In this document: positions 1-28,769 of the stretch, in pieces
Numbering within the stretch: the stretch's first letter is position 1
How the letters are laid out: every line of letters begins with the position of its first letter
Made by a program: the position numbers and the translations under genes
Virus record (IMG/VR): IMGVR_UViG_2529292720_000011
DNA from: a virus
Taxonomy: Duplodnaviria > Heunggongvirae > Uroviricota > Caudoviricetes
DNA length: 28,769 nt
Strand: one strand, 5' to 3'
Notes under the pieces: model-generated
What the model was told of the DNA's origin: nothing
Seen by the model: only the letters and a program-made list of their open reading frames with translations
Databases searched by the model: none

Positions 1-1002
1 TTACCCTCTATTGTCAAAAGGGTTCAATTCAACAGCAGCCTCTAAATGACCTGGAGCAAAATGCGCATAACGCATAGTCATTTTTATATCGCTATGCCCC
101 AGTATTTTTTGCAACACAAGAATATTTCCGCCCCGCATCATAAAATGACTGGCAAACGTGTGACGTAGCACATGAGTTAATTGCCCATCAGGAAGCTCGA
201 TCTTCGCTCTCTTAATTGCAGCGTCAAAAGCCTCATAACATGGTGAAAATAGCGCTCCTCGTTTTTTAGGAAGCATAGCCTGCAATTGAGGTGAAATCGG
301 TACAGTGCGGTTCTTCTTTCCTTTAGTTTTAACAAATGTGATTCGACCGGGCAGTACTTGAGATTGCTTTAATCCTTCTGCTTCACTCCACCGAGCACCA
401 GTCGCAAGCCCAATACGGACAACAACCCCCAAATCTTTATTCCGTGACTCATCACACGCAATCAGAAGGCGTTCAATCTCATCTACATACAGAAACGCCA
501 GTTCCTTTTCTTCCTCACGAAACTTGCGAATACCAGTCAGGGGGTTTTCACCAGACCACTCCCCAAGGCGCTTCAGTTCGGCAAAAACAGCATGTAGATA
601 TGACTGCTCGCGATTAACGGTTGCTTCACTAAGTTTTTTCTTCCCCTTGGGATTCCATTCTCCTGATAGCCTTCTTTCCCGATAAGTAGCAAACATATTT
701 TTGTCAAACTGCGAAGCAAATGGATCTCCCAGCCTGGAACAAATCGCCTCAAGTTTGACTTTGCGCTCTGCACCAGAGGACAAGGTTTTACCGTACATCT
801 CAAACCAACGAGCAATCAACTCAGAAAGACGAGGACCAGAACCATCTTGAAACTCGTCTCCAACTCTACTATTCATTAAACGGCGCTCATAAGAGAGCGC
901 CTCACTTTTTGTCGCAAACTGTTTACGAATGCGTTTTCCCGATGCCCCGTAGGGATAACATTCGCAAAGCCATTTACCTGATGGAATCTTACGAACCGAC
1001 AT
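1..1002 (-). CDS. int: Tyrosine recombinase / phage integrase (P2-186 type)
   Basis: 333-aa ORF with the C-terminal catalytic signature HVLRHTFASHF...LGHSDIKMTMRYAH. It is the last gene of the minus-strand repressor operon, as in P2. The window starts at its stop codon. Confidence 0.95.
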   Translation of the reverse strand: MSVRKIPSGKWLCECYPYGASGKRIRKQFATKSEALSYERRLMNSRVGDEFQDGSGPRLSELIARWFEMYGKTLSSGAERKVKLEAICSRLGDPFASQFDKNMFATYRERRLSGEWNPKGKKKLSEATVNREQSYLHAVFAELKRLGEWSGENPLTGIRKFREEEKELAFLYVDEIERLLIACDESRNKDLGVVVRIGLATGARWSEAEGLKQSQVLPGRITFVKTKGKKNRTVPISPQLQAMLPKKRGALFSPCYEAFDAAIKRAKIELPDGQLTHVLRHTFASHFMMRGGNILVLQKILGHSDIKMTMRYAHFAPGHLEAAVELNPFDNRG

Positions 1003-1007
1003 TTTAG

Positions 1008-1354
1008 TTACTTATCACATAAATCAAATGCAGCCTTAGTGACATCCCCCAGACTCTTTTTTAACCCTGGGGCGGCATCATTATCTAGCCAAAATGGATT
1101 ATTGTTATCTAACGGTAACGCACCAAATGTTTTACCTTTTATTCGAGCCAAACCTGTAAGTGCATATAACTTATTATCGTCAAAATTCATTACATAAGGA
1201 TTACCATCAAGACACTGTAATTGAACCTCATCAGTATTAAATGGCCACACCCCATTGAAACTCTCACGTTCAATGGTTTTAAAAGGCATTGCGACGGCGG
1301 AAAAAGAAAACATAGATAAAAAGTAACTAATAGTTGAACCTTTTTAACTTTCAT
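1008..1354 (-). pseudogene. DUF2511/YebY-like periplasmic protein, signal peptide separated by a 1-nt frameshift
   Basis: ORF 1008..1313 (101 aa) resembles E. coli YebY as I recall it (W.FN..EV.L.C ... Y.L.G ... KKSL ... LC). It has no SD and no signal peptide of its own. A GAGG SD plus ATG at 1354 opens MKVKKVQLLVTF in another frame. One extra base in the A5 run at 1318-1322 would give MKVKKVQLLVTFLSMFSFSAVA|MPFK, a canonical Sec signal. Confidence 0.5.
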
Positions 1355-1383
1355 ATCATTACCTCAATTTAGCTCAAGTAAGA

Positions 1384-2034
1384 TTACAAATTAAAAAACG
1401 CTCTAGAAATGACACCGCCTACCAACCCCCCTACGCAGATAAAGAATATTATTTCTTTTGGATAAAGTCGGATTAATTCTGAAGCACGAAGTCGGACTTC
1501 TGGTAAGGTCGAACTCTCTGTGTGGCTTGATGCCGATTGTTGCTCTAACCACGACAATGCAGACTGTAACTGAGAACGAGTAAGATCGTTTAAACGTCCT
1601 GTACCGAAATTGATATGGCAATACCGCAGAAGTTTTTGTCGAAGTCCACAGTCTTCACTGTTACGTAGTAATAAACTTACAAGAGCCTTACAGGCATCAT
1701 GATCTTTACATCGCTCAAGCATTGCATGCAGAAAACTCTCCGCTGTTTTATATTGATTTACTGTCATATCATCAATACCAGCTACACCAATCTCCGCATG
1801 TACTTTTTGCCAAATAATAAACGCTTCAGTATTGCTAGCTTCTGCAATAGCAGCAACCAAGCTATTTAGCTCCTTACGCTGAGCCTTAAGCAAAGGGCGA
1901 TCGTCATCATCATTATTCGAAGGGATTGCGATATTGACGGTATGAGAACCATCATATCGCTCTATCTGAATATTCTTTTCGTGAAAATCACGCCCAGCAA
2001 CGCGATTGTTTGAACCGTTTGAGTTGACGGCCAT
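1384..2034 (-). CDS. Tail-anchored membrane protein of unknown function, co-transcribed with the repressor
   Basis: 216-aa ORF with SD GGAGG 4 nt upstream. There is a single C-terminal hydrophobic helix (IIFFICVGGLVGGVISRAFF). The N-terminus GSNNRVAGRDF repeats the C-terminal motif of the upstream repressor. I recognise no catalytic motif. Confidence 0.8.
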   Translation of the reverse strand: MAVNSNGSNNRVAGRDFHEKNIQIERYDGSHTVNIAIPSNNDDDDRPLLKAQRKELNSLVAAIAEASNTEAFIIWQKVHAEIGVAGIDDMTVNQYKTAESFLHAMLERCKDHDACKALVSLLLRNSEDCGLRQKLLRYCHINFGTGRLNDLTRSQLQSALSWLEQQSASSHTESSTLPEVRLRASELIRLYPKEIIFFICVGGLVGGVISRAFFNL

Positions 2035-2049
2035 GTCACCTCCCTACTA

Positions 2050-2454
2050 TCACCTGCCCTTAGTTTCGTTATAGTCACGACCAGCGATACGGTTATTACC
2101 ACCAGAAATATTTAACTCACGTCCTGATGGCTGAGTTTCCTTTTCACTGATCGCACCTTTTAAAGCCCCAATCACCGCGTTTTTCACATCTAACGAAGCT
2201 GCTCGAAAGCGAGTAATCAACTCCTGCTCATCATCGTTATAAGTTTCAGGTGAGTGAATTCCCAACACAACATACTGAACATCAAGGCCAAAACGAGACA
2301 GCGCTGCCAAATACGCAGCATCAGGAAAGCTATCTCCTTTCTCATATCTAAGCTGAGTTAGCTTTTTGACTCCACCAATGTCGCTCATGGCTACTTGACT
2401 AAGTCCCAATCTTTCCCTTTCCTCACGCAACCGCTGACCAATATCATTTTTCAT
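2050..2454 (-). CDS. XRE/Cro-CI family HTH repressor (immunity repressor by position)
   Basis: 134 aa. The N-terminal HTH is IGQRLREERERLGLSQVAMSDIGGVKKLTQLRYEKGDSFPDAAYLAALSRFGLDVQYVVLG. It is divergent from the early operon, like P2 C and 186 cI. The C-terminal tail ends GGNNRIAGRDYNETKGR. Confidence 0.85.
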   Translation of the reverse strand: MKNDIGQRLREERERLGLSQVAMSDIGGVKKLTQLRYEKGDSFPDAAYLAALSRFGLDVQYVVLGIHSPETYNDDEQELITRFRAASLDVKNAVIGALKGAISEKETQPSGRELNISGGNNRIAGRDYNETKGR

Positions 2455-2529
2455 ACAAAAACCTTGACAGGTATCTTTTTTGATACCAAAATGATTTCAC
2501 GAGCTATTAGATGATCACAATATACCACT
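2455..2529. promoter_or_regulatory. Divergent immunity-switch promoter/operator region
   Basis: 75-bp gap between the divergent repressor and early genes. Plus-strand TTGACA (2464-2469), 17-nt spacer, CAAAAT (2487-2492). A perfect dyad GGTATC (2470-2475) T6 GATACC (2482-2487) fills the spacer. A third TATACC half-site lies at 2521-2526. Confidence 0.55.
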
Positions 2530-2736
2530 ATGAAACAAGTTCTTCACGATACCAGATCACGCATTCCGCGTAACACCGCCACAGGTCCAAGACTGGCCCT
2601 TCGGCTGTCCCTCGAGGAGCGAGCCGTCATTGATGAAATGGCAGCTAAAGAACAACGCTCATCCTCTAACATGGCGCGCATGATCTTCCTTCGCGGCCTA
2701 GAACTAACCCAGAAAGAACAAAACAAATCTTCCTGA
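2530..2736 (+). CDS. Ribbon-helix-helix (CopG/Arc-like) small DNA-binding protein, first early gene
   Basis: 68 aa. RLALRLSLEERAVIDEMAAKEQRSSSNMARMIFLRGLE fits the RHH pattern of a beta strand plus two helices. It occupies the Cro/Apl/Cox position. Confidence 0.6.
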   Translation: MKQVLHDTRSRIPRNTATGPRLALRLSLEERAVIDEMAAKEQRSSSNMARMIFLRGLELTQKEQNKSS

Positions 2737-2752
2737 TCAAGAGGCTAGTGGG

Positions 2753-2956
2753 ATGTCAGGTATAACCATCAATATCAATGTGAATGCCCCCTATGTATCC
2801 CTGCAGAAATATGCAGAGATAACAGGTATCCCTCTTAATACATGCAAAAAGATGTTGGCTGACGGTCGAATTATTATCCGCCCCAAACGCGCCAAAATGG
2901 AAAAGCCTGAAGTAAACCTTGTGGCGATGTTAAAAGACGCTTTGACTAACAGCTAA
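2753..2956 (+). CDS. Cox/Apl-like excisionase-type HTH regulator
   Basis: 67 aa. YVSLQKYAEITGIPLNTCKKMLADGRIIIRPK resembles the P2 Cox HTH region (from memory). It is the second gene of the early operon. Confidence 0.55.
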   Translation: MSGITININVNAPYVSLQKYAEITGIPLNTCKKMLADGRIIIRPKRAKMEKPEVNLVAMLKDALTNS

Positions 2957-2977
2957 AACAATGAACAGAGCACCATC

Positions 2978-3328
2978 ATGAAAAAAAACGCTAATAATCC
3001 ATACTCCAAATTTCGTAATGGCGTAGAACGCCATGTACACCACGTCGCTACCAGTGCATCACGTAGTAACAGTCGCTATAACCTTAACGAGACGCACGCA
3101 ACACCGGATGGCCACGCTGTAAAACAAATCGGCGAGCATGCCTGGCTGATTGAGAAAGCTGGAATCGTGGTCCACAAATGCCCACGCAATCCGTTTACCG
3201 GAAACCGCATTTTTGCTCTAAGCAGTGGCGACAATCAGTTCGGGCAGGATTTCACATTATACGAAGCACTTCGCACGGTTGATCGTCTGCTTCGCGGGCA
3301 AAGTTTTATTAAACAGGCTGATTTATAA
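2978..3328 (+). CDS. Hypothetical early protein (116 aa)
   Basis: ORF in a tightly packed early operon. No recognisable motif. Confidence 0.6.
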   Translation: MKKNANNPYSKFRNGVERHVHHVATSASRSNSRYNLNETHATPDGHAVKQIGEHAWLIEKAGIVVHKCPRNPFTGNRIFALSSGDNQFGQDFTLYEALRTVDRLLRGQSFIKQADL

Positions 3329-3338
3329 CAGGTGCTTT

Positions 3339-3626
3339 ATGACCAAAGACCATGCACAAGGTGTATTTATCCGTTTTATTGATTTTCGCGGTGAACTGTT
3401 ATTACGTGCATCCGCTATTGACGGAGTGACTCCGGCGGGTAAAAACGGAGCCGACGAAGCCACTTACGTTTATCTGAACGGCACGCGACTGCTTGTGGAA
3501 CTTCCGTACCAGACCGTACGAGAAATCATTAGCGAAGCTGAAAAGGCACGCCAGGTTAATGGCGATGAACCCTATATCGAAATTATTTGTATGGATTCAG
3601 AAGCTGAAATACAGAAAGCAGATTAA
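3339..3626 (+). CDS. Hypothetical early protein (95 aa)
   Basis: ATG at 3339, 10 nt after the previous stop, in frame with track ORF 3225..3626. The upstream part of that ORF overlaps the preceding gene. Confidence 0.6.
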   Translation: MTKDHAQGVFIRFIDFRGELLLRASAIDGVTPAGKNGADEATYVYLNGTRLLVELPYQTVREIISEAEKARQVNGDEPYIEIICMDSEAEIQKAD

Positions 3627-3634
3627 AGGGCGTT

Positions 3635-3880
3635 GTGATGGGCAAAGAATATAAAACTCTCATTAACAAAGCACTTGAGCGTTTTTATTTTCGCTTAAGT
3701 GCATCAGGCGCTCATGCTGAACGTGCGGCCCGTGACTCATTGACCAGAGCAATCCGAAGTCTGTATGACGTAGCTTTTTACGCTGATGATCTGGATGCAC
3801 TTAACGAACTTTCCGAGCTGATCTGTGCCGCAGAATGCGGGGAACATATTGAACCGTATAAGCTGGGGAATATCGCATGA
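3635..3880 (+). CDS. Hypothetical early protein (about 80 aa)
   Basis: GTG 3635 or ATG 3638 start shortly after the previous stop. The predicted protein is helical and acidic. Confidence 0.6.
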   Translation: MMGKEYKTLINKALERFYFRLSASGAHAERAARDSLTRAIRSLYDVAFYADDLDALNELSELICAAECGEHIEPYKLGNIA

Positions 3881-3990
3881 GTATATTTATCTCATGGCTT
3901 GTTCTGATTATTTCGGTGGCCTGCGCTATTGGGATTATGCGAATTATTCATTCAATAAAAAAGATTGAACGCTTTTTCACTGGCGAATAA
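3877..3990 (+). CDS. Small single-pass membrane peptide (37 aa), not in the ORF track
   Basis: Its ATG overlaps the upstream stop (ATGA at 3877-3880). The product is MSIFISWLVLIISVACAIGIMRIIHSIKKIERFFTGE, a hydrophobic helix followed by a basic tail. Confidence 0.4.
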   Translation: MSIFISWLVLIISVACAIGIMRIIHSIKKIERFFTGE

Positions 3991-4076
3991 CAGAACAAAT
4001 AAAACCACAGATTAAATAAGAAAATGTAAAAACAATCCGCATTCGCGGAGGTATTCGCACACGCCAAGGAGGCGTA

Positions 4077-4280
4077 ATGGCAATTAAGCATTTTCCTGTC
4101 GTTCGTTTTACCTCCAGAGGGCGGGAATACGAAGTCGACGAACGCCTGATTACCACAATCGACAAACACCGTTCAGAAAAGGATGCACATCACATCTATC
4201 TCACTGACGGCACTTACTTCTGCGCCACGAATGTGGTGCGGGTGAACCTTATCCGACAGGTACAGGAGTCACGCAGATGA
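4077..4280 (+). CDS. Hypothetical early protein (67 aa)
   Basis: Strong SD AAGGAGG 6 nt upstream of the ATG. The stop overlaps the next start. Confidence 0.7.
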   Translation: MAIKHFPVVRFTSRGREYEVDERLITTIDKHRSEKDAHHIYLTDGTYFCATNVVRVNLIRQVQESRR

Positions 4281-4522
4281 CCATTCTGGACTATATTGCC
4301 GCCAATCCGGGGTGTAGCGGTGGAGAAATCGCCGCAGCACTGAATACCCCAACCACAGCCATTAATGCGGAGTTACGCCGACTCTGGCGCAGCGGTTCAG
4401 TCATAAGAAAAGAGCGCAAAACAGGCGGTCGCTTTTCTTACCAGATAAACCCGATGCCGTTCGGGTGTGGCAATCCACTTACCAACATGTTTAACCAGCT
4501 ACTGAAGGAAGCCAGAGCATGA
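4277..4522 (+). CDS. Winged-helix DNA-binding protein (81 aa)
   Basis: ILDYIAANPGCSGGEIAAALNTPTTAINAELRRLWRSGSVIRKERK fits an ArsR/MarR-like wHTH pattern. It is translationally coupled on both sides. Confidence 0.65.
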   Translation: MTILDYIAANPGCSGGEIAAALNTPTTAINAELRRLWRSGSVIRKERKTGGRFSYQINPMPFGCGNPLTNMFNQLLKEARA

Positions 4523-4818
4523 GCGCCATCAACCACAAGGAATTACGCGAACTGGCGACTGACCTGCAACGAATGGCAACGCCTCAAAAATTACTGGCGT
4601 TTCGCGCAATGCTCTCGCCGTCTGCTGTGCTGGCACTGCTGGATGAGCTGGAGCACGCCAGAACCACACCTCTCGCCATTCGCCTGACGCTCCGTCATGA
4701 AATCGAGGATTTCTGCGCGACGTTGGAGGCGCCAGGCGAACCGGAAACGCCGGAAGCAATACAGCAAGAGCTGCTGCAACGCATTGACAAGGTTTTTGAT
4801 TTTTTTCTGAACCACTAA
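4519..4818 (+). CDS. Hypothetical early protein (99 aa), Ead/Ea22-like flavour
   Basis: Coupled start (ATGA). The motif SPSAVLALLDELE is reminiscent of the Ead/Ea22-like family. The assignment is weak. Confidence 0.55.
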   Translation: MSAINHKELRELATDLQRMATPQKLLAFRAMLSPSAVLALLDELEHARTTPLAIRLTLRHEIEDFCATLEAPGEPETPEAIQQELLQRIDKVFDFFLNH

Positions 4819-4831
4819 GAAACCAGAACAT

Positions 4832-4969
4832 GCACACACAAAAAAACCGCTTGCCATGCCGCAATCAGTCAGGTTACATTTCCGCTGCACCTCATAAAAC
4901 GGGTGCCGGGTTTCGCAGCCCGCTGACAAACGTAGCGCACAACCGCGCCAGCGGTTTTTTTGTGCGTAC
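4832..4969. repeat. 138-bp element closed by a 20-nt inverted repeat, with U7-tailed hairpins on both strands
   Basis: GCACACACAAAAAAACCGCT (4832-4851) matches the reverse complement of AGCGGTTTTTTTGTGCGTAC (4950-4969) at 18/20 positions, with a perfect 13-nt core. The local hairpin AACCGC-GCCA-GCGGTT plus T7 (4941-4961) looks like an intrinsic terminator. Confidence 0.5.
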
Positions 4970-5002
4970 TGTATCGCCACGTCTTTTTCGCATCTGAATT
5001 AT

Positions 5003-5078
5003 GGTGGGGCGTACGGGGCCGACTTCGGTCGGGCCGGGTTCTGCGTTTGCCGGTACTGCGAACCTCGTACGTCTCGCC
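5003..5078 (+). ncRNA. Candidate 76-nt Y-shaped structured RNA
   Basis: Hand fold. A 13-bp closing helix pairs 5003-5015 with 5066-5078 (10 Watson-Crick pairs, 3 G.U). Hairpin 5017-5035 has a C(UUCG)G tetraloop at 5023-5028. Hairpin 5037-5064 has an 11-nt loop. The junction is three-way with single-nucleotide linkers. It sits in a 320-bp non-coding gap. Confidence 0.35.
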
Positions 5079-5140
5079 ACCCACAGTTTCGCAGCTCTGG
5101 ATGGTGAGGTTTCAAAACTTACACACGTAGAGGCCACACC

Positions 5141-5371
5141 ATGGCAAACCGCAAACAGCACCGCGCTATCGCGGAGCGTCGTCACATCCAGACTGAAATC
5201 AACCGCAGACTTTCCCGCGCATCACGCGTCGCGCAAATCATGCACATCAATATGCTGCATGAGCGTAGCTGCGAACTTTCAAACCTCTATTCATCCGCTG
5301 TTTTCAGTTATCTGGCGGATGATCTGCGCGAGCTTCAGCAGCTCATCCAGCAGCAAAACAAACTCCATTAA
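5141..5371 (+). CDS. Hypothetical early protein (76 aa, basic N-terminus)
   Basis: SD GAGG 8 nt upstream of the ATG. The product is a helical basic protein. Confidence 0.65.
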   Translation: MANRKQHRAIAERRHIQTEINRRLSRASRVAQIMHINMLHERSCELSNLYSSAVFSYLADDLRELQQLIQQQNKLH

Positions 5372-5443
5372 TTCCTGTTCCGGGCCTTTCCTGCACCTTG
5401 CGGCGGGAGGCCTTCGCACATCTGTAACAAGAGGATTGCCGCA

Positions 5444-5809
5444 ATGATTCTCGCCAACGACTTTCTTGAATACCTGCTCAACACAGAACGTGATCTTGCC
5501 GTTCGCGTGCGTGAACGTTATGACATGTACCTGAAATCCCTGCCTGTACCGCAGCTCGCTGACGGAAAGATTGTTATTGATGGTCGCTACATGATTGACA
5601 GCCACGAGGGAAATTACAGGCTTTACCGCATTGAAGGTGGCACCCCGTCCGTTATTGGCATTTACCAGCGCCCATCCTCTGCAATCGTCGATGTGATTGC
5701 CGACAGCATCCGCATCACACATCGCCATGCCGACACAGAAGACACCGTGCTGGAAATTCAGCGGCTGGCTACAGTCTGCCGCGACACCCTGAATGGCATA
5801 ACGAAGTAA
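5444..5809 (+). CDS. Hypothetical early protein (121 aa)
   Basis: ORF immediately upstream of gpA. No motif recognised. Confidence 0.65.
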   Translation: MILANDFLEYLLNTERDLAVRVRERYDMYLKSLPVPQLADGKIVIDGRYMIDSHEGNYRLYRIEGGTPSVIGIYQRPSSAIVDVIADSIRITHRHADTEDTVLEIQRLATVCRDTLNGITK

Positions 5810-5815
5810 ATCACT

Positions 5816-8623
5816 ATGACGGCAGAGTACATCAGGGACTGGCAGCAACCGCGCCACGCAGTGGGGCGTGAAGGAACGGGGATCCCCGCTCCTGAATCCG
5901 CGCTTTCCTCCTGGCTGGATGCCTACCGGGCAGAGAACGAGCGCTGCCAGGAAATGGCTGATGCGGCGTTCTCCGCCACGCCGCTGGGCAACCTGATTAA
6001 TAAAAGCCTGGACGCACAGGAAAAACAGGACAAAACCATCACACTGGCAGGAGACGCCAGAAAGCAGGTACGCGGCGCGGTGGATGAAGCCATGGCCTCG
6101 CTGCGCCTGCTGCCATCCTATCTGCGCGATCCGCTTATTCGCCACCTCTCCTTCCTGCGCAAAAAACAGGAATCTGACCGCCAGAAAGGTAAAAAGAACC
6201 AGCAGGCTGAACGCTACGCGCGCGGGACCCTGCGCAAAATATTCGAACGTCTGGATCGCACTGACGGGCGCTGGCTGACACCGGGTTATCGCTCCCTTGC
6301 CGGGCGCGAACGCCTGGACGATTTGCTTTCCCTGCCGCAGCTCAACAAGCACCAGATACAGACGCTGGCCACCATGACGGCGGCGATGTTCAGCAGCACC
6401 TTCGAAACACTCTGCGATGGCTTTGGTGCCAGAGATGGCGAGCTGACCATGGATGTAATGTTGAAGGCTTACCGGATGCTGGCCCGTATCGCATTACGCC
6501 TGCACATCATGCCGCCACATTACGAAGCCCTGAACAAGAGCGATCCGGATACGGAACTGTTACCGGGCGCAATCCTTCGCCTGACCTGTGCGGAATGGTG
6601 GAAACGCAAATTGTGGCTGTTACGTTGCGAGTGGAGAGAAGAACAACTCCGCGCCGCCTGTCTGGTTTCCAGAAAAACATCACCCTATCTGAGCCAGGAC
6701 GCGTTAAGCGAGTTTCGCGCACAGCGCGAGAAAACACGCGATTTCCTGAAAAGTTTCATGCTGGAAAACGAAGACGGGTTCACGATTGATCTCGAGACAG
6801 TGTATTACGCGGGAGTAAGTAACCCGGTTCACCGTAAGGCAGAAATGATGGCCACCATGAAGGGGCTGGAACTTCTGGCCGAAGCCCGTGGCGACAAAGC
6901 GGTGTTTCTGACTGTCACCTGCCCGTCAAAATACCACGCCACAACAGAGAACGGTCATCCGAATCCCAAATGGAACGGGGCCACCATGCGCGACTCCAGC
7001 GATTACCTGGTTAACACGTTTTTTGCGGCGGTCCGCAAGAAACTGAACCGCGACGGCCTGCGCTGGTATGGCATCCGCACGGTGGAGCCTCACCATGACG
7101 GCACCGTGCACTGGCATATGATGGTCTTTGCACATCCGGACGAGATTGAAACCATCGTGTCCCACGTCTGCGATATTGCCATTCAGGAAGACCGCCACGA
7201 GCTGGGCGATGACATAACTCCGCGTTTTAAGGCGGAGTACGTAGACGGCTCAAAAGGCACACCAACCAGCTACATCGCCACCTACATCGGAAAGAACCTG
7301 GACAGCCGCGCCGTGGATGGCATCGACCAGAAAACGGGCAAGCCACGCGTTGACCACGAAACCGGAAAATCAATGGCCGAGAGCGTGGAACGCGCCATCG
7401 GCTGGGCGCGCCTTCACCGGGTCCGCCAGTTCCAGTTCTTTGGCATCCCCTCCCGTCAGGTGTGGCGTGAACTCCGCCGCCTTGCCAGCCAGATGGCACG
7501 CAACCCGGAAGGCCCGCAACGGCTGAAGGATGACGCAATGGATGCGGTACTCGCTGCCGCTGATGCAGGATGTTTTGCCACCTACATAGAGAAACAGGGC
7601 GGCGTACTTGTTCCACGCAAAGACTACCTGATTCGCACCGCCTACGACCTCGCCGATGAGCTGAACGATTACGGCGAACAGAGCGTACAGATTTACGGGA
7701 TCTGGTCACCACTCATCGGGGAATCCTCCCGTGTGTGCACGCATCCGGATAACTGGAAGCTGGTAAGACGCAAACCGGAAGCGGAAGACAGCGCCCGCGA
7801 AAATGGTTTTGACCTTCAGGGCGGCCCTGCCGCCCCTTGGACTCGTGGCAATAACTGTCCCCGTGTACAGGAAACAGGCAACAGCGGGACAGAACAGTCG
7901 AAAGAACGGCCAGCACCGTGGCCGCAGCTTCCTGACGGCGTTGAAGTGAACGAATGGATGCGCTCACTGAAACGGCACGAACGCCGGGCGCTGATGCGTT
8001 CGCTTCGTGACAAACAGGTAAAAAACAGCAGTGATGAAATGCAGAGCTGGACACAGAGCCGCAAACAGCAGCGGCCTTTGCCTGATAACCACGAATTACT
8101 CGCTAAAGAATGGCGGGAGTCTGCCGAATCTCTCGGCCTGCATATCGGTGAACAGCAGATGCAGCACCTGCTACGGGGCGGCAGCCTGTACGTTGACGGC
8201 AGCATCATTGCACCGCAGGGATATGAAATTGTACGCAAACCGGATACCCGCCCGGACAGCCGAATCACGCAGCTCTGGCAGCACCTGAGCCGTAATCACG
8301 GCGTAAGCAGCACGGAGATCCGCCATAACCCGGTCGCCAGCTATCTGGCACAGCTGGGGGCATCAGACCCCGAAGCCGCCGCACGCCTGGCATCCGCACT
8401 TCAGCAGGATCAGAACACCATGAAAACACCCGTTACCGTGCTTTCTGACATGCTGCGCGCCATCCGCGACGCAGAGCACGCACAGAGAATCAGTGAAACC
8501 ACTGAACGCGCCAGCCGCAAAGCAGACCTGCTGCAGGGTGGCCTGACCAGTGGAAACAAAAAACAGACAGAAACGGGATCCACAAATCCCGTAAATGAGC
8601 AAAAAACGCGCCGCGATATATGA
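5816..8623 (+). CDS. A: Replication initiation endonuclease, P2 gpA family (HUH rolling-circle initiator)
   Basis: 935 aa. It has the HUH-type motif VEPHHDGTVHWHMMVF and the catalytic Tyr motif SYIATYIGKN, typical of P2/186 A. The C-terminal ~230 aa is a charged, low-complexity extension beyond P2 A, which I recall as ~761 aa. Confidence 0.9.
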   Translation: MTAEYIRDWQQPRHAVGREGTGIPAPESALSSWLDAYRAENERCQEMADAAFSATPLGNLINKSLDAQEKQDKTITLAGDARKQVRGAVDEAMASLRLLPSYLRDPLIRHLSFLRKKQESDRQKGKKNQQAERYARGTLRKIFERLDRTDGRWLTPGYRSLAGRERLDDLLSLPQLNKHQIQTLATMTAAMFSSTFETLCDGFGARDGELTMDVMLKAYRMLARIALRLHIMPPHYEALNKSDPDTELLPGAILRLTCAEWWKRKLWLLRCEWREEQLRAACLVSRKTSPYLSQDALSEFRAQREKTRDFLKSFMLENEDGFTIDLETVYYAGVSNPVHRKAEMMATMKGLELLAEARGDKAVFLTVTCPSKYHATTENGHPNPKWNGATMRDSSDYLVNTFFAAVRKKLNRDGLRWYGIRTVEPHHDGTVHWHMMVFAHPDEIETIVSHVCDIAIQEDRHELGDDITPRFKAEYVDGSKGTPTSYIATYIGKNLDSRAVDGIDQKTGKPRVDHETGKSMAESVERAIGWARLHRVRQFQFFGIPSRQVWRELRRLASQMARNPEGPQRLKDDAMDAVLAAADAGCFATYIEKQGGVLVPRKDYLIRTAYDLADELNDYGEQSVQIYGIWSPLIGESSRVCTHPDNWKLVRRKPEAEDSARENGFDLQGGPAAPWTRGNNCPRVQETGNSGTEQSKERPAPWPQLPDGVEVNEWMRSLKRHERRALMRSLRDKQVKNSSDEMQSWTQSRKQQRPLPDNHELLAKEWRESAESLGLHIGEQQMQHLLRGGSLYVDGSIIAPQGYEIVRKPDTRPDSRITQLWQHLSRNHGVSSTEIRHNPVASYLAQLGASDPEAAARLASALQQDQNTMKTPVTVLSDMLRAIRDAEHAQRISETTERASRKADLLQGGLTSGNKKQTETGSTNPVNEQKTRRDI

Positions 8624-8668
8624 AGCGCGCACAAAACAGGCGAAAGCGGGATTTAAAAATCCCGTAAA
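8573..8668. promoter_or_regulatory. Two palindrome-containing sites sharing AAATCCCGTAAA (candidate parC-like ParR sites / parM promoter)
   Basis: ACGGGAT-N6-ATCCCGTAAA lies at 8573-8595, inside the 3' end of A. CGGGATTT-AA-AAATCCCGTAAA lies at 8647-8668. The 12-nt cores are 73 bp apart, directly upstream of parM. Confidence 0.4.
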
Positions 8669-8699
8669 CGGTTAATTAACCAACATAAGGAAAATCGAC

Positions 8700-9659
8700 A
8701 TGAAAATTTGTATCGACGACGGCTCCACCAACATCAAGCTGGCATGGACTGAGAACGGCGAACGCCGCAACGCCATCAGCCCGAACAGCTTCAAGTCGGA
8801 ATGGTCTGCGCCGTTCGGTGGCACGCATCCCGCGAACTACATGCTTGATGGCGTGCGCTATGGCTTTGATCCGGTCAGCGATCGTTTTGTCCAGACGACT
8901 GACACGCAATACCAGTACAGCGATGTGAATGTAATCGCCATTCATCACGCGCTGGTCAAATCAGGCATCACGCCACAGGAGGTGGATGTGGTTGTCACCC
9001 TGCCACTGAGCGAGTATTTCGACACAAACGCACAGCCGGACATGGCCAACATCAACCGCAAAAAAGCGAACGTCATGCGCCCGGTGGAGTACCAGAACGG
9101 CGAAGCATTCACTATCCGTAACGTACGGGTTATGCCTGAATCCATTCCGGCTGGCTTTAAGGCACTGGCTGACATGAGTCCGTTTGAATCCCTGCTGATT
9201 GTGGATTTGGGCGGAACCACGCTGGATGTGGCAAAGGTTCAGGGGCAGCTGGCAGGTATCAGCCAGGTGTTTTGCGATCCAAACGTAGGCGTTTCCCTGA
9301 TGGCTGATGCCGTGCTGTCGGTGATGGCCACTAACGGTATGCGTACCAGTCACCACATCGCCAATACCATTATTGAGCACCGTCACGATGAAGCCTGGCT
9401 GCGCCAGCACATTCACAATGACGCGCATTACAACAGCCTGATGGCGGTTATTCGTGAAAAGGAGGAGACACTGAAACAACGAGTGATCCGCGCGCTGGCG
9501 GGTTTTTCCGGTTACGGGCGGGTGATGGTTGTCGGTGGAGGGGCGGAGATTGTGGCACCCGCTATCCGCGAAGCCTGCGGAGTTAATGCGACTTTCATCG
9601 CGGACGGGGTGCCACAGTTTGCTCTGGTTAATGGGCTGTACGCAATGAACAAGGAGTAA
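8700..9659 (+). CDS. parM: Actin-like plasmid segregation ATPase ParM (StbA family)
   Basis: 319 aa, colinear with plasmid R1 ParM as I recall it. Shared blocks: IDDGSTNIKL, ISPNSFK.EW, QYSDVNV.A.HHAL, VMPESIPAG, DSLLI.DLGGTTLD, VMV.GGGAE, LVNG.Y. Confidence 0.9.
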   Translation: MKICIDDGSTNIKLAWTENGERRNAISPNSFKSEWSAPFGGTHPANYMLDGVRYGFDPVSDRFVQTTDTQYQYSDVNVIAIHHALVKSGITPQEVDVVVTLPLSEYFDTNAQPDMANINRKKANVMRPVEYQNGEAFTIRNVRVMPESIPAGFKALADMSPFESLLIVDLGGTTLDVAKVQGQLAGISQVFCDPNVGVSLMADAVLSVMATNGMRTSHHIANTIIEHRHDEAWLRQHIHNDAHYNSLMAVIREKEETLKQRVIRALAGFSGYGRVMVVGGGAEIVAPAIREACGVNATFIADGVPQFALVNGLYAMNKE

Positions 9660-9663
9660 ACCA

Positions 9664-9975
9664 ATGACGACACCAACCAGAAGAATAAGTTTCTATCTGA
9701 AGCCAGCTGCCGTCAAGAACGAAGGAGAAGCATGCGCATGGCTGGACAGCCTTACACCAGAAGCCCGCAAAAGCGGCCAACGCGTGGCTTTTCTGGCCGG
9801 GCTGGCACTTCTGAAGACGAATCCGGCAGAGGCTTACCGACTGGCCGCATGGGCTGATGATGAGATGTTACCTGTGACACAAATCAGCTCAAAAAAGTTT
9901 GAAGCACAGTCTGCACCAGTGGCTAAGATAACCAGCCAGATGGCTGGGAATATCCGGGCGTTATTTCCTGGGTAA
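9664..9975 (+). CDS. parR: ParR-like centromere-binding adaptor
   Basis: 103 aa. RRISFYLKP...ACAWLDSLTPEARKSGQRVAFLAGLALLKTNP parallels R1 ParR RRTIAFKLNP...LDSIPQGERSRLNRAALTAGLALYRQDP (from memory). SD AAGGAG. It directly follows parM. Confidence 0.75.
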   Translation: MTTPTRRISFYLKPAAVKNEGEACAWLDSLTPEARKSGQRVAFLAGLALLKTNPAEAYRLAAWADDEMLPVTQISSKKFEAQSAPVAKITSQMAGNIRALFPG

Positions 9976-10095
9976 AAGCATCTGCGCGAAAAATGCTCAC
10001 ATTTATAGAAACAGTATCATTCCATTTGGCGCACTTACTTCAATAATCGATCTGTTAAACAAATAGATTGTCTATTATCTATCGATTAAAACGAT

Positions 10096-10160
10096 CAATT
10101 ATCTTGACAGTAATGTGCCTTTTTGTAAGATCGTTCGCATTGTGAGCGACAAGATAATTG
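10096..10160 (+). promoter_or_regulatory. Sigma70-type promoter bracketed by a perfect 11-bp inverted repeat (operator pair)
   Basis: TTGACA (10104-10109), 16-nt spacer, TAAGAT (10126-10131). CAATTATCTTG (10096-10106) is the exact reverse complement of CAAGATAATTG (10150-10160). An AT-rich dyad with ATCGAT sites lies upstream at 10042-10090. Confidence 0.55.
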
Positions 10161-10175
10161 CGCGGCATTGTCCAT

Positions 10176-10272
10176 GCAAAACGCCCCAATAGCAGCAACT
10201 ATTGGGGCGTAGAACTCGGTCGGACTCACTTAACCTGATATGCGTGCCTTCCGAAGTAAATCAAAATGTGCG
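10176..10272 (-). ncRNA. Candidate ~95-nt antisense small RNA
   Basis: Minus-strand promoter: TTTACA (10307-10302), 17-nt spacer, TAAAAT (10284-10279). A 12-bp GC-rich hairpin follows (10210-10199 pairs with 10192-10181, loop of 6) and then TTTTG. The whole RNA is complementary to the leader of the 89-aa gene. Confidence 0.4.
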
Positions 10273-10318
10273 TCGTATATTTTATTGCTTACACGCACCT
10301 CTGTAAAGGCACGCATAT
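10238..10318. repeat. Nested perfect inverted repeat in the leader of the 89-aa gene
   Basis: ATATGCGTGCCTT (10238-10250) pairs with AAGGCACGCATAT (10306-10318). These enclose GTGCGT (10268-10273) and ACGCAC (10293-10298). The right arm ends 10 nt before the SD GAGG (10328-10331). Confidence 0.7.
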
Positions 10319-10339
10319 TTTTCCTATGAGGTAAATAAA

Positions 10340-10609
10340 GTGCGGGCTAAAACAGGTATTTGCAAGAACCCTCATCGTTATAACCCAACATTTCTGTCTC
10401 TCCCTGAATATCAAGGACAAGAAGGTCGGCACAAATGCGCTGCCTGTGCTTTTGAGCTAGGCATAAAAGATGCGCTTGAAGGACGCGCTATGGCTCAGAA
10501 TGATTTAGTTTTAGCTAACATTCCGTTTAGCCAGGCTGGAACTGTAAGGCACAGAGATGCTTATGAAGCATATGTTAGTGGTTGGCGATTAATACACAGC
10601 AACAATTGA
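10340..10609 (+). CDS. Orphan 89-aa Cys/His-containing protein
   Basis: GTG start with SD GAGG 8 nt upstream. The product contains ICKNPHRYNP...GRHKCAACAFELG, a possible metal-binding cluster. It is followed by a strong terminator. I recognise no family. Confidence 0.6.
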   Translation: MRAKTGICKNPHRYNPTFLSLPEYQGQEGRHKCAACAFELGIKDALEGRAMAQNDLVLANIPFSQAGTVRHRDAYEAYVSGWRLIHSNN

Positions 10610-10617
10610 TATTTTTG

Positions 10618-10641
10618 AAGCGCCGATAAGGCGCTTTTTTT
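10618..10641 (+). terminator. Rho-independent terminator
   Basis: AAGCGCC-GATAA-GGCGCTT followed by a T run, 9 nt after the stop of the 89-aa ORF. Confidence 0.85.
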
Positions 10642-10871
10642 GTTTGCACGATAGTGCACAAGTTTGCACAATTTTTTTGAACGACTTTTTGTACTTCCGG
10701 CCCGCGTGGCGGCTGGATCCGTCAAGGATCCGTACGTGCACAAAAAACGCGTTTTTTCTACGCGCAGGTGACGGGGGAACAGCCCGCGTTTCAGGGGGTA
10801 AATAGCATTCCCTGAACGATGTCGCAGAGACACAACAGAATGGCCATATTTCTCACGCTGAGCATGAAAAA

Positions 10872-10910
10872 GGCGTGAGGGCTTTTGATTTGATGGGGGG
10901 AAAGGTAAGG
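10872..10910. other. Candidate cos (cohesive end) region
   Basis: GGCGTGAGGGCTTTTGATTTGATGGGGGGAAAGGTAAGG contains both halves of the P2/186 19-nt cohesive end (GGCG[A/T]GGCGGGGAAAGCA[C/T], from memory), separated by about 13 extra nt. It lies in a ~500-bp non-coding stretch upstream of the packaging genes. Confidence 0.3.
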
Positions 10911-11169
10911 CCGTCAAAATCGCACTGAGGCAGCGAGAACATACAGTCAACGTGGTGGGATTGCGTAAGAGTCTGACCGTCGATGGTGGCGATAAACTGG
11001 AAGGCGTCGTGAAATTATCTGATTGATACAGGAGCTGGAGAGTCGGGGCATAAATTTTTTATGCCCCGGCGAAGCAGCAGACAAGCGAAGCGCGTCAGCG
11101 ATACGGCACCTTGCCGACCATACTTCGTAAGTGCAAAATACGAGCAAAGAAATCAATGGAGGCTGTCTT

Positions 11170-11694
11170 ATGGTCATTAATTACAAGCAGTTAAGAGAAA
11201 AACGGGAGCAGGTAAAGGAGAGCTTTCGCCGCAATGAAGATCTGACCCCGCTTGTACGCCTTGCCCAGGGCATTGTTGATGCTTATGAAATCTCGCTGGA
11301 GCTGCCATCACAGACCTGGACAGATAGCGACGGTAATCGCCAGCATTACGTTTCATGCGGACTGGAAGCAGCCGAAGGATTTCGCAGAATGCCTTTATCT
11401 CAGATCCCTGCCGCTACCCCCAAAGCAAGGGGCGGCAATGATGAGCGAAAACTGATTTTCAGCATTGAGACAGTGGTTGACGACACACCTGGCGAAGTCG
11501 CCTTCGTGCATACTCCTCTTTCGATCGCAATGTATAACGATGAAATACAGGTTCGCGTTAATAATAATATCGTGCCACTTAAAGAAGGTAATTCACCCTA
11601 CACCACCGTTTGTGAAGCCATTCAATATTACGTTTTCTCTGAAATTGATAATCTCAAGCCTGACGGCACCCAGAAAATGGTTCAGCTCTGGTAA
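11170..11694 (+). CDS. Orphan 174-aa protein between the cos-like region and the portal gene
   Basis: ATG 11170 with SD GGAGG (11158-11162) 7 nt upstream. This is preferred over the track's GTG start at 11131. Possible promoter TTGCCG-17-CAAAAT at 11111-11139. It has its own terminator. No motif recognised. Confidence 0.65.
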   Translation: MVINYKQLREKREQVKESFRRNEDLTPLVRLAQGIVDAYEISLELPSQTWTDSDGNRQHYVSCGLEAAEGFRRMPLSQIPAATPKARGGNDERKLIFSIETVVDDTPGEVAFVHTPLSIAMYNDEIQVRVNNNIVPLKEGNSPYTTVCEAIQYYVFSEIDNLKPDGTQKMVQLW

Positions 11695-11699
11695 AAAGG

Positions 11700-11725
11700 A
11701 CAGCCCCATCACGGGGCTGTTTTTT
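11700..11725. terminator. Bidirectional Rho-independent terminator shared by the 174-aa ORF and portal gene Q
   Basis: CAGCCCC-ATCAC-GGGGCTG followed by T6 on the plus strand and by TCCTTTTT on the minus strand. The Q stop codon (11709-11711) lies in the loop. Confidence 0.8.
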
Positions 11726-12755
11726 CATCAAGAAGAGCATAAGAGTTAAAACGGATCACCTCTTCGCCAAGCCAGTCATTGATGTGCTTCATGGCCTCCA
11801 TAACGGGCATCAGCTCGTTAATTGCGTAAACCCGCGCGGCCTTCTCCACATCACCAAACGCACTTTTTTCGCCCGGCATCGCCCCCATCAGTTGCGGCGG
11901 AACACGGTGCGCAGCCAGCACATCATCACGGGATGCCGCCTTAACATTCATGAACTCATCTTTTGCGGTGATCTGCTGGAACGGCAAAATTTGCACCCCC
12001 TCTTTGCCCCCGTTGGGCGCATGAATGAGCACGTTTTTAAACGCACCACCACCACGTGCCCCCTGTAGCGTTTCTTTCAGGGAGTCCATGCTTTCGCGGT
12101 TTACCTGCGCTGCACCGATGTAGATGATGCACCCGGCGTGGGATCCGTTGTCGTAGTACAGTTTTCTGAACATGTCCGCCGAATGAGAAAGGCTGGCCGA
12201 GAGTAATGCGCCAAGATATTCCGGCATGCCGTAGATTTCCTGGTTAATATCCGGATTCATCAGGTGGCACACTTTGCCAGGACGAAACTGAAACGCGTCC
12301 TTGCCATCCTGCACATACCACCATGATTCAAGATCGCTTCCGCGTCGCATGTATTTCGCCAGGGCGTGCCGTAATTTAAGCGGTTCGCCGAGCATATTGC
12401 TCCGAAGCTCAAGGAATGCGTTACCGAACACAAACCAGTCCAGCGCCAGCGCCGAGAAATCCTGCCGGGAAAGCAGCGGGTGCGGAATATAGCAGCCGAG
12501 CAATACATTGCGCTTAAAGTAAAGCGCAGACTGATGCCAGGACGTTTGCCGGGCAGCTCTTGCCAGACCGTACCAGTCCACCGGGGTTTCATACCACCGC
12601 CCGTTATCAGCACAGTACATATTGTCCAGCAGGTCATGCCCGGTCAGGCGATAAGGACCATCAAATGTGAATGCACTGAGCGATGATTCTTTCCTGAGCG
12701 CATCAGCGAGATCAATGCGTGAACTCATGCGCACTTTTTTATTTTTTCTGCTCAT
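11709..12755 (-). CDS. Q: Portal protein (P2 gpQ)
   Basis: 348 aa. Size, position and orientation match P2 Q. It overlaps the stop of the terminase gene by 1 nt. Confidence 0.9.
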   Translation of the reverse strand: MSRKNKKVRMSSRIDLADALRKESSLSAFTFDGPYRLTGHDLLDNMYCADNGRWYETPVDWYGLARAARQTSWHQSALYFKRNVLLGCYIPHPLLSRQDFSALALDWFVFGNAFLELRSNMLGEPLKLRHALAKYMRRGSDLESWWYVQDGKDAFQFRPGKVCHLMNPDINQEIYGMPEYLGALLSASLSHSADMFRKLYYDNGSHAGCIIYIGAAQVNRESMDSLKETLQGARGGGAFKNVLIHAPNGGKEGVQILPFQQITAKDEFMNVKAASRDDVLAAHRVPPQLMGAMPGEKSAFGDVEKAARVYAINELMPVMEAMKHINDWLGEEVIRFNSYALLDEKTAP

Positions 12756-14506
12756 CAGAACTCCATAACCGTGAAACGCTCGTTTTCTCCTTCGCCGCCA
12801 ATCGGTTCATTAATGACAGCAAGCATGGTTGCCCACGCAAGGTCGCCGTGGCTGATCCCCCTCGCTCGGTCCGTTTCGTAAGTGATAAAGCCGCCCGGTG
12901 TTTTCACCTTACGCACGGCGTTAAAGGCCGCGACCAGCTCGCGTTCGGCACGATCGTATTCCCACCGCCCGGCACGCATTATTTGCAGCATTTTCAGTAC
13001 CAGCGACCGTTTTGATGACAGCGTGAAGGTGTACGGAATAGCAGCAGGGAAAAACCGTTTCACTATCTGATAAACGGCATCCCCGTGCCCGCCAGTCGCA
13101 TCAATGCCGATGTGTTCCACGTTGTAGCGACACGTGAACTCTTCAATGACTCTGGCCTGTTCTTCAAACTCCAGCCCCTGAACGCGTCGCGTCTCCACCG
13201 TTCGAAAACGGCCACCAGGAACAGCCGGAGGAACCACCACGGACACCGCGCCGCTGTCGCCGTTTCCACTGCTGCCGTTTGCGTCATACCCAATCCATAC
13301 CGGACGATTCCCCATCGGGCGGGGAGCAAAAGGTTTCCAGTCTTTCCAGTCGTCGTATCCATCAACACCGCAGCCAATCAGGATATTCAGGTTAAATGCC
13401 GATTCCCCTTCGCGGACAAACTCACACATATAGAGATTGCGGAACTCGTCTTCGGTGTTTTCATCACGAATTTCATCAATATCGGTGTGTTTCCAGCCGT
13501 GATTAACCACATCTTCCAGCGTGACAATTTGCCGCCACGTCCGGTCGGGGCAGATAAGTCCGTTATGCAGCGTTTTCCAGTCCACAGAAAAACGCTGGCG
13601 TTTATGCGCGGCCTTTTTCTCGTTCCAGCGGTCGCCGTTCCAATAGACGTATGCCTCGTGCGTTTCGGTGGATGGCGTGGAGAAGTAGGTGCGCCGCAGT
13701 CCGCTGAGGGTTGCCATAGCGCCAGCCACCTTGCGCAGTTCAGCAAAGCGACTGACCCAGAAAAATTCATCAAAATAAAAATTGCCTGTGTAGGACTGTG
13801 CCGTCGCAGCAGAAGTACCGAGAAAATGCAGTTCTGCGCCGTTGGAGAGGATGATTTTATCGCCCCCTTTCAGCTCCACATCAACTTCAGCCGCGGCCTT
13901 CTGAATAATGCTTTTAAACTGGAACGCCTGACGACGCGACGCAGACAAAAAAATCTGGTTACGCTGGTAAGGTTGTGCCACATCGTCACGCAGCGCCATC
14001 AGCAGTGCTTCCTGTGCAAAATACCAGGTCGCCCCAATCTGTCGGGATTTCAGGATCATCCTGTTACGTATCCCGGCTTCACTGCAAAGGGTCAGGGAGT
14101 CAAACCAGCCCCGCTGATGCCACTCCAGCCTGCTGATGATTTTTTCCCGCAGTGCGGCAATCTGCTCCGGCGTGAAATGATTTTTAAGTTTTTTCGCCCG
14201 GCCTTTCTTTCCTGTGGCCGTCGCATCCGGCTGGCCATCATGCAGTTTTTTAAGCTGCCGGGTCAGCAGGTCTATTTCCTTAAAGTCACCACCTGTTTTA
14301 TTCTGTTTTTCAGTAAGCTGGATGAGGCGCGCATCGATGGACTGCGTGACACGCTGCACGGGGGGCGTTTCATCCCACTGGTCGCGTTTTTTCCACGCAT
14401 AAATCGTGTTCGGGTTTATTCCCATCAGACGTGATATTTCTGCGGGCGGATAACCCTGCCAGTAAAGTTGCCGCGCACGCTGGCGCACAAAAGCGTCCTG
14501 AATCAT
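12755..14506 (-). CDS. P: Terminase large (ATPase) subunit (P2 gpP)
   Basis: 583 aa. It has an N-terminal HTH-like region and a terminase ATPase/nuclease body. It is adjacent to the portal gene as in P2. Confidence 0.9.
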   Translation of the reverse strand: MIQDAFVRQRARQLYWQGYPPAEISRLMGINPNTIYAWKKRDQWDETPPVQRVTQSIDARLIQLTEKQNKTGGDFKEIDLLTRQLKKLHDGQPDATATGKKGRAKKLKNHFTPEQIAALREKIISRLEWHQRGWFDSLTLCSEAGIRNRMILKSRQIGATWYFAQEALLMALRDDVAQPYQRNQIFLSASRRQAFQFKSIIQKAAAEVDVELKGGDKIILSNGAELHFLGTSAATAQSYTGNFYFDEFFWVSRFAELRKVAGAMATLSGLRRTYFSTPSTETHEAYVYWNGDRWNEKKAAHKRQRFSVDWKTLHNGLICPDRTWRQIVTLEDVVNHGWKHTDIDEIRDENTEDEFRNLYMCEFVREGESAFNLNILIGCGVDGYDDWKDWKPFAPRPMGNRPVWIGYDANGSSGNGDSGAVSVVVPPAVPGGRFRTVETRRVQGLEFEEQARVIEEFTCRYNVEHIGIDATGGHGDAVYQIVKRFFPAAIPYTFTLSSKRSLVLKMLQIMRAGRWEYDRAERELVAAFNAVRKVKTPGGFITYETDRARGISHGDLAWATMLAVINEPIGGEGENERFTVMEF

Positions 14507-14660
14507 TGCTCCCCCTGAGTAATTACAGGAAGATTACCCGCGCGCGAAACCGTTCTCCTTAACCCCCTGTTCTGGCCGTTTTCTTACAACAAAAGCCCTT
14601 TGTATCAGCCTGTTACGCTTTGCCATCATGACTGAAGAACCAGTCAGAGGGGCAAAAACT
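14507..14660. promoter_or_regulatory. Divergent late-promoter region (PP/PO position)
   Basis: Gap between divergent P and O. In P2 this holds Ogr-activated late promoters. A TGT (14568-14570)...ACA (14586-14588) dyad is present, but I could not confirm canonical spacing. Confidence 0.4.
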
Positions 14661-15497
14661 ATGGCTAATGAAAAAAAGACATCCCGCAAAAAGTTTCGCG
14701 TGGCTGTCTCCGGATCAACTGTTGATGGCCGTGAAATCAGTCCGGTGCATCTGCGTGAAGCCGCCGAGAACTTCAACCCGGATGTTTACGCTGCCCGCGT
14801 GAACGTTGAGCACTATCTCTCGCCATGCCCGTCAAGCGAATTTTCCGCAATGGGCGATGTCACCGCACTGAGTACGGAAGACATTACGGAAGGTCCGCTG
14901 GCCGGACGTACTGCGCTGTATGCAGAAATCGAACCGACCGAGCGCATGAAGCAGCTTGTCGCGGACGGCAAGAAAATCTATTCCAGTATCGAACTGCACC
15001 CGCAGTTCTCCGTTAACGGGCGCGCCTATCTGGTCGGGCTGGCGATGACCGACACCCCGGCAAGCCTGGGCACTGAGCGCCTGAAATTCACGGCACAGCA
15101 ACGTCAGGCGGTGATGACGTTCAACAGTGTCCAGGGTGAAGCACCGCTCATTTCCGAAGCCATCGAGTCTGAAATCATCGAAATGGCAGAACAACGCCAG
15201 GAAGAAGGCACCCAGTGGTTTAACCGCGTAATGGGGATTATTGGTCGTGGCCGCAAAGCGGATGACGCCAGTTTCTCCCGTATTCAGGAAGCGGTGGAAG
15301 GCGTCGCAACGTCACAGGCCGACATTATCGACCGTTTTAATGTGCTGGAAACCCGCCATCAGCAGGACCGCCAGAAAATCACGTCACTGACCACAGAGCT
15401 GACAGCACTGAAGGAAAAACTGCGCACGCAGGACGGCGATCCGCAGAACCGCTTCACCGCAACGGGCGCAGCCTCCGACCAGCTGGCTGACTTCTGA
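14661..15497 (+). CDS. O: Capsid scaffolding protein (P2 gpO)
   Basis: ATG 14661 with SD GAGGGG upstream. This is preferred over 14628, which has no SD. KKFRVAVSGSTVDGREISPVHLREAAENFNP parallels the P2 O N-terminus (from memory). Confidence 0.9.
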   Translation: MANEKKTSRKKFRVAVSGSTVDGREISPVHLREAAENFNPDVYAARVNVEHYLSPCPSSEFSAMGDVTALSTEDITEGPLAGRTALYAEIEPTERMKQLVADGKKIYSSIELHPQFSVNGRAYLVGLAMTDTPASLGTERLKFTAQQRQAVMTFNSVQGEAPLISEAIESEIIEMAEQRQEEGTQWFNRVMGIIGRGRKADDASFSRIQEAVEGVATSQADIIDRFNVLETRHQQDRQKITSLTTELTALKEKLRTQDGDPQNRFTATGAASDQLADF

Positions 15498-15519
15498 TAA
15501 GACAAAGGAGCAAATTTTT

Positions 15520-16572
15520 ATGAATCTGGTGATGTCAGATATTACCCGCAACAAGCTGGGTTGCTATATGGCGCAGCAGGCGTCGCTTAACAATATCCCG
15601 GTATCTGCACTGGTATCGCGATTTACCGTGGAACCCTCGGTGCAGCAGCGTTTTGAAAACGCAGTAAAGGAGAGCACTGAATTTACAAAAAAAATTAACG
15701 TGTTCGGTGTGACTGACCAGAAAGGCGAAAAAATCCTCCTGGACACCACCGGGCCGATTGCGCGCACGAATACCAGTTATGACGGCACAAAACGCCGTAA
15801 CCCGAATAACGTGGTTGATCTGAAAAACCGCAAATACCAGTGCGAACAGGTGAACTACGACACGTTTATTTCGTATCCGCAGCTTGATGCCTGGGCGGCA
15901 CACCCTGATTTTCAGTCCCGCGTCAGCACACAGATTGCCCGGCAGGTGGCGCTTGACCGCATCATGATCGGTTTCAACGGCACGTCTCACGCGGATGAGT
16001 CCAACTTCAGCACTAACAAGCTGCTTCAGGACGTTAACGTGGGATGGCTGGAGCACATCAGAACCGACGCCAGCGAGCGCGTTATGAATGATGTAACGCT
16101 GACCTCCCGCAACATGGACAACACCGTGGCGCACGCGGGTAAATATGCGAACGCTGATGCACTGGTACAGGACGCGCGCTCATCCCTGCTGGATGAATGG
16201 CACAAGGAAGCTGACGACCTCGTGGTGATTATGGGGCGCAACCTGTTTAACTCGCTGCGTCTGCCCGTGCTGAACAGCATCAGCGGCCAGAATCCCAATG
16301 CGGAATTACTTGCCGGACAGCTCATCCTGTCATCGCGCGCCATTGGCGGGCTGGATGTATTCCTTGCGCCGTTCTTCCCGGATGCAACGATGCTGATCAC
16401 CTCGTTCAACAACCTGTCAATTTACTGGCAGAAAGGAACAATGCGTCGCCTGATGAAAGACGAGCCGGAATACAACCGCATCGCCACCTACCAGTCCATC
16501 AATGACGCTTATGTCGTTGAAGACTATGGCAAGTGCGCGATGGTCACTGGCCTGAAGTTCGCCGACAGCTAA
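15520..16572 (+). CDS. N: Major capsid protein (P2 gpN)
   Basis: 350 aa with SD AAGGAG. FTVEPSVQQ...STEFTKKINV...KGEKI resembles P2 N. Confidence 0.92.
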   Translation: MNLVMSDITRNKLGCYMAQQASLNNIPVSALVSRFTVEPSVQQRFENAVKESTEFTKKINVFGVTDQKGEKILLDTTGPIARTNTSYDGTKRRNPNNVVDLKNRKYQCEQVNYDTFISYPQLDAWAAHPDFQSRVSTQIARQVALDRIMIGFNGTSHADESNFSTNKLLQDVNVGWLEHIRTDASERVMNDVTLTSRNMDNTVAHAGKYANADALVQDARSSLLDEWHKEADDLVVIMGRNLFNSLRLPVLNSISGQNPNAELLAGQLILSSRAIGGLDVFLAPFFPDATMLITSFNNLSIYWQKGTMRRLMKDEPEYNRIATYQSINDAYVVEDYGKCAMVTGLKFADS

Positions 16573-16617
16573 TCCCCTCACGGCGGGCATCATGCCCGCC
16601 TGTAACGGAGAGAAAAA

Positions 16618-17418
16618 ATGATTACTCCTGCACAGCAACACTGGCAGAACGTGATGGCACAGCGCGCAGGCCGGGCGAATGAAGGCGTGGACCATGCCGC
16701 GCGTACCGCGCATGAAGAGGTGCTGTATCGTCTGCGTCTGGCACAGGCCCGGCTTAAGGGCGTACAGGCCAGAAGCGCGAAAGCCGCCATCAAAAAAGAG
16801 TTATTGCCGGACTTTTCCGGCTGGATTGAGGGAACGCTGGAGGCTGACGGCGGGCAGCAGGATGAAGTGATTGCCACGCTGATGGTGTGGGCGATTGACT
16901 GCGGCGATCTTCCGCTGGCGCTGCGTATTGGTGCATATGTGGTCCGTCACAACCTCATCATGCCGGATAACTTTGGACGTACTGCTGCCACGGTACTGAC
17001 CGAAGAAATCTGTAATCCGGTACTGACGCAGGCCGGGACGGATGCCGACGCGGATTTGTCCGCCTTTATCGAACCACTGGACACCCTCCGGGAGATTGTC
17101 ACCGACCAGGACATGCCGGACGAAGTGCGCGCCAAATTATGCAAAGCGTGCGCCTTTGCCCGCCGTGGCCTGACCGATGCGGACAGCATGGCCTCATCAC
17201 TGAAGCTGCTGCGCGAAGCGATGCACCTGAACCCGAACGCAGGTGTGAAACGCGAGATTGCAACCCTTTCCCGCGCCCTGAAAAAAGCCGATTCCGCAGC
17301 CGCACCAGAAGATGCCAGCACACCGCAGGCGCAGGACGAAAGCAGCAAAAGTAAAAAGACAACGCGGAAGCCTGCAACACGAAAAACCACCGCGACGCAG
17401 AAGGCGAAGCGCGGTTAA
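16618..17418 (+). CDS. M: Terminase small/endonuclease subunit (P2 gpM)
   Basis: 266 aa. Its position after N matches P2, and it has a basic C-terminal tail. Confidence 0.85.
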   Translation: MITPAQQHWQNVMAQRAGRANEGVDHAARTAHEEVLYRLRLAQARLKGVQARSAKAAIKKELLPDFSGWIEGTLEADGGQQDEVIATLMVWAIDCGDLPLALRIGAYVVRHNLIMPDNFGRTAATVLTEEICNPVLTQAGTDADADLSAFIEPLDTLREIVTDQDMPDEVRAKLCKACAFARRGLTDADSMASSLKLLREAMHLNPNAGVKREIATLSRALKKADSAAAPEDASTPQAQDESSKSKKTTRKPATRKTTATQKAKRG

Positions 17419-17434
17419 CGACTGACCCCGTCAG

Positions 17435-17507
17435 CGGGCGGCGTGCGCGGTGTTCCGGTTTGACTCCGTGACCGTTTACACCGCGCACCCACCGCCCGAT
17501 TTTTTTC
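17435..17507 (+). terminator. Long GC-rich stem-loop with T7 tail between M and L
   Basis: CGGGCGGCGTGCGCGGTGT (17435-17453) pairs with ACACCGCGCACCCACCGCCCG (17478-17498) as 11 + 7 bp. T7 follows at 17500-17506. Confidence 0.6.
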
Positions 17508-17521
17508 AGGAGTGAACCCCC

Positions 17522-18016
17522 ATGAGTATGGTTGCCAGAACTGAACCAAGACCCGCAGAGGACGACATCACCGATACCGATGATGGTGATACCCGTATTT
17601 CAGCGGGTGCATTCTGGCCGGATATTGTGCTGCGTGAGCTGCGTCTGGCGATACGACTGCCGGGCCGTGTGACCACCTCCCGCCTGCTGCATACCGCCAC
17701 CGGGGCAGTGGCACACGTTACCCGCGAGCTGGAAGCGTGGCAGCAGGAACAGCAGGCGGCTGGCCATCAGACGCTGGCCGATGTTCCGGCACCCGTAATT
17801 AACGGAGAAAGCGTCAATCTCTGGCACTGGCGCAATGCGGTTTACACCGCCACACGCGCCCTGATTCTGGAGCGTTACCGCGATGCGGACACAACGGACA
17901 AGGGCGACCGCCGGGCGGACGCACTGGATATACAGACATCGGATTTGTGGCGCGATGTGAGCTGGGCCATCTCTGACATTCTGTGCCGCCCGCGAATCTT
18001 TGCGGAGTTGTGCTGA
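17522..18016 (+). CDS. L: Head completion/stabilisation protein (P2 gpL)
   Basis: 164 aa, with position and size matching P2 L. Confidence 0.85.
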   Translation: MSMVARTEPRPAEDDITDTDDGDTRISAGAFWPDIVLRELRLAIRLPGRVTTSRLLHTATGAVAHVTRELEAWQQEQQAAGHQTLADVPAPVINGESVNLWHWRNAVYTATRALILERYRDADTTDKGDRRADALDIQTSDLWRDVSWAISDILCRPRIFAELC

Positions 18017-18216
18017 TGAAAGTGAAGGCACTGGAAGGCGACACCGTGGATTCGCTCTGTTTTCGGTACTACGGCACGACGCAGGGCGTCACCGAAAAGG
18101 TGCTGGATGCCAACCCCGGACTCTGTCAGCAGGTATTTCTGGACGCCGGGCAGGAAGTGGAGATGCCGGAGCCGGAGAAGAAGAAACGAGAAATGATTCA
18201 GTTGTGGGGGGAGTAG
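18016..18216 (+). CDS. X: Tail protein X (P2 gpX, LysM-like)
   Basis: The ATG at 18016 overlaps the L stop (TGATG). MKVKALEGDTVDSLCFRYYG is typical of gpX. The track ORF start at 17983 is an upstream extension. Confidence 0.85.
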   Translation: MKVKALEGDTVDSLCFRYYGTTQGVTEKVLDANPGLCQQVFLDAGQEVEMPEPEKKKREMIQLWGE

Positions 18217-18218
18217 CA

Positions 18219-18542
18219 GTGAGCACCATTCAAACAGGGATCACAGAGCAGGTTATTGCGTGGCTCTTTGACCACCTGCCAACGGTGTATGCAGTAGGCG
18301 CGGCGGTCAGCATTTCCGCGCTGATGAGTCTTTATGACGGACGAACACTGGTTCAGACCGTAACGGGATCGCTGGCGTGCGGCGTTCTTGCCATGGCCGT
18401 GGCCGGGTCGTTGCGCTTCTTCGGGTTTCCTGAAGATGCCGTGACGTTTATCGGCGCATCAATCGGTTTTATGGGTGCAGAGAAAGCACGCGACAAGGTT
18501 ATTGCGGCCTTTAATCGCAGGGTGAAGGAGAAAGACGAATGA
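18219..18542 (+). CDS. Holin (multi-TM)
   Basis: GTG 18219 with a GGGGGGAG SD. The 107-aa product has 2-3 hydrophobic helices and a charged C-terminal tail (RRVKEKDE). Its stop overlaps the endolysin start. Confidence 0.7.
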   Translation: MSTIQTGITEQVIAWLFDHLPTVYAVGAAVSISALMSLYDGRTLVQTVTGSLACGVLAMAVAGSLRFFGFPEDAVTFIGASIGFMGAEKARDKVIAAFNRRVKEKDE

Positions 18543-18931
18543 GCAACACATTTAAATTCAGCAGCCGGAGCGAAAAGAATTTGCAGGGCGTAAATCCTGA
18601 TCTGGTGAAAGTGACCCGACGAGCACTGGAAATCTCGGAAGTGGATTTTGGTATCACCGAAGGGTTGCGCAGCCGTTACCGCCAGAAGCAACTTGTGGCC
18701 ACAGGTAAGAGCCAGACCAGGAACAGCCGCCACCTTACGGGGCATGCCGTGGATGTTGTGGCTTATATCGGCAGCCAGGTGTCATGGGAATGGCCGCTGT
18801 ACGAAAAAATCGCAGCAGCATTCAGACAGGCCAGCCGGGAACTGAATATTCCGGTGGAATGGGGCGGCGACTGGAAGACCCTGAAAGACGGACCGCATTT
18901 TCAGTTACCACACGGAGCCTATCCGGCATGA
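18539..18931 (+). CDS. Endolysin, peptidase M15 (VanY / L-alanyl-D-glutamate peptidase type)
   Basis: 130 aa with SRHLTGHAVDV and GGDW...DGPHFQ, the zinc ligand motifs of M15 peptidases. It differs from the lysozyme-type P2 K. Confidence 0.85.
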   Translation: MSNTFKFSSRSEKNLQGVNPDLVKVTRRALEISEVDFGITEGLRSRYRQKQLVATGKSQTRNSRHLTGHAVDVVAYIGSQVSWEWPLYEKIAAAFRQASRELNIPVEWGGDWKTLKDGPHFQLPHGAYPA

Positions 18932-19335
18932 AGCTCTGGCCCACGCTGGGCGTCGCTTTCCTTCTGATTGCCGCATGGGGAACATCCATGCGTCTGTCGT
19001 GGTCGCTGGGCCGGGAGAACGCCAGAAACGAAGCGCAGGCCAGCACCCTGAAAAGTACCGTCGACACCCTGAATATCATCAGCGCCGGGGTACAGGATAT
19101 GCAGCAGGTGCTGGCACAACTCCGCGTGGAAAATCAGCAACGCAATCAGGACGGAGAAGCCAGACGTGAACAGCTACGCAACGATATTGCAAAAGATGAA
19201 TGCGCCCCCGCTTTGCCTGATGCTCGTTTTACTGACAGGTTGCGCAGGCACGCTGAACGCGCCACGGCCAGCGCCGTCAGTCCGGCTTATACCGCAGACG
19301 CTGACCATACCGGTAACGCCTCCCCCCGTCCCTGA
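18928..19335 (+). CDS. i-spanin (Rz / LysB-like)
   Basis: The ATG at 18928 is coupled to the endolysin stop. The product has an N-terminal TM helix (LWPTLGVAFLLIAAWG) followed by a coiled-coil region. Confidence 0.8.
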   Translation: MKLWPTLGVAFLLIAAWGTSMRLSWSLGRENARNEAQASTLKSTVDTLNIISAGVQDMQQVLAQLRVENQQRNQDGEARREQLRNDIAKDECAPALPDARFTDRLRRHAERATASAVSPAYTADADHTGNASPRP

Positions 19336-19486
19336 CACTCCCACATGGGGAAATCTCGGTATATGGGGCGACCGCCTTCTGGATGCACTGGAAACCTGTA
19401 ACGCGGATAAACGGGCCATTGAATTACTGGAACAGCGCAGGCTGCAACGACTGAACAACGAGGACAACAACCATGCTGAAAACTGA
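19196..19486 (+). CDS. o-spanin lipoprotein (Rz1 / LysC-like), overlapped architecture
   Basis: MNAPPLCLMLVLLTGC has a lipobox, followed by a proline-rich body. The gene starts inside the i-spanin gene in another frame and extends beyond it. Confidence 0.75.
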   Translation: MNAPPLCLMLVLLTGCAGTLNAPRPAPSVRLIPQTLTIPVTPPPVPDTPTWGNLGIWGDRLLDALETCNADKRAIELLEQRRLQRLNNEDNNHAEN

Positions 19487-19940
19487 TTCCCTGCGTGAAG
19501 CCATGACCCGTTCATGCCGATGGTGTCAGGCCAACCCGGAAAAATTCACCATTTTCGTGGAGAGCGGCAACATTGAAACGACCGGAGAAACGCCCTCGTT
19601 TGTTTAACGCTATCAGATGGTGATGTTTGTCATGGATTACGCCGGGGAGCTGGACGACCTCACGCTGCCGCTACTGGCGTGGTTATCCGAAAATCAGCCA
19701 CAGTTGTTGCTCAATCCGGAGCGTAATCAGGACATCAAATTTTCCGCCGTTATCAATGACGATGACAGCGCCGATCTCCTGTTTACGCTCCCCCTGCGGG
19801 AACGCGTTCGCATTACGCGCAACAGTCAGGGGACACCGCAGGCAGAACACCTGCCGGAGCCAAAACCCCGTCTGCCCTCTTCCGAAGGCGACTGGTCGCA
19901 TGTATTCCAGGATGTGACGTGGGGTGAAAGCAATGGATAA
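19473..19940 (+). pseudogene. R: Tail completion protein gpR interrupted by an in-frame TAA
   Basis: MLKTDSLREA...ETPSFV then TAA (19605-19607) then RYQMVMFVMDYAGELDDLTLPLLAWLSENQP, all in one frame. This is colinear with P2 R (...SFEKRYTLNVIVTDFTGDFDLLIVPVLAWLRENQP, from memory). Confidence 0.8.
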
Positions 19941-20592
19941 GGCATTCACCCGTGTGGATGAAACCTTTGAGGCCATCCGTGACAGCCTGAATCAGCAGGT
20001 CATCAATAACATCGCCAGAAAGCTGGCACAGGATTTACGCCGCGCCCAGCAGGCACGTATCCGGTCACAGAAAGCGCCGGACGGGACCGCGTGGACACCT
20101 CGCAGACGCCGCGTAACCCGGATACAGGAGCGCATTCGCTTTATCTGGAATAACGAAGCACGCACGCTGAAAAACTGGCATCACGACACGGGGAAATACG
20201 GGCGAACCATTACCGGGTGGGATGAGGATAAAAACAATATCCGCACGTTTTACCGGGATGACATCGACCGTTTTCTGGAAATACGCACCCGGCGCATCAA
20301 CCAGGACAGCACAAAGCGCGTCCCCATGTTCGTAAAACTGCGCACCGCCCGCTACCTGAAAGCCCGTGCAGATGCTTCCGGTGTGACGGTGGGTTACAGC
20401 GGCGTGGCCGCACGTATTGCCCGCGTTCATCAGTTCGGTGAGCGCGATCAGGTTGCGCCGGGCATTTTCACCGATTACCCGGTACGTGAGCTGCTGGGTA
20501 TCAGCCAGGCAGATGAGCGCCTGATTTATAACACGGTGCTGGGCCGGATTGCGGAGGCTGTACGGGGAGCGCAGAACTCATGCGACTGCTGA
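19933..20592 (+). CDS. S: Tail completion / virion morphogenesis protein (P2 gpS family), unusually long
   Basis: ATG 19933 with an SD upstream. The product is 219 aa. Conserved blocks APDGTAW.PRRRR, PMFVKLRTARYLKA and RIARVHQFGERD are present. There is an apparent ~70-aa insertion relative to typical ~150-aa gpS. Confidence 0.8.
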   Translation: MDKAFTRVDETFEAIRDSLNQQVINNIARKLAQDLRRAQQARIRSQKAPDGTAWTPRRRRVTRIQERIRFIWNNEARTLKNWHHDTGKYGRTITGWDEDKNNIRTFYRDDIDRFLEIRTRRINQDSTKRVPMFVKLRTARYLKARADASGVTVGYSGVAARIARVHQFGERDQVAPGIFTDYPVRELLGISQADERLIYNTVLGRIAEAVRGAQNSCDC

Positions 20593-21146
20593 GCAATATC
20601 ATCCGCACCGGGATCATCTCTGAAGTTGATGAGAAGTCCTGGCGCGTGCGCGTTCGCAGCGGCGAACTGGAAACAGGCTGGTTGCGCTGGAACACCACGC
20701 GCGCGGGAGCCTTCAATGTGTGGCTGCCGCCATCACCAGGCGAACAGGTGGTAATTGCCTGCATTGGCGGCAACCCGGAAACCGCCATGATAATTGGCAG
20801 CCTGTGGAGTGATACCAGTCCGGCACCCGGCAAAAGCCTGAAAGAAATCGTGATCAGCGCGCCGGACGGCGCGGTGTTCCGCTACGACGCGGACGCAGGC
20901 GCACTGAGCGCCAGCGGCATGAAAACGGCCACCCTGCAGGCATCCGTCAGCGTGAAACTGGATACGCCCGTCGTGGAATGCACAAACCTTCTGAGAACGG
21001 CGACGCTTGACGTCACAAAAGGAGGAAAGATGAGCGGCAATATCACGCACAGCGGCGGCAACTTCACCTCAAACGGCATTACCGTGCATACGCATAAACA
21101 CGGTGGCGTGAAAGGCGGCGGCGATTCGACAGGAGGCCCGCAGTGA
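20580..21146 (+). CDS. V: Baseplate spike/assembly protein (P2 gpV)
   Basis: 188 aa. IRTGIISEVD, GEQVVI..IGG and the C-terminal HTHKHGGV motif match P2 V. Confidence 0.9.
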   Translation: MRLLSNIIRTGIISEVDEKSWRVRVRSGELETGWLRWNTTRAGAFNVWLPPSPGEQVVIACIGGNPETAMIIGSLWSDTSPAPGKSLKEIVISAPDGAVFRYDADAGALSASGMKTATLQASVSVKLDTPVVECTNLLRTATLDVTKGGKMSGNITHSGGNFTSNGITVHTHKHGGVKGGGDSTGGPQ

Positions 21147-21493
21147 CAACCCGCTACACAGGAATGAACCCGGACGGAACGGGAAACCTGAATGATATGG
21201 AGCACCTGAAACAGTCAGTCAGGGACATCCTGACCACCCCGCTGGCAAGCCGGGTTATGCGACGGGAATATGGCAGCCTTGTGCCTGATTTGATTGACGA
21301 ACCCATGAATAACACCACGCGTCTGCAATGCATGAGTGCTGCCGTGATTGCGCTGACACGATGGGAACCCCGCATTGCCCTGGATGCCATCGACGTTGTC
21401 TGGAAAGCGGGAGGCCGCGCCGGGGTGACACTGTCGGGCACTGTCATGCAGACCATGCAGAATGTTGAGTTAACCATCACGCTGAGGGAGTAA
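21143..21493 (+). CDS. W: Baseplate wedge protein (P2 gpW, GPW/gp25 family)
   Basis: 116 aa. The GTG start overlaps the V stop. SVRDILTTPLASRVMRREYGS matches gpW. Confidence 0.9.
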   Translation: MTTRYTGMNPDGTGNLNDMEHLKQSVRDILTTPLASRVMRREYGSLVPDLIDEPMNNTTRLQCMSAAVIALTRWEPRIALDAIDVVWKAGGRAGVTLSGTVMQTMQNVELTITLRE

Positions 21494-21496
21494 ATC

Positions 21497-22393
21497 ATGC
21501 CCGCCGTTGACCTTTCCCAGTTACCGGAACCCGCCATCATCGCGGAGCCTGACTTTGAAGCAATTCTGGCTGACACAAAAGCCATGATGATTGCGTCCTA
21601 TCCCGCCGAACAGCGTGAAGCCGTTTCCGCCGCACTGGAGCTGGAATCGGAACCCCTTAACGTTATCGCTCAAACCATGTCGTTTCGTGAAATGCTGTTA
21701 CGCCAGCGGGTCAATGAGGGTGCACGCGCCTGCATGTTAAGCCACAGCGCCGGGACAAACCTGGACAACCTCGCAGGCAATATGAACACAAAGCGCCTGG
21801 TTATCACTCCGGCAACGGATACCACCGACGCGGTGATGGAGAGCGACACCTCGCTGAGACTGCGGGCGCAACGGGCGTATGACGGCCTGAGCGTTGCTGG
21901 CCCGTCAGGCGCATACGAGTATTTTGCCCGCAGCGCCAGCGGTCTGGTGCGTGATGCGCGGGCTATCAGTCCGTCTCCGGCAAATGTGACGGTTTCCATC
22001 CTGTCCACTGAAGGCGACGGCACGGCAACGGAGGCGTTGCTTAATACCGTTCGCGCCGTTCTGAATGCAGAGGATACCCGCCCGGTGGCCGACCGCCTGA
22101 CCGTACAGAGCGCCAGAATCGTGACATGGCGGCTGAATGCAAAACTGTACTTTTACCCCGGCCCGGAATCCGAACCTATTCTGGCCGCGGCGGAATCGTC
22201 ATTCAGGAAGTGGCTGGCTGAACAGGGGCTTATCGGTCAGGACGTGGCGTTGTCAGCCATTGCTGCCGCACTGCATGTGCACGGTGTGCAACGCGTGGAG
22301 ATAATCGAACCCACACAAAATATGGCCATCAGCGACATACAGGCGGCGCGCTGTGAGTCATTCACCATCAGCGAAGGTGGGCGTAATGAGTAA
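21497..22393 (+). CDS. J: Baseplate protein (P2 gpJ)
   Basis: 298 aa, with position and size matching P2 J. Confidence 0.88.
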   Translation: MPAVDLSQLPEPAIIAEPDFEAILADTKAMMIASYPAEQREAVSAALELESEPLNVIAQTMSFREMLLRQRVNEGARACMLSHSAGTNLDNLAGNMNTKRLVITPATDTTDAVMESDTSLRLRAQRAYDGLSVAGPSGAYEYFARSASGLVRDARAISPSPANVTVSILSTEGDGTATEALLNTVRAVLNAEDTRPVADRLTVQSARIVTWRLNAKLYFYPGPESEPILAAAESSFRKWLAEQGLIGQDVALSAIAAALHVHGVQRVEIIEPTQNMAISDIQAARCESFTISEGGRNE

Positions 22394-22916
22394 TTCACTG
22401 TTACCGCCATCAGCCAGCAATTTCATGCGTTGTGCCGAAGCTGTCGGAACACGCATTACAGACATCCCGGTAGACCTCAACACGCTGTGGTCGCCGGACA
22501 CCTGCCCGGTGCATCTGCTGCCTTATCTCGCCTGGGCATTTTCCGTTGACCGCTGGGATCGCAACTGGCCGGAAGAGACAAAGCGACAGGTGATTCGTGA
22601 TGCATGGCTGATACACCGACACAAGGGAACCATCAGCGCACTGCGCCGGGCCATTGAGCCGCTGGGATATCTCATTCGTGTGTCTGAGTGGTGGGAGTTC
22701 GGCGGGGAACCGGGAACATTTACCGTTGAAGTCGGCACGCTGGACAGTGGCGTGACGGAGGAAATGTATCTGGAAATGGAGCGGTTGATTGCTGATGCCC
22801 GCCCGGTCAGCCGCCACATGACAGGGCTGAATATCATTCAGGAGATCCCGGGAGATATTTTCGCGGCGGCAGCAACTTACGACGGTGAAGTCATTACCAT
22901 TTATCCGGACGATTAA
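22386..22916 (+). CDS. I: Baseplate/tail protein (P2 gpI)
   Basis: The ATG at 22386 overlaps the J end. The product is 176 aa, the size I recall for P2 I, and contains LLPYLAWAFSVD. Confidence 0.88.
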   Translation: MSNSLLPPSASNFMRCAEAVGTRITDIPVDLNTLWSPDTCPVHLLPYLAWAFSVDRWDRNWPEETKRQVIRDAWLIHRHKGTISALRRAIEPLGYLIRVSEWWEFGGEPGTFTVEVGTLDSGVTEEMYLEMERLIADARPVSRHMTGLNIIQEIPGDIFAAAATYDGEVITIYPDD

Positions 22917-22918
22917 GC

Positions 22919-25201
22919 ATGAGTACCACAACACGTAAATTTAAAACCGTTATCACCAATACGGGTGCCAAAAAATTAGCTCAGGCAGCCGCGCCAGATG
23001 GTAAGCCTGTCCGCCTGACTCATATGGCCGTGGGTGACGGCGGCGGCACTTTACCCTCGCCAGACAGTAAGCAGACCCGTCTGGTGCATGAGGTGTGGCG
23101 ACACACTGTTAATCGCGTCTTCCTGGACGCAACACATCAGAACCGCATTATTGCGGAGCTGGTTGTTCCTCCAGAAACGGGCGGATTCTGGATCCGGGAA
23201 ATTGGTGTGTTTGATGAGCACGGCGATTTAATCGCAGTAGGCAATACTGCCGAAAGTTACAAGCCAACCGTTGCCGAAGGGTCAGGACGTGCACAAACAT
23301 TTCGCACCATTCTGACCGTATCCAGCACTGCCACTATGGCGCTTACCGTGGATAACACCATGGTAATGGCCACAGTGGATTACGTGGATGACAAACTGAA
23401 AGAGCATGAACAGTCACGACGTCACCCGGACGCCTCGCTGACCGCAAAAGGCTTTGTTCAACTTAGCAGCGCCACTAACAGCACATCTGAAACGCTGGCT
23501 GCGACACCTAAGGCTGTTAAGGCAGCATATGACCTGGCTAATGGCAAATACACCGCACAGGACGCAACCACTGCGCGGAAAGGGATAGTTCAGCTCAGTA
23601 GCGCCACCAACAGCACGTCTGAAACGCTTGCGGCAACGCCAAAGTCTGTTAAGGCGGCATATGACCTGGCTAATGGCAAATACACCGCACAGGACGCTAC
23701 CACTGCGCGAAAAGGGATAGTTCAGCTCAGTAGCGCCACTAACAGCACATCTGAAACGCTGGCTGCAACGCCGAAAGCAGTAAAGGCCGCATATGACCTT
23801 GCTAACGCAAAATATACCGCTCAGGACGCAACGACGGCACGAAAAGGGATAGTTCAGCTCAGTAGCGCCACTAACAGCACATCTGAAACGCTGGCTGCGA
23901 CGCCAAAAGCTGTTAAGGCGGTAATGGATGAAACGAACAAGAAAGCGCCCTTAAATAGTCCTGCACTGACCGGAACGCCAACAACGCCAACTGCGCCGAA
24001 AGGGACTAATAATACTCAGATCGCAAGCACGGCTTATGTGATGGCCGCGATTGCCGCACTTGTAGACTCGTCGCCTGACGCACTGAATACGTTGAACGAG
24101 TTAGCGGCGGCGCTGGGAAACGACCCGAATTTTGCGACCACCATGACTAAAGCGCTTGCGGGTAAGCAACCGAAAGATGCCACCCTGACGGCGCTGGCCG
24201 GGCTTGCTACTGCGGCAGACAAGTTTCCGTATTTTACGGGGAATGATGTCGCCAGCCTGGCAACCCTGACAAAAGTCGGGCGGGATATTCTTGCGAAATC
24301 GACCGTTGCCGCTGTTATCGAATACCTCGGTTTACAGGAAACGGTAAACAGGGCCAGGAACGCCGTGCAAAAGAATGGCGATACCTTGTCCGGTGGGCTT
24401 ACTTTTGAAAACGACTCAATCCTTGCCTGGATTCGAAATACTGACTGGGCGAAGATTGGATTTAAAAATGATGCCGACAGCGATACTGATTCATTCATGT
24501 GGTTTGAAACAGGCGACAACGGCAATGAATATTTCAAATGGAGAAGCAAACAAAGCACCACAACAAAAGACCTGATGACGCTGAAATGGGATGCACTAAA
24601 TATTCTTGTTAATGCCGTCATTAATGGCAGCCTTGGAGTTGGTACGACGAATGCGTTAGGTGGTAGCTCTATTGTTCTTGGTGATAATGATACCGGATTT
24701 AAACAGAATGGAGACGGTATTCTGGATGTTTACGCTAATAGTCAGCGAGTATTCCGCTTTCAGAATGGAGTGGCTATTGCTTTTAAAAACATTCAGGCAG
24801 GTGATAGTAAAAAATTCTCGCTATCCAGCTCCAACAACTCTACGAAGAACGTAAGGTTTAATTTATGGGGCACTTCATCAAGACCAACTGTTGCAGAGCT
24901 TGGTGATGATTCAGGCTGGCATTTCTATAGTCAGCGAAATACAGATAACTCGGTAATATTTTCTGTTAACGGTCAGATACAGCCCAGCAACTGGGGGAAT
25001 TTTGATTCACGCTATGTAAAAGATGTTCGCCTGGGTACGCGAGTTGTTCAATTGATGGCGCGTGGTGGTCGTTATGAAAAAGCAGGACACGCAATTACCG
25101 GATTAAGAATCATTGGTGAAGTAGATGGCGATGATGAAGCCATCTTCAGACCAATACAAAAATACATCAATGGCACATGGTATAACGTAGCACAGGTGTA
25201 A
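22919..25201 (+). CDS. H: Tail fibre protein (P2 gpH): constant N-terminal part fused to the currently expressed variable C-terminal cassette
   Basis: 760 aa, near-colinear with P2 H (from memory). The crossover site lies within codons ...VIEYLGLQETVN. The C-terminus is related to Mu S / P1 S. Confidence 0.95.
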   Translation: MSTTTRKFKTVITNTGAKKLAQAAAPDGKPVRLTHMAVGDGGGTLPSPDSKQTRLVHEVWRHTVNRVFLDATHQNRIIAELVVPPETGGFWIREIGVFDEHGDLIAVGNTAESYKPTVAEGSGRAQTFRTILTVSSTATMALTVDNTMVMATVDYVDDKLKEHEQSRRHPDASLTAKGFVQLSSATNSTSETLAATPKAVKAAYDLANGKYTAQDATTARKGIVQLSSATNSTSETLAATPKSVKAAYDLANGKYTAQDATTARKGIVQLSSATNSTSETLAATPKAVKAAYDLANAKYTAQDATTARKGIVQLSSATNSTSETLAATPKAVKAVMDETNKKAPLNSPALTGTPTTPTAPKGTNNTQIASTAYVMAAIAALVDSSPDALNTLNELAAALGNDPNFATTMTKALAGKQPKDATLTALAGLATAADKFPYFTGNDVASLATLTKVGRDILAKSTVAAVIEYLGLQETVNRARNAVQKNGDTLSGGLTFENDSILAWIRNTDWAKIGFKNDADSDTDSFMWFETGDNGNEYFKWRSKQSTTTKDLMTLKWDALNILVNAVINGSLGVGTTNALGGSSIVLGDNDTGFKQNGDGILDVYANSQRVFRFQNGVAIAFKNIQAGDSKKFSLSSSNNSTKNVRFNLWGTSSRPTVAELGDDSGWHFYSQRNTDNSVIFSVNGQIQPSNWGNFDSRYVKDVRLGTRVVQLMARGGRYEKAGHAITGLRIIGEVDGDDEAIFRPIQKYINGTWYNVAQV
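23447..23925 (+). repeat. Tandem 132-nt (44-aa) coding repeat, about 3.6 copies, inside H
   Basis: Copies start at 23447, 23579, 23711 and 23843. The unit is KG[FI]VQLSSATNSTSETLAATPK[AS]VKAAYDLANGKYTAQDATTAR. Confidence 0.9.
24315..24340. promoter_or_regulatory. Left recombination crossover site (gix/cix-like)
   Basis: TTATCGAATACCTCGGTTTACAGGAA matches the reverse complement of the right site at 24/26 positions. It also matches the Gin/Cin/Pin crossover consensus as I recall it. Confidence 0.85.
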
Positions 25202-25204
25202 ATT

Positions 25205-25732
25205 ATGCAGCATTTAAAAAATATTAAGTCAGGAAATCCAAAAACAAAAGAGCAATATCAGCTAACAAAGAATTTTGATGTTATCTGGTTATATACAGAA
25301 GACGGTAAAAACTGGTATGAGGAAGTAAATAGCTTTCAGGAAGACACCATAAAGATTGTTTACGACGAAAATAATATTATTGTTGCCATAACCAAAGATG
25401 CCTCAACGCTTAATCCCGAAGGCTTTAGTGTCGTTGAGATTCCAGATATAACAGTCAATCGTCGTGCCGATGATTCAGGGAAGTGGATGTTTAAGGACGG
25501 AACTGTGGTTAAGCGGATTTATACAGCAGACGAACAGCAACAACAGGCCGAATCACAAAAGGCCGCATTGCTTTCCGAAGCTGAATCAGTCATCCAGCCA
25601 CTGGAACGCGCTGCCAGGCTGAATATGGCAACAGACGAGGAGCGCACACGACTGGAGTCATGGGAACGCTACAGTGTTCTGGTCAGCCGTGTGGATACGG
25701 CAAATCCTGAATGGCCACAAAAGCCTGAATAA
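25205..25732 (+). CDS. G: Tail fibre assembly chaperone (P2 gpG / Mu U family), expressed orientation
   Basis: 175 aa. [29 protein letters not shown] is close to P2 G (from memory). Confidence 0.92.
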
Positions 25733-25760
25733 AAATTAAGGCCCGCTATCGGGCCTTGTC

Positions 25761-26294
25761 TCATTCAGGTTGTTCGGGAAACGTTACTGGCAGGCTGGAA
25801 GTGTCTGTAGATTCGACTTTCTGCGCAAAGAGTATCCACTCTGTTAATTTTTGTTTACTCTCGTCGGAAATGATGCCCAGCCGTAGCTGTGAGTCCCATA
25901 ACTGGGTTTTATCCCTGACAAGTTGCAACAGGCTTTGCTTTTCATTCTCTGCCTGCTGCCTCTGCTCTTCCCCGGTATAAGTTCGCTTTATCACTACGCC
26001 ATCTTTGAACATCCATTTACCCGAAATATCAGCCCGGCGATTTGCTGTAATATCAGGTAATTCAACGACGCTTGCGCCTTCTGGATTAATTACTGAAACA
26101 TCCTTTTCAATACAAATAATAACGCCGTTACGGTCATAGACCATTTTCAACGTATCAGGCTGAAAGTTCTTTTGTTCCTCATACCAGTTTTTTCCATCAT
26201 CTGAATAAAGCCATTTGATGTTAAATTGTTTCGTTAGCTGGTATTGCTCTTTTGTTTTAGGGTTGCCAGCAGTAATGTTTTTTAAGTGCATCAT
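25761..26294 (-). CDS. Alternative tail fibre assembly chaperone (U'-type), silent orientation
   Basis: 177 aa and paralogous to gpG ([30 protein letters not shown]). It is convergent with G. Confidence 0.9.
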   Translation of the reverse strand: MMHLKNITAGNPKTKEQYQLTKQFNIKWLYSDDGKNWYEEQKNFQPDTLKMVYDRNGVIICIEKDVSVINPEGASVVELPDITANRRADISGKWMFKDGVVIKRTYTGEEQRQQAENEKQSLLQLVRDKTQLWDSQLRLGIISDESKQKLTEWILFAQKVESTDTSSLPVTFPEQPE

Positions 26295-26296
26295 AA

Positions 26297-27256
26297 TTAA
26301 ATACTCCCCGCGTTATACCACCTTCCATTAATGCAATACTGAATTGGCCTTGCCTGAGTTGTATCAATTAATTCATCACGGTTTCCGTTAACTGAACCCG
26401 TAACGACATAACCTGACCTGTCAGACCAGCCGGGACCATTCCATGTCTGAACAGATGACAGACCGCCCAGGCGAATACCTGTAATAAACCTTGAGTTACA
26501 TTCTGCCTGCGTATATGCACCAACATCCCCCGCAGAGGGTTTGCGGGTTGTGGTGTAAAACTCTGACCAGTTAGCTTCAAAGCCATAACCATCACGCGCT
26601 GAACGATAAAAGATACCGCCGTTTTTATAATTCACGCGGAACTGTACAGCAGGGCAACTCCCCGCATTCATATTAAAGTGGAGGATTAATGTCGATGCGC
26701 CACTGATATCTGCATCATAAACGCCGCTATTCCAGTTCCAGCCAACAGCTTTATCATTTGCAACCCTGCTTCCTGTTTGCCCTAAAGCAAATGCAGGCTG
26801 CTGGTTTTTCGTGTTGTAGTCTCGTCGCCAGCCAGGAGCATAAGCATCACCATGATTAATATAGGTGAATTGAGCGTTAGTAATTCCGCCACCGCTGGAT
26901 GTACTCGGCGTAGTAACGCGTATGGTCATTGCGCCGCGAGTGCCAATAACTTCCACCACAGCACCTGCAAGACAAATATTTCCGCAACCTGTATCTGTAA
27001 TGACCTTATTGTTTGCATAAGCCCATGAGCCTTTGCACATCCAGTAAGGATGGTTAAATGCCCCCTGACTCTCCAGCCACGAAATGAATTGTGCGGTTGT
27101 CCAGGTCTGACTATCGCCACCAATATTCAGCCATGCGCTATATGCGCGGCAGGCACCAATATTTTTGGTGAAGGTATCTTTTCCTGGAATATCTGCGCCG
27201 TTCTGTTTTTTCTGTAATGCACCAGAAGCCTGATTTACCGTTTCCTGTAAACCGAG
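26297..27256 (-). CDS. Alternative tail-fibre C-terminal cassette (Sv'-type), promoterless and start-less until inversion
   Basis: The frame is open from the right crossover site (LGLQETVNQASGALQKKQNG...) through track ORF 26297..27040. Inversion would fuse it to the H constant region. Confidence 0.85.
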   Translation of the reverse strand, partial: LGLQETVNQASGALQKKQNGADIPGKDTFTKNIGACRAYSAWLNIGGDSQTWTTAQFISWLESQGAFNHPYWMCKGSWAYANNKVITDTGCGNICLAGAVVEVIGTRGAMTIRVTTPSTSSGGGITNAQFTYINHGDAYAPGWRRDYNTKNQQPAFALGQTGSRVANDKAVGWNWNSGVYDADISGASTLILHFNMNAGSCPAVQFRVNYKNGGIFYRSARDGYGFEANWSEFYTTTRKPSAGDVGAYTQAECNSRFITGIRLGGLSSVQTWNGPGWSDRSGYVVTGSVNGNRDELIDTTQARPIQYCINGRWYNAGSI

Positions 27257-27267
27257 GTTTTAGATAA
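27242..27267. promoter_or_regulatory. Right recombination crossover site (gix/cix-like)
   Basis: TTCCTGTAAACCGAGGTTTTAGATAA, the inverted partner of 24315-24340. Confidence 0.85.
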
Positions 27268-27321
27268 TGGCCGTTTCTGGCCTGCATGGCATGATTTGCG
27301 CTTTTGGACGGGAGATTCAGT

Positions 27322-27909
27322 GTGCTGATTGGCTATGTAAGGGTATCAACAAATGACCAGAATACAGACCTGCAACGAAACGCTCTTGTTTGTGCAGGAT
27401 GTGAACAGATATTTGAAGATAAATTAAGCGGGACAAAGACAGACCGACCGGGATTAAAACGCGCTTTAAAGCGCCTTCAAAAAGGTGACACGCTGGTTGT
27501 CTGGAAACTGGATCGCCTCGGGCGAAGCATGAAACATCTGATTTCTCTCGTCGGGGAACTACGGGAGCGAGGGATTAATTTTCGCAGTCTGACCGACAGC
27601 ATAGATACATCTTCTCCAATGGGGCGTTTTTTCTTCCACGTGATGGGGGCCCTGGCTGAAATGGAACGTGAATTAATTGTTGAACGTACACTGGCCGGAC
27701 TGGCGGCAGCGCGCGCACGGGGGCGCACAGGCGGACGTCGACCGAAGCTGACAAAAGAACAGCATGAGCAAATAGCAAGGCTGATTAAAAACGGTCACGA
27801 CAGAAAACAACTGGCAATAATTTACGGCATTGGTATATCGACGATTTATCGTTACCACCCCGCAGGAGAACCAAGCGGAACAATTGAGAAGAGTCAGGAA
27901 ACAAAATAA
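27322..27909 (+). CDS. gin: Serine DNA invertase (Gin/Cin/Pin/Hin family)
   Basis: The GTG at 27322 gives MLIGYVRVSTNDQNTDLQRNALVCAGCEQIFEDKLSGT..., almost identical over the catalytic domain to Mu Gin as I recall it. The track's TTG at 27304 adds 6 unlikely residues. Confidence 0.93.
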   Translation: MLIGYVRVSTNDQNTDLQRNALVCAGCEQIFEDKLSGTKTDRPGLKRALKRLQKGDTLVVWKLDRLGRSMKHLISLVGELRERGINFRSLTDSIDTSSPMGRFFFHVMGALAEMERELIVERTLAGLAAARARGRTGGRRPKLTKEQHEQIARLIKNGHDRKQLAIIYGIGISTIYRYHPAGEPSGTIEKSQETK

Positions 27910-27937
27910 CCGCTAATCTGACCATTAGCGGTTTTTG
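27909..27937. terminator. Bidirectional terminator between the invertase and the convergent gpU gene
   Basis: ACCGCTAAT-CTGACC-ATTAGCGGT followed by TTTT on the plus strand and by TATTTTGTTT on the minus strand. Confidence 0.75.
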
Positions 27938-27944
27938 TGTTAAA

Positions 27945-28439
27945 TCAGAACATCCCTTTAACTGAACTGGCCGCGCTGTTAAGAGATGATGTCACCTTAT
28001 CTTTGAAGCCGGACAGCATATCGCTGAATGATGAGGATTGCAGGCGCTCCCGCAAATCCTCATCACAGCGTTCAAGTGTCAGTGAAAATTCTATCTTTTT
28101 CGCCTTACCGTAGCGATCAAACTCGGAACGGGTCGTATTCGTTCCGGTCAGGACATACATGCCGTAAATCTGCCCGACACCATCAATCAGAGGCCAGGGG
28201 CGTCCTGTATATGCCTGCGTGGTCAGCAGCGAAAGCGACACTTCGCCACCTGTAATTTCAGGATAAAGCACGCCAGAAAGCACGATGCGATCATCACCTG
28301 CACCGATATACTGCCAGCTTGCTGAGCGGTTTACGCGCTCATTTTTCACATGCCGCCAGCTTTTGTTTTGCTGTAACTGCTGATGCGGCAATGTGCGCAG
28401 CTCAAAAACAAACATGCCGTAGATCATCATCATGGCCAT
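27945..28439 (-). CDS. U: Tail protein gpU family (P2 U-like)
   Basis: 164 aa. GMFVFELRTLPHQQLQQNKSWRH...GDDRIVLSGVLYPEITGG...WPLIDGVGQIYG resembles P2 gpU (from memory). SD GAGGAG is upstream. It is on the opposite strand to all other late tail genes. Confidence 0.8.
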   Translation of the reverse strand: MAMMMIYGMFVFELRTLPHQQLQQNKSWRHVKNERVNRSASWQYIGAGDDRIVLSGVLYPEITGGEVSLSLLTTQAYTGRPWPLIDGVGQIYGMYVLTGTNTTRSEFDRYGKAKKIEFSLTLERCDEDLRERLQSSSFSDMLSGFKDKVTSSLNSAASSVKGMF

Positions 28440-28482
28440 GACTCCTCAATCTTTATCGTAAAAACTGCCACGTCCGGCACGG
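28440..28482 (-). pseudogene. Possible 3' remnant of the upstream tail gene (tape measure T in P2 order) truncated by IS insertion
   Basis: 43 nt lie between the gpU start and the IS terminus. One frame reads ...RAGRGSFYDKD-stop, ending 6 nt before the gpU ATG. This is inference only. Confidence 0.25.

Positions 28483-28769
<287 letters not shown>

Follow-up and report, generated by a model that had tools for sequence, protein, structure and literature searches.

A repressor and an adjacent membrane-anchored Flk_N protein with matching terminal motifs in P2-like and Mu-like prophages: a candidate two-protein immunity cassette

In Bacillus subtilis, the XRE-type HTH repressors SinR and SlrR are each paired with an antagonist, SinI and SlrA, that is encoded by a neighbouring gene. 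SinI resembles the oligomerisation region of its repressor, and a hetero-complex of the two replaces the SinR homo-oligomer. Accessory genes that are co-transcribed with an immunity repressor are found in lambda (cI-rexA-rexB) and in ICEBs1 (immR-immA-int); in ICEBs1 they are located between the repressor gene and int, and their products regulate the repressor. RexB spans the membrane several times, whereas ImmA is a protease. Membrane-anchored anti-sigma factors such as RseA, the antagonist of sigmaE, are encoded downstream of the regulator gene in the same transcript and bind the regulator through a cytoplasmic N-terminus. In amyloid-signalling pairs (fungal HET-S/NWD2; bacterial BASS1-11), one protein ends in a short motif with which the product of the adjacent gene begins, and the motif comes in many co-varying classes. 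A bacterial example is the abortive-infection pair Bab/Agp of E. coli, which is located in prophage hotspots (bioRxiv 10.1101/2024.11.07.622273). Finally, Flk (RflH, 'Fluke') of Salmonella and E. coli is a non-toxic regulator with a C-terminal tail anchor and a cytoplasmic bulk that inhibits the flagellar secretion-specificity switch (PMC13344023).

The DNA compared here with these systems is a 28,769-nucleotide stretch of a tailed virus genome (IMG/VR record IMGVR_UViG_2529292720_000011), referred to as the window. Four ORFs on its minus strand code, in order, for a 134 aa HTH repressor, a 216 aa protein, a DUF2511/YebY-like protein and the integrase (Table 1), with intergenic gaps of 15, 29 and 5 nt (taking ATG 1354 as the DUF2511 start). 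This layout had been described in a first-pass annotation and was borne out by the ORF list and by direct reading of the sequence, as was the strong Shine-Dalgarno sequence (GGGAGGTGAC-ATG) ahead of the 216 aa ORF. A read-through fusion of the repressor and 216 aa ORFs was rejected because three in-frame stops (TGA-TAG-TAG) separate them. A scan of the minus strand from 2454 to 1 found no terminator-like sites. The same succession of repressor, partner, X and int recurs in Klebsiella, Serratia, Erwinia, Mixta and IMG/VR prophages, and across loci the repressor and partner genes are 9-15 nt apart or overlap by 4 nt. The tight gaps, the absence of terminators and the conserved order fit the operon organisation that had been proposed for the four genes; the repressor and 216 aa genes are probably co-transcribed, and the latter is probably expressed in lysogens. 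The analogy with lambda rexAB drawn in the same annotation is a fair mechanistic lead, but it does not extend to homology: PADLOC returned nothing for the 216 aa protein or for an intact copy of the YebY-like protein, and Pfam and PADLOC gave no homology to the accessory genes of lambda or ICEBs1. Neither of these is known to share a terminal motif with its own repressor. The repressor gene lies opposite Arc-like and Cox-like genes, and the promoter scan did not find a minus-strand promoter upstream of it; candidate elements of the switch region are given in Table 1.

Table 1. Features of the repressor-to-integrase segment of the window.
Feature	Position	Strand	Evidence
Tyrosine integrase of the P2 family, closing the putative operon	1..1002	-	Pfam Int_N and Phage_integrase; adjoins yecA in ETEC-2264
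DUF2511/YebY-like gene, frameshifted pseudogene in cargo slot	1008..1354	-	Pfam PF10709; RefSeq 'frameshifted'
T5 homopolymer, frameshift site	1318..1322	-	Alignment: H10407 and FORC_031 have T6
216 aa tail-anchored (predicted) Flk_N protein, partner of the repressor	1384..2034	-	Flk_N/Flk homology; PHROG 5825
Predicted C-terminal transmembrane tail anchor, res 192-215	1390..1461	-	AF2 helix and hydropathy
Flk_N helical domain, about res 45-166	1537..1902	-	AF2 and alignment to Flk residues 26-146
Partner N-terminal head motif VNSNGSNNRVAGRDFHE, res 3-19	1978..2028	-	Match to repressor tail
Immunity repressor, 134 aa	2050..2454	-	Pfam HTH_31/HTH_3; PHROG transcriptional regulator/repressor families
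Repressor C-terminal tail motif LNISGGNNRIAGRDYNE, res 114-130	2065..2115	-	Homologue comparison
Switch region (inferred elements)	2455..2529	.	Promoter scan and direct reading
Putative Pe-like promoter	2464-2492	+	Promoter scan
Candidate palindromic element GGTATCaaaaaaGATACC in switch region	2470-2487		Read directly from sequence
Candidate extended -10, TGgTATATT	2527-2519	-	Read by eye

The segment 1008-2034 is indeed more AT-rich than its surroundings, as had been judged by eye (GC 0.392, against 0.518 for the whole window; rank 5 of 1110 equal-sized sliding windows). The dip is mainly due to the DUF2511 gene (GC 0.357), and the 216 aa gene (0.415) is near the repressor (0.442) and int (0.450). 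The assignment of the former gene to DUF2511 stands (28.9 bits, cut-off 21), its translation is 36% identical to K-12 YebY, and the two cysteines of the conserved YebY disulfide pair (PMC8689200) are both present, in QCLDG and DLCDK. The periplasmic protein that had been annotated does not: ATG 1354 and the domain ORF (1313-1008) are in different frames, and the gene is a pseudogene in the window because the frameshift at the T5 homopolymer parts the signal peptide from the domain. An identical copy in ETEC-2264 is marked 'frameshifted' by RefSeq, and among 496 complete E. coli genomes no more than 3 carry the allele. The intact allele of H10407 codes for 115 aa with the signal peptide in frame, and PADLOC matched no family to it. 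In relatives, the interval after the partner gene holds YebY, DUF8087, a 288-298 aa BRCT/WYL-like protein, a 244 aa protein or a three-gene set. Judged from these comparisons, the variable cargo slot is the interval between the partner gene and int, occupied here by YebY, which would be a separate periplasmic moron, inactivated in the window. The proposal of acquired cargo fits the DUF2511 gene, with its variable slot and lowest GC, and finds no support for the 216 aa gene, which is bound to the repressor and carries a co-varying motif. The low GC and the variable gene content beside int would also suit two unrelated morons that came to lie between C and int by chance, any likeness to the repressor being accidental, but the base composition of the 216 aa gene already counts against this.

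No motif had been assigned to the 216 aa protein, and the first-pass annotation had named placement in a known, unrelated family as counting against its own interpretation. Formally, the protein does fall into such a family, Flk_N (PF27202). This domain is precomputed on homologues, one of them 98% identical to the 216 aa protein; the NCBIfam Flk model matches residues 37-166 (E 8.6e-16), BLASTP against K-12 Flk gives 28% identity over 124 residues (E 2e-10), and PHROG 5825 is matched at E 2e-102, with weak PHROG Ant matches also returned. A search of the 216 aa protein against a Pfam set without PF27202 returned only sub-threshold noise (zf-P11, ELYS, FANCF), GemA and ORF6C matches on its homologues were below cut-off, a PDB sequence search with the family profile matched nothing meaningful, and PADLOC matched no family to the protein. 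On these homologies it is a member of the Flk_N domain family, and not Flk proper (58 bits, against the NF007987 equivalog cut-off of 353). The AF2 model has helices over residues 50-172 (pLDDT 80-89). The single C-terminal transmembrane anchor that had been recognised earlier agrees with the model and with hydropathy (segment 193-212 in the near-identical copy at locus L054), and the sequence shows no recognisable signal peptide; the protein is predicted to be tail-anchored at the inner membrane, with its bulk on the cytoplasmic face.

Flk itself shares the Flk_N domain and the tail-anchored topology, and these likenesses, together with the known inhibition of the flagellar switch, raise the idea that the phage protein is a Flk mimic serving lysogenic conversion, modulating the flagellar type III export switch or some other host machine, with any resemblance to the repressor tail incidental. 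We regard this as very improbable. Flk is about 330 aa long and matches the 216 aa protein in at least two separate stretches, whereas the phage protein has a single Flk_N unit; the N-terminus of Flk is Pro/Gly-rich (MQPxSGP...) and lacks the head motif, the flk gene is chromosomal (between pdxB and yfcJ) and not in a prophage, and Flk acts on the flagellar export gate. The phage family is abundant in prophages of Klebsiella (P0097, in 754 contigs), which is typically non-flagellate. Such mimicry would also leave unexplained the linkage to the repressor, the co-variation and the partners without Flk_N that are described below.

In the monomer AF2 model of the repressor, an XRE-type HTH domain (res 5-64) is followed by a pair of helices (74-104), and the C-terminal tail (105-134) is disordered, with pLDDT <50. 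The best Foldseek matches of the model were SinR (1b0n, the SinR/SinI complex) and P22 c2, and PADLOC returned only weak HTH matches, to RmrA. Most Enterobacterales homologues retain the core of the tail motif, R-[IV]-A-G-R-D-[YF], even where overall identity is down to 40%, and the repressors of other clades carry different G/N/Q-rich tails. Residues G, N and Q make up 36% of repressor tails and 17% of repressor bodies, leucine 1.5% and 10.7%, respectively, and a basic K/R cluster closes the tails.

The N-terminal head of the 216 aa protein, which is conserved across the family and disordered in AF2, matches this tail: VNSNGSNNRVAGRDFHE and LNISGGNNRIAGRDYNE are identical at 10 of 17 residues. 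For six of the ten identical residues the two genes have different synonymous codons, and 30/51 nucleotides agree. On this codon usage we reject an origin of the motif by recent DNA duplication or gene conversion: the protein sequences match where the codons do not. Among 13 non-redundant motif classes, cognate tail and head scored 41.8 in alignments and non-cognate pairs 24.3 (sd 8.9), and the observed cognate sum was reached in none of 100,000 permutations (p about 1e-5); this class-level permutation is the fair test of the association. The sample of loci also holds a natural swap. Compared directly, the repressors of loci L104 and L152 differ at four positions in the first 101 residues, their tails belong to different classes, and each partner head follows its own repressor's tail although the partner bodies differ (Flk_N, 194 aa, and a zinc ribbon with two transmembrane segments, 118 aa). 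Pectobacterium-type repressors that are about 96% identical end in either NRVAGRDY or QIFNGDISGQFAGNQIIN, with a matching partner each time. Several partner heads hold two or three repeats of the motif (e.g., L183, L174).

Matching tails could instead mean a shared third partner. Head and tail might both be recognised by one factor of host or phage origin, for instance a protease, adaptor or chaperone, for which the membrane protein would compete as a decoy and so set the half-life of the repressor; lambda CIII, which protects CII from FtsH, is a parallel. The motifs lie at extreme termini and are disordered, as is usual for degrons, the repressor tails end in a basic cluster, and anchoring would bring the partner beside membrane proteases. 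Many motif classes are present in the same host groups, however, so that one factor would have to recognise all of them, and yet the pairs are matched, as would be expected if head and tail paired directly and homotypically. We consider a decoy improbable.

Related loci (n=183) were sampled by similarity, and their raw counts overstate independence because the sample took in many near-identical E. coli copies. In all 98 loci seeded with Flk_N, an HTH repressor with a tail lies upstream of the partner gene, and the partner follows it directly in all but Erwinia L013, where a YebY gene intervenes. An Flk_N protein is present in 169/183 loci. In the other 14, a different membrane protein mostly follows the repressor, its head again matching the local tail; two of these loci (L133 and L181) are interrupted by contig ends, and the partner is missing only in two distant loci (L186 and L187). 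Partner bodies vary between Flk_N, zinc ribbon, and coiled coil with periplasmic domain, and all 18 partner loci examined have at least one transmembrane segment, the large N-terminal part being predicted to be cytoplasmic. The pair is also found in Mu-like transposable prophages without int, with the partner after the repressor (one such repressor is annotated as Pseudomonas aeruginosa). Its occurrence in both P2-like and Mu-like phages makes it independent of int, and the comparison indicates that the 216 aa gene is bound to this class of repressor, not to the position between C and int. The repressor-partner pair is present in 504 of 5426 complete E. coli genomes (about 9%) and is widespread in Klebsiella, Serratia, Enterobacter, Pectobacterium and Gilliamella prophages; a scan of genome contigs yielded six loci only, because the back-translated patterns used were narrow. 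A search of the literature on Flk and prophages, P2-like C-int cargo, and repressors and amyloid found no description of it. With near-universal adjacency in two unrelated phage types and a permutation p of about 1e-5, these comparative data argue strongly against two unrelated cargo genes with a chance motif, an explanation we find barely credible.

The retention of the head-tail match across many P2-like and Mu-like phages suggests a form of control of the lysogeny switch that has not been described. We give an even chance to the reading that the repressor and the 216 aa gene form a two-protein immunity cassette, in which the partner is a membrane-tethered anti-repressor, or a buffer of the repressor, acting by mimicry. 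The repressor would contribute its XRE-type HTH, a short helical region and the disordered G/N/Q-rich tail, and the partner, anchored in the inner membrane by its C-terminus, would present a free N-terminal head copying that tail. Head and tail may pair strand to strand, so that the membrane partner captures or caps repressor molecules and titrates the free pool, and the lysis-lysogeny switch could thereby be coupled to a membrane or envelope signal; we infer the physical binding, its direction and its consequence, as well as the co-transcription, from the comparisons above. Sensing or contact with the host would fall to the Flk_N domain, which is replaceable: other phages carry the same head on other membrane-anchored bodies. 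This domain is strongly conserved, with many invariant residues (e.g., FGTGRLNDL), and therefore should have some specific function, which the anti-repressor model leaves unaccounted for. Co-expression of a repressor with its own antagonist is counter-intuitive for an anti-repressor model.

A close counterpart of such a cassette is SinR/SinI, which supplies the best structural match. As with SinI, the partner is encoded next to an XRE-type repressor and shares sequence with its C-terminal, putative interaction region. In SinR/SinI the shared element is a helical hook; the phage pair shares a disordered terminal stretch rich in G, N and Q, has a large partner predicted to be anchored in the membrane, places the repressor gene first and belongs to a phage immunity region. 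By analogy, the gene order and putative co-transcription also resemble those of anti-sigma factors, and some partner variants have a single transmembrane segment plus a periplasmic two-cysteine domain, as membrane anti-sigma factors do. The target here, however, would be a repressor, recognised by mimicry of its tail and not by a folded anti-sigma domain, and most of the partners are tail-anchored proteins that lack a periplasmic portion.

Amyloid-signalling pairs provide a further comparison. Shared with them are the adjacent terminal motif in co-varying classes, the G/N/Q-rich, leucine-poor composition, disorder in the monomer, the placement of one member at the membrane and the prophage location. 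The pair differs in joining a DNA-binding repressor to an Flk_N protein, where the known systems join an NLR/STAND, TPR or similar sensor to a Bell, HeLo or Bab-type death effector, and its core motif is shorter (about 17 residues). Two papers on amyloid motifs mention neither repressors nor phage. It is possible, and we put it forward only tentatively, that tail and head form a cross-beta pair of the amyloid-signalling type, through which a membrane sensor and a repressor switch would be joined by templated, self-propagating co-assembly, the sensor switching the repressor off or being switched on by it.

Control could also run the other way, from the repressor tail to the membrane protein, which it would activate. 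The repressor would then be the sensor and the membrane protein the effector of a defence or exclusion module: once infection by a related phage, an anti-repressor or induction had altered the state of the repressor, its tail would nucleate assembly of the head, and the clustered partners would damage or close the membrane. This would amount to abortive infection or superinfection exclusion, as the first-pass annotation had proposed by analogy with rexAB. The architecture is that of Bab/Agp, all the partners examined are membrane proteins, the partner gene is probably expressed in lysogens, and several heads have motif repeats. In HET-s-type systems, repeats are likewise on the effector side. 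Against such a module, PADLOC defence models were unmatched, searches of Pfam, PADLOC and PHROG gave no link to RexA/B or to Bell or Bab domains, and the partner bodies resemble sensor or interaction modules, not pore formers. A constitutive nucleator would be toxic, because the repressor of a lysogen is permanently oligomerised on DNA, and Flk, with the same domain and topology, is a non-toxic regulator. We judge it unlikely that the pair acts in this direction.

Among temperate phages, those of the P2 type are the classic 'non-inducible' ones, and control of their repressor in vivo is poorly understood. If the repressor and its membrane partner do form a co-evolving pair, they would offer a concrete, testable route by which the switch is coupled to the envelope, and the Flk_N domain would gain its first functional context. 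The logic of a terminal motif shared by adjacent genes would be extended from immune cell-death systems to transcriptional switches, and the interval between partner and int would be a real cargo hotspot in these P2-like prophages. Should the pair in addition be of the amyloid type, lysis-lysogeny control in P2-like and Mu-like phages would be prion-like and independent of RecA/LexA, heteroimmunity would be insulated by motif class, and the Flk of the host could be seen as a relative of the phage protein that was domesticated and has no head.

The window covers the left portion of a P2-like (Xuanwuvirus-type) prophage. Its bases 1-3400 show 96.8% identity to Escherichia phage 520873, and bases 1000-2530 share 100% identity with a prophage adjoining yecA in E. 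coli ETEC-2264. The prophage is decaying, as seen from an internal stop in a phage tail gene and an IS100 insertion. The HTH repressor, the 216-aa ORF, the DUF2511 gene and int lie on one strand, separated by the short gaps recorded in the first-pass annotation (15, 29 and 5 nt), and the strong Shine-Dalgarno sequence noted there for the 216-aa ORF is GGGAGG. A scan of the repressor-to-int segment detected no terminator-like site on the minus strand. Across the switch lie an Arc-like and a Cox-like gene, the former also annotated in phage 520873, and the 45-aa minus-strand ORF that RefSeq places across it is probably a mis-annotation. Transcripts from the Pe-like promoter and the candidate minus-strand promoter facing it would, judging by sequence, overlap head-on as in P2, and the palindrome and additional GGTAT[CA] copies look like operators. 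In the record of phage 520873 (L001), int is given as two CDS and the 216-aa gene is unannotated, matching in three pieces, which could reflect frameshifts or sequence errors. Two related loci (L014 and L016) have the same repressor-partner cassette and a weak 'Derepression' (PF25738) match in the early region, and this protein may provide a second route of repressor control.

Coordinates of features in the window and in related loci
Sequence	Feature	Position	Strand	Details
Window	int	1002-1	-	333 aa
Window	DUF2511 gene	1354/1313-1008	-	frameshifted
Window	216-aa ORF (partner)	2034-1384	-	216 aa
Window	HTH repressor	2454-2050	-	134 aa
Window	Pe-like promoter	2464-2492	+	TTGACA-17-CAAAAT
Window	Perfect palindrome, putative operator	2470-2487		GGTATCaaaaaaGATACC
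Window	Further GGTAT[CA] copies, putative operators	within 2464-2529		
Window	Candidate extended -10	2527-2519	-	TGgTATATT
Window	Arc-like ORF	2530-2736	+	68 aa; PHROG 'Arc-like repressor' family, E 1e-28
Window	Hypothetical ORF (RefSeq)	~2545-2682	-	45 aa
Window	ParM-like segregation protein and partition/stability protein	~8700-9975		annotated; next after replication endonuclease gene
Window	Phage tail gene	~19473-19940		internal stop
Window	IS100	~28701-28769		near right window end
L001 (phage 520873)	Split int and 216-aa gene	1039-3065		
L005 (E. coli K-12)	flk	1951-2946		
L006	288-298-aa type slot protein	5647-6513		
L013 (Erwinia pyrifoliae prophage)	Repressor, YebY, Flk_N partner, 198-aa protein, int	4274-7261		
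L014, L016	PF25738 match	1-103		weak

The 216-aa protein, previously thought to carry no assignable motif, proved to belong to the Flk_N family. The NCBIfam Flk model matches residues 37-166 (E 8.6e-16, a score far under the equivalog cut-off), BLASTP gives 28% identity to K-12 Flk over 124 residues with a second, weaker match in a later part of Flk, and the new Pfam family PF27202 (Flk_N) is found on its homologues, one of them 98% identical. In an AF2 model the N-terminus is disordered (1-43), residues 50-172 form a helical domain (pLDDT 80-89) and a TM helix at the C-terminus spans 192-215, in agreement with the single membrane anchor first proposed. The entire family is small, with 137 clusters when 1.84 billion proteins are grouped at 50% identity, and falls into true Flk proteins of 320-430 aa with a Pro/Gly-rich N-terminus and a phage type of about 180-300 aa. 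In K-12 Flk, at least two separate stretches match the phage-type protein and the tail anchor is kept, while the N-terminal motif described below is absent. It may be that Flk is a domesticated relative of the phage-type protein, or that the relationship runs the other way. A Flk-like action of the partner on flagellar export is disfavoured, since the family is abundant in Klebsiella prophages and some partners lack Flk_N altogether.

The repressor ends in LNISGGNNRIAGRDYNE-TKGR and its partner begins with MA-VNSNGSNNRVAGRDFHE, and this repressor tail (residues 114-130) and partner head (residues 3-19) are identical at 10 of 17 positions. Both segments are disordered in monomer models, and three in-frame stop codons separate the two ORFs. 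Six of the ten identical residues are encoded by different synonymous codons and 30/51 nucleotides agree, so the similarity has been kept at the protein level; the same figures rule out a recent duplication as its source.

An HTH repressor with this tail (consensus ...[IV]x[IV][ST]Gxx[NHQ]R[IV]AGRD[YF]xExK) precedes the Flk_N gene, with a gap of about 9-15 nt, in 98 Flk_N-seeded loci from Klebsiella, Serratia, Erwinia, Mixta, Rosenbergiella, Izhakiella, Enterobacter and IMG/VR prophages. The sole exception to this order is the Erwinia locus L013, which shows that a YebY moron can sit between repressor and partner. Repressor homologues of other clades have different tails of the same style, as in Pectobacterium (QIFNGDISGQFAGNQIINN), Gilliamella (GEGQIAGGNIY) and a sequence annotated as Pseudomonas aeruginosa (GQQFNGPVGTVTSGDVVNH). 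These three lie in Mu-like transposable prophages (rve and AAA_22 genes, no int), and each is directly followed by a tail-anchored Flk_N protein with a head matching the local tail (QEFNGTAQGQFSSRDIIN, AEQIAGRDIYN and NQQFHDRVHQVAAGDIKN).

Loci seeded with the repressor alone provided a partner-independent sample. Over all loci, 169 of 183 have a Flk_N match; two of the other 14 (L133 and L181) end at contig edges, and in nearly all the rest the downstream gene codes for a membrane protein of another kind, which still matches the local tail at its N-terminus. Among these proteins are a bare two-TM protein, one with a zinc ribbon and two TM, and one with a coiled coil, one TM and a presumably periplasmic domain with two cysteines. 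A partner gene is missing only from two distant loci of the 183 (L186 and L187). In five loci (L173, L157, L175, L183 and L174) the partner has one TM and, C-terminal to it, a conserved two-cysteine domain of about 60-80 aa with the pattern C-x-[FY]-x-G-x-x-[YF]-[SA]-x-G ... C-V ... W, which is predicted to be periplasmic and could be a sensor module.

Co-variation was assessed by local alignment of tails and heads over 13 non-redundant motif classes. Cognate pairs scored 41.8 against 24.3 (sd 8.9) for non-cognate pairs, none of 100,000 permutations reached the observed sum, and a chance match is rejected. The repressors of two loci, L104 and L152, differ on direct sequence comparison at four of their first 101 residues and have tails of different classes, and the partner heads follow the tails despite unrelated bodies (Flk_N versus zinc ribbon with two TM); this pair is a natural swap that displays head-tail matching directly. 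Tails are richer than repressor bodies in G+N+Q (36% versus 17%) and poorer in Leu (1.5% versus 10.7%).

The first-pass annotation had counted two cargo genes between repressor and int. This holds for the YebY slot, but the partner gene accompanies this repressor type in two unrelated phage architectures and is part of the immunity module. The AT-richness judged by eye was borne out (GC 0.392 for 1008-2034 versus 0.518 for the whole window, within the five lowest of 1110 equal-sized sliding windows) and is due mainly to the DUF2511 gene (0.357), the partner gene (0.415) being near the repressor (0.442) and int (0.450). Surveying relatives, as had been suggested, located the variable content between partner and int, where YebY, DUF8087, a 288-298-aa BRCT/WYL-like protein, a 244-aa protein or three-gene sets are found; this is a moron slot, and it coincides with the GC minimum. 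The 288-298-aa protein occurs in Klebsiella-/Enterobacter-type relatives (L006, L021, L069, L072, L086, L087, L090, L094, L097-L099 and L101), and the sole copy scanned, that of L006, gave an N-terminal BRCT match and weak WYL-like PADLOC matches, making it a candidate cargo or defence gene.

The predicted YebY-like periplasmic protein was correct as to family (36% identity between the intact protein and K-12 YebY) but the gene is not intact. The ATG at 1354 is not in frame with the DUF2511 domain ORF, alignment showing T5 at 1318-1322 where H10407 and FORC_031 have T6; the intact allele specifies 115 aa with the signal peptide MKVKKVQLLVTFLSMFSFSAVA. RefSeq labels the identical ETEC-2264 copy as frameshifted, the allele occurs in only 3 of 496 complete E. 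coli genomes, and among E. coli-type IMG/VR copies only L027 has the shortened 101-aa ORF. The frameshift agrees with the decay of the prophage. YebY is a periplasmic, disulfide-bonded protein resembling MlbQ, and it has previously been noted beside genes for recombinases and CI-type HTH proteins (PMC8689200).

The invariant features are a free terminal tail on the repressor, a tightly spaced neighbouring gene, and a membrane-anchored product bearing a copy of the tail, which presumably faces the cytoplasm. The simplest reading, for which we see an even chance, is direct homotypic pairing of the partner head with the repressor tail. The membrane protein would then be a tethered anti-repressor or titrating buffer that captures or caps repressor molecules, with the Flk_N or periplasmic domains as the signal-receiving part. 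By analogy, the nearest established logic would be that of SinR/SinI, membrane anti-sigma factors and the immR-immA-int arrangement of ICEBs1. In SinR/SinI the antagonist mimics the interaction region of the repressor, and the best Foldseek match of the repressor model is SinR, in the SinR/SinI complex.

Because the cassette has the same architecture as amyloid signalling pairs, cross-beta templating, in either direction, is a live possibility, and prion-like control of the phage switch has a minority chance. Bab/Agp, an abortive-infection system borne by E. coli prophages, employs an amyloid signalling pair (bioRxiv 10.1101/2024.11.07.622273). That the partner is a membrane effector triggered by the repressor, acting in abortive infection or exclusion as first proposed, seems unlikely to us, and a decoy for a shared protease or adaptor quite improbable.

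Searches of the available literature returned no description of the repressor-partner cassette, of a match between P2-like or Mu-like repressor tails and a downstream gene, or of any part played by Flk_N in phages, and the amyloid-motif work checked for these terms mentions neither repressors nor phage. The cassette would represent a new form of a known regulatory logic, in which a transcription factor is mimicked or sequestered at the membrane.

Follow-up and report, generated by a model that had tools for sequence, protein, structure and literature searches.

A peptide motif common to a prophage repressor tail and the N-terminus of the adjacent membrane protein co-varies between cognate partners

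Why would a temperate-phage repressor end in nearly the same peptide with which the protein encoded next to it begins? The question is raised by a P2-like E. coli prophage, the 28,769-nucleotide stretch of DNA analyzed here in its entirety (the window; IMG/VR record IMGVR_UViG_2529292720_000011). According to the open reading frame translations, the repressor terminates in ...NISGGNNRIAGRDYNETKGR and the neighboring membrane protein starts with MAVNSNGSNNRVAGRDFHEKN. The motif-bearing peptide sequences of this pair are LNISGGNNRIAGRDYNETKGR and MAVNSNGSNNRVAGRDFHEKNIQIERYDG. A preliminary description of the locus had reported a common motif at the end of the repressor and the start of the next protein, and its placement is exact: the codons for GGNNRIAGRDY occupy 2071-2103 and those for GSNNRVAGRDF 1984-2016. 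The similarity is in fact longer and extends without gaps over 17 residues (Table 1). With BLOSUM62 the two motifs score 62 against each other, whereas shuffling the residues of the N-terminus gives 21.0 +/- 3.9 (z = 10.6), and the six-frame translation of the window contains no further copies. The match is real and far beyond chance.

Table 1. Features of the repressor-membrane protein locus, with coordinates in the window
Feature	Position	Strand	Basis
XRE-type helix-turn-helix prophage repressor, 134 aa	2050..2454	-	ORF listing; Pfam, PHROG, NCBIfam, AlphaFold2
Disordered C-terminal repressor tail, residues 105-134	2053..2142	-	AlphaFold2 (pLDDT 40-47, without secondary structure)
Repressor tail motif LNISGGNNRIAGRDYNE	2065..2115	-	ORF translation, motif mapping
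Gene junction	2035..2052	-	TGA 2050-2052, two in-frame TAG, Shine-Dalgarno GGAGG 2039-2043; read from sequence
Tail-anchored membrane protein, 216 aa, with N-terminal motif and Flk_N-like helical domain	1384..2034	-	ORF listing, phrog_5825, Flk_N homologs, AlphaFold2
Disordered N-terminal extension, residues 1-44	1903..2034	-	AlphaFold2 (pLDDT 52-61, without secondary structure)
N-terminal motif VNSNGSNNRVAGRDFHE	1978..2028	-	ORF translation, motif mapping
Flk_N-like all-helical cytoplasmic domain (predicted), residues 45-173	1516..1902	-	AlphaFold2, profile search, NCBIfam Flk
C-terminal transmembrane anchor, residues about 184-215	1390..1485	-	AlphaFold2 helix 184-215; hydrophobic segment 192-210

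The upstream gene product is an XRE-family temperate-phage repressor, predicted from its sequence to bind DNA, repress lytic promoters and confer immunity. In the AlphaFold2 model, five helices form an N-terminal HTH_3-type domain (residues 5-64, pLDDT about 90), two more helices follow (74-105), and the remainder is the disordered tail. Pfam matches to HTH_31, HTH_19 and HTH_3 stay under the gathering scores (E = 8e-5 to 1e-3), PHROG returns phrog_8 at 2.5e-14 along with phrog_4 and phrog_3 (‘transcriptional repressor’), and NCBIfam points to RstR/DicA-like proteins. The gene lies upstream of int (1-1002), which is on the same strand, and Arc-like and Cox-like genes at 2530-2956 are divergent from it. 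This is the position expected of an immunity repressor, and related loci have the same layout. Among repressor homologs across the Enterobacterales the tail motif is conserved as [IV]N[IV][ST]G..[NHQ]R[IV]AGRD[YF][NH]E, and their alignment reveals a basic run at the end of the tails.

The membrane protein matches phrog_5825 in PHROG, nearly all of its listed homologs carry a precomputed assignment to PF27202 (Flk_N), and a profile search with its family recovers Flk-like proteins. The NCBIfam Flk model aligns to residues 37-166 (E = 8.6e-16) with a score of 58 bits, which falls far short of the equivalog cut-off (353). Given this score, the prophage location of the gene and the lack of the N-terminal motif in Flk proteins, we rejected an assignment as Flk ortholog. 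The Flk_N-like domain is modeled with high confidence (pLDDT 94-98 from residue 51 to 170, 87 in the block 41-50), and by analogy to the topology of Flk (PMC13344023) the N-terminal part of the protein probably faces the cytoplasm. A Foldseek search of the model against the PDB gave no match at E <= 0.001, the best hits being short three-helix pieces, so that the fold offers no clue to function. Pfam, homolog domains, AlphaFold2 and NCBIfam revealed no NTPase or repeat domain in the 216-residue partner. Both motifs are located in low-confidence, unstructured termini beside confidently folded domains. Within the N-terminal extension, S5, G7, N10, R11, D16 and E19 are invariant among 15 homologs, and residues about 39-46 are variable.

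The arrangement recurs well beyond the window. Among 80 loci that we fetched with a repressor profile, the gene after a tail-bearing repressor in most cases encodes a protein with that tail's own variant of the motif at its N-terminus. The paired C-terminal and N-terminal motifs are present in 30 non-identical loci. The pairing extends to P2-like prophages, Mu-like prophages and others, in both Gamma- and Betaproteobacteria, and many instances of the module are in Mu-like prophages. Variants in other prophages include QVFHGQVGQ.. and QQINGPISGGVAGRDF; for instance, a tail with QVFHGQVGQ is paired with a partner N-terminus that contains QIFRGQVGQ (locus L020), QQINGPISGGVAGRDFVQ with QEINGDVEGGIAGRDIVR (L013), and TVDYGNAQIGQASAGDIVN with TVSFGGAQIDQAAAGDINN (L018). 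MAFFT placed the N-terminal motif of the partners onto the repressor tail motif, so that the two can be aligned. The survey covered following genes at -30 to +35 bases, the spacing in the motif-bearing pairs ranges from -23 to +35 bases, a 4-base ATGA overlap is common, and both frame and spacing differ between loci. Conversely, when we started from six distant proteins of the partner family, an upstream XRE gene with a matching tail was found in 6/6 cases, once with an intervening gene. At two loci (L014 and L050), two consecutive downstream genes each begin with the motif. The partners have unrelated cytoplasmic domains and are nearly always membrane-anchored: 23/31 passed a strict test of hydrophobicity, and the others mostly end in a shorter hydrophobic anchor. 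At no fewer than five loci with a tail-bearing repressor (L016, L026, L028, L030, L066), no recognizable tagged partner was found within 4 kb, so the tail must also work alone. Of 5426 complete E. coli genomes, 525 (about 10%) carry the prophage region itself, the enterotoxigenic (ETEC) reference strain H10407 among them. Only one sequenced phage in the phage collection has it, Escherichia phage 520873, whose record lacks an annotation for the membrane gene.

The two termini also change together. In a cognate test of 35 dereplicated loci, the mean score was 39.3 for cognate and 22.7 for non-cognate pairs, and none of 20000 permutations reached the observed cognate sum. The true partner ranked first at 11/35 loci and among the top three at 18/35. 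Each repressor tail therefore resembles the N-terminus of its own partner more than those of others, and the pair co-varies. The comparison of homologous prophage pairs that the preliminary description had suggested thus yields a motif that co-occurs and co-varies in many of them, as judged by the survey, the permutations and the reverse look-up. The Pseudomonas loci L009, L021 and L058 differ in their variant, and at each of them the partner carries the matching one; Gilliamella likewise has several variants with matching cognate partners. The presence of several such variants in Pseudomonas argues for specificity between phage-encoded parts. A generic low-complexity feature, which the preliminary description had named as a finding that would refute its reading, does not account for these termini, as the motif is position-specific and matches no Pfam family: ten isolated tails and N-termini scanned at E <= 10 had no match to any family, curated amyloid motif families included, and the sole hit was a sub-threshold Gp5_C repeat.

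At the DNA level, the two genes of the window are in the same frame, and TGA TAG TAG GGA GGT GAC ATG connects the stop codon of the repressor gene to the start codon of the membrane gene (2032-2034). The two motif-encoding strings had been described as similar in DNA as well. Direct reading confirms that 17/23 positions are identical, and this identity is explained by the encoded amino acids and is no more than they would give: 5/7 of the identical residues in NNR.AGRD have different codons in the two copies. Across 30 loci, codons were identical at 128/267 identical residues, with 123 expected. Since synonymous sites are randomized between the copies, the motif similarity is selected at the protein level and does not stem from recent duplication or gene conversion, both of which we rejected on these statistics. 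In termini that otherwise vary, conservation across bacterial orders is highest at the motif residues. A fused HTH/Flk_N protein was absent from the best 120 of 232 repressor matches and from all 135 Flk_N-family representatives. A split gene or read-through product was also rejected, given the variable frame and spacing and the lack of a fusion among these listed relatives.

Taking these observations together, we propose that the motif is a cognate-specific association tag, likely acting by homotypic in-register beta co-assembly of the two tails. We favor this explanation tentatively, and would rate it slightly short of an even chance. The repressor would carry the tag on its disordered C-terminal tail, and the membrane protein, produced from the same lysogenic transcript, would carry it on a disordered extension facing the cytoplasm. 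The tails might then form a homotypic in-register beta-strand contact of the beta-solenoid or amyloid-signaling type, by which the membrane protein could capture the repressor, gather it into clusters or convert it. The activity of the repressor, and through it the maintenance or induction of lysogeny, would thereby depend on a state or signal at the membrane, in a manner specific to each phage's immunity type. We consider homotypic beta co-assembly the most likely form of contact because the partners are alike rather than complementary and drift together. Direct contact, its beta or amyloid character, the direction of signaling, and sequestration or inactivation of the repressor are what we infer from this pattern.

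Several side observations touch on this proposal. Some partner N-termini (L044, L058, P0278, P0331) contain two or three motif-like repeats that resemble those of beta-solenoid-forming regions, and we counted these for the association tag. The disorder seen in the monomer models is compatible with beta co-assembly without showing it. The enterobacterial variant is rich in the charged residues R, D, E and K, a composition that is unusual for an amyloid core and that we counted against the proposal. Also weighing against it are the lack of a Pfam match for the motif, the absence of an NLR/STAND sensor and of a pore-forming effector from the pair, and the tail-bearing repressors for which no tagged partner was seen within 4 kb. 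Prion-like amyloid templating in temperate phages of Proteobacteria, in which a membrane sensor would nucleate a cross-beta fold that spreads to the repressor tail and switches the repressor off or clusters it, seems unlikely to us. If true, it would constitute an SOS-independent, immunity-type-specific and membrane-triggered induction switch, and amyloid signaling would for the first time be seen to target a transcription factor and the lysis-lysogeny decision.

Alternatively, the two motifs might not bind each other, with each docking singly on one and the same phage-encoded site. This site could be in the repressor core, where the tail would drive oligomerization, or in the helical domain of the partner, whose own N-terminus would then be a pseudo-ligand with an autoinhibitory effect. 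In either case, the membrane protein would be a built-in decoy, tether or anti-repressor. We regard this as somewhat unlikely, and yet it predicts much of what was found: motifs that are similar and not complementary, a phage-specific variant, a partner N-terminus that is a flexible extension, and tail-bearing repressors that lack a partner, which implies an independent target for the tail. It predicts motif similarity just as well as the association tag does, and we counted this against the latter. On the other hand, in the AlphaFold models neither the repressor tail nor the N-terminus of the membrane protein docks on its own folded domain, which is weak evidence against such a site. The unrelated cytoplasmic domains of tagged partners make a site within the partner improbable and leave the repressor core as a candidate; this core (HTH and helix) is far more conserved than the tails, and would have to read very different motifs. 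The preliminary description had included both a shared interaction tag and a membrane-tethered mimic of the repressor tail among its suggestions, and both readings are live.

The association tag places the pair in lysogeny control, whereas the same operon could also be read as an exclusion or abortive-infection module. In that case the membrane protein would be an effector or toxin expressed in the lysogen and checked or triggered via the repressor tail, co-transcribed as are lambda rexAB, with the XRE protein doubling as an antitoxin-like partner. The position of the membrane gene in the lysogenic operon between repressor and int is in line with this, as are the diversity of the partners, which are small membrane proteins, and the fact that known amyloid-signaling pairs are defense systems. 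We nevertheless judge it improbable. None of the PADLOC defense models matched the membrane protein, and those matching the repressor did so weakly and at the level of the HTH only. The Flk_N-like domain is regulatory in Flk and not a pore-former (PMC13344023), and the upstream protein occupies the immunity-repressor position, divergent from the Cox-like and Arc-like genes.

A shared degron or adaptor tag, another suggestion of the preliminary description, would have one host protease or chaperone of the ClpXP, Lon or FtsH type recognize both termini, so that the membrane protein competes with the repressor or delivers it. Such a mechanism would be akin to the ClpX-dependent control of the Mu repressor through its C-terminus. 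Both motifs are terminal and disordered, the repressor tails end in the basic run, and the module is common in Mu-like prophages, all of which would fit. A host factor should, by contrast, give one motif per host, and the several cognate-matched variants in Pseudomonas and Gilliamella do not follow this pattern. Cognate pairs are also more alike than non-cognate ones, and degrons at a C-terminus and at an N-terminus would not normally share sequence. Recognition by a generic host factor is thus disfavored by the sequences and appears quite improbable.

Finally, a functionless relic of a gene split, junction duplication or ongoing gene conversion, with which the common frame, the three intervening stop codons and the 17/23 DNA identity in the window would agree, is hardly credible in view of the randomized synonymous sites, the varying frame and spacing, the lack of a fusion among the listed relatives, the conservation of the motif residues across orders and the cognate co-variation. 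Of the earlier interpretation, the functional link between repressor and membrane protein is retained, whereas the short local duplication and the ancestral fusion later split find no support, the latter also on account of the unrelated partner domains.

P2-like and Mu-like prophages are abundant, and the inactivation of their repressors is poorly understood; P2-like phages are classically not SOS-inducible. Our results suggest that a conserved and co-evolving peptide common to a repressor and a membrane protein of the same operon represents an undescribed route of lysogeny control. We found no description of the pair in the literature on amyloid signaling in combination with repressors, prophages or transcription factors, on Flk, or on P2-like immunity regions. 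If the contact is an in-register beta co-assembly, the logic of paired terminal motifs would serve gene regulation as well as NLR/effector death systems, and in unicellular bacteria a transcription factor would be a target of amyloid signaling. More generally, a screen for C-terminus/N-terminus similarity between adjacent genes that is not restricted to NLRs can reveal new protein-protein signaling tags.

Among known systems, amyloid-signaling pairs are defined by a C-terminal motif in one gene, an N-terminal motif in the adjacent collinear gene, and tiny or overlapping spacing (10.1101/2020.01.06.895854), and one of them, Bab/Agp (BASS11), works in an E. coli prophage (10.1101/2024.11.07.622273). 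As in HET-S/NWD2 and in BASS pairs of a Bell-domain protein and an NLR, the motif of about 17-25 residues connects the C-terminus of one product to the N-terminus of the other, with adjacent collinear genes at tiny or overlapping spacing and the motif in a flexible terminal extension. Further likenesses are that the copies are alike, rich in Gly, Asn, Gln and Val with alternating hydrophobics, and that there are many motif families, each specific to its pair. The prophage pair differs in that its C-terminal motif is on a DNA-binding repressor instead of a membrane-disrupting Bell or HeLo effector, and its N-terminal motif is on a small tail-anchored Flk_N-type protein instead of an NLR/STAND or TPR sensor. 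It also differs in its setting, the phage immunity region of unicellular Proteobacteria, in that its motif has no match among curated amyloid motif families, and in that its amyloid character is putative. With Flk (Fluke/RflH), the inhibitor of the flagellar secretion switch in Salmonella and E. coli, the membrane protein has in common a helical Flk_N domain that faces the cytoplasm and is followed by a C-terminal anchor. Flk, unlike the prophage protein, regulates flagella from a chromosomal gene, is 333 aa long and contains the domain twice; Flk proteins also start with MQP..., and the N-terminal motif is missing from them. Membrane sequestration of transcription regulators is known for Mlc by PtsG and for sigma-E by RseA. 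The prophage pair may be analogous, as it combines a cytoplasmic transcription regulator with a membrane-anchored partner that could hold it off DNA; the difference is that those systems rely on complementary folded interfaces rather than on the same short peptide in both proteins. The repressor of phage Mu is reportedly controlled by a C-terminal ClpX determinant, and we know of no partner protein of the same sequence in Mu. The XRE repressor described here is small and unrelated to Mu Rep, and what the two may share is a flexible C-terminal tail that governs the inactivation of a temperate-phage repressor, in Mu reportedly as a ClpXP determinant.

The preliminary description had reported one motif, NNR[IV]AGRD[YF], at the end of the repressor and at the start of the next protein, and its codons fall where that description placed them: the repressor ends ...RELNISGGNNRIAGRDYNETKGR and the partner begins MAVNSNGSNNRVAGRDFHEKN. 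The ungapped match covers 17 residues with a BLOSUM62 score of 62, compared to 21 ± 4 for residue shuffles (z = 10.6), and six-frame translation of the whole window yielded no further copies of the motif. The two genes are in the same frame here, which looks coincidental, since the frame differs in other loci. Between them lie a Shine-Dalgarno sequence and TGA TAG TAG, the repressor stop being directly continued by two more in-frame stops (2035-2052, -).

The motif-pair observation is confirmed and extends to other loci. Across Enterobacterales, repressor homologues carry the tail consensus [IV]N[IV][ST]G..[NHQ]R[IV]AGRD[YF][NH]E..K, and partner homologues open with M.VNS.G..NR.[AS]GRD[FY].E[NK], in which S5, G7, N10, R11, D16 and E19 are invariant and adjacent residues variable. 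A forward survey with a repressor profile gathered 80 loci, one genome per species; where a tail is present, its motif often departs considerably from the one in the window, and even so the next gene generally opens with the same variant.

Terminal motifs of repressors and of the proteins encoded next to them, from the forward survey
Locus	Source	Repressor tail	Next N-terminus
L012	Pectobacterium	QIFNGDISGQFAGNQIIN	QEFNGTAQGQFSSRDIIN
L013	Rhodocyclaceae	QQINGPISGGVAGRDFVQ	QEINGDVEGGIAGRDIVR
L017	Proteobacteria MAG	KQVFKGSVSGVAGRDVVK	KQTFKGPVGDVAGNDVVK
L018	Jeongeupia	TVDYGNAQIGQASAGDIVN	TVSFGGAQIDQAAAGDINN
L020	Bordetella	QVFHGQVGQ	QIFRGQVGQ
L029	Ectopseudomonas	QQFNGPVGSVTSGDVVN	QQFNGAVEQVAAGDIKN

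Co-variation was scored in 35 dereplicated loci, selected solely for a downstream ORF that is 100 aa or longer and starts -30 to +35 bases from the repressor stop. Cognate tails and N-termini averaged 39.3 and non-cognate ones 22.7, none of 20000 permutations reached the observed cognate sum, and the cognate partner ranked first in 11 of the 35 and among the top three in 18. Since independent evolution would leave tails no closer to their own partner than to others, these comparisons indicate that tail and N-terminus co-evolve. In reverse, an XRE gene with a matching tail lies just upstream of all six distant partner-family members inspected (for example KMVVHGDVGQTVKGNVTIEGG with ENIIHGDVGIVAEGDVIQNN, and EQIFHGSVGQVIKGDATYEKG with MTQSFHGDTGVVAGGDVFNVT). 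The forward survey, the 35-locus statistics and this reverse test (6/6) together uphold the co-occurrence and co-variation of the motif in homologous pairs. In one P2-like prophage (L082, 1182-2810) the motifs still match across an unrelated 88-aa gene that separates the repressor from the tagged Flk_N protein.

In AlphaFold2 models, the repressor is predicted to form a five-helix HTH (residues 5-64) and two further helices (74-105), followed by a motif-bearing tail (105-134) with pLDDT of 40-47 and no secondary structure. The partner model comprises a motif-bearing N-terminal extension (1-44; pLDDT 52-61), a helical domain (45-173; pLDDT 94-98 over 51-170) and a C-terminal membrane helix (184-215). 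Judged by profile matches, the helical domain is Flk_N: PF27202 was found on partner homologues, and NCBIfam Flk aligns to residues 37-166 at E = 8.6e-16, far under its equivalog cut-off. A PDB structure search with this domain gave no significant match. Flk is a tail-anchored regulator facing the cytoplasm (PMC13344023), and the motif of the partner should therefore be cytoplasmic, in the same compartment as the repressor. Chromosomal Flk proteins share the domain but have no N-terminal tag.

The module occurs in prophages of several types. In Enterobacterales and Aeromonas it sits in P2-like prophages that have int downstream and, at one locus, the genes GPA, Ogr, GPD and GpU close by; it is also present in Mu-like transposable prophages and in others, including one with a Rha gene. 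Flk_N is not common to all partners. Almost all of them are membrane proteins, with 23 of 31 passing a strict hydrophobicity test and most others having a shorter hydrophobic anchor at the end. Three longer partners (L010, L018 and L044; 260-325 aa) contain a coiled-coil-like stretch and one transmembrane helix, and end in a conserved C-terminal domain with Cys residues (e.g. C.FDG.P...G....C), which is expected on the periplasmic side and may act as a sensor. Two loci have two successive downstream genes that each start with the motif, the second at 4838-5137 in L014 and at 4861-5628 in L050 (motifs ISVKGDRNIVAGGDIY; TQEFNGNVGQVAGGNIYNY), and hydrophobic segments are present in the second product of each locus. 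A single repressor can thus have two tagged membrane partners, and the motif behaves as a portable N-terminal tag. For at least five tail-bearing repressors (L016, L026, L028, L030 and L066), whose tails near 4300-4450 are long, Gly-rich and of the FHGxVGQ...TFxVGGKKK type, no tagged partner was recognisable within 4 kb; the tail must therefore serve some purpose by itself as well, and may act alone, for instance in repressor self-association.

The window represents a P2-like E. coli prophage. Over the 2 kb around the motif pair, identity is 100% to a stretch of E. coli ETEC-2264 and 99.7% to ETEC H10407. Of 5426 complete E. coli genomes, 525 contain this region; among sequenced phages it occurs only in Escherichia phage 520873 (97% identity). 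Gene order, with divergent Arc-like and Cox-like genes and a gpA-like replication initiator gene farther along, beyond DUF4761, indicates that the XRE protein occupies the place expected of this phage's immunity repressor.

Features of the prophage around the motif pair
Feature	Position	Strand	Remark
Tyrosine integrase	1-1002	-	
DUF2511 protein	1008-1313	-	
ORF with signal-peptide start	1190-1354		MKVKKVQLLVTFYL...
216-aa protein (partner)	1384-2034	-	
XRE-type helix-turn-helix protein, 134 aa	2050-2454	-	
Arc-like gene	2530-2736	+	divergent from repressor
Cox-like gene	2753-2956	+	divergent from repressor
DUF4761		+	divergent, with Arc-like and Cox-like genes
isrK	4887-4961	+	Rfam gathering-level match, 69.6 bits
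C4 antisense RNA	4997-5084	+	Rfam gathering-level match, 80.4 bits
Small ORF of unknown function	5141-5371		phrog_3688
Small ORF of unknown function	5444-5809		phrog_3237
Two partition-family genes	8700-9975	+	phrog_691, phrog_2515

The stretch from isrK to the two small ORFs, just upstream of the gpA-like gene, resembles in layout the c4-icd-ant antirepressor cassette of P1/P7, here within a P2-like prophage, and by analogy could offer a second way to inactivate the repressor. Two genes matching phage partition families follow the replication gene of this integrated P2-like prophage. The start of the DUF2511 gene lies 12 positions inside its PHROG profile, and a typical signal-peptide start lies just upstream in another frame of the minus strand, beside a T-rich run; the offset may reflect a frameshift or an alternative start.

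The motif pair very probably links repressor and membrane partner functionally. This link, in line with the shared interaction tag suggested earlier, is well supported; its physical mechanism is what we infer. Protein interfaces are ordinarily complementary. The paired termini, by contrast, are alike and remain alike while drifting, which leaves two kinds of mechanism: homotypic in-register beta stacking, like that of beta-solenoid or amyloid signalling motifs, or mimicry. In the former, co-assembly of the membrane protein with the repressor tail would sequester, cluster or inactivate the repressor, tying the membrane to the lysis-lysogeny switch in a manner specific to immunity type. By analogy, such co-assembly is a tentative but plausible reading, and true amyloid templating, as a subset of it, is improbable. 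We favor co-assembly because of the genomic signature of amyloid signalling motifs, the Bab/Agp precedent, and the motif-like repeats that stand in tandem in the N-termini of some partners (L044, L058, P0278 and P0331), which fit a stacking unit.

Mimicry, with the two peptides as competitors for a single docking site, covers the data nearly as well and naturally accounts for tails without a partner; we rate it as less probable than co-assembly. A host degron common to both termini is less likely, as one genus contains several different variants, every one of them matched by its cognate. The membrane protein may have a defence or exclusion role, although no PADLOC model matched. Similarity of the underlying DNA does exist but reflects only the shared peptide: codons are identical at 128 of 267 same-residue motif positions, where codon usage predicts 123, so recent duplication or gene conversion has left no trace. 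By these codon counts, the match is under selection at the protein level. An ancestral fusion that later split is contradicted by gene spacing and relative frame that differ between loci (a 4-base overlap is common), with no HTH + Flk_N fusion among the best 120 of 232 repressor matches and all 135 partner-family representatives.

Amyloid signalling motifs of fungi and bacteria were discovered as pairs in which the C-terminus of one gene product matches the N-terminus encoded by the adjacent collinear gene; the genes are very closely spaced, the termini are disordered, the motif families are numerous and specific to each pair, and the composition is Gly/Asn/Gln/Val-rich with alternating hydrophobic residues (10.1101/2020.01.06.895854). 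One such pair, Bab/Agp, works in an E. coli prophage (10.1101/2024.11.07.622273). The repressor/partner pair has their exact genomic signature. While the layout is alike, our pair is without their two defining features, an NLR-type sensor and a death effector, and a Pfam scan of tails and N-termini gave no match to curated amyloid motif families; we do not count our pair among them. Full-text literature searches retrieved no account of such a motif pair between a repressor and a membrane protein. We regard the pair as a new form of paired-terminal-motif signalling, and the finding suggests a previously undescribed, testable means of prophage repressor control.

Follow-up and report, generated by a model that had tools for sequence, protein, structure and literature searches.

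The window, i.e., the whole stretch of 28,769 nucleotides analysed here (IMG/VR record IMGVR_UViG_2529292720_000011, Caudoviricetes), has the gene content of a P2-like phage, as it encodes a Cox-like protein, an Arc-like protein, an HTH repressor and a Phage_GPA protein (E 7e-129). In the early operon a 99-aa open reading frame stops at 4818 and the next plausible gene begins at 5141, so that the interval 4819-5140 is non-coding, as had been noted earlier. Behind the gene starting at 5141, which encodes 76 amino acids, come an unrelated 121-aa gene and the P2-type replication gene A (5816-8623); an intrinsic terminator lies within the early operon, upstream of gene A. The window is 92% identical to the Xuanwuvirus 520873 over 2038-4527 and 84% identical over 5329-6497. 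This collinear phage has no counterpart of window positions 4528-5328, and the cassette described below is therefore dispensable for a complete phage genome. A sequence search of solved structures returned no match, including P2 C, for the 134-aa HTH repressor (2050-2454), nor any for the 76-aa protein, and for this reason no link to P2 C is made. The features of the interval and of the gene behind it are as follows:

4851-4880, plus strand: promoter-like signal (TTGCCA, 18 nt, TACATT; predicted start about 4887), from a consensus scan
4887-4961, plus strand: leader RNA of the isrK / seqA / c4-a1b1 type (RF01394 isrK, 69.6 bits, threshold 50, complete model length)
4912-4918, plus strand: a1 target UUCGCAG, located in the hairpin 2 loop of the leader, its 7 nt exactly complementary to 5056-5062
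4927-4935, plus strand: b1 target CAAACGUAG in the single-stranded leader linker, 9 bp with b′ 5041-5049
4997-5084, plus strand: C4 antisense RNA, complete Rfam match (RF01695), with closing stem 5002-5018/5063-5079, arm 1 5019-5023/5028-5032 and arm 2 5033-5037/5050-5054
5003-5081, plus strand: predicted mature C4 RNA of about 79 nt, 5′ GGUGGGG ... GCCACC 3′, as aligned to the annotated 77-nt P1 c4 RNA
5038-5049, plus strand: b′ recognition loop GUUCUGCGUUUG in arm 2, hypervariable, with 12 versions among the 81 loci, matched each time by b1 and b2
5055-5062, plus strand: a′ recognition strand ACUGCGAA from arm 2 to the closing stem (5 versions in 81 loci), matched each time by a1 and a2
5088-5094, plus strand: a2 target UUCGCAG in the leader of the 76-aa gene, exact complement of a′ (5056-5062)
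5099-5109, plus strand: leader segment GGAUGGUGAGG, able to pair with the closing stem of C4 on its 3′ strand (5072-5081), predicted hairpin
5125-5132, plus strand: b2 target ACGUAGAG, overlapping the Shine-Dalgarno sequence AGAGG (5129-5133) and pairing with loop positions 5039-5046
5141-5371, plus strand: gene of the 76-aa P4 epsilon-related protein (helper derepression / anti-repressor), by Pfam PF25738 and BLASTP

Among phage "immunity" antisense RNAs the C4/CI family is already well known, and the GC-rich RNA at 5003-5078 belongs to it as a typical member. The Rfam C4 model RF01695 matches 4997-5084 on the plus strand over its complete length (model 1-87 of 87) with 80.4 bits (threshold 45; E 1.7e-14); on the reference phages it gives 68.8 bits for the annotated P1 c4 gene and 74.9 bits for the P4 CI RNA region. 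An earlier note on this DNA had suspected an immunity RNA resembling P1/P7 C4 or P4 CI, while stating that homology to them could not be demonstrated. The suspicion is borne out by the complete-length match and by the covarying bipartite targets described below; the homology is now demonstrated, and the two Rfam models that the note suggested consulting, C4 and isrK, both match above threshold. The segment 5003-5078 folds with a minimum free energy (MFE) of -43.2 kcal/mol (z = -3.67), a value reached by none of 200 shuffles. ARAGORN, run over the window, returned neither a tRNA nor a tmRNA, and such an identity was discarded. RNase P-type sequence signs (U at -1 and GGU at +1 to +3, with ACC following the stem at the 3′ end) are identical in P1, the annotated 77-nt c4 RNA of which begins with GGUGGGG and finishes with GCCACC. 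RNase P is reported to cut C4 of P1/P7 at the GGU motif (Hartmann 1995, as cited in PMC5320573), and by homology, with U before GGU at the 5′ end and ACC at the 3′ end as in P1, the window RNA would be cleaved in the same manner.

The fold shared by the family consists of three helices, each 100% paired among 38 close relatives. The closing stem comprises 17 bp (5002-5018/5063-5079), with 100% of cells paired in the 38 distinct relatives, pairing in 9/9 diverged homologues and many compensatory changes, so the 13-bp helix 5003-5015/5066-5078 drawn earlier is real and forms a portion of this covarying stem. The arm 1 proposed with it keeps its core (5019-5023/5028-5032, with the C(UUCG)G loop), which covaries, but the tetraloop itself is not conserved, relatives carrying AUCA, GAAA, ACAA or UCCG instead. 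The former second arm (5037-5064, 8 bp, loop UUUGCCGGUAC), which is the outcome of single-sequence MFE folding, reaches no more than 73% pairing among close relatives, and the inner pairs form in only 3-6 of 9 diverged homologues. Counted on the 38 close and 9 diverged homologues it is broken without compensation, and it was rejected. In the family fold, arm 2 instead pairs GCCGG (5033-5037) with CCGGU (5050-5054) around the 12-nt loop b′, and is followed by the 8-nt single strand a′; it is paired in 9/9 diverged homologues, with one compensatory change of C-G to U-A, in P1. The MFE fold exceeds the family fold in stability by 0.9 kcal/mol (-44.8 vs -43.9 kcal/mol) and partly hides a′ and b′. 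All 27 C4 pairs form in the window and 26 of the 27 in all 9 diverged homologues, the exception being one arm-1 pair at an alignment gap in P1; among these homologues most pairs of the closing stem and of arm 1 vary compensatorily. Note that the pair counts for diverged C4 RNAs use Rfam-aligned rows; a MAFFT alignment put the P1 gaps in wrong places. Covariation among homologues, proposed in the earlier note as a check, is thus present in the closing stem, the arm-1 core and the family arm 2, all of which hold with compensatory changes.

The isrK-type leader is laid out as hairpin 1 (4887-4906), hairpin 2 (4907-4922), a linker, and a terminator hairpin with its U-run (4941-4961). It ends 35 nt ahead of the start of the Rfam C4 match at 4997, an arrangement also found in P4 and in Stx phages, where the RNA upstream of C4 likewise belongs to the isrK family; in P1 this position is occupied by c4-a1b1 (RF03163). 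The candidate promoter at 4851-4880 is predicted from its hexamers, and the spacing of its -35 and -10 elements to the isrK-like start matches that of the annotated P1 promoter P1c4/P51b; promoter-like hexamers are found at the same distance from the isrK-like start in P4 and in three Stx-type modules. No C1-type operator is evident at the cassette promoter. The earlier view of an RNA cut from the early operon transcript has to be amended here, as the promoter-like signal and the isrK/seqA leader make this a self-contained cassette within the operon and not merely a part of it.

The two unpaired patches of the C4 fold are complementary to four external sites, two in the isrK-type leader and two in the leader of the 76-aa gene. 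In C4 RNAs, which are processed by RNase P, b′ occludes the ribosome binding site and a′ gives specificity (PMC5320573). The statement in the earlier note that no loop is obviously complementary to the ribosome binding site of the next gene was wrong, for 5039-5046 pairs with 5125-5132 and 5056-5062 with 5088-5094. The b2 site overlaps the Shine-Dalgarno sequence AGAGG, which sits seven nucleotides ahead of the ATG at 5141, and in P1 the annotated b2 site in front of icd has an identical position and GAGGCC context. The a′ strand is equivalent to a′ of P1 (CUGUCAA vs UUGACAG), and a1, at the position of the annotated P1 a1 site, follows the variation of a′ and a2 through each of the five junction types. 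Over 38 distinct sequences the pairing of b′ with b1 is complete (100% of cells), 7/9 pairs having changed on both sides; b′ and b2 are 95% paired, with compensatory changes in 6/11 pairs, and other types extend this pairing back to 5122; for a′ and a2, 4/8 tested pairs show compensatory changes. Taken as sets, a2/b2 has 93.2% of cells paired (39-52% in slid controls) and 130 cells changed on both sides vs 34.7 +/- 4.3 in shuffles (0/500), and a1/b1 has 95.5% of cells paired and compensatory changes in 11/17 pairs. The four target helices are 90.5-100% paired in the 38 sequences, with 10-11 compensatory pairs per set; slid controls overall reach 27-57%. Across 81 related loci, 12 loop types and 5 junction types occur in 14 combinations, every one of which comes with matching targets.

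A target search with the single sequence (RNAduplex and run-length scans over the whole window) is non-specific: many chance matches to the 12-nt loop, equal or better, occur elsewhere in the window, including in coding regions, and a two-part search for a and then b that allows G-U pairs finds about 7 matches in shuffled sequence. The case for the targets therefore rests on position and covariation. Mean energies of the b′-b2 duplex are -13.4 kcal/mol for cognate and -6.0 kcal/mol for non-cognate partners; the duplex of the window is among the weakest types (8 bp including 2 G-U, -10.1 kcal/mol). Repression in trans and type-specific immunity are supported indirectly by this energy difference and by the covariation. 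The energies also predict a one-way cross-reaction of the L022-type C4 on the window-type target. The predicted hairpin between 5099-5109 and 5072-5081 would show a2 in its loop and is incompatible with the folded C4; it is present in the centroid fold of 4887-5150. Duplexes of this leader segment range from -11.8 to -17.2 kcal/mol for cognate partners and from -3.7 to -9.4 kcal/mol for non-cognate leader partners of the divergent P4 and P1 modules; the window and three Stx-type modules are near-identical in sequence at this segment, which does not discriminate among them.

The gene that follows b2 encodes a homologue of the P4 epsilon protein: the 76-aa product falls into the PF25738 Derepression family (E 6e-8, 32.8 bits, cutoff 27), is 30% identical to P4 epsilon by BLASTP (E 2e-9), and has PHROG support besides Pfam. 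By analogy with epsilon it may act as an anti-repressor. In all 80 IMG/VR loci that encode a close relative of this protein, isrK and C4 lie directly 5′ of the gene.

A close parallel in layout is the immI region of P1/P7, whose c4 RNA (RF01695, leader RF03163) belongs to the same Rfam family and has the same three-helix fold. The order of elements is also shared with P1 immI, namely a promoter, a leader that holds a1 in a hairpin loop with b1 immediately behind, then C4, a2, b2 overlying the Shine-Dalgarno sequence, and the start codon, as are the 5′ GGUGGGG and 3′ GCCACC ends, and in P1/P7 a′, b′ and their targets likewise define heteroimmune types. Differently from P1/P7, the window cassette would control a P4-epsilon-like protein of 76 amino acids instead of icd-ant1/ant2, its leader scores as isrK with a strong terminator and not as c4-a1b1, and the a and b patches of its type are highly diversified and freely combined (14 combinations in 81 loci); moreover, it belongs to an integrating P2-like phage, whereas P1 is of the plasmid prophage type. 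The cassette would thus function like immI yet, judged by its downstream genes, is no immI operon, since icd and ant1/ant2 do not follow.

In P4 the isrK model scores 60.8 bits on the seqA region, upstream of the CI RNA, and an a1-type GUGAGAA site and a b1-type site, UUCACAGG, match the CI junction and loop. The same operon includes epsilon, and a replication gene lies further 3′ in both phages. The two differ in that in P4 a spacer of about 245 nt with a small ORF lies between CI and epsilon, whereas the epsilon-like gene of the window abuts b2 and the Shine-Dalgarno sequence; the replication gene of the window is a P2-type gene A and not an alpha primase, and a comparison of the 121-aa protein with P4 orf151 detected no similarity. 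The hallmarks of a P4-type satellite (alpha primase, sid, psu, delta, and the RNA as sole immunity factor) are not those of the window, which represents a complete P2-like phage with a protein repressor of its own; that immunity depends on its RNA alone is therefore unlikely.

The isrK-orf45/STnc1160-anrP region of Gifsy-1 in Salmonella offers a further comparison (Hershko-Shalev et al. 2016, PMC4825925). There, a leader of the isrK family is transcribed from its own promoter and ends in a leaky terminator, the stable RNA processed from the sequence behind it (STnc1160, whose equivalence to C4 follows the description in that paper) is complementary to IsrK, and translation of the anti-repressor gene is switched off by default; IsrK and the processed STnc1160 RNA control this translation, and a parallel to P4 seqA and CI was drawn (PMC4825925). 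Its long transcript adopts two alternative conformations, and the centroid fold of the window contains the same kind of cis pairing between leader and C4 patches. In Gifsy-1, by contrast, the stretch equivalent to C4 is read as the translated orf45 and activation by the short IsrK is stressed, while AnrP comes from a different protein family and acts via the antiterminator AntQ (PMC4825925). There was no Gifsy-1 record among the phage matches listed. Stx2-converting and other lambdoid phages and N15 also carry isrK followed by C4, a leader of the a2/b2 type and an anti-repressor gene; these phages, in contrast, are lambdoid or of N15 type, their downstream anti-repressors are of the Ant/Rha type with several hundred residues, and their DNA identity to the window is about 66-73% among the records listed. 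GenBank record LC710661 already annotates "isrK Hfq binding RNA" and "C4 antisense RNA" at the homologous place.

Taken together, we consider it highly probable that an E. coli prophage of P2-like (Xuanwuvirus/P88) type carries in its early operon, at 4851-5371, an anti-immunity cassette of the P1 immI/P4 type that is self-contained and RNA-gated, in which the RNA most likely pairs with the ribosome binding site of the next gene, a P4-epsilon-like anti-repressor. Transcription would start at about 4887 from the 4851-4880 promoter, and the terminator at 4941-4961 would stop most transcripts, releasing an IsrK/seqA-like RNA of about 75 nt that bears the a1 and b1 copies. Read-through transcripts would carry the C4 structure, from which an RNase P cut before G5003 and 3′ trimming may produce a stable RNA of about 79 nt (5003-5081). 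The b′ loop (5038-5049) and the a′ strand (5055-5062) of this RNA are expected to pair with b2 (5125-5132) and a2 (5088-5094) in the leader of the next gene, and, since b2 overlaps the Shine-Dalgarno sequence, ribosomes would be excluded from the 76-aa epsilon-like anti-repressor gene. The untranslated RNA would then probably be terminated by Rho, on the analogy of P1 and P4, with lower expression of the 121-aa gene and of gene A as a result; polarity on gene A is suggested purely by this analogy. The a1 and b1 copies in the leader might compete for b′ and a′, in cis within the precursor or in trans on the short RNA, and as such decoys tune or relieve repression, compare IsrK of Gifsy-1. The a and b sequences would together form a specificity code, and a differently coded phage would escape the resident C4 RNA.

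How the output of such a cassette should be weighted can be argued. It is possible, if rather doubtful, that the RNA acts mainly in the style of P4, as a replication immunity factor that causes premature termination and silences the 121-aa gene and gene A (5816-8623), with control of the epsilon-like gene secondary. The matches of the C4 and isrK models to the CI RNA and seqA regions of P4 agree with this, as does the P4 order of CI RNA, epsilon, orf151 and replication gene alpha, which parallels C4, epsilon-like gene, 121-aa gene and gene A; furthermore, the P4 CI RNA is described as terminating transcription via seqA and seqC (PMC4825925), and the early operon of the window has its intrinsic terminator 5′ of gene A. 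Against it stands the position of b2 over a Shine-Dalgarno sequence, which is exactly that of b2 in P1 and there serves primarily to block translation, together with the lack of relationship of the 121-aa protein to orf151, the presence of a protein repressor and a Cox-type switch for the early promoter, and phage 520873, which retains gene A without the cassette. This reading is compatible with the cassette gating an anti-repressor, the sole difference being which output matters most.

More distant from the antisense interpretation is the proposal that the ORF 5001-5447 encodes a protein or is a regulatory uORF, the counterpart of Gifsy-1 orf45, that drives the downstream genes while the RNA structure is incidental. 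The ORF is uninterrupted in 78/81 related loci, its stop and the first codon of the 121-aa gene share the ATGA at 5444-5447, and in Gifsy-1 mutations of the orf45 start codons or an early stop lowered IsrK-dependent anrP translation (PMC4825925). The Rfam C4 consensus retains its AUG, which lies at the 5′ edge of C4; conservation of this AUGG is accounted for by the closing stem and the RNase P site, and no Shine-Dalgarno sequence precedes AUG 5001. The ORF also covers the entire 76-aa gene, supported by Pfam and PHROG, out of frame, and the hypervariable patches bring radical amino-acid changes into it while the base pairs are perfectly compensated. In two loci (L047 and L074) loop indels shorten it to 16 and 64 codons with all RNA pairings intact. 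A coding role is thus very improbable, and in agreement with the earlier note, which had called the ORF implausible, it is probably no gene. The remaining notion of a chance GC-rich hairpin, a tRNA-like remnant or an RNA folded as drawn earlier, without antisense function, could appeal to the GC content (65%) and to the MFE fold, which reproduces the earlier drawing in outline and is marginally the most stable. It is refuted, with next to nothing left in its favour, by the Rfam E-value of 1.7e-14, the negative ARAGORN result, the uncompensated breaks of the drawn second arm in relatives, and the covariation of the recognition patches with four external sites.

As regards the biological meaning of an RNA-gated anti-repressor in such prophages, we would like to put forward, tentatively, that P2-like (P88/Xuanwuvirus) prophages captured a P4/P1-type cassette in which C4 gates an epsilon-type anti-repressor, and that at least 12 loop types and 5 junction types are recombined as orthogonal "barcodes", forming a device for kin recognition and warfare among co-infecting P2-like phages and P4 satellites. 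If so, the resident RNA would silence the anti-repressor of an incomer with the same code, while an incomer with a different code would produce its own and thereby lift repression of the resident prophage; a built-in sponge would be provided by the short IsrK-like RNA. That a helper-type phage couples C4 directly to a P4-epsilon-like protein is a hint that the anti-repressor weapon of the satellite is shared by P2-like phages. The recognition patches represent a clean case of specificity evolving through compensatory change, and the 14 loop/junction combinations with perfectly matched targets are a ready set of orthogonal RNA-RNA recognition pairs.

No specific publication on C4 in P88-type phages came up in literature searches. 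By megablast, the 266-nt module has a match in 1,281 of 5,426 complete E. coli genomes. In ETEC H10407 (NC_017633, 2136102-2136367) the module is 99.2% identical and the RefSeq annotation is blank at the site; in other records the homologous RNAs are overlaid by over-long coding sequences named "antirepressor" or "cI". This constitutes an annotation gap. In four pairs of IMG/VR loci both members share a genome; their a/b type differs in three pairs and is identical in one, possibly through an assembly duplication.

An Rfam scan of the entire window at the gathering threshold returned exactly two matches, which lie next to each other: the C4 antisense RNA (RF01695) at 4997-5084, which scores 80.4 bits over the full model (threshold 45; E 1.7e-14), and isrK (RF01394) at 4887-4961, which scores 69.6 bits (threshold 50). 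The earlier note had folded an RNA at 5003-5078 by hand and likened it to the C4 RNAs of P1/P7 and the CI RNA of P4; this guess at a C4-like immunity RNA was right, and the Rfam scan that it proposed settles the question. No tRNA was found by ARAGORN, and a chance structure or tRNA-like element is excluded. In P1, the C4 model falls on the annotated 77-nt c4 gene (68.8 bits), with RF03163 ('a1, b1 targets of C4') upstream, and in P4 it falls on the CI RNA region (74.9 bits), with isrK on the seqA region (60.8 bits). Three Stx2-type lambdoid phages also carry C4 with isrK upstream, both before anti-repressor genes, and the homologous place in GenBank LC710661 is already annotated with 'isrK Hfq binding RNA' and 'C4 antisense RNA'. 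The element belongs to a curated RNA family that was already known and would work in an established way.

The window covers the left part of a P2-like prophage, where Arc-like and Cox-like early genes and several DUF genes accompany the following:

1-1002, minus strand, integrase
2050-2454, minus strand, HTH repressor
5816-8623, P2-type replication gene A (Phage_GPA, E 7e-129)

The early genes are closely packed save for 4819-5140, as the earlier note had said. In P2-like phages the interval between integrase and repressor is the usual site of lysogenic-conversion or defence cargo; here it holds, on the minus strand, a DUF2511 protein (1008-1313) and a 216-aa protein with a hydrophobic C-terminus (1384-2034; phrog_5825), which weakly matches a PHROG annotated 'membrane protein'. 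Directly 3' of gene A, genes for a ParM/StbA actin-like segregation protein (8700-9659; PF06406 and PF21523, E 3e-82) and a Plasmid_stab_B protein (9664-9975) form a plasmid-type partition system within this integrase-bearing phage. The gene following the C4 RNA (5141..5371, plus strand) encodes a 76-aa product that falls in Pfam's 'Derepression protein family' (E 6e-8) and shares 30% identity with P4 epsilon (E 2e-9), a protein that renders the helper's repressor inactive (PMC8628076).

The minimum free energy of 5003-5078, -43.2 kcal/mol (z = -3.67), was not equalled in any of 200 dinucleotide shuffles. The family consensus fold, on this sequence just 0.9 kcal/mol less stable than the minimum-energy fold, comprises:

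5002-5018/5063-5079, closing stem of 17 bp
5019-5023/5028-5032, arm 1, loop UUCG
5033-5037/5050-5054, arm 2 (GCCGG/CCGGU), 12-nt loop GUUCUGCGUUUG
5055-5062, single strand of 8 nt, ACUGCGAA

All three consensus helices are 100% paired among the 38 distinct close relatives. Both the closing stem and arm 1 show compensatory changes, as at comparison locus L050 with stem CCAGC/GCUGG and loop AUCA. In nine diverged homologues, P1 and P4 among them, all pairs form except one in arm 1, at an alignment gap in P1; most pairs of the closing stem and arm 1 covary, and arm 2 shows a C-G to U-A exchange in P1. The arm 2 drawn by hand is that of the minimum-energy fold, joining the loop to the junction strand, and it does not hold up: pairing in close relatives is only 73%, and 3-6 of the nine diverged homologues keep its inner pairs. 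The C(UUCG)G tetraloop is usual but not fixed, since GAAA, ACAA, UCCG and AUCA are also found. As a whole, the earlier observation is partly confirmed, and its interpretation is supported.

In the P1 record, the targets annotated upstream of c4 are a1 and b1, and those downstream are a2 and b2, with b2 on the icd ribosome-binding site; as we read the P1 sequence, the junction strand is the recognition patch a' and the arm-2 loop is b'. The site layout in the window is the same:

4912-4918, a1, UUCGCAG, loop of leader hairpin 2, pairs with a' CUGCGAA (5056-5062)
4927-4935, b1, CAAACGUAG, leader linker, pairs with loop 5041-5049
5088-5094, a2, UUCGCAG, leader of the 76-aa gene, pairs with a' CUGCGAA (5056-5062)
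5125-5132, b2, ACGUAGAG, over the Shine-Dalgarno AGAGG (start codon 5141), pairs with loop 5039-5046

Because short complements are common, such pairing is unprovable from one sequence; for the targets, the comparative evidence is decisive. The module was present in 80 of 80 IMG/VR loci encoding the 76-aa protein at 91-100% identity, which together with the window give 38 distinct 266-nt sequences. The six patches that hold nearly all of the variation coincide exactly with a1, b1, b', a', a2 and b2, and they vary in concert. The share of cells paired was 95.2% for b'-b2 (6 of 11 pairs changed on both sides), 100% for b'-b1 (7 of 9), and 90.5% for both a'-a2 and a'-a1 (4 of 8 each). The observed covariation was reached in 0 of 500 shuffles, and sliding the partner by 1-3 columns lowered pairing to 27-57%. 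Twelve loop versions and five junction versions occur in 14 combinations, with matched targets in each, and the mean b'-b2 duplex energy is -13.4 kcal/mol for cognate against -6.0 for non-cognate partners. The heteroimmunity principle of P1/P7 recurs here on a larger scale. We know of no earlier account of a C4 RNA fused directly to an epsilon-type gene within a P2-like phage of helper type, or of such breadth among combinatorial specificity types; each extends principles already established.

The type of comparison locus L022 differs from that of the window by two loop bases (5043-5044) and one base in each b target (4932, 5127). The predicted cross-reaction is asymmetric (L022-type C4 on window b2, -8.3 kcal/mol; window C4 on L022 b2, -4.7), and a single genome, IMG taxon 2547132279, carries both types (loci L004 and L022).

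We infer a mechanism of processing, ribosome block, polarity and leader action. PMC5320573 describes RNase P processing of P1 C4 at the GGU motif; by homology, the mature RNA would begin at G5003 and end at C5081, with U|GGU on the 5' side and an ACC tail on the 3' side. In P1, b' occludes the ribosome-binding site and a' provides specificity (PMC5320573), and the C4 RNA of the window would likewise block ribosome binding at the epsilon-like gene, with probable polarity on downstream genes, by analogy with P1 and P4. The equally strict covariation of a1/b1 shows that the leader is also a real partner. A promoter-like TTGCCA-18-TACATT (4851-4880) stands at the same distance from the leader start as the annotated P51b promoter of P1 and promoter-like hexamers in P4, and a terminator (4941-4961) forms the leader end. 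In Gifsy-1, the long transcript has a translationally silent conformation, which short IsrK relieves, switching on an anti-repressor, and STnc1160, a processed RNA complementary to IsrK, sits where C4 sits in the window (PMC4825925). The centroid fold of 4887-5150 is a cis conformer, with a1/b1 paired to b'/a', comparable to that long-transcript conformation. Because of this conformer and the behaviour of Gifsy-1 IsrK, the leader would act as a competitor tuning C4 action.

A P4-like reading, with the weight on transcription termination and on how gene A is controlled, fits alongside the mechanism above and may form part of it. ORF 5001-5447 is unlikely to have a coding role. Its 148 codons start at an AUG on the C4 5' edge, span the entire epsilon-like gene out of frame and stop at an ATGA shared with the following 121-aa gene's start; the frame is open in 78 of 81 relatives, and its equivalent in Stx2a_1447 is in frame with the anti-repressor. 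The ORF recalls Gifsy-1 orf45 and is probably non-coding.

The cassette is accessory, since the collinear Escherichia phage 520873 (L086, Xuanwuvirus; 92% identical over window 2038-4527 and 84% over 5329-6497) is without 4528-5328 (compare L086 2480-2500). Absent are the 99-aa gene, the promoter-like signal, isrK, C4 and all but the last ~43 nt of the epsilon-like gene, leaving what resembles a deletion derivative. Megablast matched the module in 1,281 of 5,426 complete E. coli genomes; at the module site, the RefSeq record of ETEC H10407 is blank. In two records of lambdoid phages, Stx2a_1447 and ASU11, isrK and C4 are covered by 'antirepressor' coding sequences, and the P4 RefSeq record places a 137-aa 'cI gene product' on top of the CI RNA. 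Protein annotations over these RNAs, by record:

L081, 1146-2297
L083, 1446-2108
L085, 8168-8584

The 3' strand of the C4 closing stem (5072-5081) is complementary to the leader segment just past a2 (5099-5109), in a hairpin that would show a2 (5088-5094) in its loop and is incompatible with folded C4. This pairing covaries in divergent modules (GCUAUCGCC/GGCGAUAGC in P4, CCUGCCACC/GGUAGCAGG in P1); cognate duplexes range overall from -11.8 to -17.2 kcal/mol, and those of P4 and P1 with non-cognate leader partners reach only -3.7 to -9.4. The window and the three Stx-type modules have near-identical sequences here and thus do not discriminate among themselves. Between the epsilon-like and 121-aa genes lies a 14-bp GC-rich hairpin without a U-tail (5382-5413), whose fold is no better than that of shuffles at a significant level (z = -0.64). 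After it comes UUCGCAC, which differs from the a-site sequence at one base.

Follow-up and report, generated by a model that had tools for sequence, protein, structure and literature searches.

Actin-type partition modules have been described on plasmids and in integrating elements. The parC centromere of plasmid R1 is made of ten 11-bp iterons. The R1 proteins ParM and ParR bind the relaxase TraI and boost its relaxase reaction, and TraI in turn stimulates the ATPase of ParM (PMC4949242). Among integrating elements, SXT/R391 ICEs carry srpMRC, which stabilises the excised form and whose expression is limited to the time around excision (PMC4489591), and AlpAC of the Corynebacterium prophage CGP3 is induced early and is required for its efficient replication (PMC4446434). 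The remark in the original prediction for the locus studied here, that an integrating phage has no evident need for a segrosome, passes over these two precedents.

We examined a stretch of 28,769 nucleotides of viral DNA (hereafter the window), from an integrating E. coli prophage of the P2-like, P88-type group, that carries a parM/parR pair directly downstream of gpA, the gene of the rolling-circle replication endonuclease, and a tyrosine integrase at positions 1-1002. The pair is already named in RefSeq, in PHROGs and in the records of phage P88, so its annotation is not new.

A ParM/ParR pair downstream of gpA

The two open reading frames originally predicted (319 aa and 103 aa) were recovered with exactly the same boundaries (Table 1). 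The location originally given for the cassette also holds: it follows gpA immediately and borders the variable region ahead of the portal gene. The distance from the gpA end to the parM start is 76 nt, and parR follows directly, with 5 nt from the parM stop to the parR start.

Table 1. Features of the gpA-parM-parR region, in window coordinates.
Feature	Position	Strand	Description
gpA	5816..8623	+	935 aa; rolling-circle replication endonuclease; directly upstream gene; Pfam Phage_GPA 7e-129
Putative parC/operator repeat unit 1	8557..8595	+	inside gpA 3' end; 39-nt direct-repeat copy
Palindrome site 1, ACGGGAT-N6-ATCCCGT	8573-8592	+	core GGGA-N8-TCCC at 8575-8590
Short GC dyad	8607..8629	+	CGCGC 8607-8611 / GCGCG 8625-8629; between the sites; gpA stop codon (8621-8623) in the loop
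Putative parC repeat unit 2	8630..8668	+	intergenic; 31 nt from its end to the parM ATG
Palindrome site 2, CGGGATTT-AA-AAATCCCG	8647-8664	+	core at 8648-8663
parM Shine-Dalgarno region, AAGGAAAA	8687..8694	+	read off the sequence; kept in all relatives
parM	8700..9659	+	319 aa; actin-fold ATPase (Pfam, R1 ParM match, PHROG 691, dN/dS)
parR	9664..9975	+	103 aa; adaptor (Pfam Plasmid_stab_B, hhalign, profile match)

We detected two Pfam domains in ParM, StbA_N (3e-82) and the ParM C-terminal domain (2e-68), and its PHROG assignment was PHROG 691, 'partition protein'. The protein aligned end to end with R1 ParM (PDB 1mwk; E 8.5e-93) with about half of the residues identical. The blocks DDGSTNIK, VMPESIPAG, DLGGTTLD and GGGAE were the same in both proteins, and the phosphate-1, connect, phosphate-2 and adenosine motifs were all intact in this alignment. 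The proposed colinearity with R1 was thus borne out over the full length of ParM, and no inactivating substitution was seen in the ATPase motifs. Where ParM homologues have been characterised they form filaments, and by its sequence the window protein is an actin-fold ATPase of that family.

ParR was assigned to Pfam Plasmid_stab_B (1e-23); it was aligned by hhalign to R100 ParR with a probability of 97% and gave a profile match to pB171 ParR (PDB 2jd3, E 0.006). It is laid out in three parts: an N-terminal part (aa 1-64), predicted to be a DNA-binding domain of the ribbon-helix-helix type, a variable linker (aa 65-93) and a conserved C-terminal tail, NIRALFP. The tail motif, N-[AI]-x-x-L-F-P, was conserved across all phage alleles, aligns with the R100 ParR C-terminus KKNAMKLIN and is presumed to be the ParM-binding helix. 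AlphaFold gave a poor model of ParR (pLDDT 55), with a low-confidence C-terminal helix at residues 87-100. Judged from these matches, ParM and ParR are an ATPase and an adaptor of the R1/pB171 family and form a complete cassette.

A candidate centromere upstream of parM

Two palindromes 73 bp apart, one of them inside the 3' end of gpA, had been reported to share a 12-mer, and they proved real: AAATCCCGTAAA occurs at 8584-8595 and 8657-8668, and both palindromes are enclosed in a 39-nt direct repeat whose copies are 79% identical. The core GGGA-N8-TCCC was found twice in the 28.8-kb window (0.29 occurrences expected), both times at the palindromes, and just two occurrences were also found in a complete related phage genome. 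In 11 relatives the GGGA/TCCC arms did not vary, whereas the palindrome centres did, without compensation, and no RNA-hairpin covariation was found at the palindromes in the alignment of relatives. For the short GC dyad between the sites, we observed one compensatory change (C-G to T-A in 520873), wobble pairs in Hafnia and a broken pairing in L014; this pairing record was no better than that of shuffled controls.

The arms stay invariant as the coding context changes; the C-terminal tails of gpA encoded across site 1 differ between lineages and show no homology to one another. In one Hafnia prophage (L013) the gpA stop codon falls within the site 1 palindrome, so that the right arm of site 1, the GC dyad and site 2 are non-coding and yet conserved. 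The two-site layout, with a spacing of 72-73 bp, was kept in three lineages and precedes parM in Plesiomonas L016 and in Hafnia L019; distant P2-like prophages have it before parM irrespective of the upstream gene. Two genes lie between gpA and parM in Enterobacter L018, and one or more other genes separate them in Hafnia L019; in both, the repeats remain with parM. Lineages with a differing ParR N-terminus carry other repeats in place of the two palindromes. We regard the two palindromes as a good candidate parC that travels with parMR and not with gpA, and the conserved layout supports a minimal parC. With two sites against the ten iterons of R1, this candidate might be mainly an operator.

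The position of these sites also bears on whether ParM and ParR chiefly assist gpA, by stimulating nicking or, at the 3' end of gene A, by organising the replication complex, instead of segregating DNA. The candidate ParR sites overlap the gpA end in most lineages, and gpA, like the TraI that R1 ParM and ParR stimulate, is a nicking enzyme; both are HUH endonucleases. In some backgrounds, moreover, R391 had a lower extrachromosomal copy number when srpM was deleted (PMC4489591). However, the repeats accompany parM where other genes split it from gpA (L018 and L019), and the gpA tails over site 1 lack homology between lineages. An interaction of ParM/ParR with gpA would follow by analogy from the TraI case, and we consider a primary role of this kind quite unlikely.

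Transcription context and neighbouring DNA

No sigma-70-like promoter (at least 9 of 12 matches) was found on the + strand of 8300-8700 by a crude consensus scan that is blind to weak or non-sigma-70 promoters, and a ParR-autoregulated promoter embedded in parC was not evident in the same scan. The two sites had been said to flank the likely parM promoter, but no sigma-70-like site lies between or after them. The two conserved sites are also unlike the R1 iterons. We found no + strand terminator between gpA and parM, and parMR is probably co-transcribed with gpA instead of having its own promoter. Since neither promoter nor terminator was found between gpA and parMR, the cassette would probably act on excised, replicating phage circles. 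An isrK-like sRNA with a terminator and a C4 immunity RNA lie upstream of the antirepressor-orf-gpA-parMR gene string.

Downstream, the AT-rich dyad that had been pointed out at 10042-10090 does exist (arms 10043-10068 and 10077-10102, 73% complementary), but it belongs to variable cargo DNA past the cassette and adjoins the promoter that precedes the following gene, itself part of the variable cargo. P88 and phiSM are without this DNA, yet their ParR N-terminal domain is the same. Homology between the phages breaks only past parR.

Distribution and selection

We found parM in 1279 of 5426 complete E. coli genomes (about 24%) and P88-type gpA in 1319, and the cassette accompanies about 97% of P88-type gpA. 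At this locus of P2-like prophages it is thus near-universal with P88-type gpA, and it is also present in distant genera: the gene order gpA...parM-parR...portal recurs in prophages of Hafnia, Plesiomonas, Serratia and Enterobacter, with ParM 54-63% identical. In a neighbour-joining tree the ParMs of P2-like prophages cluster apart from those of plasmids and ICEs. From these comparisons, the linkage of parMR to P2-like phages appears to be ancient. The dN/dS values were 0.05-0.11 for parM and 0.03-0.15 for the ParR N-terminal domain; both genes are under purifying selection, which is strong for parM.

These results weigh on the idea that the cassette serves the host or a conflict between elements, be it through incompatibility with or exclusion of ParMR plasmids, as anti-phage defence cargo, or as a hitch-hiking pair with no role in the phage. 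Its place at the border of the variable gpA-portal cargo region would suit such a role, as would the phiSM study, where the gene is listed merely as a possible 'fitness factor' (PMC6456863); we found no published function for the cassette in the literature. However, the near-constant company of P88-type gpA, the strongly purifying selection and a phage homology that extends through parR do not fit variable cargo. A PADLOC search gave no match for the cassette and, given the gpA linkage as well, we rejected its assignment to the defence cargo of the P2 gpA-portal hotspot. Exclusion of ParMR plasmids, one of the explanations first offered, is disfavoured, since this ParR type was found in no genuine plasmid in PLSDB, its matches being confined to prophage-carrying records, and the R1/R100 parC consists of unrelated C-rich iterons; window and R100 ParR share 34% identity over 56 residues. 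We judge this whole group of explanations very unlikely.

Integrated or episomal lysogeny

The phage could also be a facultative phage-plasmid that lasts through many generations as a plasmid of low copy number, for instance in a host whose attB is missing or already occupied, with gpA and ori as the replicon, ParMRC for partition and a hok-family gene at the right end of the prophage for post-segregational killing. The arrangement of gpA beside parMRC does resemble the basic replicon and partition cassette of a plasmid, and a Hok/Gef gene is also carried by related prophages. P2 gene A and ori can reportedly drive a mini-chromosome, a result ascribed to Liu et al. in 1993. The only other phage with this ParM type in a collection of 50,697 records is the P1-like D6, a phage-plasmid that is maintained as a plasmid and in which a partition role is obvious. 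One PLSDB record, pZ1323PEC0009-2, is a complete P88-like phage in circular form (34,461 bp) that includes an attP junction. Its record origin is, however, the att break point, which fits an excised copy split off in the assembly graph, and a sister strain carries the same phage integrated (99.9% identity); an excision product is the likeliest reading of the record.

Across the 5426 complete E. coli genomes, 1441 of 1443 parM places were chromosomal, and a contiguous attP junction was found in none of the 443 genomes with that integrase type. These counts speak against a stable form of the episomal state that had been put forward. The integrase was kept in every examined lineage with a visible left end, and parMR seems to belong to the lytic/replication transcript, and in a lysogen the repressor should keep that transcript off. 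With the integrase present, parM chromosomal and attP junctions absent, we did not place the phage in the phage-plasmid class (P1, N15, D6-type), and facultative plasmid maintenance is unlikely. Also doubtful is the reading that P2-like phages with gpA, ParMRC and hok are hidden integrative phage-plasmids, with low-copy rolling-circle inheritance, a two-site centromere and possible physical coupling of ParM/ParR to gpA on the model of R1 ParM/ParR with TraI, a state that may arise when integration is delayed or impossible, be it that attB is occupied or absent or that the phage excises spontaneously without lysis. If an episomal reading were true, it would change the view of lysogeny and host range in P2-like phages.

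Proposed segregation of replicating phage circles

On balance we lean towards a working type II (ParMRC) module that P2-like temperate phages, P88-type and others, carry in their replication operon and that segregates their excised, replicating circles. Of the ideas first offered, positioning or segregation of replicating phage DNA, as with AlpC, is the best-fitting one, and it parallels srpMRC and AlpAC. The cassette would be silent in the integrated prophage and transcribed with gpA upon derepression or fresh infection. Where gpA and parM meet, ParR would occupy both palindromes, each probably with a dimer of dimers; about one helical turn separates the half-sites of a palindrome, and seven turns separate the two palindromes. 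The conserved ParR tail would then capture the ends of ParM-ATP filaments, and the growing filaments would push apart and disperse the monomeric circular genomes produced by gpA-driven rolling-circle replication. Excised or not-yet-integrated circles could in this way be spared loss or clumping, and replication and packaging could become more efficient. Against a segregation role, the lytic cycle is short and without cell division, and the benefit is not obvious; to our knowledge, P2 and 186 manage without such a module.

The cassette is present in about a quarter of complete E. coli genomes, ETEC, O157, O111 and ST131 strains among them, and forms a phage-specific, strongly conserved branch of the bacterial actin system that is understood best. 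It could offer a tractable Gram-negative model for how a temperate phage puts a cytoskeletal motor to work on its DNA, and could clarify how integrating elements behave in the transient circular state. The candidate two-palindrome centromere would be a naturally minimal one for dissecting the coupling of ParR to ParM.

Comparison with known partition systems

The type II parMRC systems of R1 and R100/NR1 (parA / stbAB) share with the window the gene order parC-parM-parR, in the window with the two palindromes as candidate parC. R1 resembles it in a full-length ParM with identical nucleotide-binding motifs, and R100 in a ParR of the same Pfam family, with a homologous N-terminal domain and an aligning C-terminal motif, though of 116 aa in its record against 103 aa here. 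The window cassette differs in its location, behind a rolling-circle nuclease gene in a P2-like phage that integrates, in having no autoregulated promoter evident in the consensus scan, and in its two GGGA-N8-TCCC palindromes, where R1 and R100 have C-rich direct iterons on both sides of the promoter. StbA/ParM of D6 is 48% identical to the window ParM, but the D6 adaptor has no detectable similarity to the window ParR.

AlpA/AlpC/alpS of C. glutamicum CGP3 (PMC4446434, PMC5539076) likewise combines, in a prophage, an actin-like filament with a DNA-binding adaptor whose sites precede its own operon. Induction comes early after excision, and the system links circular phage DNA to filaments; we propose a counterpart of this for the window cassette. 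The phage type differs. AlpC is from a Gram-positive host and is described only as actin-like and resembling ParMRS; the ParM of the window is of the canonical R1 type.

The srpMRC module of SXT/R391 belongs to a conjugative element and not to a phage; SrpR and ParR share no sequence similarity, and the relation of SrpM to ParM is structural only, whereas the window pair are close R1-family homologues. Both are actin-type partition modules of normally integrated elements, and srpMRC is strictly conserved in its family, as the window cassette very nearly is. It is expressed only with excision and replication functions and acts on a transient circle that replicates by the rolling-circle mode, and we propose the same for the cassette of the P2-like phages.

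Gene layout and relatives of the prophage

The window is a P2-like prophage whose features are listed in the table below. The region was identical (100%) to prophages on the chromosomes of E. coli O114:H49 90-9280 and ETEC-2264, 99.9% identical to ETEC H10407, and 94–96% identical to the cultured phages P88, 520873, P884B11 and Citrobacter phiSM, all classed in the genus Xuanwuvirus, family Peduoviridae. Homology between phages ended at or just past parR, and we therefore consider parMR a core gene pair bordering variable cargo, not part of the cargo.

Features of the partition region and its surroundings (positions in the window)
Feature	Position	Strand	Remarks
Integrase	1-1002	minus	
Repressor-like helix-turn-helix gene	2050-2454	minus	
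Promoter-like site of isrK-like sRNA	4851-4880		
isrK-like sRNA	4887-4961		69.6 bits; in early-gene gap upstream of gpA
Terminator of isrK-like sRNA	4941-4956		
C4 antisense RNA	4997-5084		80.4 bits
'Derepression' family gene	5141-5371		After C4 RNA; then an ORF of unnamed function, gpA and parMR
gpA	5816-8623	+	935 aa; towards end of long early-gene string
gpA C-terminal extension	7900-8623		Residues ~700-935
39-nt direct repeat, site 1	8557-8595		
GC dyad	8607-8629		5 bp; gpA stop codon in loop
39-nt direct repeat, site 2	8630-8668		
parM	8700-9659	+	319 aa; after gpA
parR	9664-9975	+	103 aa; last of the + strand early-gene string
ParR linker	9856-9945		Residues 65-93
Other DNA	3' of parR		~1.7 kb; minus-strand portal and terminase genes follow
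AT-rich dyad	10043-10102		
Cargo promoter	10104-10131	+	TTGACA-16-TAAGAT
Possible antisense small RNA in cargo	10104-10320		
Its terminator hairpin	10210-10181	minus	Perfect 12-bp hairpin, then TTTTG
Its promoter-like site	10307-10279	minus	
Cargo ORF	10340-10609		PHROG 3941, function unknown

Near-identical parMR genes and upstream sites were also present in an E. coli-type P88-like prophage on a 226-kb contig recorded as Vagococcus sp. WN89Y (NZ_JBQPOM010000071.1), an assembly that most likely reflects contamination or mislabelling.

Identity of ParM and ParR

The window ParM matched both Pfam ParM domains (3e-82 and 2e-68), and its alignment with structures of R1 ParM covered the full length (E 8.5e-93). 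Four blocks, DDGSTNIK, VMPESIPAG, DLGGTTLD and GGGAE, were the same in both proteins, bearing out the original prediction of intact nucleotide-binding blocks in a protein colinear with R1 ParM. ParR matched Pfam Plasmid_stab_B (1e-23) and was 34% identical to R100 ParR across residues 6–61 (hhalign probability 97%), while the best PDB match of a 14-sequence ParR profile was the pB171 ParR structure 2jd3 (E 0.006). When aligned with R100 ParR and with the more distant ParRs of phages, the protein fell into three parts: an N-terminal domain that is conserved (R-[RK]-[IV]-S-F-Y-L-[KN]-P, with helices after it), a hypervariable and probably disordered linker, and a conserved C-terminal N-[AI]-x-x-L-F-P motif that lined up with the very end of R100 ParR at its C-terminus. 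In R1 ParR, the C-terminus is the ParM-binding part. The AlphaFold model of the ParR monomer had low confidence (pLDDT 55) and was consistent only with a layout of helix, disordered linker and C-terminal helix.

These genes already carry names. In RefSeq they are 'plasmid segregation protein ParM' and 'plasmid partitioning/stability family protein', the label 'partition protein' is given to PHROGs 691 and 2515, and the study of phiSM counts the gene among putative fitness factors (PMC6456863). A full-text literature search turned up no work on the function of ParMR in phages of the P88-like or P2-like kind. The parMR pair is thus an already annotated, uncharacterised member of a known system, which had been correctly recognised from the sequence.

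Prevalence and selection

At a threshold of at least 80% query coverage, P88-type gpA was present in 1319 and parM in 1279 of 5426 complete E. coli genomes, and parM identity was 95–99% in most matching records (1278 out of 1304). Relative to the window, dN/dS was 0.05–0.11 for parM and 0.03–0.15 for ParR residues 1–64. Several ParR allele classes were found (97–98%, ~83% and ~55% identical to the window); the first 18 residues and the tail were common to all of them. The ParR linker was hypervariable and mosaic, with dS above that of the rest of the gene; the helices and the C-terminal NIxxLFP were fixed and ParM was at least 97.8% identical.

A candidate centromere upstream of parM

The two copies of the 39-nt direct repeat at the gpA/parM junction are 79% identical and 73 bp apart, each with one palindrome; the 12-mer originally noted as shared by two sites is real and falls within this repeat. 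The GGGA-N8-TCCC core occurred twice in the window, both times at the repeat sites (0.29 occurrences expected), and also just twice in one complete related genome. Its GGGA/TCCC arms were invariant across eleven relatives, in which the palindrome centres and outer pairs varied without compensation. Pair counting detected no covariation in the palindromes or in the GC dyad beyond shuffled controls, a result that favours DNA sites bound by protein over RNA hairpins. The RNA-hairpin reading was rejected on this ground and on the lack of an Rfam match at the junction, as a scan of 8300–11800 returned a single weak, below-threshold match located elsewhere. The half-site centres lie ~11 bp apart, which would suit two ribbon-helix-helix dimers on one helix face, and the 73-bp spacing would amount to seven helical turns.

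Pairing in the GC dyad showed one compensatory change (in 520873) and wobble pairs in Hafnia, and it was broken in another relative (L014); the pattern was not significant.

The nearest ParM relatives (54–63% identity) were found in Hafnia, Plesiomonas, Serratia and Enterobacter, in P2-like prophages that all had the order gpA...parM-parR...portal. Across these lineages, the repeats differ according to ParR type.

ParR N-terminus and repeats upstream of parM in P2-like lineages
Locus	ParR N-terminus	Repeats upstream of parM	Spacing
Window	RRISFYLKP	Two sites, core GGGA-N8-TCCC (GGG-N10-CCC form)	73 bp
Plesiomonas (L016)	RRISFYLNP	Two GGG-N10-CCC sites	72 bp
Hafnia (L019)	RRVSFYLKP	Two GGG-N10-CCC sites	73 bp
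Serratia (L017) and Enterobacter (L018)	NRKISFYLKPAHSRAD	Large inverted repeat ATAGAAAAAT / ATTTTTCT	
Enterobacter (L018)		Additional outer GGGAAC / GTTCCC arms	

The window gpA sequence over site 1 was not homologous to the Plesiomonas gpA tail, and in Hafnia L019 site 1 was overlain by a separate 167-aa ORF unrelated to the window gpA sequence there. In Enterobacter, two additional genes lay between gpA and parM, and the repeats still adjoined parM. The repeats thus belong to the par cassette, not to gpA or its origin.

The first 700 residues of gpA were 55% identical to Plesiomonas gpA (789 aa); for the C-terminal extension beyond them, homology could be detected neither with that protein's tail nor with the ORF that follows gpA in Hafnia L019.

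Phage ParMs clustered together in a neighbour-joining tree without support values, and the contexts examined at 50% ParM identity or less were one conjugative element and one integrated plasmid. Pairs of ParM and ParR at ~50% identity were found on a Dickeya chromosome, in an integrated conjugative element with integrase, TraG and TraU, and on a Mangrovibacter chromosome, in an integrated plasmid with Rep3 and ParAB; partition genes of type II are therefore no rarity in integrated elements. A scan with patterns from the ParR alignment, using one genome per species, recovered just 3 loci, the patterns being too specific.

The AT-rich dyad was rejected as parC: it sits in variable cargo, abuts a good promoter reading into the next, variable gene, and is absent from phages that share the ParR DNA-binding domain of the window.

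An antisense small RNA is possible in this cargo, where the minus-strand promoter-like site and terminator oppose the + strand promoter that reads into the ORF of PHROG 3941. The sole Rfam match there was weak and partial, to sar RNA (22 bits vs a gathering score of 43).

Expression context

Neither a sigma-70-like promoter nor a + strand terminator was found between gpA and parM, and the likely parM promoter that the two sites had been thought to flank was thus not upheld. No LexA box was found upstream of the antirepressor-gpA-parMR genes. The isrK/C4/'Derepression' module resembles an RNA-gated antirepressor operon, and this immunity-like RNA module (4887-5371) may gate the expression of gpA and parMR. 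The arrangement suggests that parMR would be expressed with the replication genes once immunity is lifted.

Integrated and extrachromosomal forms

The location was chromosomal for 1441 of the 1443 parM places. One complete P88-like phage was deposited as a circular plasmid of 34,461 bp from a cat E. coli isolate (pZ1323PEC0009-2, NZ_CP148288.1). A query across its junction detected a contiguous attP junction in none of 443 genomes (circular records with their origin at att would escape this search); the match broke exactly at the record origin, which is the att break point of integrated copies. The same phage was integrated in a sister strain of Z1323PEC0009. The record is therefore probably an excised copy of the phage that was picked up by the assembly. 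Lysogeny as a stable plasmid is not the usual state, and the facultative episomal state that had been proposed is disfavoured by the chromosomal places and the attP search. A role in incompatibility with ParMR plasmids, also raised originally, is argued against by PLSDB, in which the window ParR type was confined to prophage-carrying records.

A Shigella boydii 'plasmid unnamed' (NZ_CP049283.1) was rejected as plasmid evidence, being a linear 26.8-kb contig with a P88-like prophage interrupted by IS1. Over its parM/parR region, which has no annotated genes, the match to the window was partial. A defence-system reading was also discarded, as neither ParM nor ParR matched any PADLOC model.

Outside the window, a Hok/Gef family toxin gene adjoins ogr at the right end of related P88-like prophages (42501-42641 in the ETEC H10407 locus, 1291-1431 in pZ1323PEC0009-2). 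Hok/Gef and parMRC are two modules of kinds known from plasmid R1 stability loci.

Possible role and comparison with known systems

The best-supported reading is a putative functional ParMRC module acting on extrachromosomal, gpA-replicated phage circles, in agreement with the earlier suggestion of phage-DNA positioning. P2-type replication yields monomeric circles, which are the packaging substrate. Since R1 ParM/ParR stimulate the TraI relaxase (PMC4949242), ParM and ParR might by analogy be coupled to gpA as accessory factors of its nuclease, a possible alternative. What is new here is the evidence for a candidate minimal two-palindrome centromere and for a conserved, phage-specific cassette lineage within P2-like phages.

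The two palindromes are unlike R100 parC, which has C-rich iterons flanking a clear promoter. Published parallels to the proposed module include srpMRC of SXT/R391, whose expression is limited to the period around excision and which stabilises the element in its excised form (PMC4489591), and AlpAC of CGP3, which is induced early and needed for efficient replication (PMC4446434).

Follow-up and report, generated by a model that had tools for sequence, protein, structure and literature searches.

An antisense-gated gene predicted in a prophage cargo cassette has relatives in Dam/DpnII-type restriction-modification operons

Described antisense-controlled loci and the layout of the cassette

In IS10, RNA-IN, which encodes the transposase, and RNA-OUT are transcribed from convergent, overlapping promoters, and RNA-OUT, a stable antisense RNA, limits how much RNA-IN is translated. 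It covers the start codon of RNA-IN, and GATC sites in the sense promoter, pIN, couple expression to methylation and make it Dam-sensitive. In phages P22 and P1, the sar and c4 antisense RNAs, each with a GC-rich terminator hairpin, control the antirepressor gene ant, and RalR (Lar) was originally linked to the alleviation of restriction. At type I toxin-antitoxin loci of the tisB/istR-1 and zorO/orzO class, the antitoxin RNA pairs in a long 5' UTR, away from the sequestered Shine-Dalgarno (SD) sequence, and the duplexes that zorO and tisB form with their sRNAs are substrates of RNase III (PMC4147584). SymR overlaps the SD and start codon of symE (PMC4147584). SymE and RalR are non-membrane exceptions among the type I toxins, and RalA, encoded in trans, pairs over 16 nt within the coding region (PMC4147584, PMC4041452).

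The locus analyzed here occupies positions 10043-10645 of the window, by which we mean the whole stretch of 28,769 nt that was studied, in a P2-like Escherichia coli prophage, and it is most likely a self-contained, horizontally mobile cargo cassette, or moron. A previous interpretation, made from the letters alone and called here the sequence-only reading, had proposed that a convergent promoter pair gates a gene for an 89-aa protein (X in this work) by means of an antisense RNA; direct reading, a promoter scan, and a repeat finder recovered every sequence feature that it had described, at the same positions. On the plus strand, a putative σ70 promoter, P(+) (10104-10131; TTGACA at 10104-10109, a 16-nt spacer, and TAAGAT at 10126-10131), precedes a predicted X mRNA leader of ~202 nt (10138-10339, its start positioned from the -10 element). 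The leader is followed by gene X (10340-10609, plus strand, GTG start), which has an SD sequence (GAGG, 10328-10331) 8 nt ahead of its start codon, and by a Rho-independent terminator that closes the unit (10617-10645, plus strand; an 8-bp stem with 5 GC pairs and a T-run). On the minus strand, within the leader, a second putative σ70 promoter, P(-) (10307-10279; TTTACA at 10307-10302, a 17-nt spacer, and TAAAAT at 10284-10279), faces the hairpin HP1 (arms 10181-10192 and 10199-10210; a 12-bp GC-rich stem, a 6-nt loop, and then TTTTG on the minus strand). Promoter and terminator set the ends of a predicted cis-antisense RNA of ~95-97 nt (10176-10272, minus strand). The explanation that we favor, with a probability of about 0.65, is that this cassette is an antisense-gated moron in which X is controlled through its leader and has a role linked to GATC methylation.

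The tisB/istR-1, zorO/orzO, shoB/ohsC, and dinQ/agrB class of type I loci combines a long leader, a sequestered ribosome-binding site, and an sRNA that pairs far 5' of the SD, and the X locus resembles this class in its leader of ~170-200 nt, its conserved hairpin at the SD and AUG, and its predicted antisense RNA over ~+39 to +135. The sRNAs of that class come from a divergent, neighboring promoter and have short complementarity, whereas the X RNA is predicted to be fully cis-encoded within the leader; likewise, the toxins of that class are hydrophobic and shorter than 60 aa, whereas X is a hydrophilic, basic protein of 89 aa. Pairing of an RNA with the mRNA of the protein, one feature of type I systems, is predicted in silico (a fully complementary predicted RNA of ~97 nt), and a small hydrophobic membrane peptide, another such feature, is not what X is (GRAVY -0.53). 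By analogy, the predicted geometry resembles tisB/istR-1 or zorO/orzO more closely than symE/symR. The sequence-only reading had assigned the architecture to loci such as symE/symR, and the two are alike in that a cis-antisense RNA would control a larger, non-membrane protein; membership was nevertheless not upheld, since X has no SymE/AbrB match in Pfam, the predicted antisense RNA misses the SD and start codon, and 9976-10340 contains no LexA (SOS) box. RalR/RalA of the rac prophage is a further likeness, as a prophage-borne small non-membrane protein under sRNA control (PMC4041452).

The X protein and its genomic settings

X is basic (pI 8.9) and hydrophilic, and it contains no membrane segment (maximum 19-residue hydropathy of 0.58). 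Its AF2 model has a pLDDT of 92. X has no match in Pfam, NCBIfam, PADLOC, or the sequences in the PDB, and no fold match in the PDB, in agreement with the sequence-only reading, in which no family was recognized; in PADLOC-DB 2.0, ParM, ParR, and the neighboring 187-aa ORF are also without a match. The description of X as an orphan, by contrast with this, had to be abandoned. X belongs to phrog_3941 and to a large family, which comprises 173 clusters when grouped at 50% identity and 1232 at 90%, the latter all named "hypothetical." Its apparent orphan status came from a word-indexed search with X alone, which returned 2 near-identical clusters, and was overturned by the exhaustive HMMER, tblastn, and profile searches through which the family was found; related loci were gathered with a 6-sequence alignment. 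Searches of the literature for the X protein accessions, for phrog_3941, and for small proteins of DpnII operons returned nothing relevant.

The family is widespread. Across 48 homologues, the Cys/His cluster that had been noted in the window copy is well preserved, with H12 invariant and C8, H31, C33, and C36 each at least 90% conserved, and the conserved motif reads C-x3-H...GRHKCxxC...SQAGxVRHK. X probably binds zinc through C8, H12, C33, and C36.

Outside Enterobacterales and Orbales, the X gene lies in restriction-modification (R-M) operons of the Dam(D12)-methyltransferase/DpnII type. Genes for Dam D12, DpnII, or N6_N4 proteins are found within 3 kb of X in 42 of 80 genome loci, in several gene orders, and all three are near X in 29 of these 80. 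The order Dam-X-DpnII-N6N4 recurs in 13 loci, and X often directly precedes the endonuclease gene. The homologues in these operons are ~85 aa long and co-directional with their neighbors, and their position in the operon varies. In an independent sample, X again occurs alongside a D12 methyltransferase and a DUF6996/6997/7226 gene, and the X-family domain also occurs fused to HNH, NOV_C, DndB, and WYL domains. The window copy of X has no R-M neighbor. Based on the gene neighborhoods of its homologues, we propose to group the X family as an accessory gene of Dam(D12)/DpnII-type R-M operons, of which it would be a regular, so far unnoticed, component. R-M controller (C) proteins, like X, are encoded by a small gene within the methyltransferase-endonuclease operon, but they are helix-turn-helix (HTH) proteins, whereas X has no HTH, other Pfam match, or PDB fold match and so does not qualify as a C protein, a group defined by an HTH DNA-binding fold and C-box operators. 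The function of X could add a new kind of R-M accessory protein or controller, and it could explain the tight control of this gene in temperate phages of Dam+ hosts.

No other 4-nt palindrome is as frequent in the enteric leaders as GATC (144 observed versus ~35 expected), which occurs there at conserved positions next to both promoters. Three GATC sites lie locally in the window: those at 10049 and 10093 are in an imperfect 26-nt inverted repeat just 5' of P(+) (arms 10043-10068 and 10077-10102, 73% complementary), and the third, at 10129-10132, overlaps the P(+) -10 element. The site at 10093 is 8 nt 5' of the P(+) -35 element, and leaders of the window type have GATC at P(+) only, with none at P(-). 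This arrangement, with one GATC overlapping the -10 element and another close to the -35 element, is like that of IS10, and by analogy we hypothesize that P(+) may be sensitive to methylation. Because the family sits in Dam/DpnII operons and in the fused-domain contexts described above, the role of X is most likely linked to DNA or to GATC methylation, through binding or regulation, and a membrane toxin is less likely; as guilt by association only, these contexts hint at a link between X and GATC.

A more specific version of this link, which we offer tentatively and regard as rather doubtful, is that X defines a new class of small zinc-binding proteins that read GATC or its methylation state and that in phages are Dam-gated and antisense-gated. 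If so, X in R-M operons would be a non-HTH controller, which might for example restrain restriction until GATC is methylated, and the fused X domain would target HNH and PD-(D/E)XK nucleases. Phages of Dam+ Enterobacterales would have captured X as a stand-alone moron, with its expression gated by Dam-sensitive GATC promoters plus a previously undescribed cis-antisense RNA. The prophage would then sense under-methylated DNA, either invading or freshly replicated, and its response could be exclusion, anti-restriction, or replication control.

The same settings bear on the alternative that survives best, which is possible, if unlikely: that the locus works as a genuine type I toxin-antitoxin system or as an abortive-infection module, with X a toxic protein, such as a nuclease or a DNA-blocking protein, the antisense RNA a labile antitoxin, and the cell killed or arrested upon phage attack or prophage loss. 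The hydrophilic character of X, its lack of a membrane segment, and the absence of a PADLOC match speak against such a module, and its homologues are ordinary co-directional genes of R-M operons, which is unexpected for an intrinsically lethal protein. However, the architecture matches that of type I loci in which the antitoxin pairs in a long 5' UTR (PMC4147584), non-membrane type I toxins exist in SymE and RalR (PMC4147584, PMC4041452), the cassette is found in hotspots for defense cargo, and a cost of expression is suggested by its tight, twofold control.

The promoters, the predicted antisense RNA, and the leader

P(+) and P(-) are the sole promoter-like sites detected by the promoter scan in 9600-11200, and because 2 promoter-like matches in the window compare with 2.2 ± 1.5 in shuffled sequences, they are not significant by themselves when the window is considered alone. 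Perfect inverted repeats of 11-13 bp are expected at ~0.08, 0.02, and 0.005 per 800 nt by a hand estimate, which makes each of them improbable. Compared with dinucleotide shuffles, the predicted fold of the 97-nt antisense RNA (-34.3 kcal/mol) has a z score of -3.4 and that of the leader a z score of -4.1. The decisive support for the predicted promoters, which makes them convincing, is the comparison with ~30 diverged homologous loci.

In at least 40 relatives, a promoter of the form TTGAnn/16-18 nt/TAnnAT is present at a constant 137-143 nt 5' of the conserved sequence TGTAAAG, a distance that is 170 nt in the window type. The plus-strand promoter of the sequence-only reading is borne out by this fixed spacing in diverged relatives. 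The conservation of TGTAAAG may partly reflect pairing near the start codon in many leaders, besides its role as the -35 element of P(-). The region of the 26-nt inverted repeat 5' of P(+) is common to the diverged P2-like relatives L122-L126. A perfect 11-bp inverted repeat that brackets P(+) (CAATTATCTTG at 10096-10106 and CAAGATAATTG at 10150-10160) had been taken for an operator pair; the repeat is real, but this function is unsupported because the repeat is missing from the closest diverged relatives, L122-L126, which otherwise have the promoter region in common with the window. Both arms are constant in 36 near-identical copies, a set with too little variation for a test of the 11-bp repeat or of selection on the ORF. 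The segment 10043-10102 was also considered as a ParR centromere, which is less likely: the usual position of parC is just 5' of parM, and two GGGATnnnnnATCCCGTAAA repeats sit just 5' of parM.

The -35 element of P(-), TTTACA, is invariant and its spacer is 17 nt in all 26 distinct leader variants (26/26). In the -10 element of these 26 leaders, positions 1, 2, and 6 (T1, A2, and T6) are invariant over 10 different hexamers, and positions 3-5 vary, which in the alignment is a promoter-type pattern of conservation. The variant in Gilliamella is TTTACT/17/TAGAAT, and that in Klebsiella, Enterobacter, and Citrobacter is TTTACA/17/CACAAT, the latter with a different minus-strand terminator plus a T6 run. 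The set of conserved elements spans P2-like, lambdoid, and P22-like prophages. Thus, both promoters and the terminator are conserved in diverged loci, as the proposal of a convergent promoter pair that yields a ~95-nt cis-antisense RNA had implied, and the antisense-gated design of X is well supported in silico. The predicted RNA would be complementary to the leader from ~+39 to +135 and cover its 5' half, and it ends at ~10272, about 55-56 nt short of the SD, so that the SD and start codon are left uncovered.

An improbable alternative is that the minus-strand transcript acts mainly in trans, as a prophage sRNA on mRNAs of the host or of rival phages, and only happens to overlap the X leader. 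The terminator hairpin is flanked by U-rich stretches, as in Hfq-binding sRNAs, and one large subfamily retains a conserved 5' antisense segment, GAGAUCUCAAGAAAACAUUC. Between subfamilies, however, the sequence of the antisense body varies, whereas its position relative to X, P(-), and the terminator is kept, which is easier to reconcile with action in cis than in trans. In addition, the predicted RNA is always accompanied by the X gene in the loci examined, and the leaders of 18 relatives match no Rfam family. A literature search for sRNAs of CP-933T also returned nothing relevant. A real antisense RNA at this locus would be a conserved prophage RNA element with no entry in Rfam 15, one that moves between phage types together with its target gene, and it would provide a clean model for antisense control through refolding of a leader.

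The strand on which HP1 acts can be read from its sequence variation. Across 29 distinct homologous hairpins, its pairs comprise 302 Watson-Crick pairs, 7 G.U pairs that form on the minus strand only, and 1 G.U pair that forms on the plus strand only. In the HP1 alignment, 94% of cells pair and 41 differ on both sides, compared with 73% and 12, respectively, in shuffles, and none of 500 shuffles reaches the observed score; changes on both sides occur in 7 of the 8 pairs. The compensatory changes that the sequence-only reading had suggested looking for among relatives are therefore present, in HP1. A U-rich tail follows HP1 on the minus strand only, where it is short or interrupted in many relatives, and the plus strand has no U-tract in any of them. 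The 7:1 ratio of wobble pairs and the minus-only tail fit a minus-strand RNA, and from these features HP1 is the predicted Rho-independent terminator of the antisense RNA. HP1 was the one structure recovered by RNAalifold on MAFFT alignments. A likeness to P22 sar/ant and P1 c4/ant had also been suggested, and HP1 does resemble the GC-rich terminator hairpins of such phage antisense RNAs, with sar and ctRNA terminator hairpins matched at 22 bits; the kinship itself was not sustained, as sar (RF00262) stayed below threshold (22.0 bits versus a gathering score of 43, hairpin only) and C4 (RF01695) had no match at E ≤ 10 in the window. The loops of HP1 are flipped between near-identical stems, which is the behavior of a DNA palindrome.

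It is very improbable that HP1 and the inverted repeats act only as DNA or on the plus strand, with no functional antisense RNA, for instance with HP1 as a terminator or attenuator of parMR or with the palindromes as protein-binding sites. The position of HP1 3' of parR, its flipped loops, and the GATC-rich palindromes, which could be protein sites, would suit this view, but HP1 always lies 3' of P(+) in the leader, also in phages without parMR, and a plus-strand U-tract is absent in all relatives. The 7 to 1 preference of wobble pairs for the minus strand also counts against it, and the invariant TTTACA/17/TAnnnT arrangement is hard to explain otherwise than by a promoter.

The leader, which is ~166-174 nt long in most relatives and about 170-200 nt overall, contains a perfect 13-bp inverted repeat that would form a long-range helix on the plus strand (10238-10250 and 10306-10318) and, nested in it, a 6-bp repeat (10268-10273 and 10293-10298). 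As had been proposed, and as the verified coordinates confirm, the antisense RNA would cover only the left arm; this arm lies within the antisense target, and the right arm can pair toward the SD and GUG instead. Relatives have an analogous long-range helix of different sequence, for example TTTACATGTGATCACC and GGTGATCTGTGTAAA in L005. The SD lies within a local hairpin, HP3, which in relatives occludes the SD, and in many cases the start codon as well, and which is weak in the window. In 24 of 27 variants, HP3 folds more stably on the plus strand than on the minus strand, and its 40 G.U pairs fit the plus strand; on these predictions HP3 is a plus-strand structure. RNAalifold gave no consensus for HP3 on the MAFFT alignment, and because it recovered HP1 only, HP3 and the long-range helix are drawn from single-sequence folds. 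When the segment covered by the antisense RNA was masked, the predicted accessibility of the SD and AUG decreased in 36 of 41 leaders (mean 0.41 to 0.29); the effect predicted for the SD of the window leader is small (0.55 to 0.47).

From these comparisons, we infer that both RNAs are made. In the antisense-gated reading, P(+) would transcribe a structured leader of ~200 nt together with X, ending at the terminator of the unit, and P(-), inside the leader, would produce the ~95-nt cis-antisense RNA ending at HP1. The antisense RNA would most likely keep X off after transcription. It could do so by occupying the upstream partner of the long-range helix, which would leave the downstream arm to fold over the region of the SD and start codon; pairing could also yield a duplex for RNase III to cleave or make a ribosome standby site inaccessible.

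The cargo slot and the spread of the cassette

The parMR genes match 1303 E. coli genomes, and the X cassette is present in only 166. Other cargo found at the same slot includes HTH+PIN, DUF4760, and XF1762-family genes. The view of this slot as a variable-cargo hotspot, at the tin/old position of P2-like phages between the A region and cos/portal, is therefore sound: the flanks are the same, and the cargo between parR and the portal gene differs. The cassette, including its regulatory region, occurs in three moron sites, namely A/parR-to-portal in P2-like prophages, Q-to-lysis in lambdoid prophages, and 3' of cI in P22-like prophages, which indicates that it moves as a unit.

The slot does correspond to the map position of tum in phage 186, as had been pointed out, and antisense-controlled antirepressors are known (sar and c4), but the least probable of the alternatives is that X is an antisense-restrained antirepressor or induction modulator like 186 Tum, P22 Ant, or P1 Ant, given that X and Tum are not similar (no BLASTP alignment at E ≤ 100; hhalign probability of 0.1), that no LexA box lies near the promoter, that sar and C4 fall short of their Rfam gathering scores, that the Pfam scan of X found no ANT, AntA, or Bro-N domain, whereas sar and c4 target an antirepressor, and that phages of unrelated types, whose repressors differ, carry the cassette, just as R-M operons outside a phage context contain the family.

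A phage-plasmid as the carrier of these copies was considered and rejected, as all 172 places in which they were found are chromosomal and no plasmid DNA matched. About 3% of complete E. coli genomes, among them those of O157:H7 and O111 strains, carry the exact cassette variant of the window.

The regulatory region of X in the window and in its relatives

The sequence-only reading of this prophage described an 89-aa ORF (X, 10340-10609, plus strand) preceded by convergent promoters, and direct reading together with ORF, promoter, and repeat scans recovered all of the features it had described, each at the coordinates given. Within the window alone, 2 promoter-like sites were found, compared with 2.2 expected from shuffled sequence; three perfect inverted repeats exceed chance, as do the folding z-scores of the antisense RNA (-3.4) and the leader (-4.1). 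The observation is confirmed, and it is the comparison with relatives that makes it significant.

Homologues of X at 50-63% protein identity stand alone, each with its own terminator, at typical moron positions. A Providencia phage and an Arsenophonus phage-plasmid carry the gene on the opposite strand, between the antiterminator gene Q and the lysis genes; P22-like Salmonella phages have it immediately after cI; and in other P2-like prophages it follows parMR. The regions upstream of these homologues have the same architecture as the window, and by this comparison X and its regulatory region have been conserved jointly. In one IMG/VR contig (L152), the promoter-leader-hairpin region upstream of X is partly duplicated in tandem, which lengthens the leader to ~235 nt and adds a second hairpin of atypical form. 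Genes for the isrK and C4 antisense RNAs, both above the Rfam gathering score, are also present in the phage-like Arsenophonus apicola plasmid pArsBee3 (L007 5145-5328); they lie ~2 kb from its X cassette and are unrelated to the X leader.

The plus-strand promoter (P(+), 10104-10131) is conserved in relatives as TTGAnn, 16-18 nt, TAnnAT. Its distance upstream of the plus-strand heptamer TGTAAAG is 137-143 nt (170 nt in the window type), so that leaders are ~170 nt long in relatives and 202 nt in the window. Across 26 distinct leader variants, TGTAAAG is found 34-42 nt before the start codon (L137, at -47, is the exception), and its minus-strand reading is the invariant -35 element, TTTACA, of the convergent promoter P(-) (10279-10307). 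The spacer between the -35 and -10 elements of P(-) is exactly 17 nt in 26/26 variants, and T1, A2, and T6 of the -10 hexamer are invariant while positions 3-5 vary to give 10 different hexamers, a conservation pattern that is the signature a sigma-70 promoter would leave. P(-) reads TTTACT/17/TAGAAT in Gilliamella loci and TTTACA/17/CACAAT in a Klebsiella/Enterobacter/Citrobacter group (protein ~48% identical), where the minus-strand terminator is a different one with a T6 run.

We assign the hairpin at 10181-10210 (HP1) as the predicted terminator of the antisense RNA. Its pairing is kept despite very different stem sequences among 29 distinct homologous hairpins, which together contain 302 Watson-Crick pairs; of the strand-specific wobble pairs, 7 fit only a minus-strand RNA and 1 fits the plus strand. 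In a 23-sequence alignment, 94% of HP1 cells are paired versus 73% in shuffles, 41 versus 12 are changed on both sides, and the covariation score was reached by 0 of 500 shuffles. The minus-strand tail of the hairpin is U-rich (TTTTG in the window, TTTCCCTTATG or TTTTCCTATG in relatives), and its plus-strand tail is A-rich. With the start set ~7 nt after the P(-) -10 element, the predicted antisense RNA runs from ~10272 to ~10176, and its 97 nt match the length proposed earlier. The RNA matches no Rfam 15 family, either here or in the 18 relatives searched; the only hits, all below threshold, liken the hairpin to the terminators of ctRNA_pGA1 and sar. The HP1 loop occurs in both orientations (CGGCAA and TTGCCG) on near-identical stems (L006 versus L132, L021 versus L165), which looks like inversion by template switching within the palindrome.

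The proposed antisense-gated design of the cassette (10043-10645) is thus strongly supported by comparison of sequences. The 11-bp inverted repeat that had been read as an operator pair is present, and 36 near-identical copies all have it unchanged, but it is without such comparative support: of the relatives that have diverged, the closest (L122-L126, which likewise follow parMR) keep the surrounding promoter region without it.

Leader structure and possible modes of control

In relatives, a hairpin between TGTAAAG and the start codon buries the Shine-Dalgarno (SD) sequence and often the AUG as well. In 24/27 variants, with 40 G.U pairs, this hairpin folds more stably on the plus strand than on the minus strand, which fits an mRNA structure. 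In many relatives TGTAAAG pairs with CUUUAYA beside the start codon, so part of its conservation may be structural. Each subfamily also has a long-range leader helix (10238-10250/10306-10318 in the window); its 5' arm falls in the antisense-covered segment, and its 3' arm reaches into or adjoins the TGTAAAG/SD region.

When the antisense-covered segment was forced unpaired, predicted SD/AUG accessibility fell in 36/41 leaders (mean 0.41 to 0.29), and in the window leader only from 0.55 to 0.47. These predictions weakly suggest a model in which the antisense RNA would hold the upstream segment, the leader would refold, and the SD/AUG would become less accessible. Equally possible are RNase III cleavage of the leader/antisense duplex and competition at a ribosome standby site, for which tisB/istR-1 and zorO/orzO provide precedents (PMC4147584). 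In the tisB/zorO class, as in the X leader, the antisense RNA lies upstream of a sequestered SD, whereas in symE/symR it lies over the SD (PMC4147584); the symE/symR architecture suggested for this locus therefore gives way to the geometry of the tisB/zorO class. Membership among type I toxin-antitoxin loci cannot be claimed: the RNA half is predicted in silico, and X, at most a candidate toxin, is not of the usual toxin type.

The X protein family and a possible link to GATC methylation

X had been considered an orphan, but it matches phrog_3941 (E 2e-48). A word-indexed protein search returned near-identical copies only; an exhaustive HMMER search matched 173 representatives of 50%-identity clusters, and a profile search matched 1232 clusters at 90% identity, all of them unnamed or annotated "hypothetical" and none with a Pfam domain. 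The family consensus is C-x3-HRY...LP..QG..GRHKCxGCAYE.G...LP.SQAG.VRHK...AY.LGY. Since H12, R30, G41, Q65, and R70 are invariant and C8, H31, C33, C36, S64, and H71 nearly so, the Cys/His cluster noticed earlier is the conserved core of the family, and from its pattern a zinc site formed by C8, H12, C33, and C36 is plausible. The protein is basic and hydrophilic, and the X domain is also found fused to HNH_2, NOV_C, DndB, and WYL domains. Some homologues (P0003 and P0237, 182-187 aa) are tandem X-domain duplications in a single polypeptide. X is unrelated to 186 Tum, SymE, Ant, and Bro domains are all absent from it, and the symE, sar/ant, c4/ant, and Tum readings failed when tested. No PADLOC model matches X, and the literature searched held nothing on the protein or its antisense RNA.

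Restriction-modification (R-M) genes were surveyed within 3 kb of X homologues at 80 loci from a species-representative genome collection. A D12-class (Dam-type) methyltransferase, a DpnII-family endonuclease, or an N6_N4 methyltransferase was present at 42 of these loci, and all three at 29. X lies within the R-M operons co-directionally, with tight spacing and in several gene orders (Dam-X-DpnII-N6N4 13 times, Dam-DpnII-N6N4-X 7 times), and a DndB-X fusion was found inside a Dam/DpnII-type operon. In an independent sample of metagenome contigs (L173-L178), the end of a D12 methyltransferase gene is overlapped by a gene for a 420-426-aa DUF6996/DUF6997/DUF7226 protein (425 aa in one form), probably a restriction endonuclease partner of the Dam-type methyltransferase, and X comes after both genes. 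What the X operons have in common is therefore the Dam-type methyltransferase and not a single nuclease family, and X is a member of a large family with a consistent Dam/DpnII-type R-M association.

The enteric and Gilliamella cassettes have no R-M neighbors, and their hosts are Dam+. In their regulatory regions no other 4-nt palindrome comes close to GATC in frequency (144 in 43 sequences versus ~35 expected). The sites recur at conserved places: shortly before the -35 element of P(+), at its -10 element, and at two points around P(-). At P(+), the window type carries GATC three times within 84 bp (10049, 10093, and 10129), although the tetramer is depleted across the window as a whole (68 found versus 102 +/- 10 expected). 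These patterns hint at a role for X in reading or regulating GATC sites and at methylation-sensitive expression of X itself. The nearest parallel is the IS10 pIN/pOUT system.

The prophage and its variable-cargo slot

The window holds a P2-like prophage of the Peduoviridae, assigned to the genus Xuanwuvirus from its closest phage records. The integrase gene (1-1002, minus strand) is followed by early genes, replication protein A (5816-8623), the ParM/StbA actin-like ATPase (8700-9659), the ParR/StbB protein (9664-9975), a 364-bp non-coding stretch holding the regulatory features, X with its terminator directly after, a 174/187-aa ORF (11170-11694, plus strand, in the 174-aa form), and the minus-strand portal gene. 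The 174-aa ORF is phrog_5091, with no match in Pfam, NCBIfam, or PADLOC; a similar 525-564-bp hypothetical gene adjoins the portal gene in prophages with other cargo.

Copies of DNA 9976-10660 that are 95-100% identical occur in 166 of 5426 complete E. coli genomes; all of them are chromosomal and none is on a plasmid. The parMR pair (8700-9975) matches 1303/5426 of these genomes, and 1449/1451 of its places are chromosomal. In other E. coli prophages (L169, L170, and L171), the slot between parR and the portal gene holds different cargos: an HTH protein with a PIN-domain protein, a hypothetical gene with a DUF4760 gene, or three small genes, one encoding an XF1762-family protein. Many cargos alternate at this site, the cassette among them, which bears out the hotspot proposed for it.

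A plasmid-partition pair, ParM/StbA and ParR/StbB, is here carried by a chromosomally integrated P2-like prophage. Replication protein A has 935 aa; Pfam assigns only residues 179-498 to Phage_GPA and leaves the long C-terminal part without a domain. In NC_049341 (phage 503458, L002), the portal, terminase, ParM, and X ORFs are among many genes in fragments, consistent with assembly frameshift errors rather than biology. Inspection by eye found GGGATnnnnnATCCCGTAAA twice shortly upstream of parM (8575-8595 and 8649-8669), one copy falling within the 3' end of gene A; these are candidate parC/ParR-binding sites.
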